A stretch of 62,562 bases of DNA, counting the filler, from Sphacelaria rigidula (taxonomy: Eukaryota): the NCBI GenBank assembly GCA_964200075.2. It is 9 parts of 9 records of this genome, joined end to end, with 100 filler letters (N's around TTAATTAATTAA, not from the genome) between each part and the next. Parts side by side here need not be neighbours in the genome. Positions count along the whole stretch, not along the records: positions 41,779 to 48,640 come from CAXNAA020017712.1; 8 more parts are not named here. One strand, written 5' to 3'. A model generated the notes under the pieces. It saw only the letters and a list, made by a program, of their open reading frames with translations, did not search any database and was not told the DNA's origin. The position numbers and the translations under genes were made by a program. Position 1 is the first letter of the stretch; the number at the start of each line of letters is the position of its first letter. This document shows, piece after piece, positions 1 to 62,562 of the stretch.

Positions 1-120
1 CACGTTCTCACGCTTTCCATGGTGGAAATCAGACATTACGAAGAAAAAATCCAACGCATCGGGAATCGAACCCCCGTTCTGTCCACCCTAATGGCGACAG
101 TCGGACCATTACACCACCTA
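1..120 (-). mobile_element. tRNA-derived SINE family B, 5' head
   Basis: Minus strand reads A-box-like TGGTGTAATGG then B-box GGTTCGATTCCC; near-identical to 41779-41863 on the + strand. Confidence 0.65.
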
Positions 121-306
121 CATATCGATGAAAGGCACAGAAAGGATATTGGTTCGCCATTTATGCGCTGCGACCGAAAGCGATTACGCGCTTGATTTTC
201 GCGAGTATTTTCATTCCCGTCTGAATCCCTGGGTCTTCTCCGTATTCAACTTTCGGTGATCCACAAGGAGATGCGGCTTCCCCCTCTTTGACGCACATAA
301 AAACAG

Positions 307-3300
307 GATGCCGTCCGCTACTTGCGAACTATGAGCGAAAAGGATGCGCTGACAAACACTGCTGAGCATGACTTGACGTCGACTCTGCGGAGGTTAGCCG
401 ATCGCCTTCCTATTTGCAGTCAAGAGCTCGAGAAAGCTGAGGTGAAGGGCGATACCTTAAAACTCCCTACCGCGGATTTGAAAATGCTTGAGTTGACTGC
501 CAAGTAGGGTGAACTTTCCGCTCTAAGAATAATGCTCGAAAGCAACAACTTCGAAATGCGGGGGGCGGAAAGTGTGCCCGCGTTATCAAAGGATTTTCTC
601 GGAACTTTCCCGGCCGCTCTATACTCACGACATCAACGATTTTCATCGGGTAACAACCCCTTTTCGGAGTCAAATCCGTGGTACAATCTAGGACTGGAGT
701 ATGTGAACAGATTGCAGCGAGAGCTTATTTGAGTGTTACAGCTATACCCACATTCCACCGTGTGCCCACCAGTATGAGAGCTTATTGGCGCGTAGTTTGA
801 TGGAATTTCGGTTGAACCTCGGTGGTAGGTTCTGTAAACTTGGGAATGAACTTAAAGTTTGTGCATCGCTGTCGTATTTGGAGTGCCTGGGTAGATTGCC
901 TGAGCATCCTTCGGCTTACAGTTTGAATTCAGCTCCGTATAACATCCCATCGCCCCCAAACGATCATCACACGGCATAAGGCAGAACGAATGCCACCGGC
1001 ACCACCGGCACAAACGAGGGCGTTCCCCGCTGACAGAGGTCCATGTTGTTTTAATCTTGCGTCTTGTGGGAAACATCCGCGGCTGCGATTCTCCTTTTCC
1101 CCGATTTTCGATCTTTACGGCAAAAAGGCGCTCGTGTCGCGTAATCTGACGCGCCTTCGCGAGATGGGCAACACGGTCTTGGAAGGCACAGAACGAGAGC
1201 GTGGCAAAGGAGCAATCGCTCAAATACTTGAGCAACTGATTGACGCGTTGACGCATGTGGGTGAGAGGGCAGACGTAGGGAAAAAAGCTGCGGACCGGGC
1301 CAGGATCGATGCTGAGGTGAACGAAGGGGAGGAAGGGACGAATAGACAAGGGTATCTTTTTGTATTCTTCCAAGTCGCCGGATATATTCCGAGAGTCCAG
1401 AGAGAAGAAGTGAAACGGATGGTAAATCAAGGGTTCAAGATCGGGATTGATGCGGGGGGCCTTATCTTCTACAACACTGTCCCTTCACGCATATGAAACG
1501 TTTTGATCGCATACAAAGCACGTCCGGGTGGGGGTCACAGTTCCTGATACCCGATCGAACCCCTTGATTATAAATGTTTTTTTACAAAACGAAGGTAGGA
1601 AGAGGCAGAAAATGATCGCACGCTAGTCTGTGCCAGGGGAAGCCGAGAGTGGGGATCGTGTGACTAGTTGTTCTGTGGCCTTCATCTCAGGCGTTAATTC
1701 TTCTTGGAGATGGGGCTGGCTGGTAATAGCGGTCCTCACCTGCAGTATACGGTAGTGTGAGTCATCCACACCTCCATTCAGAAAACGAACGTGATATCTG
1801 TTCTCTCGAGTTCACACCTTTCGGCAGAAAATCGTCACCAGTTTAACCACTTCCTAAAACAAATGCGTATGTAGGTGGAACGAACCCATCTCGCGAAAGC
1901 GATCGACGAGAGTATCGCCAACTTGGGGACCGGAGAGAATGGAGAGCAACCATCGTCTGCCGATCTTCAGGTGGCGTTATGTATACGTGGGAGCTGGATC
2001 ACGTATGTCTTTTGTGAATGGTGATGTTGTCTTGTGGCGAGCTGAGCTTGCTATCGAAACACAACCAATCTACTGTTAACATTGTTGGTAATCTCTTCAT
2101 TAGCTCCGTTTCCTGCGTTAGCTATAAGCTGTCTATATCTCTACTCGATCAACTCTATCCCTCTATTTGTCAAACCTATGCATCACTGTGATTGACAGGG
2201 AGTGCTGAAGGAGATTCGAGGCCTCGTCTCTACCTCCACGGCTGCCGCCGTAAACGCACCTACCGCCGCAGCAAACGCGTTGTTTTCGCAGTTGGCTTCA
2301 TCCGAGCGGCGCGCTTCCCTCGAAGATTGGCAGGCTCCGTTCGAAGGTTCGTGGTGAAAACACTTCATGATTTTCAATGTTCGGTCTCATCGGATAACGA
2401 GGGGGAAAACAGTCGTCATCACTTAAGGTACCCGGGCAACTGGATGGGAGGGGGGAGCACGTGTTCGTTGTTGGGATGATGTATGCTCTATACTGCACTT
2501 GTCCATTCAGCACCACGACAGGACACCAGTCAAATGTTCCCATAGATGTTTCACTCCGAGAATCGGTTTGTTATGGGGACAACGCCCTCGAGTTTCGCAC
2601 CTGGCTGATAGACAGCAGTGGACTGCCATTTCCTGGCGCTGTGGAAGTGCGGCTACATGGGTGTTGTGGCGATAAGTGTTATCGTTCTGTTATACCATGT
2701 ATAACACACAACAGTGGAAAGCTGTTCGAGAGAGGGAGACAAAGAGGTCCACTTGCCATGCTTTCTGATTTCTGAATCCCTGATATGCCGCACCGGAAGG
2801 AGGCAAACCAGCACAACCAGCAATCGGCGAAGAACAACAGCGCTGGCCTCGAGTCCTCCTCCCTCCCACCCCCCCGTTCCGGCGCTGGATTGTAAATTAA
2901 TGCCTATGCTGTTCGTTTTGGTGCTACTGTACGATTATCTCTCCCCGGCTCTATGTTTTCTCCGGTGCTACATATACTGTGTGCCTGCAGATGAATTAGC
3001 AGGGAACGATGTGGAGACCCGGCTTCGAGTGGAACAGGAAGCGGGTGTAGCTGCGCTTGCAGCGACTGCAGAGATTCAGAAGAAGGAGCTGCAACGTGAA
3101 CTTTCCCGGACTGGCGCCACGACAGAGGATAAAGAGGTACCTACAGAACTGCAACCTACGGTAGTGGTAAATGGGTGCCGCGGGTGCGCGTGAAGGTGGG
3201 AGTGCGGGCGGATGTCAGAGCAAGACCCGGGAAAGTACCTTAAACTGTTGCACGTGGAGTATTACATCACCAGTCTTCCAGTAGATCTGCTTTCTGCGGG

Positions 3301-6196
3301 AGTCCTCTTCGTCGGGACTACTGTGGTAGCTCAATGTTCGGTATGACTCCTCAATAAGCCACATGGAGGAGGTGTCGTGAGTAGAAATCATGCTAGAATT
3401 ACAGGTCAGGGGAAACGTGCAGCATGTGTTCTCACGTAGTGATCAACTAGTGGGTGGTTACGTACCGATCCTCTTAGAACCAGTCCAACGAATCTTGGGC
3501 AAATGGGTTCATTCCTTCCGCATCGACCGCTGCACACGAACTGGCCGCAACGATACCAAGCGGTTGATTTTGCAATGAGGCGGGAGTCACACGTCGGCGT
3601 TTTGCTTTGCACGTGCTCTAACATGCTGCCATGATGCCTCCTTTCCATTGGCTGCTTGTAGGCAATCATGGATGCCATGGACAAAGACCAACGTCAGATC
3701 GAGGAAATCCTCGAAGCGGAGCGTGTGCGCGTCGAGGATGGACTCAAAGCCGCTGTCGCATCCAGAAAGGCAAGGGATGAAAGGGACGCCAAGAACGAGG
3801 CCGAGCAAGAGCACTCTTCAAGGTACGTATCGTTGCGGCTTCTTCACTGCAGTATTGTTTAATCTGTTTCGACGAACCTGCACATCGTCAACAGCATACT
3901 CTACACTGCGCCCGAATTGAAATAGATCATACCGTGTCAGTTGCGCGATGAAAATACGCACTATCAGCCCCGAGCGGTCGAAGACGAGACTGTCCTGGAG
4001 AGGTTATCAAGGCGCTGATCACGGCTGACTTGGATGCAGTTGATTCATGAAAAAAATACATGCTTCGATCTAGTACGTGTGCGTTAATTCATCACGCTTC
4101 AAGCTACGCGCACTGTGCTATATCTTTCACGCTCAAGACGTCATAGACGGGTGCATATGATTGATGCATCACGTGTGTATTGGAAAACGACTCCCAAGTC
4201 GTGAGTCTGCATGGAGGAAAGACCCTTGGAATCAGGGCGCATGTGTCGACAAACGCGTGTCCCGGCATATGCGTGCGCTGAAACAAAACTTCAAAACAAA
4301 GGGCGCCTTTTCTCCACGTCCGGATCAGCCCCCCGTCCTTCCTCCCTCCCCCCCACCCGGCAGCAGTCGCTTCCCCTTTTTCGGGTCGAAGACAAACATT
4401 ATCGACATTGACCAAAAGTTTGCTTCAATACGCTGTGTGCAGCCAGTTACAGCGGCTGCAGGAGTTGCATAATGCTCACATATATTCCTCAGGTGACGCT
4501 GTGTTTCCGCAACCCCCTTTTGTGGCGTGTGAGGTAAATCTTGACGCGACTTCGCGTCTCCGCCGGGTCCTCCCTTCCCTTTCAGTTGACTCTTGACAAC
4601 AGAGTTCCTCGTTCTCCCTTACTTCACCTCCCGTTTTGGGCTTTGATTGAAATGTTGGGGGTGTGATGTCGGAACTGAGAGGTACGAACCCCCTTGCTCG
4701 ACGCACTGTTTTGATCAGTATGAACGAATGGGCGCGCGGCTGCCCGACAGCTGATTGCTCCACAAATAATACATGGTGCATCGTGATTTACGGCGAACTA
4801 GGGACGGCGCCCTCATCTCCTACCCTCCTCTCCGTTAGTGCGGGGCTTCAGTGTATGTCCTTCCAGAGCATCTCATGTTTCAACGGCCTTGCCGGCGGCA
4901 ACGATATCTCCTACCCCGTGGACCAACTAGGCACATGCCATAGGAATCACTTGTTTTGTTCCTACCACGCTTACGTGCGATATGCCGTGCCATTTTGTCG
5001 GTGTTTCAATTATAGTGCACGGTTCCGTGCCCTGTACTCTACACAACGAGACAAACAAGAATGCCTGCAGGTTGATAAATCCGTAAATCTGACTTGGATA
5101 GCTGAAAACTTTCGTGCCTCGAACACTGCAGTCACAACTCTGATTTTCATCAGATGCTGACCGACTGGTGATAATTTTCCCGTGCCGAACGAACGATCCA
5201 TTGCAAATGAAGTTTGCCCACCAAGGATGAGCTTCTGGAGAGGCATACGACCCAAATCAATGAACTACGACGGAAGCACACGGACGCGTTGAAAGCCGTA
5301 GGTGCTGACACAGATGATGAGGATGATGAGGATGATGAACAAGAAGGGGAGCGCACCACCGGCGATGAGGCCGGCGGGGCGGGCAGATTCGTTGCTGCCT
5401 TGAAACAGGTCGGTGGCGAATGAACAGCAGTTGCCGGTAAAGCGCTCGACAAAACACCGGGGTACTCCGCGGGCATTTCTTTCTTCAACCCCTGTCCTCT
5501 GGTCGTCGATCACACCGCTGACTACGCAAGGTGTTGCTGTGAGCATATGTTCTGGAATTCCGATGTTTGATACACCTTCGGCCGTGGGTAACACCATCGC
5601 ACGTACTCGAAGGGCTGCGATACAAGTTACACCGTCTTCCCGCCTTCGTGCGGTGCCTGATCGATACATAGGCTCAACTAGCATCGTCAGCAGCGCGAAG
5701 AGTACTGTTCTGCACGTAGCTAACTTTAACTCATTTGAGGTTACAGGTTCACTCGACATGAAGCACCCACGGTGTGGGATGTTTGTGGTTTGTGACGGAC
5801 TTATTCACAAGGGGAAACAAAAGATAGCGGACCGGGAAAATGTATGCACACGAACTTCTGCGAGGAAAATTGCGGCGATCGAAATGAGCTTCACGAAAAC
5901 GTCACATTCGTCTCTGACAGCATGTTCTGTACGTACCGCAATATTTTCTTCGTATACCGAAGACATAGTTTTCTTCGTCTGGCTATGGCTCTCCCTGACG
6001 CCGTGACCTGGATCGCATGCTGGAATAATTCCCCAATTTCGATTTTGGGCAGCAGAAGAGTATCCTCATTTTTGCACCCTGTCGATGTTGGCGCGGATCA
6101 GGTTCACGCGGAGCAAGAGGCCCTGCTGAAGGCGAACTTCGCGTCCAAGGCGAAAAGCGCACAGAGGGGACTCACGGAGCGGCTACGCGCTCAGAG
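307..6196 (+). CDS. Internal part of a multi-exon, coiled-coil-rich hypothetical protein; exons 307-441, 1128-1316, 1875-1970, 2199-2346, 2991-3136, 3662-3822, 4443-4533, 5226-5408, 6102-6196
   Basis: All exons are AG/GT bounded with compatible phases and no stops; E/K/R/A-rich helical peptides (e.g. AIMDAMDKDQRQIEEILEAERVRVEDGLKAAV); start and stop lie outside the contig. Confidence 0.8.
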
Positions 6197-6731
6197 GTTT
6201 GTTTGTGCACCGATAGCGAACACTTGCAACTCCCGACCCTTTGGTCGTCAAGTGCTCCGTATTAGTGGTTCGCAAACTGGCATTCACTTCGATAATACGT
6301 AAGATAGTATTTTTATATACCGATGAACTACAGACATGGTAGACCAACCCGCGGTCAAATAATCCACTGCCTATTATATTAACGGCAACCGTCGGGAGGC
6401 CTGTTAACCCTCGCGTGGGTTTTCGAAGTATACCGTGAGGTGGTAAGCAAGATCCGCTTGGTCTGGCTCTCGGTATTATTGGTGCACCTATTCGGTAAAC
6501 TCTGATCCTCTCTATGAGTTTGTAACGCCCCATGGCTGGACCCCGGGGGGGTCAGCTAAAGTGCGACAATCAATAAAAAATCATGGGCCAAGGTCAAGGC
6601 TGTCGAATTATGCGAGTGACCGATGCAAATGTGGTGGCAACATAAAGCACGCAACGACCGTATGCATACTTTCTCATCAGAATACTGCTTCTTTCGAAGT
6701 CGACATACGGCAAGCGAGAAAGCCCCCCCCT

Positions 6732-6863
6732 CCGACGAGGAAGAACACCTGGAGATATACGGGTGGTTGAGAGAGGGGATAAGGATCAAAGCATATTTTC
6801 ATGGCCCGATGGACGCTGCGGAAAATTTGAAATTGCAATTTCGGGTGGGGGACCTAGACCTGC
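6732..6863 (+). mobile_element. LINE (non-LTR retrotransposon) ORF fragment
   Basis: EHLEIYGWLREGIRIKAYFHGPMDAAENLKLQFRVGDLDL matches, from recall, the C-terminal region of an abundant brown-algal LINE ORF; preceded by a C8 tract; cut by the contig end. Confidence 0.6.
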
Positions 6864-6963
6864 NNNNNNNNNNNNNNNNNNNNNNNNNNNNNNNNNNNNN
6901 NNNNNNNTTAATTAATTAANNNNNNNNNNNNNNNNNNNNNNNNNNNNNNNNNNNNNNNNNNNN
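6864..6963. other. Artificial contig linker (N44-TTAATTAATTAA-N44); identical linkers at 13827-13926, 20790-20889, 27753-27852, 34716-34815, 41679-41778, 48641-48740, 55603-55702
   Basis: Eight identical 100-bp spacers carrying a six-frame stop 12-mer; the contigs between them are 6863, 6863, 6863, 6863, 6863, 6863, 6862, 6862 and >=6860 bp. Confidence 0.98.
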
Positions 6964-8795
6964 GGGAAACACGATCTCGATCGTCATTGTGAAGAATGTT
7001 ACACATTTTCATTCATCTTAATATTTACCGTTTCATCGCTGAAGAGCGAGAAAACTGCTTATATTGGACCAAAAACGGTCAATAACACCCTCCTGATAAA
7101 CCCTCCTGATAAACGGGGTATCAAGTCCGTATCGCTCCAAAAACATCAACTTGAGCATTGCGGTTTGAGCGCGGCCTACGCTTTTTCCCTAAATCTACCG
7201 GCGCTGCAGTAGCACTTTCAAGTAGTAGTGAAGAATAGTACTCCAGAAAAACTCAACAAGTACAACAACTACGAATTCTGAAAACTTCTGATGCTGACTA
7301 CTATACATGCTCTATCACTTCGGCTAACGCCAGCGTGTTTTGCTTTTGGGGGTGATATAAAACGTGACACTAAATCAGGTCCAACTGATTCAGTAATCAC
7401 TTAATAGATTTCAAGACCAGTAATGTTGGTCAGCACGATGTACCGGCAGCACACCGTACTGTATTCCCGGCTTAATGGGTCAGCACACGACATGGATCAT
7501 CGCAGGATATAATTGAGTGAAACAAGGCATGTTTTTCCGTATATGCAGTCTGTCGTGCACACGGCAGTGTCCCCTGCGCATGCGTTCTACTGTTGTGTAG
7601 CTGCACCGTACACATGTCAGCCTCGACCTGGAGTGCCAAACCCACGAGCGTACGTTGGCAAGTACGTGTCAACCAGCACCGGTACTCTTCGTTGCATAAA
7701 TGTCCAGTCTACCACAAGATATGCGCTCCGCTTGTACTGCTAGTGGTTAAGTTGATGGGAAACTCACCAGGAACCATTGGGCTGTAGACTCTTCTGTGGA
7801 GTGACAGGTAAAGCAAAATACAACCAAGTTAGCGAAGCCTCATGACAGTCATCAACCCGCAAAAGTCAGGATCGAAAAATAATAGCGGGAACTGATGCTT
7901 CCCCGCCGATCGAATATAACCAAACGGATTTTGAAAGGCTCGCGCCATGTTTCAAGGGTGCAGTGCGGCAAGGCTCACCGCTGTACTTGCTGTAGTGTTA
8001 GGGTGCGCAACGGAATAACGGAGAACAAAAAATTATGACTGCAGTGAGGAGACGTCGGGTGATGGTGGAGTCTGATGACGAGGGTGCGCAAGACAGCAAT
8101 GGGAAGGTTTGTTCTGTCATCGTGTCTTGATTGCGCCACTCCCACTGCGCTTCTGTCTGTAATCTGTACTCGTACGCGTTGATACGGTAGTCTACTCTCT
8201 GTACAGGGCTGGTGGCGATACGTGGCAGCATGCTCTAATTAGGGATGCGTTGTAGACTTTAGCCCGCCTTTGAACAACTGACTGCGCAGTAGTACATGCT
8301 AGGACCAGCCGAGGAATCATCCGTGGATTTCACCTCTTGACATGAACAGGTCGGTTTATCCTGTTTTTTGTATGGACAGTACCGCAGTTCGCGCCATATC
8401 GTGGCTACTCACCAAAACTGTTGTTTTGCGGGCCACCACCGTGCTGTCATGCCAAGTCATGTCCACCAGAATGCCATCAGCGTAGTACTCTACACAGGAC
8501 TACGGACGTGTATGAAGTGCATGTAGAGTGCGGTCTAGGGCTCTAGTACTAGGACTCTAGTACCGTAGAGTTGAGTAGAACAAGCTCCTTGGAGATGTTT
8601 ACATCCGCAGTCCACAACAGTATAGTGCAGTAAAAGTGCGTCTCCGAGAACCCAATTCAGTGTAATTCCTTTCCAGGCGTTAGTTTGGGAGATTAGCCGC
8701 CCAAACGCAGCACACCTGATGTCTGATGATGCTGGAACTTCACGCATGTGCGGGTTAACGGCGCAAGTAGGTGTTGTCCCAGCAGTTTCGGGGCG

Positions 8796-9285
8796 TTTTG
8801 TGCGTTGCGTGATTCGAGGGTATGAATATGCACGATGCTGGGGTGTTTCGGAACATTTTATCACTCTCTAATGAAAGCTCCAGAGAGAAACTACGTGAAA
8901 TCCGCGCGGCGGTAGCAGCAGAACTTGCCAGCGTTGTCGTTCAGGTCCGCCGCTTGTTGGTTTTGTGCGTTGCGTGGCTTGAGAGGGTGAATATGCACGA
9001 TGCTGAGGTGTTTTGGAATATTTTATCTTCTAAGGACAATTCTAGATGGAAACTACGTGAAATCCGCGCGGCAGCAGTGGCAGAACTTGCCAGCGTTGTC
9101 GTTTAGGTCGGCCGCTTGTTGGTTTTGTGCGTTGCGTGGCTTGAGAGGGTGAATATGCACGATGCTGAGGTGTTTCGGAACATTTTATCCTCTATAGACA
9201 ATTCTAGAGGGGAACTACGTGAAATCCGCGCGGCGGCAGCGGCAAAACTTGCCAGCGTTGTCGTTTAGGTTGGCCGCTTGTTGGT
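8796..9285. repeat. Tandem repeat, 3 units of 165/162 bp
   Basis: GAATATGCACGATGCTG recurs at 8824, 8989 and 9151; AACTACGTGAAATCCGCGCGGC and AACTTGCCAGCGTTGTCGTT occur in each unit. Confidence 0.92.
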
Positions 9286-10694
9286 CGAGGCTGGCAGTAA
9301 CCACGGAAAGAGCCATCCGTCAAGGTTTCCCTCATGTTAGAGGCAGGTGTCCTTGAGTTTCACCCGCCGTGTCCAGCAGGACGCGGCCGTACAGCCTAGC
9401 CGAAGCGAAGAGTATCTTGTGCCAAGGATCACTGTGGACCTGTGCCGGCAGGGGGCAAGATCTCCTTACAGACAGCGCCGTACTAGGGTACCCGACTACC
9501 GCGACAGTCTGACGAGGACAGGGGCGGTTGCCGTAGTATTCTTCTGATGAAATCACCCGGAAATTCTTTGCGCAAACGCTCCCACTTGAAATCTTGACCT
9601 TCCTCTGACACGAGCATGATGGCACTTTGGTGGAGTTTTTTGCCATTTCACTTGATTCCAGAAGAGGAAAGAGGGCAAATATTGCACCTCTTGTCCCGTT
9701 GTGTTTTTGTTCAGAGGCCATTCTCGAAACCTCGGAGCCAAGCAAACCGGGAAAGTGAGCTAGAATCCTCTCTTTGGGGGTGATGAAGAGTGGCCGAGGC
9801 GTGTGATGGCGATATTCCCTGTTAAGGGGCCAAAAACCGTGTCGAATGCCCCAAAAGTAGAAAATACCCCCCCCCCCAAAAAAAAAAACGTAAAAAACGG
9901 TCTAACGCCTGTAACGACGAAAAATCATGCTCGATTGGTTGACTGACTGATTCCCGCACCTTTTTGACTGATCCCCAAAGGATTCAGCCGTTGTCAAGGG
10001 ATAGACGTCCACAAGTTATTTAAAAGGAAAAACTTGCTCAAGATACTCAAAAGGGGGGAGAGAAAAGAACGTGGGACAAAGAAGTCCACTGAATAAGAAA
10101 ACGCAAGAGAAAGAAAATAAAGCGGAAGGGCAGAGGAGATAAGGAGAGGAAAGAAGAGAAGAGGGGAACAAAGAGAACAAAACGGTCCCGATAAACAAGG
10201 CAACGATAGTAACAAACAAGAAGTGGCCGACCCCTGTAACATGGCTTCAGATTAAAAAAAAAACCGTGCGTGAAAACATGCACCCACACGACAAAAGTAC
10301 AACATAACAAATAGGCCGTGGGTAGCAGGAGTTCGCCTCGGCCGTGTGAAAAGCGCCTAATGGGGCATGAACGCTCGACGACGAGCTCTCCAGAAGTCTG
10401 ACAACAACAACGTTATAGCATTTGAAAACAACAGAAGCCGAAACGATGATAACACGGGCAGAGAGGACGAGAAAAGAGCAAGCATAAAAAAGTGTGGAAG
10501 CGACGGAACCCGGAGACAAATCAAAACATGTCTATGATGATGAAACCACATGCCCTTACAGCTTGGTAACGATCAACCAACACTCACAAGCATAGGGTTT
10601 TCACTGCAACCTATGAGTGCTGTCGTCTTTCTCAAGCCATTTTCCTCTCTTGTTCGTTCGCCGTATGAAAAAACGCCTCACCATTATTTTGGCC

Positions 10695-11071
10695 GGTCGC
10701 CCCGGTGACTCAGCCGGTAACCTCGAAATCTTCCGACAGTTGGGTCGTGGGTTCGAATCTTCGGTGCAGTCGCACGATCTGGGATATTTTCTCACACGAT
10801 GCCCAACAGGGGAGAGCGACCATGTCGTGGATACACAAAATTCGACGTCACGGTCGACGAGGGAAATGCACCGCTGAATCCCTCTCGCGAGGAAAAAATA
10901 AAAGACAAGCACCACAAAAGGAAGGTAGAGTACTAAAACAAAGGAAAAAATAAAAAAGCTCCTGCGTTGACCTTCCTCCTGTGTGACACCGGCTGATGTG
11001 CCCACATCATATTTACCGAAAGGTGTAGACTGGCGTCCAGAATAGATGTAATGACAACACACACACACACA
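10695..11071 (+). mobile_element. tRNA-derived SINE family A with (CA)n tail
   Basis: GGTCGCCCCGGTGACTCAGCCGG (A box), GGTTCGAATC (B box), ~300-bp shared body, (CA)n tail; five copies in the window. Confidence 0.8.
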
Positions 11072-11320
11072 TCAAGCATTTCTATGAGACTGCTTGCCTA
11101 CACCCCGACCTCCCAATATCTTACCCCGACACCAAACCCTGTTTTCTTTTGCCATATATCAAAGCAATAGCACCCAGCATTCGAAGATGATGCTCGCACC
11201 TCTGCATGCATACACCGCGACTTCGCTACGTGCTTCCGTGCATTCGAGTGACCCATCCCTGCTCTTTACCCCGCAGGAGTCGGTTTCGAGGTTACGTACG
11301 TTTTTTGTGGTATCAATATC

Positions 11321-11674
11321 GGTCGCCCTGGTGGCTCAGTTGGTAACCTCGAAACCTTCTGACGGTTGGGTCGTGGGTTCAAATCCCGGAGCGATCTGTG
11401 ATATTTTCTCACACAATGCCCAACAGTGGAGAGCGACTATGTCGTGGGTACACAAAAAAAATGACTTCACGGTCGACGAGGGAAATAGACTGCTGAACCC
11501 CTCTCGCGATAAAACATGAAGGAAAGCACCGCAGAAGGAAGGTGGAGAACTAAAACAAGTAAAAATGAAAAACTCCTGTTTTGAGCTTCCTCCTGTGTGA
11601 CCCCGGCTGATGCGTCCACAGATACCGGAAGGTGTAGACCAGCGCACAGAATAGATGGGATGACAACACACACA
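11321..11674 (+). mobile_element. SINE family A copy
   Basis: A box TGGCTCAGTTGG, B box GGTTCAAATCCC, same body and CA tail as 10695-11071. Confidence 0.8.
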
Positions 11675-11675
11675 T

Positions 11676-11949
11676 ATGATGATGGTCGGGTTAGATCATG
11701 TTGTGCGGGGTGGAGAACCTCAACTCTGTGCTCAAGAGGATGATCGTACTACGTAGTGTTAAGACGGTAAGACACCCAGGATGCAGGTCACCCTCATGCG
11801 ACGCACCGACATCACGGCGCTACGCGTTTGGTGACTACGAGTCTGGTTCGGCCAAAATCCGTCGTGCTCCTTCCCGGCTTTGTAGAGATGCGAGGTCTGT
11901 GGTCTCATGACAACGGCATGCAGAATAATGAGTACATCCCCCCCCTCCC
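11676..11949 (+). mobile_element. Poly(C)-tailed structured element (family C), internally deleted copy
   Basis: Homologous to 44095-44487; ends GAGTACATCCCCCCCC. Confidence 0.75.
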
Positions 11950-12237
11950 GAGGCTAGTTGACCAGCGTTGGACTACAAATGTCCATAATTGGCACATTTT
12001 ACAAGTATCGCTACCCCTAACCCTAACCCCAACCAAATGCATAGCGAGAACCTTCGGGCAAGGGCGGCACAAAGCATTCCCCAGGCAAGGTGTGGCCCTG
12101 GTAGACCCCAAATCGGCGCCTGTGGCGCCGATTTCAACGAAAACGCGTTCTGCGCACGCAAGGAGCACACGGGACTGTCAGTCCTACTAAAGATCCGATT
12201 CTTGTTGTACATATTCAAATCAAGAAATAGGTCAACC

Positions 12238-13171
12238 ATGAACACTCATAGCCCAACGCCGGTTAACTCTGCTGCCCCTCCCCGTCCGCTCACTTTTCAA
12301 CCATCGCAGACACCGTCGAAGAAAAAACGGCGGCTAGCCGTCGTAGCTCTTGACGATGACGAGGGTGCGCTCGGCGAAGGGGGCGTAGCAGGCGATGGCG
12401 AGGAGGAAGAGGCGGATAAGGAGCAGACAGAGACGGAGGGCAAGCGCAGGCAGCAGCTGGCGGAAAGATGGTCTAAGCTCGAGGAGGACTCCGTGAGTGT
12501 TTTTTCTTATGTTGAGCCCCGCCCCTTGCCCCCTTTCGACTTTTCACGGTCTCCAAACGACGCGGAACAGTCTAGGATTGATGGCCCCCGACAGTGCGCT
12601 GATGCGAGTGGAGAGAAAAATGATTCCCATCGTTCAAAACCGCACTGTCGATGGAGTTGGTCGCCACTTGATGCATTCGATAATCAAGTGTCTTTTCAGT
12701 AAGTAGTAGTCGTAGTGAGCGTTCCTGTTTTATTTTTTTGATCAGCCAGTGCGAATAGTGCGGTTGGAAGGGGCGTTTTCCTTCCTGCATGGCGCGTTAG
12801 ATATGGCTCCGTGGAACTTCACTGCTGCAATGATATGTATATCTATATATATATATCACTTTTTCTCCACTTTTTTTTTTTATTTGTTTTCAAATTCCGA
12901 AGCAAAAGCCACACGCTGCCGGCCACCCTGTAAACATGCTCCGTCTCGCAAGGGGTGCGTGGTCAATGGTGAAACGAATAACCCAAGCAACAAATGAGTA
13001 TGCCCTTCCCCCCATGAACATGGCCGTGAAATGGACAGCCCGACTCGCGTATCACAGAAGTAGCACCGATAGTCTGGTATTCAGGCGGGACGCGTCTATT
13101 GAGAGGTCTATCTTGAAGCGCTACGAACCGTCAAGGGCTAGCAGCGAGGCACAAGATAAGTGTGCTATGAA
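12238..13171 (+). CDS. Probable 5' exons of a hypothetical protein: 12238-12492, 12571-12698, 13058-13171
   Basis: ATG start, donors GTGAGT/GTAAGT/GTAACG, CAG acceptors, consistent phases 0/2/2; basic KKKRR patch followed by an acidic stretch. Confidence 0.6.
12935..13013 (+). mobile_element. LINE 3'-terminal module with C tail (intronic)
   Basis: Encodes APSRKGCVVNG..SNK*; homologous to 34563-34640 and 39860-39938. Confidence 0.75.
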
Positions 13172-13457
13172 GTAACGTTGGTAGTGGGTAAATAGGTGAA
13201 GTAACTTGCAAGAAAATCGCTGCTTAGGCTCCGATGTATCAGTGTCCACGGTCGTGGCCCCTCGGTGGAGTAGTCGTCAAGAGCCTGCTTTTGTTGGTCA
13301 TGTTTTTTTTTTCATTTCTTGCGGTCATTATTCACTCGAAGCCGTGGCACCACGGCGGAGGTACGGTCCCGCTCTTCCCGGTGCATGTACCTGTCTTTTT
13401 TCAGCTGCCACCTCGTTGCAAGCGACTATAGCGACATCTATCCGTTCGTATTTATTC

Positions 13458-26439: not shown

Positions 26440-27465
26440 TGGCGAACACCCCAAATACACTCATTCGCAAAACTTTACGCAGGTTTCGAAGTTGAGACCC
26501 TGAAAAATTGTGCACATGTACCTTAGGCCATTAGGAAACGTTCTGAGGATTTTTTTACTATGTCGCCGGTTATCGGAGATCCCAGGATTTTTGGAATCTT
26601 CGGGGCATCACATACCGCTCTGGGACCCCCGATAACCGGCGACATAAAAAAAACCATGACCTGAAGTACATGTGTGCAATTTTTCGGAATCTAGCTGCAA
26701 ACACCTGCGTGAAGGTTGCGGAAATGTCCGCTGAAGTATCCCGTGCCCGATACAAGCTCTCATCTATTTGATTTTAGTATACAGCGCTTTTTCGACGTGA
26801 AAACGAACCCCTTGCATCAGTTAATCGATTTCCGCAACGACATATCGGGCGAATATTCTTTGGGCTAATCCGGGACGAATATATACATATGTATATTTGG
26901 GGGGGGGAGGGGGAGGGGGGGAGGGGGGGGCTTTCTGTACCGGCTTCCGGGAGTCTGGACACCTGAACCCTCGGAAATCGGTACGGAACGGAGGAAACTT
27001 CGAAATATTTTTCAACAGTATTTTTCAACAGTATTTTCTTCCATTTGGAGCACCAGCGCCCACCAAACTGCAAAATGTCAGGGCTATCGAACCTTCCCTA
27101 CGACAGTTGAAGGGAAATCGGTTCAGAGTCTTTATGGGTCCTTGGTGCATATCATCAATGGAAATTCAACGACGCTAAAACACAATATTACCAGAATACC
27201 ACGGTTTGATGTGTAGTTCGACCCCACAATAACCGTTTCCATTTTTCTTCTCCAGTTTAAATTCCTGAGCTGACGGTTACTCCGATTTGAAGAGTGTGAA
27301 GAGTGAGCGGAAATTGGGTTAGTATTTCCATTTTAAGAACAATTTGCAAGCCGCTGGCAGGCCGAGGCACCCTTTAGTCCCTAGCGCCACCGCTGCGGCC
27401 TTGAAGAAAACTCCGGCTATGTCGCCTTCTTTATTCGTCCATGGCCGTCAGTATGGCACCATATG
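26440..27465 (+). mobile_element. ~1-kb dispersed repeat (family P) with an internal ~240-bp palindrome
   Basis: Shares TGTACCGGCTTCC and TAGCGC(C/T)ACC..GGCCTT..TCCGGC blocks with 45720-46740(-) and 52725-53710(+); arms TATGTCGCCGGTTATCGG / CCGATAACCGGCGACATA. Confidence 0.7.
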
Positions 27466-29320
27466 CGCCTATTGGATAGGCATGGCGCAAGGGATCCGCT
27501 GAGGGTTTTTGGGGTGTTTACCGTGAACCAGCCTATATATCAGCTAAAGTTCATCCATCATGTGTTACTTTCAAGAAGGGGGCGGCGGGGAAGCCAACGG
27601 TTCATTTCTTGGGTAAATCGTGATATATGCACCCACCTCAAATGCGGGGGATATCAGCCGCCCCCTCCGCCCTTCCCCCCCCTGTGGTGAGACACCCATG
27701 AGGCAGTGTATACGCCGTTGCTGTATCAGGAAGTGGCGATACCAGATAATAANNNNNNNNNNNNNNNNNNNNNNNNNNNNNNNNNNNNNNNNNNNNTTAA
27801 TTAATTAANNNNNNNNNNNNNNNNNNNNNNNNNNNNNNNNNNNNNNNNNNNNTGATCATGAGTACACCCCCCCCCCAAAATCCCCTCAACGTGCGCAGAA
27901 ATCCCCTCTGCAGAGAGGATTTCAGGAGATGCGAAAATACTTCCTGAAATCCCCTTTTCAAAAGGGGATATCCGAACACCTCGAAGGGGAACATACGTGT
28001 CCGGTTGACAGGGTCACATGCAAAGGCTTACCACACAGCCTAACACAATCAGAGCTGAACCTAACGAACTTGGTAGCCCCGCAAACTAAAAACACGCAGC
28101 TCGAGCCGTAGCTGCTCATCAGCTGTGCACGTTGTGCGTGACATTGCTCAAATCTGTTCAGCATTCATTGAAAGATGATGATTTGTGTGAGACGCGCGCG
28201 CAGCCGCAGCACACGCTTGCAAAACGGTCGGCAACGACACGTTTTCGGTTGTTTTCGACGCGCATGAGGTCGCCACTCGTCCAAGACAGAACGGGTTTCC
28301 GTCAAACAAAGACTGCCGTGTGTAGAATAGCAAGAGCTAGCAGTGAAACAAGTTCGCGTGCGTGGTGGGTGTCTGTGCGTGTTTTTTCGGAGCTGGATGT
28401 GTAGGTGTTGTGTCGCCTTGATGTGTCTCGTGTGCGGCATTGCACAGACCTTGGTCCTGCCTGGACTAACGACCACTTCCAGACCCGTCGAGTTTCTGAA
28501 CCTGTGTGCAGATCTGGGTTCTAATCTTTACAAAACTTCTTGTCGATAGGACTCAGGACTGGTCGTTATGGGGCAAATCCCCTGTCAAAAGGGTCTGCGA
28601 AAAAGGGGATAATCCCCTTCGTTAAGAAGGGCCCTTATTTGAAAATATTGTCATCACTATTCTCCTGTAACAACCTCTCGACTAGTTTGAAGTTTGTGTT
28701 GACACGTACGGTACGATGCAATAATACGCTGCTCCATTGTGCAAATTTTCAAAAAAATATTTCGACACTTTATACGATAGCCCCCGAAATCAGCCCAAAC
28801 GTGTCACGAAAAAAAGGCCATACAGCGCCTGATATTGGGGTTCAGGCTGCATGAAGCGTCTCATGTGGGGTGTATTGGCGAGAACGACCCAAGCGTGGGA
28901 ATTCCCACCTGCTCGTTGTGCTCGGTTTCTTCCATTTCGATTTACGTGAACATTTTGCGTCCCCAAATCAGCCACTTTTGGGGGGGGCTATCGTAGAAAG
29001 TCGCTTTCTAGACATCGACGACGGGTGCGCATGGCACCGACACGCACAGTGGATATTGTGTACATCGTTGGCAAGATCTCGTCGAGAACAGGCGGCAGAT
29101 TCACTTCTTCAGCAGAGAAATCGAGGTCTGCAAAAATAATGCCAGGAGGAGGGGCACGACAAACGCCGTGTGATACCAAGTCCGCAAATATCGCAGTAGT
29201 CACACCGACTTCATACCTTCATCACTGTCCTCACACCCCCCCATCGCTCAAGACTTCCTCACCCTGCCCCCCCCCCCCTCCGCCCCTTCATCAATGCCCC
29301 ACGTATGTCGAAACCCACAG

Positions 29321-29731
29321 GCGACGACCACAGTGATGTCCTTGAGGAATTCTCGACAAGGAGACAAGGCTTCACCGGGGCCCACCCATCAAGCAAGTCG
29401 CCCGGCTGAAAAAGGCAGTCGGATAGGCGGCGCCAGCGCCAGCGGCGGCGGAGGGGTTATGGTCTTCAGCCAGGTGTTTGTCATGGCGCCGATTCGGTCT
29501 CAGGATGCGGAGTTGGTCTTCGATATTACCCAGGCAAACAATGCCTCGGGGCCGATACCGGCTTCGAGATCAGGGGCGGGGGGCGGGGAGGGGACAGCGA
29601 GTGGGACGGCGGGGGGAGGGGGAGGGCATCGCCGCTCTGGTGCACCCAAAAGGGTCGGGAGTTGTCGGGTGTCCCTGAGAGAGCTTGCCGACCAAAGAGA
29701 GCACGATCTTCCGCTCACAGTGCTGAAAAAG
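29321..29731 (+). CDS. Internal exon of a C2-domain-like protein (alternative donor at 29800; possible upstream exon 29012-29125)
   Basis: CAG/GTGAGG bounded, 137 codons; VFSQVFVMAPIRSQDAELVFDI...RVGSCRVSLRELADQREH follows the C2 beta-strand pattern. Confidence 0.6.
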
Positions 29732-31049
29732 GTGAGGCACGCAATCAAGGTAGCTTTTGAAAGGTACCAAAAGCTGCAAGGGAGCAGGGACAAGTTGACG
29801 GTGAGATATCTGACGCCCTTTCCGAAACCAGGACACGAAACGTCACGATATGTCTGTCCCTATATGGGTTGTTTGTCGACAGCAGATCATCATGGCTGTG
29901 AGTTTCAGTGGATGAAAAATGTAGCTAAATATAGGACGTGGGACTGGGGATGATACGTGGGGCTAGGTTTGGGGATTAGAGAATGTTTTGAGATAGGGTG
30001 TGGGGTGAGGGCACCAAGTCACGAGATGAGTCTCACGCGTCAGCGTTTGCTTTTCAGACCTAGGTTCATGAGACAGATCCAGCCGCGCCCTCAATATCCC
30101 AACCATACTGTACAGTATAGTACAGCACCGCGCGTTTAGAGCAGCGATAAAATGGCTTCCAGTACCGAGCTCATCGCCCCTCTCTCGGCTGTGAACGCCA
30201 CGGGCCCCTCGTTGTGCGACAGCGGTTGTAGGTCGAATGAGCTCACCGCTGGGGTTCGACCATCTAAGTGCAACATTCCTCATGCACTCAGGCTTCGAAA
30301 CAAGCGTCTGAGTGGCGGCAGAAATATCTGACCTCGGCACGTATACAGTGTCGGTGCAGCACAGCGTAGTGCAATTAAGAACGGCACAGCAAAAGCCACT
30401 GAGCTCAGTGCCCCTTCCCAGCTCTACAGGGTCTGGGCTATCCTTCGGGCAGCTGGGTTTGTCCTGCCATACGAGCTTACGTGAAATCACGAGGAGAAAT
30501 CTGCGGGAAGCTACCCTACCCGATGATACGTGTGAAACAGCACCGAACAAGTAACACGGGAAACGAGAAGACAGAGGTTCTACTAATCTAGGAGGACGTT
30601 GAACCCACCGACTGCATGAATAAGAAATACGTTATGACGAAGGGTGCCATCCAGCTATCAGGCATCGCGCACAATCAGATAGACCGTGCCGTTTCGGTTG
30701 CTACAATGTGACTCACTAGGCGTGCTCTTGAACATGCTAATATACCTCTTCACAAGAAGATGAGTTGATTGCAAAAGAAAGTAGACGGCAAGCTCGTTGT
30801 CGCCGCCAGCCTCATATATCCTAGCCAGCGCGGCACTGGAGACCATCAAATAGCTCCGACCGAGGGCTGTGCGATGTTTGTGCCGGGGCGAATCTCGCCA
30901 TGGTGGGTGTGAGGCAGCTTTCAGAACGCCGGCGGCAGGGTCAAAAAACAAAAACGCACACATACATTAATCAACGTTTGAGCGTTCGCATCTGCAAGCG
31001 TTTACCGTGATGTTTAGGTCCTACAATGACTTTCTGCTCCCCGAATGCT

Positions 31050-31239
31050 CGCGGCAAGGCCTATCAGGGTGGAGGGGGGTACTCATGCTCATGCATGCCA
31101 TAGTCATAAGACAATTGACCTCGCATCTCTTCAAAGCCGGGACGGAGCACGCTGGTTTTTCGCTGGACCAGGCTTGCACTCAAACCACCAAACGCGAAGC
31201 GCCGTGGTGTGTTCGGCGAGTGTTGCGGGGGGGGGGGGG
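31050..31239 (-). mobile_element. Family C 3' half, between C tracts
   Basis: Reverse complement CGTGCTCCGTCCCGGCTTTGAAGAGATGCGAGGTCAATTGTCTTATGACTATGGCATGCATGAGCATGAGTACCCCCC. Confidence 0.8.
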
Positions 31240-31500
31240 TGATATGGATACTGCACAACAGAAGTGGGAAAATTCGAGAAATAAATGTCTGTCGAGGACT
31301 GATCATTTGAACGATCGCGCTGATCAGATGACCTTGCAGCAATTACAGCCCCCTGCTGTGTGCCCAATCTACCGCCCTCCTGCAGTAACTGGGAAGATGA
31401 TTATGCGTTGCAAGTCTATACTAATACTATCCACACGTAGCAAATTGGGTGAAGAGAGGTGAGGGAGACGAGTGACGGAGTAGGGCGTAGAGCACTACTC

Positions 31501-31708
31501 TGTCACGCCTGCCTACGATCCAAAATCTACAGTCAGCGCACGATCCGCACAGCTACGATCATAGCTATCAAATAATAGGAACTCGGAACAATTGGTCCTT
31601 CTCCAATCACAAGGAATGTTCCCAGTAACCTCGCCAGAATAATCGTATACCCTGCAATTTTCCCGCTCATACTTCTGGCTTCTGTTTGTAGATCAACTAT
31701 ATCGAACA
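31501..31708 (-). repeat. Putative 3' LTR of the Copia element
   Basis: Minus strand TGTTCG...CGTGACA (TG..CA), immediately preceded by polypurine tract GAGGGAGGG (31709-31717). Confidence 0.6.
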
Positions 31709-34500
31709 CCCTCCCTCGCTTTATGGACTAATAAGCCAAAGTATGATCTTATTATCATCGAATAAACTACGCTAGATCGAACTCCCGACTATCATAGCTC
31801 ATCTCAAATGATGGGGTCCACCACAACAAAGAAAGGAAAACGGTGACTTCTACATCCTGCCCGAGAGAAAATCACGGTGCCTTTCGAAAATCTCTCCACC
31901 AATCAGTTTGGTTAGAATGTCCGCATGCTGTTTGTTTAGATTAAAGATACTTCGCAGATATTTCACCACTAGCAACCAACTCCCTGAGAAAATGATACCA
32001 TATACCAATGTGTTTGCTGTTGGACGAGCTTACGGGGTTTTCAGCTAAGTGTATCGCGCGCTTGTTGTCCTAAAAAACGCCAATGCTGTTTGACCCCAAA
32101 ACTGGGCGTTAGGAACTTCAGCATCCCCTTCACATATAGAGCCTACTTGGTACCGTCTGCCATTGCTACATACTCTACCTCAGTAGTACATAGGGTGACG
32201 CCATTCTGCGTCCTGGAGAACCAAGACACTAGCGTGCCTCTACAGCAAATAGCTACACCGGGAACGGAACGTCGGTCCTCTGCTTTATGAGCGTAGTCTG
32301 CGTCAACGGACGTACCCAAAGCAAACCGCAACTGAATACATCCTAGGTCGCCATTCTTCCTGAAAAGTAAACCTAAGTGCGACGTGGCATTCAAATACTC
32401 GAGTATCTTCTGTGCTGCCCTTCAGTGAGTCAGCTTGGGGCCATGAGAGAACCTAGCGACTACCCGAACTGCATTCGCGGTATCGGACCTCGTTGGGTTC
32501 GCTATCCACAAGCTCCTGGCGATCTCACGGAAGGGCACAACATCCACCACATTCTCCCCTTCGCTCGCATCCCTGAGGTCTAAAGAAGGGGTAGCGGGAA
32601 TGGGGCTAGTCTTTGAGACGTCAATACGATTTAGCACACTCCGAATGAACTGGGTTTGTATACTCCCTACACTACCGTTCTTCCCGTCTCTCTTCTGTTC
32701 ACTCCCCGTGTACCACTCTACCTCCCCGAGATGTTCAGTGGTAGATCTCTGATTGAGTGCACTACTACCTTAGTAACTTCCTCAGTAGCTGCTGTCATGA
32801 CATCGTCCACATGAAATACCATCATCGCCACGACCTCTGCAGCAACCCTGAGTCGAAACACACAGGGATCTACCAAGCATTACTCGGAACCACACCCTAT
32901 CAGGGTTGACGATAATAGTTGATACCATGCACGATCACTCTGCTTCAAACCGTACAAAGCCTTTTTAAGGTTGACTACCTCACCAGATACGGATCCATAA
33001 CCGGGGTGCAGGCGCAAGTAGATATCGGTGTCCAACTCCTACTCAATGAAAGCCTGGTCTACATCCAAGCGTCTCAAATCTCAATCTATCTTATATGTTT
33101 TAGCCGCCACTAACCTGTTTGACGTAGCAGATGCCGTAGGGGAAAATGTGTCGAAGTAGTCTACTCCCTCTACCTGACCATACCCCATAGCTACCATACG
33201 GGCTTCCTCCCGGTCAACCATATCATGTGAATCACTGTTCCATGTATACACCCACTAAGCGCCGACAATATTGCACCCCTCTGGAATGTCAGTCACGTCC
33301 GCGAACGTTTCGGCAGCCGTAAACCCATCAAACTTTATCCTTATCGCCTCCATCCACACATCCGAGCATTGTGATGATAACGTCGTAGGGTATGACAACG
33401 GCTCCGGCCCCGCTTCCTTGATGAGACATTTAGGGAGCTCGCCCAGCTTACGGGTAACCTCCTGTACCGCCAGCAGGTAATATATTTTTTCACCCCCTTT
33501 ATCGGGCCCTAGCATGGTCACGAGCCCAGATGCTTCTAGATTGAGCGCTCGCGTCTGCGCTCTGGTTCGCCCAAGTTCGACGCCATTTTCAGATTCAACG
33601 AAATTTGACTCGAGTTGTCGCGCCGCAGTCCGCGCTGCCCTTGGAACTGACACACTTTCGTCCGATGAAAACGAGTCGCTCTCCTCCACTGAGAAGTCGC
33701 CGTCGATACACAGTTTACTACTCACCAATTCTAAATAAACACCTGAAGAATCAGTTGTGTTGTCGGGGGCCGGCTGATGTTCATCGGCAAGAGAACCCCG
33801 CTCATCTTCGCCACCATGGTCTGCACTCTTTGTCTGAGATGTCACTCGACGCAGATGGGGTTTTCCTCTCGTCAGTAGCGGTAATGGAGTTGGTGGAGCA
33901 GAATCGAAATCAAGTAGCCCTCCCCGCTCTGAAGTCTTTCCCAGCTCCGACGTCCCTCTTAGCTGTGACTTCCTTCTCGGCTCCGACGCCCCTGCCAGCT
34001 TCGGCGAAGCTGGCTGCTGCAGTTGTACCGGCGGCATTATGATCGGCGGCGCCCCCCAGGTGACGTCCCTTGTCTCCACTACTCATTTGCCCGCGTCAGA
34101 AACCGTAATAAATCGCGGAGATGGTCGATGCCGGGCCCGAGGTAGAAGTCACTGTCGCACTTGGAGAACGACTTTTGTGGTCGGTTTCAGCGGCAATACC
34201 CTGGATAAAAATATGAGTGTGGTGATGTAGGTGCTACGTTGCCGTACCACATCTCGTACGGCGACTTGTTACCTGGGTTGGACGTCGTCGCGGTGTGATT
34301 CAGGGCGTCACGCGCCCAACAAATCGCCTCAAAGTCATGCGACGGTAGGAAGGGGGTACTCTGGGCCGTGTTTTTCACGGAAGTCCACGAGATTCGTCGT
34401 TGAAAGCAGCCAACGGTTGTTCGAATGCGTTTGCTCTCGATCAATAGCGCTCATTCATACTGCGCCACACCACTTTCACCTAAAAACAAGCGCACCACAA
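31501..34500 (-). mobile_element. Degenerate Ty1/Copia LTR retrotransposon (integrase end, RT, RNase H, PPT, LTR)
   Basis: Motifs ALNHTATTSNPGNKSPYEMWYG (IN); DYFDTFSP, KKALYGLKQS, DPCVF, FHVDD (RT); DRRSV..SWFSRTQ..TLCTTEVEYVAM, KHI..YHFLRE, HADILTK (RNase H); multiple stops. Confidence 0.93.
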
Positions 34501-34562
34501 GCGTTTTGGGTCGTTTGACGCACTTAGAGCCCATTTTTTCGTGGAGTCAAACACCTCCCCCT

Positions 34563-34715
34563 TGCTCCGTCTCGAAAGGGATGCGTGGTCAATGGTCAAA
34601 CGACTAAGGCAAGCAACAAATGAGTACGCCCCCCCCCCCCCCTCCCCCGGTCAATTGCTCCGTCTCGAAAGGGATGCGTGGTCAATGGTCAAATGACTAA
34701 GGCAAGCAACAAATG
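34563..34715 (+). mobile_element. Tandem dimer of the LINE 3' module
   Basis: TGCTCCGTCTCGAAAGGGATGCGTGGTCAATGGTCAAA..GACTAAGGCAAGCAACAAATG occurs twice, separated by a C tract. Confidence 0.85.
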
Positions 34716-35409
34716 NNNNNNNNNNNNNNNNNNNNNNNNNNNNNNNNNNNNNNNNNNNNTTAATTAATTAANNNNNNNNNNNNNNNNNNNNNNNNNNNNN
34801 NNNNNNNNNNNNNNNAAAAACCAAAAAAAAAAAAAAAAAAAAGGGGTGAGTGACGAAGTGTAACCCCGTCCCCCCTTTTTCCCGGGGGGTTCAACCCCCC
34901 CCCCCCCCCCCCCCCACCCTACCTGACCGCAGACACTTTGGGATCTTTACTGCAGGGACTTTGTGTGTGAAAATTTAAGTCACATGTCTATTTACCATCG
35001 CATTTACCGTTTTTAGTCAGACCCGCGGTCGAAATGAGGAAGATTCCCACTTGCACCCGCGCATGAAGAATGTCTCTCTGGTTAGAGAGGGGGGGGGGAG
35101 ACGGGGGTTACGTCACTGCTGCGGCGAAGCGCAGATGGTACTATTGCTGTATGCTAGGAGAAATATACTTGACAGCAAAAATGACTTGAATTGGGAAAAA
35201 CAAGGGGTAACGGTATGCCGGGTAGAGCTCAACGAATCACCGGGAGAAAATAATCATGAATGTATATGTCAATTTTAACCGAAGATTTAGTACTGGGCGC
35301 CTGAACTGTTTTTTGTTCAGTTTTTTATTCAGAAGTTTTTTTCCAGAACTCGAAAGTGCGAGCGTCCGTAGATTTTGGTGAAATGATTAGATCATCCCCC
35401 CTCCCAGTG

Positions 35410-35887
35410 CCCCGGCTTTGTAGGGGCTTGACCCCCTATGGGGTTGGCGTCGGTTGGCGATGGCGCTATAAAACACGCCACTCACTGCGTAAGCTAGGCA
35501 ATCAGGTTACCGATTTTTTGCGCGCTTCCCCTTTTTTGCGGTAACCATGATGGTAGTCGAGCTAGATCATGTTGTGCGGCGTGGGAGAACCTCAACTCCG
35601 CACAACGGGGATGATCGTACTATTATACGTAATGTTTAAATGATGAGACACCCACGAGGCAGTGTATGAGCTGTGGCTGTCTCTGGAAGTGGCCACACCA
35701 GAAAATAAAGCAACTTATTGTGGGCTGTCATCCAAATGCAAGATAATCAGTGGGCTTCGGGCCGAACAATCGTAGCAGAATGCAGCTCACCCTTCATNNN
35801 NNNNNNNGCGTTCGGTAGTTTGAGTGCAAGCCTGGTCCGGCAAAAACCCGGCGTGCTCCGTCCCGGCATTGTAGTACACCCCCCCCC
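35410..35887 (+). mobile_element. Family C near-full-length copy (contains a 10-N gap)
   Basis: Colinear with 43962-44487; ends GTACACCCCCCCCC. Confidence 0.8.
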
Positions 35888-36604
35888 AGTGCCCAAGTTA
35901 GTGATGGTTGGTTTTATCGGGCGATACGAGTAGATATCTCGTTCATCAAGAGGGTGTTATTGACCGTGAATCACAGTTTTTCGGCTCCAGTGCATTGAGT
36001 AGGTAAAATTTCATAGAATCAAGCCTGTACATCTCTTCACAAATACGATCGGGACAGGCTCGATCGACCGAAAATACCGAAAAGTCAGAATCTGGACTGA
36101 AACGTGGCAGGACCCCCGATGACCGACCACCCCGTACGTCACTCAATATTGAGTACAATTTTTTTTCCCCCTTGGAATGTAGAGCGGATACCAGGTTTCT
36201 GCAGATCCCCAATGTGATTAGCCGTGACAAGCGAAATAGCCCAGGAAAATCGACCGTCACGAAGAAATGACAAAATGAATAGTTTAGGCACCCAGTACTG
36301 TACATCGCGAAAAATTGAAGGCACGGCTCATGCAGTATTTTGCAAAAATGTTACTTTTTGAGTATCACCATCATCCTATATCGGCCGCGTAACTGGGGGC
36401 GTATCCACCTTTTGAATTTATATTTGTGAATATCTACATGTACAAATCTACTGGTACATAATACAACGGACAGATCCAGAGGCAACCAAGGAAAAAAGAA
36501 GAAGAGCAGAAAAAAATAAAAAAAGCAGCCATTTTTGAACGGAAAAATTTCAAGGGTGCGTTGGGTAGGGTATTTCTTACATCAAGATATTATGAAAAAT
36601 CGTG

Positions 36605-37092
36605 CTCTTGAGGCTGCTTCTTGTGTATCAGGAAATGAATCTTGTCGAAAAGTGCATTTTTGGCTCTTCTCCGTCGTTTTTCCCCTGAAAAGAGGGCTAG
36701 GCGGGCGTTGACACCTTTGAATGACTTTACTCTACTCGCTAGGGCCATTCCAGGGCACTTTTGCGTTTCCCGTAGGTCACGGTTCCGGTTTTGGTCAAAC
36801 TTGCCTTTTCAATAACAGTCAAGTTACCAAAAAAATGTCAGTTTCCCCCCTGTTTTTTGATAACGTGACCGTTTGTTATTGAAGATGCAATTTTGGCCAA
36901 GGATGAAACTGTTACCTATGGGAAACGCAAAGTTGCTCTGGAAACGTCTCGGCGAGTAGAGCAAGTCATTCCAAGCTGTCAACATCTGCCTCGCCCTCTT
37001 TTCGGGGGAAAAACGACGGGGAAGGGCCAAAAATGCACTTTTCAACAAGATGATTCATTTTTTGATACATGAGAAGTAGTAGCCTGAGTACC
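36605..37092. mobile_element. Foldback element / long-TIR MITE, arms ~230 bp
   Basis: GAAAAGTGCATTTTTGGC..CCGTCGTTTTTCCCC..GAAAAGAGGGC mirrored by GCCCTCTTTTC..GGGGAAAAACGACGG..GCCAAAAATGCACTTTTC; TTTGCGTTTCCC mirrored by GGGAAACGCAAA. Confidence 0.85.
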
Positions 37093-37372
37093 CAAAACAC
37101 TCTTGATTGATTGATTGATTGATTGATTGATTATCTCACATTAGCTTATTGCAACAATCCAGCGCGTGGTCAGGAGCAGCGAAAAAAAAAAAAACAGAAT
37201 AAGAAAGAATGAAAGAAATAGAAGAAGACAGAAGCAACAGCAACAGCAACAGAAAGGAAAGAAGAAAGGAAGCAGCGACAAAACCAACAACAACAACCAC
37301 AACAACAGCAGCAGCAACAACCCTCGGAACTTGTTTACCGGCTGGAAAATGACTTATCGTTGCTGCGATCAG

Positions 37373-37584
37373 GAACCAAGAGCGCGCGCGTGGGTGCCGC
37401 TCGCCGGATCTTTACTGGCGGTCCCCTGCTGGATAGGCGTGGTATCCAGCACGGATTTCTACACCTCGCTGGCGTTTCTCCTGGCGGAGTACATCGTGGC
37501 AGAGTGCTGGTTTGGCCCAACGGTGACCATCTTACAAGAAAGCCTGCCGTCATCAGTTCGAGGCGTTGGCCAGGGCGTATTCAG
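37373..37584 (+). CDS. Internal exon of an MFS transporter (spinster-like)
   Basis: CAG/GTGTGT bounded; EPRARAWVPLAGSLLAVPCWIGVVSSTDFYTSLAFLLAEYIVAECWFGPTVTILQESLPSSVRGVGQGVF has TM helices and the MFS PxxxRG motif. Confidence 0.85.
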
Positions 37585-37826
37585 GTGTGTGTGTGTATCT
37601 GTGTGTGATGTTCAGTAGTAGTGCCGCTGATACCTGGTAGGATACCTCGCACTGTAACAGATTAATGTTATATGCCGTTGAGGGCGAGGCTGAGGGTTTG
37701 GCCCCACGGCAACGATATTACAAGAAAGCTTGCCATCATCAGCTGGAGGCGTTGACCAAGGCGTATTTCGTTGTGTGCGTCTGTGTGTGATTTTGAGTGG
37801 TGGTGCCGCCGTTTCCCGGTAGTCTA

Positions 37827-38160
37827 CTGTCAACAACGTTTTCGTGAGATCGAGAGTAGAGCGCTGATCGAGAGTGGCTTCTTTCATTCGCTTCAACTTG
37901 GCCAATTTTTCATTCCGTGTGTGTGTATGTGTGTGTGAGTGAGTGTGTGTGTTTCCCTCCACCACTGGCGTGTGCTTACAGCTACACGTCGATACATTTC
38001 TCAGGGATATCTAGGGTATCAGTGGCAAGCTACTACAGAAAACGTATTGGGCCTCGTGGAGGGGAATTTCGGAACTGAAACGGGTCATTCACTCATTGAC
38101 CGCTTTTCACTCTCAATTGTATCCTCTACTCTCAATCTCACGAAAACCTTGTTTGTACTG
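37827..38160. mobile_element. Tc1/mariner-type MITE
   Basis: TIRs containing GTTTTCGTGAGAT(C/T)GAGAGTAGAG, flanked by TA; the same TIR sequence occurs at 55538-55602. Confidence 0.65.
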
Positions 38161-38474
38161 TACTGTACCGTACGTGGTACATCACTTATATCCAGTTTAG
38201 GGCGAAGCGGGGCCTTCGTATCCCCGCAGGTATAGTTATTTTCTGGGAAGTATCTGATGTTTTGTCCTTGGAACCGTTAGGACGTGAATAGCAAATAATC
38301 AGGGTCGTTTTCTGTAGGGTATATACCCGAAAGTAGGGTATTTTCGGCTGGGATTTTAAACCATACCGAACTGTGCAACGAGTATTCCGGTATGATCCGG
38401 AAGGGTATCGAGCCTTGTTCCGAACAGTCCGATAGGGTTCGGAGGGAGGTATTTGCCGATAAAACACCTCTTTC

Positions 38475-38726
38475 GTGTGTGTGTGAGTTGTCATCCCATC
38501 TATTCTTGGTGCCAGTGTCCACCTTTCGGTATATATGCGGGCACATCAGCCGGGGTCACACGGGAGGAAGGCAAACACAGAAGCTTTTTACTTTTCCAAT
38601 ATTTTGTTGAAGTACTTCACCTTCCTTCTGCGGTGCTTGCCTTCTTTTCTTTTCTTTTTCGCGAGAGGGGTTCAGCGATCCATTTCACTCGTGGACCGTG
38701 AAGTCGAAATATTGTGTGTACCCACA
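38475..38726 (-). mobile_element. SINE family A, 5'-truncated
   Basis: Body and (CA)n tail homologous to the other copies. Confidence 0.75.
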
Positions 38727-38939
38727 TATACCCCAATTTTAGCCGGTAAAACACCCTACGGAACACAATCCTTGCGAAATAGTTATTCGTTGAAACTCTC
38801 GACGCGGTGTGGAAGTAGTGTTGGCCCGATCCGCGATACAGACTTCGAGTGATTCATATGATTGATCGCCACACATGCAAAGATTCCCGCGGGGATCCCG
38901 CCGTGGTCATTAGATACAAAGATAGATGTACTCGAGGAG

Positions 38940-39400
38940 AAACAAAATATAATCGCTCACTAGAGGGGAAAAAAAATGAGACAAGAGTTGAACAAAAGCA
39001 CCGTTAGACAAAAACAAAGAGAGTGAACCGAGAAAACCAATAACTAGCAGAAATAAAGGTACACTATTCATGTATGTTGTACATACAGTATGCATGATCC
39101 GATCTATTTTCAATGTGAAGACAACAACAACAACAGACCGCGAGGGCAGTCCATCTGGGTCATGCGTGTTCTTTTTTTTTTCTTGTGCTGTAGAGTGAAC
39201 CGAGAAACCCAAACCAAAACGAATTCGAGCAGGTAGGGAAGGGAAAGGAACGGAGAACACCTAGAAAACAAGTGAAACCCAAAAATGGCCGGTCCCTATA
39301 GAGCATGGCTTCGGGCGAAAACAGGCCGGCCGTGTGCAAAACAAGGTGCACGCACCCCACACGAGAAACGAAACAAGACAAAAATGGACCTGGTAACAAA
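38940..39400 (+). repeat. A-rich dispersed repeat (family D), related to 10030-10340
   Basis: Shared block TGGCCG..CCCT.TA..CATGGCTTC...AAAAC...CACCC.ACACGA. Confidence 0.4.
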
Positions 39401-39656
39401 TCGTGGCTCAGCGTTTTCGAACTATACCTTTTGGGCACAGCTCTCACCTATAATCCATGGTTGAACGACTATTGGGTGTTCAGACCATCACATTCGGATC
39501 TGAAGTTGGGCTGATGGTCCCCTCTGCTCGCTAGCGTGCGCAGTACACGTTTTTTTCTTGTCTTTTTTTTTTTTTAAATCGGCGCCGCTCAAGCGTCGGT
39601 TTGAGCTTCGTCAACACTTTGCCTAGGTCTCACTCTGCACCCGCACCCCCCCCCGC

Positions 39657-39938
39657 GTGGTGTTTTATAGCATGAAATCGTTTGATGCATTAGACAGTAG
39701 GGACAACACAATGACTAAACTTGGAGGTATTGTACATGGTGGCCAGAGACGGCTAAACAGGTTGGGGATAAGATATGTAATTTTTTTTGTGTGTAATGTG
39801 TGGAAGAAACGTAATGAGCGCCGGAATGTTGAAGATGGCTTCATTTGGAGTAGGAACGGTACTCCGTCTCGAAAGAGATGCGTGATCAATGGTCAAACGA
39901 CTAAGGCAAGCCACAAATGAGTACATTCCTCCCCCCCC
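39657..39938 (+). mobile_element. LINE 3' end (~280 bp) with C tail
   Basis: MKSFDALDSRD...CNVWKKRNERRNVEDGFIWSRNGTPSRKRCVINGQTTKASHK*; C tracts on both sides. Confidence 0.85.
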
Positions 39939-40002
39939 GCGCGCGCATGATCTTGTGTTGGATTTTGTTCAAGATGTTTGGGCATATGGTGGATCCTATG
40001 AC

Positions 40003-40100
40003 CTCCGGGAGAGATGGGTTGATCCCTTGAGACCACGGACTCGTCCCGAGAAAGAGGGGGTGTTCAAAGTGCAACAAGTAAATAGGGAAATAAATAAGTA
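40003..40100 (+). mobile_element. SINE family B 3' fragment
   Basis: GAGAGATGGGTTGATCCCT.GAGACCACGGACTC.TCCCGA matches 41967-42010; A-rich tail. Confidence 0.7.
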
Positions 40101-41166
40101 AAAATATGAAGGTATGTGACTGCGCGGTGGAAAGCTACCTAGGGTCCGACGAATCATTGCTGGTTCGAATCACCAACTCTACCATAGTAGAAATAATCTA
40201 CAATATTTGAGACCTGGTCGTTCGAAAGAAGTTTCTAGGCGAATGCTGTGTCATTCCACGTGCCTGAGGTGTGCATACGTGAGGTGAAAAGCTAAAACAA
40301 AGCTCGAGGATTGATTCGTACGGTAGGAATCAATCACACTAGAAACAAGACGTTTTCAGACGAATACCGTTGTTTTTTCGACCCTTGAAAAGCTAATGAT
40401 TTCTTTACATATGTATGCGTGTCCTACTTTTAGCGCCGTCCTTCCTCCTCACTCAAAACTGCACCATAGTCTAAACCGTGTGACTGTGATGTATTTATTT
40501 TTGGCTGATATACACCGATGCGAATGTTGATAACTGTTTTTGATACATGAATATCCCTGCGGCATATATTGTATATATATTATCCCAAGTTCGTGCGGAT
40601 CAATAAGTTGAAAAAGGTAACCCATATCTCGCCCGGTTCTTCTGCTGTATTGTTCAAATACTGTAACACCCTTTGATATCATCGTACCATCCAGTTATAT
40701 TTCCCCCCCATTTTCAATTTCCTTGAGTCCAAGAGCTTGCCATATGAAAAGAGCAGGTTTATCTAATGACTTTATATGTATGGCGACGAGATGTTTCCAA
40801 AGACATAGCTGTAGGTGTCATGAGCGCCACCGCTGATGAGAGAATCGAAGTCGAAATATGTCATTGGTGGATGCGATAGTGATGAATGGTAATGCGGTAG
40901 ACATTACGAACCAGTACAGTAGGTGACCCGATTCAAGGCCACCCTGATTCATCCCAGTAAAGGCGGCTTTGAATTTATAGTGGCCTAAAACCGATTTAAG
41001 CCCGTTTAGGCCTTACATCGGGAGCATCTTGATTTTAGGCTTTTTGGGCCTTACATCGGACATGACTTGTAATTGTGTTACCTGGTACCCTATATAAGGC
41101 CTTATCAACCTTGTATAGGGTCCTCTGTGACAACTGGTTCGCGAGATCGGACTAATGTCCGGGAAA

Positions 41167-41175
41167 ACAATGATG

Positions 41176-41236
<61 letters not shown>

Positions 41237-41259
41237 TAACAATAACAACAATAACAACG

Positions 41260-41298
<39 letters not shown>

Positions 41299-41300
41299 GC

Positions 41301-41340
<40 letters not shown>

Positions 41341-41362
41341 GTAATAGTAATAGTAATAATAA
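41167..41362. repeat. Compound (AAT)n(AAC)n microsatellite
   Basis: Direct reading. Confidence 0.97.
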
Positions 41363-41589
41363 CTAGTGGTAAGCCACGGCTGACGCGCGTGGCAGCAGTG
41401 CCGAACGTATCAGCACCACGGGTCTTGCACGGGCGGAGGTTTGAACGTAATGGTGAAACATAAGAAAAGGAGTCCGACATTAACCGTAATTGATCAGGAT
41501 GAGCAGGTAAGGGCTTCCAACCGCACGGCTGACCGTAATAAGCACTATGAAGAGGAAAAAAAGCCTCGCCGTTAGGGACGCCAATAATG

Positions 41590-41678
41590 GGGTGGGGGAG
41601 TGGGAGGAGGGGTGTAGTCATGATCATACATGCCATAGTCATGAGACCATTGACCTCGCATCCCTACAAAGCCGGGAC
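41590..41678 (-). mobile_element. Family C 3' fragment
   Basis: Reverse complement GTCCCGGCTTTGTAGGGATGCGAGGTCAATGGTCTCATGACTATGGCATGTATGATCATGACTACACCCCTCC. Confidence 0.8.
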
Positions 41679-41778
41679 NNNNNNNNNNNNNNNNNNNNNN
41701 NNNNNNNNNNNNNNNNNNNNNNTTAATTAATTAANNNNNNNNNNNNNNNNNNNNNNNNNNNNNNNNNNNNNNNNNNNN

Positions 41779-42047
41779 TGGAGAGAACGGGGGTTCGATT
41801 CCCGATGCGTTGGGTTTTTTCTTCGTAATGTATGATTTCCACCGTGGAAAGCGTGAGAACGTGAGAAAACAAAAGTAGTCGACTGGGTTAGTAGTGTGCC
41901 GTGAGTTGACGTGGTGCGGGAATGCTGATCCAAGCCGCGAGATCAAAATGAAAGGCACGTACCGGGGGAGAGATGGGTTGATCCCTCGAGACCACGGACT
42001 CATCCCGAAGAAGGGGAGGGGTTCAAAGTGTGAGGGGAAAAAAAAAA
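41779..42047 (+). mobile_element. SINE family B (B box, body, A10 tail)
   Basis: GGTTCGATTCCC B box; matches 1-85(-) and 40003-40070; ends in an A run. Confidence 0.72.
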
Positions 42048-42189
42048 GAGTATACAATACAGATGCCGTACAACAGGGATGTCACAAAATGCGTCAATTC
42101 ACCCTTGACCTCATAACCACCGCCTCGAAAACAACAGAGTTCTACGCGTAGCTAGGACTTCAAAGCTGAAGAACTGTCCTTCCACCCGC

Positions 42190-45100
42190 CTTGATTGCAC
42201 CGTCCTCGAACGCCTTCTCGGTGAGTCCTCTGTCCGCCCGCAGCATCCCGGCATGGTGGCATCCCAAGCCTGCCTGGAACAGCTCCCTGAGTTCCTTGTT
42301 ACGGGACTTTTCGACCTGGCTGGCGTGCCTGCCCCAGTGCTCAGAGGTGGTGCATGAAAAGTCTTCGAACGCGTTGTCCCTCTGTGCCAACTCGAGGATG
42401 GACTACGGGAATTGGGAGGGGGGGGGGGGAAGATCACAGTGTGAATATCTTTTCAGGCGTGGTCAGTCGCACCAAAGGGTGGGCACGTTGGTTCAAGAAA
42501 ACGTTGCGGAGCACTTGTTGCCGTGGATAAAACAAGTTGCGCCAACAATATAATTGGGCATGTATGAGGTGTTTCCACGCTGCACGCGCACAGTAGCATG
42601 TTGAGGCATACGCAAGCAACAAGCTCAGTGGCTACTCGATAGCTGTGAAAGTATGTTCTTATTGACGTACTGGTCTGTGGGCATCGGGAAAAGTAACCAA
42701 TAGAGGACACTATGGTCAAGGATCCTATACTGTAGAGCACGTGCGGGGAGAAGCTGCAGGCGGAATTACAGCAGGTAAGCATAAATTGTTCTTGTGCTCG
42801 GGACAACCACGCCGTATCACAGGATTACAGTGCTTGATCATCCCGAAAGTCGAGCAGATACAAGACGCGGGAAAGAAACATCGCCTCGGCAAAAAAGCGG
42901 AGCCACCTTCAGGTGAACAAAATAAGAAACGGAAAATGTGCAGCTAAGGACAAAACCATGACCCTGCTTTCCTTCGTTGAGAACGAGCCTGAAGCCATAG
43001 TCCCTGGCAGTTCCGTGTTCAGGGGGTGTGAGAGTGCCGCACCTGTGCAGTCCTGACGGTTTCCTTCCTGGCATGCACAAACACCATGACCTGGTGACCC
43101 TTCTGTAGCGATGCGCGTGCGCGTTCATAGGCTACCCTGTTCATCATCGCCTGACCACACAGCAGAAGAACACGCAGTGTAGGGCATAATTACGGCCGCC
43201 TGCCCTACGGCCTACAGCTGACAGCGACGGTGACACGATATGCGATCAAAAAAGATAGGAGTTTAACGCCCACAAAGTGTTTGTCGTTGCGTGGTGGACA
43301 ACAGAGAACCTCCGTTTTGAAAAACAAACAACTGTCGTAGATATTTTGACGCGGGGCAGGGAGGTGCGGGGGCGGAGAGAGCCGCCCAAGTAACGGGGGG
43401 GGGACACAAGACACAACAAAAGCCATGACGTGTTCCTCTTGTTCCCGATGAATGCGTCCTCATGCAAGAAGTTACGATGGTGAGAACTGGACCTGCTTAG
43501 CACTGTACAATTGAAACTAAGTAGCCCTACTCCGGACTAGGGTAGCGCTCCGTAAGCGATGCTTTCATCAGCAAGAGCCACAGAGTAGTGCAACGCAGAC
43601 CTCAGACCATGGTGGACACCCAAGGGCACGCAGCAAAAGACGCATCTGATATTTTGGATGCAAACATAGGGGGTGTTTATTCGTGCGAGGACACAAGCAC
43701 ATTAGTGGCGGAAGCAGCCACCGACGGGAACTGTTCGCGTTCTTCCCCGACCATTTAGTTTCTCACGGTGCTTTCGCCAGAACGACCAACTCGTTCCACC
43801 CTCACGTGCGCCAAGCACGTACAGCACCCGAAATGGAGACATGCTTCAGGAGAAAAAATGTTCGAAAACCTCATGGTACGACACACACGACGGCATGTCG
43901 CGGAATCAAAAGCATACACGCCTGAGGGATGCCTTACTATCCCCCCACCCCCCGCCCCCCCTCAGCCTGGTTCGGCGAGAACCCGGCGTGCTCCATCCCG
44001 GCTTTGTAGGGGCGTATAAAACACGCCACTCACTGCGTAAGCTAGGCAACCAGGTTACCGATTATTTTGCGAATTTGCGTTTTTTTCGGTAACCATGATG
44101 GTAGTCGAGATAGATCATGTTGTGCGGCGTGGGAGAACCTCAACTCCGCACAATGGCAAGGATCGTACTACGTAATGTTTAAAAGGTGAGACATCCATGC
44201 GGCAGTGTATAAGCCGTGGCTGTCTCTGCAAGAGGCGATACGAGAAAATATAGCAACTTACTGTAGGCTGTCATCCAAATGCAAGATGATCAATATAGGC
44301 TTCGGGCCGAACAATCTTAGCAGGATGCAGCTCACCCTTCATGCGACTCGCGCTTCGCGCTCGGTGATTGAGTGCGAGCCTGGTCCCGCGAAAAGCCGAC
44401 GTGCTCCGTCCCGGCTTTGTAGGGATGCGAGGTCAATGGCCTGATGACTATGGCATGCATAATCATGAGTCCCCCCCCCCCCTCCCCAGACCAGCCCCAA
44501 AACAAGAAAAACGTTACTCAGTGCATGATAGCTGGTTCAGACCGAATAAGGCGCCTCGTATGGACGACATTGGTGAAAACAACCCCAAGCTTAGGAGTTC
44601 CCAGCTGCTCAGTGTGCTCAGCTTATGTCATTTTGATCCACACGCCGTTTTTGTCTCCTCAGACCAGCCACTTTTCAGGGGGGGGGGTGTCCATCACTGT
44701 ATCACTCGCACCTGTTGCCGGAGTCTCTGCTTGTCCGTGACGCCGATGAACGTCTGCTCCAGAGGGACTGGTCTATGTTCCGGACCGAAGTGGAAGAGGC
44801 CCTTGCTCGAGTTTACCTGAAATACAGAACACGGAGGACATATGGATGACAACGCGCCGGAAGGGAAGAGAAGGGGCAACATGACATTGTACTATTGCCA
44901 TCACCGAACCAGTGTCAAGGATGGATACGTACTGGCCAAGAATGTGAAGAATACAAGGCTAACCAGCCGCTTCACACATGTGTGGGTAAAAAATACTCGC
45001 GCAGAACGCACGCCGAAGATACGAGAAGGTTTGTCGAGGGACCCCAGCAGAATGGTGAGCAACCGCTGCGAGGCAACGCCAAGAAGGGGTCCGAATCACA

Positions 45101-45560
45101 TATACGCTCAACAGAGATCAGCAAAATAATACACCCGTCGTTTCGATGGACCCTTCGAGCGCCGTGAGTGTTCACCTCTTGAATTGACACCGTTGTCCCC
45201 GGTAAATGACTGCCGATCACAGTTATCCATCTACGGACGTGCAAAGAGTTAAAATTGAACTATCAACAGGTGCATCCAACTGACAAGATATTGGTAGGTT
45301 TTATCGACCATCAAACATCATGTTGTCGGGAAAGTATCCGGCACTAGAAGTAGCGTTTCCAGTGCACCATTGCACACCGAGTAGTGCCTAGAGCGAGCCT
45401 ACGCTCTCACCCTGAGGAAGGACGCCACGTCCTGGTAGTTGGGCAAAGTGGCTGAAAGCCCCACCAGACGAACGAGCGTTTGCGTGGTCTCCATGTACCG
45501 CTGAGTTCTCGCCACGATGCTCTCGATAACTGCACCTCGTTCGTCTGCCAGGAGGTGCAC
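42190..45560 (-). CDS. ASCC3: Ski2-like DExH helicase ASCC3/Slh1, N-terminal cassette; exons 45560-45411, 44816-44712, 43150-43043, 42402-42190
   Basis: Spliced peptide [61 protein letters not shown]|..[19 protein letters not shown]|..[26 protein letters not shown]; all phase 0; HHAGMLR and QTFIGV favour ASCC3 over Brr2. Confidence 0.92.
43962..44487 (+). mobile_element. Family C best-preserved copy (~480-nt structured, non-coding, poly(C)-tailed), in an ASCC3 intron
   Basis: Multiple hairpins; 3' module shared with the LINE; C12 tail; 5' end duplicates a 3' segment. Confidence 0.85.
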
Positions 45561-45719
45561 CTACATGAGTACGTCACACAAACATGACGCACCATGGGTG
45601 AGGGGAGGAACAGGGAAACGCAGCACGCAACACCGTGTCATCTTTGATGCACAGGCCGGTTGACGCATTTCACCAAGATCGTGTCATCGGGAGATGCTTT
45701 CTGAAATACGTACTCAATA

Positions 45720-46740
45720 GTGTAATGCATGGTATCGTGCTGACCGCGAAGGACAAACTTAAGAGGGTGACATAGCCGGATTTTTGTTCGGGAAGGCCAT
45801 AGGGGTAGCGCTAAGGGCGAACAGCACCCCGACCAACCAGCAGCCTTCAAATGGTTCTGACATTGAAAATACGAAATTCTGACTCAATTTCTATCCAGTC
45901 TTCTCATGCTCTCAGCCGTCGCGATTGTCATCCCTTCGGAAACGTAACGGATACGAAGATACTCGAAGACGGTTATGACGGGGACCGAACTATGCCCAAA
46001 ACCGTGGTATTTCGGTATGTGGGGTTTTCGGCGTCATCAGATTTCACCGATGATGGGCATTCAAGACTCACAACGCCTGCTGACGGTTTCCTGAATATCG
46101 GTCGTGGAAAAGATCCGACCATCCTCAATTTGGGAGTTCGTTGCATATTGATGCTCCCAGTGGGAAAATGTACTGTTGGAAAATATTTCAATATTTCTCC
46201 GCCCTTTTCCCGCTTCTGGGGGTCCCAGCGCGACAACCCCCGGAAGCCGGTACATGATGTCTAAAAATGAACAGAATGCAGTTATTCCTCCCGGGGCAGT
46301 CTAAGGAACATTTGTATGAGTTTCGTTGCGTCACTCGAAACTCTGATCCGATTATTTATCGTTTCAACCCCGAACATACCCCAAAAGGGTGTTTCTGTAT
46401 TACATTCAAGTAGTTTCGGGTTTGCACCGGGCACTTCATCGTACGGAGGCGCAAAACTTCAGGCCGTTTTTTGGATTTAGACGCTGAATTTTTTCACATG
46501 AACTATCGGCCACACAAGATCTTTCCGTGGACGATCTTTTTCTCACTGTTTGTTTACTGATTTTCGGGGGTCTCAGAGGGGCACAGGAGCCCTAAGAATC
46601 CTGGGACCCCCGAAATCCGGTAAAAAAAAGCATAGTGCAGAACACAAATTCTACCGAAGTCTTGTAATGACGCACCGTACATATGTGCAGAGTTTCAGGT
46701 TGTAATTTCGAAAAACCGCGTACAGTTCTGCCTATGAATC
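45720..46740 (-). mobile_element. Family P copy with internal palindrome (46455-46725)
   Basis: Reverse-complement homology to 26440-27465; arms GATTTTCGGGGGTCTCAG / CTGGGACCCCCGAAATC. Confidence 0.65.
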
Positions 46741-47944
46741 TATTTTGATGAGGGTGAATTAGCCAGTATAGTAGATGACTCCACTAGTCCAAGTGGGTAC
46801 TGCTTTTACTTATGCTAGCAAAAATCGAAGCGAGGGTTCACGCGAAACCTTCCCCCTCCCCGAACCGTGAATCTACCCAGTATACCTTATATCAAGTTTC
46901 GTGTTTGCGCATCTGTAGTGCAAACCCCACCCAAATTCTGCACTCTCCTGCTGCTGCATCGTTATACGGTTAGGACAAATCAACTCGTGAGTCAACTCAA
47001 AGTCATCATCTCAATGAACAAATCATGCGGTTCGCACATCAGTTGTAATTTACGCAGTCAACCCTTCTTCATGACTCAAGGCGTGATGTAATTCACGCAG
47101 TCAACCCTTCTTCGTGATTCAAGGCGTGAATGGCTTGTACATGCACGCCATGTGCGGCAAGTTCGACGTGACCGCTGGTATATGTTTCCCACCTTCGGAT
47201 GAATGCGGGACCTGTTGAAGTCAACAAGGCTGATCAATCTGCAGTCATGGGGCCTGAACCACACACACTTTTCTCAAACCTGTAATGCGCGCAAGATGCC
47301 TGCACTGCACAATATGTTATATGTTATCCACCCTCAAGTGAANNNNNNNNNNGCAAAGAGTTGAATTCTGCCATTTCATGTTCATGGGGCCTATATCACG
47401 CGTATTTTTCTCCCATGGGTAATGCGCTGCATATGTGTTATCCACCCTCAACTCAGCAGACCAATGGTTTACACAGCATGACTGCTTGCGCATCATGGCG
47501 AGTCAACATAACACCACACCCGGTAGATACAAGGAGGCGCGGCAGTTCGCCGCGGCTGTTAAGTACCGTGCACGAGCGGTACCTCTGCGTAATGGTGGAA
47601 AGATGCGTTCTTCCAATCAAGAACCATCGACGGCGTGGTCGTATGCTGTTGTGTTGGGACCTCACAGGAAGGAGACACGCAATATTGTACTGAAAGCACC
47701 TGTACGAATTGCTCCGCCGTGCCGATACACGAAGCACTATTCAATTTTCTGTGCTTCAGACTAACCGACAGCGAAGGGGATGTGGCCGGTACCATAGTAC
47801 GGGGAAAAAACATGGAGGATATTGTAGATTGCACATCGTGAACAAGGTTGCGTAGTGGTGTACGGTGGTTCACCGCGGTTGGCAATTGCTGTGTGAAAAC
47901 GGACCTTGACGGAACCCACTCGGGGTTTCCTTGTCCGGGCCCAA

Positions 47945-48190
47945 CAAAGCACAGCACAGAAACACGGATACACTACGCTGGGCTAGGCTAGGCTAGGCTA
48001 CACTAGACTAGACTACAATACACACTACAGCACATCACGGCACAGTTCCGCACAAACCAGCACGGTAGCGTACTGCGTGCTCCCACAATACAACACTGTA
48101 CGCTGCACTACACTACACTTACCACAACAAAACAAGCCCAACGCAGAGCAGCGCAGTATAACACAGAACATTACTGTGATACCCTACCGT
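47945..48190. repeat. Degenerate pentanucleotide array (CACTA/GCTAG/CACAG)
   Basis: Direct reading. Confidence 0.8.
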
Positions 48191-49021
48191 ACCGTGAACG
48201 GTAACGGTACCGACTGCGCGCACGGTGCTTTCAGAATTGTTGGCGATGTGAGATGATGACTCTTAGTCAACTCATGGTCATCATTTCAATGAAAAGATTA
48301 TACTACTGTAGTCGTACATCATTTGTATTTCATACAGCTTCTTAGCTTGTGCGTGGCTCAGTATAACCCGAAGGTTCTCGCTTCATACCTTTCATAACTT
48401 CCGGGGTAAATAATGGGTACATAAGTCAACTCTGCGCTGAAAATTTGGATGCATCGATTGTACATGTCACGCATTTCTTATTATCATGAGTCGGGAACGC
48501 CATGTACAACTTGCTTGGCCAACTTGTTGGAGATGAGCGCCCGCACATATTTCCCACCTTCGGGCTAATGCGGGACTGACAAGTTGTATACAGGTTGACT
48601 CTTCACTTCCGATGGGCCCTGAACCACGCGTAAATTTCTCNNNNNNNNNNNNNNNNNNNNNNNNNNNNNNNNNNNNNNNNNNNNTTAATTAATTAANNNN
48701 NNNNNNNNNNNNNNNNNNNNNNNNNNNNNNNNNNNNNNNNGATGCGAGGTCAACGGTCTGATGACTATGGCATGCATGATCATGAGTACACCCCCTTGTT
48801 CACTCAACACACCCACAAAAAAATCAAATCTGTAAACTTCTTACACTGACGGGATACGGGGTACCGTTGGGCGGAAACACGGAACATGAGTAGCAGTGTA
48901 GTTTCTTCAGGATGGATCACCCCCAGGCTCAAGTGAGGGTTTGAGTGGGGGCGGTTCATTTGTGCCAGCAGGGGGACCAAGTAGCAAGGTACAGATCATC
49001 AAAGTTGATGGTGGTCGTGTC

Positions 49022-49524
49022 CAAGGTTGTATTTTGTAGGATATGGAGTTTTGTATACCTGGGGTATTTTTTCCGGGTGTAGTTCTTACCCGACACTTCT
49101 GTGACCTCTGTAAGACTTTCATGCCCGTTTCCGACAGTTCTGTAACTTGTGTAAGACGTTCGTACCCCTACCCGATAGTTTTGTGCCTTTTGCAAGACTT
49201 GCATACCGGTACTCGATAGTTCTGTGACTTCTGTGAGCCTCCCATACCCTTTCCATACAGTCCTGTAAATTCTGTGCAAAATGTTGACCCTTACCCGGGG
49301 CGCGGCTATACCTTCGCGAAAATACCCTGTTGCGGGTTCAACTTTCTGTGCAGCCTTTATGCCCTACCCGACAAGTTATGTGAGTTCTGGAAGCCTCCCA
49401 TACCCCACCGGCAGGTTCTGTAACTTCTGTAGCACTTTCATGCCCCTACCCGATAGTTATGTATGCTCTGTAAGGAATCACGTACCCTACCGAAGATACT
49501 CCTACCAAACAGAACACAACCTTG
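49022..49524. mobile_element. Non-autonomous TIR element (hAT-like CAAGGTTG ends) with internal TTCTGT/TACCC repeats
   Basis: CAAGGTTGTATT... and ...AACACAACCTTG; no clear TSD. Confidence 0.6.
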
Positions 49525-51519
49525 CATATTTCGTCCCTGTTTCGGACCAGTTGAGGATGCAGGACAGCTATGATGGTAGAATACACGCAAATTTCCACCT
49601 GTACTCGAAACTATCCCACGTGTACCCTGCCGTGTTTGCTTTCCCGCCACACTTTCAACCCATTCCCTTCGTCGGGACGAGTTCGGGTCTGCTGTCTTTA
49701 AGGCCTCTAAAAGATGAACACATGTTTTTATTCCGTCACGCTCGCAATTTCACCGGTTTCCTAGGACGATTCCGCGCTCTCAAAGGGATCTACTCATCTC
49801 CTCCCCGATACAGGTCTTATATTTTCGTGCCGAGGATTGGATAATGAGTACTCTCGCACCGCGTCGACTCTCGCCAAATACGCTATTAATAGCCTTGCTA
49901 CTCACGCCCTTGCGTGTTTGACGACCAAAAGAATGAATGATTCGCAAGAGTTGATAAAGTGCGTCTAGCGGACATAGAATCTGCATTTTTCCGGCCTCCT
50001 GGCTTTGAGTTACATACCGTTACACCACCACGGCACGTCTTCTTGTTAGAGTGAAATGATATATAAAAGGGCCGTGGCACTGCTAGTTTTCGGTAAAAGG
50101 CCGCGGAAATGGGGTCAATCTCACATCGTTTGGGTGCGAAGCAAAAGTCGCAGGCCGCTGTACCCTGGAGTGACCGGAAACAACAAAGTATACCATTTCC
50201 CTGCCATCACTGCCGTGTTACTTATACAACGAGAGGAAGCAGGATCCCTGTAGTCGTGCAAATGCCCCGAGGTGCCCTGCGCACTCTGCTTCGCCACTCG
50301 CGCACCTTTTTCAAGGTTTTCAAGCTAATTCATGAGTGAAAGAGGGAGTCCCCCCCCCCACCCCCATGAAAGAAATTATTTTACCGCCGTTGTAAGCACT
50401 GCCATCCGAACGGCCAATCTACTCTGCGTGGGACGGACTGCGCACACGAAGACAGTGAATTGTGGCACTCTTTCAACGAGAAACATTCAGGCAAATTAGC
50501 GGGTTTTTGTCGACATGCCAGTAAAATGGGGCCAACGTTTTCCGAATCACCGAGGTCGCCGAAATGAACTTCTCGCTCAAGGTTTGAGCGCCAGGACCAA
50601 AACCTTTGCGGAGGTGCGCAAATCGACAATCGGAAGGCGATCCCCAGGTCGGGTTCTCGGTTTTCCCAAGATGAGGCTGCATGGATATTGCGTTGATTCA
50701 GAACATCAACCAAATGGACCTCACTCTAGGAAAAGGAAGAACGGCCAAGTAGTCAAAGCGCCTTCGAAAAGTCGATTCATACCTCTCTTCTAAATTTCAG
50801 ATCTCAATTGCTGTCAACGGTTTGACTCCATACGCCCGAAGGCTCCTATTTTCTCGTGGTTCATAACTCTCATGACTACATTCAACACTGACGAATGGCT
50901 TGGAGTGGGCGCCTATCACAATATCAAAAATGGTGGCAACTCAGAGTCCACTACTTCCACTAACTTGGGAGAACCAGGGATTGCATGCCGTCGACTTCAA
51001 ACACTCAGAGTGGTAGCTATTGGGAGCGTGGCGTTTATGTTTCACATGAGTAGGGCAATACGCTTCAAGTGAGTCGTGGAATACATTTTAAAGGCCGAGA
51101 TTCTGGAACAGACCTGAGTCAAAATACTTGGATATGGTTCCAAACAATGACGACAATTCGAGTAATGGATTACGATGGGATACGCATATTTGCTGGAAAT
51201 ATGTTGGTGAACACTTTTCGCGGGCCGAGGTAGTTAGAGGAACGACCTGCAACAACACCAGGATGTACAATGGAAAATGGCGACAAGTTGAATGATGGAT
51301 ACTGACTGAAGAATAATATTTCCGGGAATGGGTACGGCAATCTTTTACAAGCATTCTTCACCGGCCGACATTGTGGAACAGAAACAGTTGAAAACGCTTG
51401 GATACATTACCCAAACAATGGCGACAACAAAAAAGAAAAAATAAGGCAGAATCGCGGGTTTACAGGAGAAACCAGTCGCAAGTTAGTGGAACTCGAGTCA
51501 TGCGACAGCACTTGGAAAC

Positions 51520-51910
51520 ATGTCACAACTCCAACTCGAATTTCAAGGCTGAACTTGAAAAATCAGGGACGACTCGGAGTGAACTACTACCATTAAATTC
51601 GTAGGAAAACCCAGATTCGACTCTGACGACAAGATTTGGGGAATGACGGCGTCTCAGCCTCGACTTTACGGCTGACTTCGGAAATGACGAACACTCAGAG
51701 TAAACTCCTACCGCGAAATTTTGAAAGGGAAACCACTGGGAGTAGATATTTACGACTAAGATCGGAATTCGGAAATGACAACAGCTGATGGTCGACTCCT
51801 ACAACCAAAGTCGGAAATGACGACGACTAATAGTCCACTTATACGACCAAATTCGGTGACGGTGACGACTCATCGTTGACTCTTACGACAAAGTGCGAAA
51901 AACGACGGAC
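51520..51910 (+). repeat. Degenerate 42-bp minisatellite (consensus approx. GGAAATGACGACGACTCAGAGTCGACTCCTACGACCAAAGTC)
   Basis: Clear units start at 51771, 51813 and 51855, with more diverged units upstream. Confidence 0.7.

Positions 51911-62562: not shown

What the first reader, a model, noticed from the sequence alone, without database searches (positions are those of the whole stretch)
43962..44487. LINE and a non-coding partner element share a covarying three-helix 3' RNA module and poly(C) tails
Seen: two otherwise unrelated repeat families end in the same architecture. LINE ORF terminus (12935, 20729, 34563 x2, 39860, 55750-55920): GTGCTC-CGTCTC[GAAA]GGGATG-CGTG-GTCAATGGTC[AAAT]GACTAAGGC-AAGCAACAAAT-GAGTAC-GC(n). 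Family C (11864, 22632, 31050, 41590, 44400, 48741): GTGCTC-CGTCCC[GGCTTTGTA]GGGATG-CGAG-GTCAATGGTC[TGAT]GACTATGGC-ATGCATGATCAT-GAGTAC-AC(n). Stems are conserved while the loops differ. Individual copies keep pairing: CATGCTC/GAGTATG with a GCAA tetraloop at 12935; GTACTC/GAGTAC and CGTCTC/GAGATG at 39860; the second helix replaced by CGGC[TAAGT]GTCG near 55895. The LINE stop codon lies inside the module. Established: 'stringent' LINE/SINE pairs share a 3' stem-loop recognised by the RT. Inference: this is such a pair, but with a three-way junction and a C tail instead of an A or simple-repeat tail. I know of no description of it but cannot exclude one.
Basis: partly seen in the sequence, partly recalled or inferred. 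Interest (0 to 1): 0.78.

Follow-up and report, generated by a model that had tools for sequence, protein, structure and literature searches.

The report
Brown-alga LINE and partner, C-run tails
A jumping gene of a brown alga and its very abundant non-coding hitch-hiker share the same 3' end followed by a run of C, a real pair but one already catalogued in the related alga Ectocarpus, and the proposed three-helix RNA fold is only weakly supported.

Summary
The window (nine 6.9-kb pieces of a brown-alga genome) holds at least 7 copies of a LINE 3' end and at least 8 copies or fragments of a non-coding element ("family C", full copy 43962-44487). Both end in the same ~66-nt module followed by a C run. 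No reverse transcriptase lies in the window. Outside it, the module closes an intact 1333-aa endonuclease + RT ORF (locus L091), and the TGA stop sits inside the module.

Family C is a discrete, extremely abundant element with no ORF and no tRNA-like or other Rfam small-RNA head. Target-site duplications begin with a C run, which suggests a G-run primer at C-rich targets.

The pair matches RTEX-1/2_Ec32 and RTEX-N1_Ec32 of Ectocarpus (PMC12477816, 2025). Their annotation reads single EN-RT ORF, "(C)n 3'", "C-rich" TSD, and a ~600-bp partner sharing 60 bp of the 3' end at 83%.

New here: third-codon changes vanish in the last ~90 nt of the ORF (0/30 against 18/61), which shows an RNA-level constraint. 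Differences between the lineages fall in the predicted loops.

Real covariation is not shown. The two inner hairpins are plausible. The closing helix depends on how much sequence is folded. Verdict: new member of a known kind, modest interest.

The parts
43962..44487 (+). Family C element (counterpart of RTEX-N1): non-coding, non-autonomous retroposon copy, 526 nt, with two internal deletions relative to most genomic copies
   Evidence: Depth steps at 43945-73 and 44467-95. Loose ends before 44017 (403 contigs) and behind 44351 (607 contigs) show sequence that this copy lacks. 84.5% identical to 35462-35874.
43941..43961 (+). C-rich run directly 5' of the element: the target site, or the 5' copy of the target-site duplication
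43962..44010 (+). Partial 5' copy of the region just before and including the first half of the 3' module. It is 87.5% identical to 44377-44424 and is also present in the 35406 copy.
44400..44470 (+). Shared 3' module of family C (candidate RT-recognition RNA)
   Evidence: Covariance model R1 E 4e-10. 80.3% identical over 66 nt to the LINE 3' end.
44471..44487 (+). C run (tail merged with the 3' target-site duplication)
35406..35887 (+). Second long family C copy. Its module is internally deleted. TSD is a C run plus AGTGCCC on both sides.
11676..11952 (+). Family C copy with an internal deletion, a module and a C run
31067..31226 (-). 5'-truncated family C copy, preceded by C13
41602..41678 (-). 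Family C module cut by a piece end
48741..48795 (+). Family C module cut by a piece start
22645..22687 (-). Family C copy truncated inside the module, with TSD ACCGTG(CAA)
27685..27752 (+). Family C body fragment at a piece end
27853..27876 (+). Last 14 nt of a family C module plus C10 at a piece start
39680..39946 (+). LINE 3' end: 260 nt of decayed ORF end plus module, followed by C8 and GCGCGCGC
   Evidence: 76.9% identical to L091. R1 E 4.4e-23.
55832..56122 (-). LINE 3' end: 297 nt, with a variant second hairpin, followed by C11 and GCGCGC
   Evidence: 78.1% identical to L091..
55749..55828 (-). Module-only LINE copy in tandem behind the previous one
   Evidence: 95% identical to L091.
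34563..34648 (+). Module-only LINE copy plus a C14TC5 run
   Evidence: 98.7% identical to L091.
34656..34715 (+). Second module-only LINE copy in tandem, cut by a piece end
20727..20789 (+). Module-only LINE copy lacking hairpin 2, followed by C11 at a piece end
12937..13013 (+). Module-only LINE copy with candidate TSD AACATG
6739..6863 (+). Fragment of the LINE ORF (positions 4607-4731 of the reverse complement of L091) at a piece end
   Evidence: 79.2% identical.

Best explanation
This is a non-LTR retrotransposon of the RTE-X kind and its non-autonomous partner, in a brown alga.

Shown:
- The LINE has one ORF with an AP-type endonuclease and a reverse transcriptase. It has almost no 3' UTR: the last ~25 codons, the TGA stop and 6-7 further bases form the shared module, and a C run follows.
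- Family C is a ~0.5-0.6 kb non-coding element present in very large numbers. It carries the same module and the same C run and nothing else of the LINE.
- The last ~90 nt of the LINE ORF are constrained at the RNA or DNA level. Synonymous positions are frozen there.

Inferred:
- The LINE protein recognises this 3' handle on its own RNA and, in trans, on family C RNA. This is 'stringent' 3'-end recognition.
- Within the handle, the best-supported features are two adjacent hairpins: CGUCUC/GGGAUG and UGGUC/GACUA, the latter with an outer GUC/GGC extension. The closing helix GUGCUC/GAGUAC is possible but not established.
- Reverse transcription starts on the C run. It is primed by a G run exposed when the endonuclease nicks the bottom strand at a C-rich target. 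Target-site duplications therefore begin with a C run and the 'tail' merges with them. New copies pile up head to tail in older C runs, and many are cut down to the module alone.
For: LINE identity.
- The module closes ORFs in three metagenome contigs and in two algal contigs inside bacterial MAGs.
- L091 has an ATG ORF of 1333 aa with RVT_1 at 6.7e-32 and Exo_endo_phos at 7.9e-11.
- 4 of 4 related proteins fetched end in the same ~22 residues that the module encodes.

Partner.
- Similarity between family C and the LINE is limited to 66 nt (80.3%).
- No tRNA, and no Rfam match at E <= 1 on 43900-44520.
- Sharp boundaries and more than 60,000 contigs per DNA run.
- Family C also occurs, at 74-76% identity, in a second alga's contigs.

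RNA-level constraint. Third-codon differences in the last ~90 nt against the upstream ORF:
- L032: 0/30 against 18/61, p 0.0004.
- L089: 0/30 against 8/61, p 0.049.
- Window copy at 39680: 1/30 against 20/52, p 0.0004.

Conserved stems and variable loops. LINE against family C consensus differs in 2/40 paired columns against 20/35 unpaired columns, p 5e-7. Without indel columns it is 2/40 against 8/23, p 0.003.

Folding and pair changes.
- The 68-nt LINE module folds into exactly the proposed junction at -18.9 kcal/mol, z -2.06, with 8/200 shuffles as good.
- Wobble-to-Watson-Crick changes are compatible with pairing: GU to AU and GC in helix 1; UG to CG and UA in helix 2.
- The second alga's family C has a G inserted 5' and a C inserted 3' that add a G-C pair to hairpin 3.

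C-run targets.
- 8-9 of 12 copies have a C run just upstream, against 173/17547 (1%) of background positions.
- TSDs: C run + AGTGCCC (35406 copy), ACCGTG(CAA) (22687 copy), AACATG (12937 copy).

Literature (seen as passages and supplement table rows). RTEX-1a_Ec32 'single EN-RT ORF; (C)n 3'', TSD 'C-rich'. RTEX-N1a_Ec32 607 bp, '5' head unknown', 'can be present in tandem', '60 bp 3' end 83% RTEX-1_Ec32/RTEX-2_Ec32'.
Against: - No RT lies in the window, so the link to the LINE rests on other organisms' contigs.
- RTE-X membership is taken from the match of features to the published Ectocarpus annotation. It was not tested by a tree or by alignment to those consensus sequences, because the FASTA supplements could not be read.
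- Family C modules do not fold better than shuffles: z -0.56, +0.11, -0.47, and +0.26, -0.36, +0.07 with more context.
- With 31 more upstream nt, the 5' strand of helix 1 in the LINE pairs with an upstream GGAGUA instead, and z falls to -1.20 and -0.95.
- One LINE lineage (L089) carries three uncompensated changes in hairpin 2.
- Two of four full family C copies in the window have a C-A mismatch in hairpin 2.
- The upstream and downstream C runs are of similar length, so a templated C tail cannot be told apart from a duplicated C-rich target.
- The TSD of the 39680 copy is doubtful, because a related copy also ends in a C run plus GCGCGC.
- No expression data could be established.
Confidence: 0.75

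Rival explanations
1. One reading: the module is a three-way junction of three helices, kept by compensatory evolution, and the junction as a whole is what the RT reads.
For: - The minimum-energy fold of the 68-nt LINE module is exactly this junction.
- On the model-fitted alignment, 91.8% of cells pair, and 0-2 of 500 shuffles reach the observed both-side changes.
- Differences between the lineages avoid the stems.
Against: The both-side changes come from doubtful rows. After I dropped 4 rows (window:20698, window:32290, L105:1207, L105:1618), 19 distinct rows remain with 4 such cells:
- one involves a flank base at the 5' edge of the 12933 copy;
- one is in a row cut by the N linker (41608);
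- one is in the questionable alignment of L132;
- only the 55841 variant hairpin is credible.

Other points:
- Shuffles reach the observed values 7/1000 to 31/1000 times, on an alignment fitted to the structure.
- RNAalifold on a MAFFT alignment of 10 representatives gives -1.31 kcal/mol, only part of hairpin 3, and 0 compensatory pairs. That alignment misplaces the family C 5' ends.
- Helix 1 is not in the minimum-energy fold of 2 of the 3 family C copies folded, nor in the 99-nt LINE context.
- In the divergent LINE tails L132 and L134, hairpin 3 is either re-registered or reduced to 3 bp.
Confidence: 0.3
2. The conserved blocks are a linear sequence motif read by the protein (or needed at the DNA level for second-strand synthesis), and their partial complementarity is incidental.
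For: - The stems hardly vary, so most pairs say nothing either way.
- Family C modules are no more stable than shuffles.
- Distant LINE relatives keep the peptide ..VVNG..AMA.. that the core encodes, so part of the conservation could be protein-level in the LINE.
Against: - Family C is non-coding yet keeps the same blocks.
- Third-codon positions are frozen in the LINE.
- Loop lengths differ (4 against 9 nt) while the flanking complementary blocks are kept.
- The paired G/C insertion in the second alga extends hairpin 3.
Confidence: 0.25
3. The C run is not a tail of the RNA at all. It is only the duplicated C-rich target site.
For: The upstream and downstream runs are of similar length in the 35406 copy (10 and 9) and the 39680 copy (9 and 8), and 21 against 17 in the 43962 copy. 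The Ectocarpus annotation itself writes '(C)n termini/TSD'.
Against: - The 12937 copy has only CCACCC upstream but an 11-nt C-rich run downstream.
- The genome-wide continuation after the module is ACA plus about 20 C.
- A G-run primer needs a C stretch in the template to anneal to.
Confidence: 0.2
4. Family C is the 3' part of a second, autonomous LINE.
For: Its 5' origin is unknown. Copies are often 5'-truncated, as LINEs are.
Against: - Depth rises from 24 to 10^5-10^7 within one 29-nt bin at 43945-73.
- No ORF or Pfam domain.
- Two long copies and the second alga's copy share the same 5' region.
- The Ectocarpus counterpart is a complete 607-bp element.
Confidence: 0.03

Closest known systems
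RTEX-1_Ec32 / RTEX-2_Ec32 with RTEX-N1_Ec32 and RTEX-N2_Ec32 of Ectocarpus (PMC12477816, Genome Biol 2025; I saw main-text passages and rows of Supplementary Material 3)
   Same: - Single EN-RT ORF.
- (C)n at the 3' end.
- C-rich TSD.
- A ~600-bp non-autonomous partner of unknown 5' origin that shares about 60 bp of the 3' end at ~83% (here 66 nt at 80.3%).
- Tandem copies.
- The most abundant family in the genome.
   Different: - The organism differs: one conserved protein is 72-76% identical to an Ectocarpus protein, and the LINE RT region is 65% identical to an Ectocarpus protein.
- Direct sequence comparison with the published consensus sequences was not possible.
- That paper does not mention a secondary structure or stem-loop: 0 occurrences in the main text and 0 in the supplement PDF. 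In what I read it also does not mention the overlap of the handle with the ORF end or the frozen synonymous sites.
Stringent LINE/SINE pairs such as eel UnaL2/UnaSINE1 (as reviewed in PMC3747384; passages seen)
   Same: - A shared 3' end of some tens of nt with a stem-loop.
- A terminal repeat other than poly(A), used at initiation.
- The partner is mobilised through the common tail.
   Different: - The tail is a C homopolymer, not TGTAA repeats.
- The handle lies inside the ORF, not in a 3' UTR.
- The partner has no recognisable Pol III head.
- No experiment exists for this pair.
Green-algal RTEX families (Table 3 of PMC3747384; seen)
   Same: The same named clade, with non-poly(A) terminal repeats.
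   Different: Their repeats are (CA)n, (CAA)n, (CCAT)n, (ACAATG)n and (CTTGTAA)n, not a pure C run.
Human L1 priming (T-run primer on a poly(A) tail; recalled knowledge, with PMC10830416 seen only as a search listing)
   Same: The TSD starts with the same homopolymer as the tail, which implies annealing of the nicked target strand to the RNA tail.
   Different: - C/G instead of A/T.
- L1 recognition is relaxed (tail only), whereas here a specific module is shared as well.

Membership tests
LINE / non-autonomous partner pair with a shared 3' end | An autonomous element encoding endonuclease and RT carries the module | tested here: met
   L091 has a 1333-aa ORF with RVT_1 at 6.7e-32 and Exo_endo_phos at 7.9e-11. 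This is outside the window. The window holds only 3' fragments.
LINE / non-autonomous partner pair with a shared 3' end | The partner shares the 3' end and the terminal repeat, and nothing else | tested here: met
   80.3% over 66 nt, with no other similarity. Both end in a C run.
LINE / non-autonomous partner pair with a shared 3' end | Target-site duplications and 5' truncation (retroposition) | tested here: met
   TSDs in 3 copies. Truncated copies of 43 to 297 nt.
LINE / non-autonomous partner pair with a shared 3' end | Mobilisation of the partner by the LINE protein | not testable with these tools
   Needs a retrotransposition assay.
SINE in the strict sense | A 5' head derived from a tRNA, 5S or 7SL gene with a Pol III promoter | tested here: not met
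   ARAGORN found 0 genes in the window. Rfam gave 0 at gathering score over the window and 0 at E <= 1 on 43900-44520. The Ectocarpus authors reached the same result.
RTE-X clade (RTEX-1/2_Ec32 type) | Single EN-RT ORF, (C)n 3' end, C-rich TSD | tested here: met
   compared with the annotation rows.
RTE-X clade (RTEX-1/2_Ec32 type) | The RT groups with RTE-X references in a tree, or aligns to the published consensus | not testable with these tools
   No labelled LINE references are at hand. The consensus FASTA supplements are unreadable. PDB sequence hits do not discriminate: L1 ORF2p at 6.6e-21, R2 at 8.8e-20.
Structured 3' RNA handle (three-way junction) | Folds better than shuffled sequence | tested here: inconclusive
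   LINE 68 nt: z -2.06. LINE 99 nt: z -1.20 and -0.95, and -3.51 for L089 in a different fold. Family C: z -0.56 to +0.26.
Structured 3' RNA handle (three-way junction) | Compensatory base changes | tested here: inconclusive
   4 cells in 19 rows, of which at most one or two are credible. 0 in the unfitted RNAalifold run. One paired G/C insertion in hairpin 3.

The most novel reading that the evidence does not exclude
The last ~90-100 nt of this LINE's ORF serve two purposes. They encode the C-terminal peptide, and as RNA they form a multi-helix handle that the reverse transcriptase must grasp. The handle's 5' strand can pair either with an upstream GGAGUA or with the downstream GAGUAC that holds the stop codon. 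The handle is old: relatives with only 37-48% identical RT regions still end in the ..VVNG..AMA.. peptide that the GGUCAAUGG core encodes. Combined with G-run priming on a C run, this would be a hybrid of stringent recognition and L1-like tail annealing. That hybrid has not been described for any LINE in the papers I searched.
Probability: 0.3. Interest if true: 0.55.

Novelty: new member of a known kind. Interest (0 to 1): 0.33.

Why it matters
In Ectocarpus this pair is the most abundant repeat family (main text of PMC12477816). In this alga its copies break the assembly: 5 of 16 inner piece ends fall in the module or its C run, and 2 more fall in the element bodies.

The element offers a compact natural case for three questions:
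- how a LINE protein picks its template when there is no 3' UTR;
- how a coding sequence and an RNA signal share the same bases;
- how a homopolymer other than A can serve in target-primed reverse transcription.

The catalogue entry already exists, so the value lies in the mechanism rather than in the discovery of the pair.

Tried and rejected
- Whole genome of the window: none is held.
- Pfam scan of all 254 ORFs of 80 aa or more in the window: no RT or EN domain. The only hit above its curated cut-off is an IQ motif; three others fall below theirs.
- Metagenome scan with an 18-base pattern: 88 loci, of which only 3 are true copies and 85 are chance matches.
- Viral contigs: 0 pattern matches, and no relative of the LINE protein.
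- Genome contigs: 2 loci, both algal contigs inside bacterial MAGs.
- 401 genomes of the family of G001: only G001 itself matched.
- The genome search on the metagenome loci: these records are not held.
- TSD of the full-length LINE in L091: none found, and its 5' end is undefined.
- Similarity between the family C body and the LINE 5' region: none beyond 10-16-nt chance matches. The 'weak homology to 5' of RTEX-2_Ec32' noted could not be reproduced with the one full-length LINE at hand.
- Clade names from protein searches: the source names are uninformative.
- Expression:
  - No listed holder is on record as RNA.
  - Runs X6 and X7 are only guessed to be RNA. They are small, so abundant repeats would assemble from DNA too.
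  - Their cover of the element with empty flanks therefore shows nothing about transcription.
- Literature:
  - 'non-LTR retrotransposon' + 'poly C': 0 papers.
  - 'poly-C tail' + 'retrotransposon': 4 irrelevant papers.
  - Ectocarpus/LINE/SINE/non-LTR: only genome papers with repeat tables.
- Earlier findings of this scan: nothing on this genome or sequence. Two unrelated red-alga notes.
Full report
WHAT THE WINDOW IS

The 62,562 bases are nine pieces of 6,863 nt (the last 6,860) joined by N44-TTAATTAATTAA-N44 linkers. No whole genome is held.

An ORF with an IQ motif at 16665-17240 is 72-76% identical to brown-alga proteins, one of them named Ectocarpus sp.. Public runs that hold the DNA are labelled 'organism A' and 'algae metagenome'. 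The source is therefore a brown alga related to Ectocarpus but not identical with it.

Five of the 16 inner piece ends fall inside the module or its C run, and two more fall in bodies of the same elements. The repeats evidently break the assembly.

- The sequence at 43962-44487 is as described.
- A self-comparison and inspection of the copies give two families that share a terminal module of about 66-75 nt followed by a C run.
- A covariance model from 10 LINE-type modules (A2, R1) finds 14 matches at E <= 1 in the window.
- Eleven have E from 4.7e-24 to 5.1e-06: seven LINE-type and four family C.
- One weak match (48745) is a real copy cut by a linker. Two weak matches look spurious.
- More family C fragments lie at 22645-22687(-), 27853-27876, 35406-35887 and 43962-44010.
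- C10 with one mismatch occurs 178 times against 3.46 expected.

THE LINE IS REAL BUT LIES OUTSIDE THE WINDOW

None of the window's 254 ORFs of 80 aa or more has an RT or endonuclease domain.

An exact-pattern scan of metagenome contigs gave 88 loci, of which 3 are true copies (L013, L022, L032). In all three a long ORF runs into the module and stops at the TGA of ..AAATGAGTAC.., 6-7 nt before the C run.

A scan of prokaryote genome contigs gave two more copies, on algal contigs binned into bacterial MAGs. One of them (L091) carries the whole element:
- an ATG ORF of 1333 aa;
- RVT_1 at 6.7e-32, and Exo_endo_phos at 7.9e-11;
- no RNase H.

All four related database proteins that were fetched end in the same ~22 residues that the module encodes. 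The window holds only 3' fragments of this LINE: 57-80 nt (five copies), 260 and 297 nt, and one ORF fragment at a piece end.

FAMILY C IS A DISCRETE, NON-CODING, VERY ABUNDANT PARTNER

- Its only similarity to the LINE is the last 66 nt, at 80.3%.
- No tRNA gene is found in the window, and no Rfam family matches.
- Laying the contigs of two DNA runs of the organism on 43800-44650 gave 61,906 and 67,605 contigs on the element.
- The unique flanks carry one contig each at depth ~24.
- Depth rises within the bin 43945-73 and falls within 44467-95.
- The sequence after 44470 continues in 380 contigs of run X1 as ACA plus about 20 C.
- Loose ends before 44017 (403 contigs) and behind 44351 (607 contigs) show that this copy lacks two short internal segments that most copies have. 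The 35406 copy and a second alga's copies have these segments too. The family is therefore nearer 0.6 kb.
- Family C also occurs at 74-76% identity in the algal contigs of G001.
- Both long copies in the window start with a partial copy of the first half of the module region.
- 'Goes back' joints show tandem or nested forms.

THE PAIR IS ALREADY CATALOGUED

The manually curated Ectocarpus TE library (PMC12477816) states in its main text that the most abundant single family is a ~600-bp non-autonomous element. This element, RTEX-N1_Ec32, has more than 6000 copies. [quoted passage not shown]

Its Supplementary Material 3 lists the following:
- RTEX-1a_Ec32: 'single EN-RT ORF; (C)n 3'', TSD 'C-rich'.
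- RTEX-2_Ec32: '(C)n termini/TSD'.
- RTEX-N1a_Ec32: 607 bp, 'can be present in tandem', '60 bp 3' end 83% RTEX-1_Ec32/RTEX-2_Ec32'.
- RTEX-N2_Ec32: 188 bp, with a similar 3' tail.

Every listed feature matches what I found. I could not align sequences, because the FASTA supplements are not readable here. Filing under RTE-X therefore rests on this match of features.

The paper has no occurrence of 'secondary structure' or 'stem-loop' in its main text, nor of these terms or 'hairpin' in the supplement PDF. Green-algal RTEX families end in C/A-rich microsatellites, not in a C run (Table 3 of PMC3747384).

RNA-LEVEL CONSTRAINT ON THE END OF THE ORF

I aligned the last 330 nt of six LINE copies (L022 was dropped by my extraction pattern). 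The last ~97 nt are far more conserved than the ORF before them. Against L091, the differences at third-codon positions in the last ~90 nt, compared with the upstream ORF, are:
- L032: 0/30 against 18/61 (p 0.0004).
- L089: 0/30 against 8/61 (p 0.049).
- The decayed window copy at 39680: 1/30 against 20/52 (p 0.0004).

L032 and L089 have open frames in this region. The constraint is thus not only on the protein. The conserved zone starts about 31 nt before helix 1.

Distant relatives (RT region 37-48% identical) still end in a ..G(C/R)VVNG..AMA.. peptide, which is the module core read in frame.

IS IT A THREE-HELIX JUNCTION?

Evidence for:
- The 68-nt LINE module folds into exactly the proposed junction: -18.9 kcal/mol, z -2.06, 8/200 shuffles as good.
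- Differences between lineage consensus sequences fall in unpaired columns. LINE against family C of the window: 2/40 paired against 20/35 unpaired, p 5e-7. Without indel columns: 2/40 against 8/23, p 0.003. Family C of the window against family C of G001: 2/40 against 11/35, p 0.004.
- Wobble pairs change to Watson-Crick pairs.
- The G001 family C has a G inserted on the 5' side and a C on the 3' side, which together lengthen hairpin 3 by one G-C pair.

Evidence against:
- Family C modules fold no better than shuffles (z -0.56, +0.11, -0.47).
- With 31 more upstream nt, the 5' strand of helix 1 pairs with an upstream GGAGUA and the junction disappears. Hairpins 2 and 3 stay. z is -1.20 and -0.95.
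- On the model-fitted alignment A3 (24 rows, 23 distinct), 91.8% of cells pair, and 6 pairs (8 cells) change on both sides. These cells come largely from a spurious hit, two misaligned rows and a row whose hairpin 2 is deleted.
- Without those 4 rows, 19 distinct rows give 4 such cells. Shuffles reach the observed values 7/1000 to 31/1000 times. Only the variant hairpin CGGC/GUCG of the 55841 copy is credible.
- RNAalifold on an unfitted alignment of 10 representatives gives -1.31 kcal/mol and no compensatory pair. That alignment misplaces the family C 5' ends.
- L089 has three uncompensated changes in hairpin 2.
- Two of four full family C copies in the window have a C-A mismatch in hairpin 2.
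- The divergent LINE tails L132 and L134 re-register or shorten hairpin 3.

Most copies are dead and decay neutrally, so they are poor material for covariation. My reading is that the two hairpins are likely, the closing helix is open, and 'covarying' is not shown.

THE C RUN AND THE TARGET

- Of 12 copies with a definable 5' end, 8-9 have a C run directly upstream or within ~35 nt, against 1% of background positions (173/17547).
- The 35406 copy is flanked by a C run + AGTGCCC on both sides.
- The 22687(-) copy is flanked by ACCGTG(CAA).
- The 12937 copy is flanked by AACATG after C-rich stretches.
- By the geometry known for L1 (recalled), a TSD that starts with the tail's homopolymer means that the nicked bottom strand anneals to the RNA tail. 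Here that would be a G run annealing to a C run.
- This explains the tandem module-plus-C-run arrays at 34563-34715 and 55749-56122.
- The upstream and downstream runs are of similar length, so I cannot separate a templated tail from the duplicated target.
- Two related copies both end in a C run plus GCGCGC, so the TSD of the 39680 copy is doubtful.

VERDICT

It belongs to a kind already catalogued in Ectocarpus in 2025, including the C run and the C-rich TSD.

What is added here:
- the presence of the pair in further brown-alga sources;
- frozen synonymous sites showing that the ORF end doubles as an RNA signal;
- the loop-restricted divergence between the LINE and its partner;
- the TSD geometry.

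The three-way junction remains a hypothesis.

Noticed in passing
window 12937, 20727, 34563, 34656, 55828(-): Five of the seven LINE-type copies start within 1-2 nt of the same point, LINE position 5087-5088, which is the 5' edge of the module. Three of them begin TTGCT, which is not the LINE sequence there. This looks like a tiny 'module-only' family, or a preferred stop or processing point, rather than random 5' truncation.
   Followed up: partly
L091:108-206:- (and L032:114-212:-): In the LINE, the 5' strand of helix 1 can pair either with an upstream GGAGUA or with the downstream GAGUAC that contains the stop codon. With 99 nt folded, the upstream pairing wins. These are two mutually exclusive helices around one strand.
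   Followed up: partly
L091 about 4740-4850 (upstream of the LINE, opposite strand): A third module variant lies in inverted orientation with a C-rich end. It keeps the GGTGCTCCGTCTC and GGTCAATGG blocks, but the rest is rearranged. It is another family using the same kind of tail.
   Followed up: no
L134:1501-1571:+ and L132:1494-1564:+ (G001): Two divergent module copies read in frame as ..CVENGQMTGDI* and ..RVVYDKMTAS*, so they are 3' ends of other LINE lineages of the same group. In L132 the AUGAGU block is kept although it lies after the stop codon.
   Followed up: partly
proteins P0015-P0052: LINE relatives with only 37-48% identical RT regions end in a ..G(C/R)VVNG..AMA.. peptide after a variable linker. 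This is unusually strong conservation for the extreme C-terminus of a LINE ORF.
   Followed up: no
G001 and G002 (bacterial MAGs behind L089, L090): Both MAGs contain short contigs of brown-alga origin (LINE ORFs and many family C copies), which means eukaryotic contamination of the bins.
   Followed up: partly
window 10694-11071, 11320-11674, 23892-24253, 38475-38725, 62492-62560: Another interspersed repeat family of about 375 nt, 77-84% identical between copies and unrelated to the module.
   Followed up: no
window 26927-27454, 45743-46254(-), 53167-53696: An older repeat family of about 530 nt, 66-67% identical.
   Followed up: no
window 28839-28987 and 44534-44685: A repeat of about 150 nt (71% identical) with an internal G/C homopolymer run. 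It shows that not all C runs in the window belong to the module families. About 20 of the 33 runs of 7 or more C follow no module.
   Followed up: no
window 13927-14300 and 41100-41400: Long AAT/ATT-type microsatellites, which appear as poly-N, poly-I or poly-L ORFs.
   Followed up: no
window 16665-17240 (+): A likely exon of a gene whose brown-alga homologues carry CLU / eIF3_p135-type domains (PF13236, PF12807), with an IQ motif. It was used only to place the organism.
   Followed up: partly
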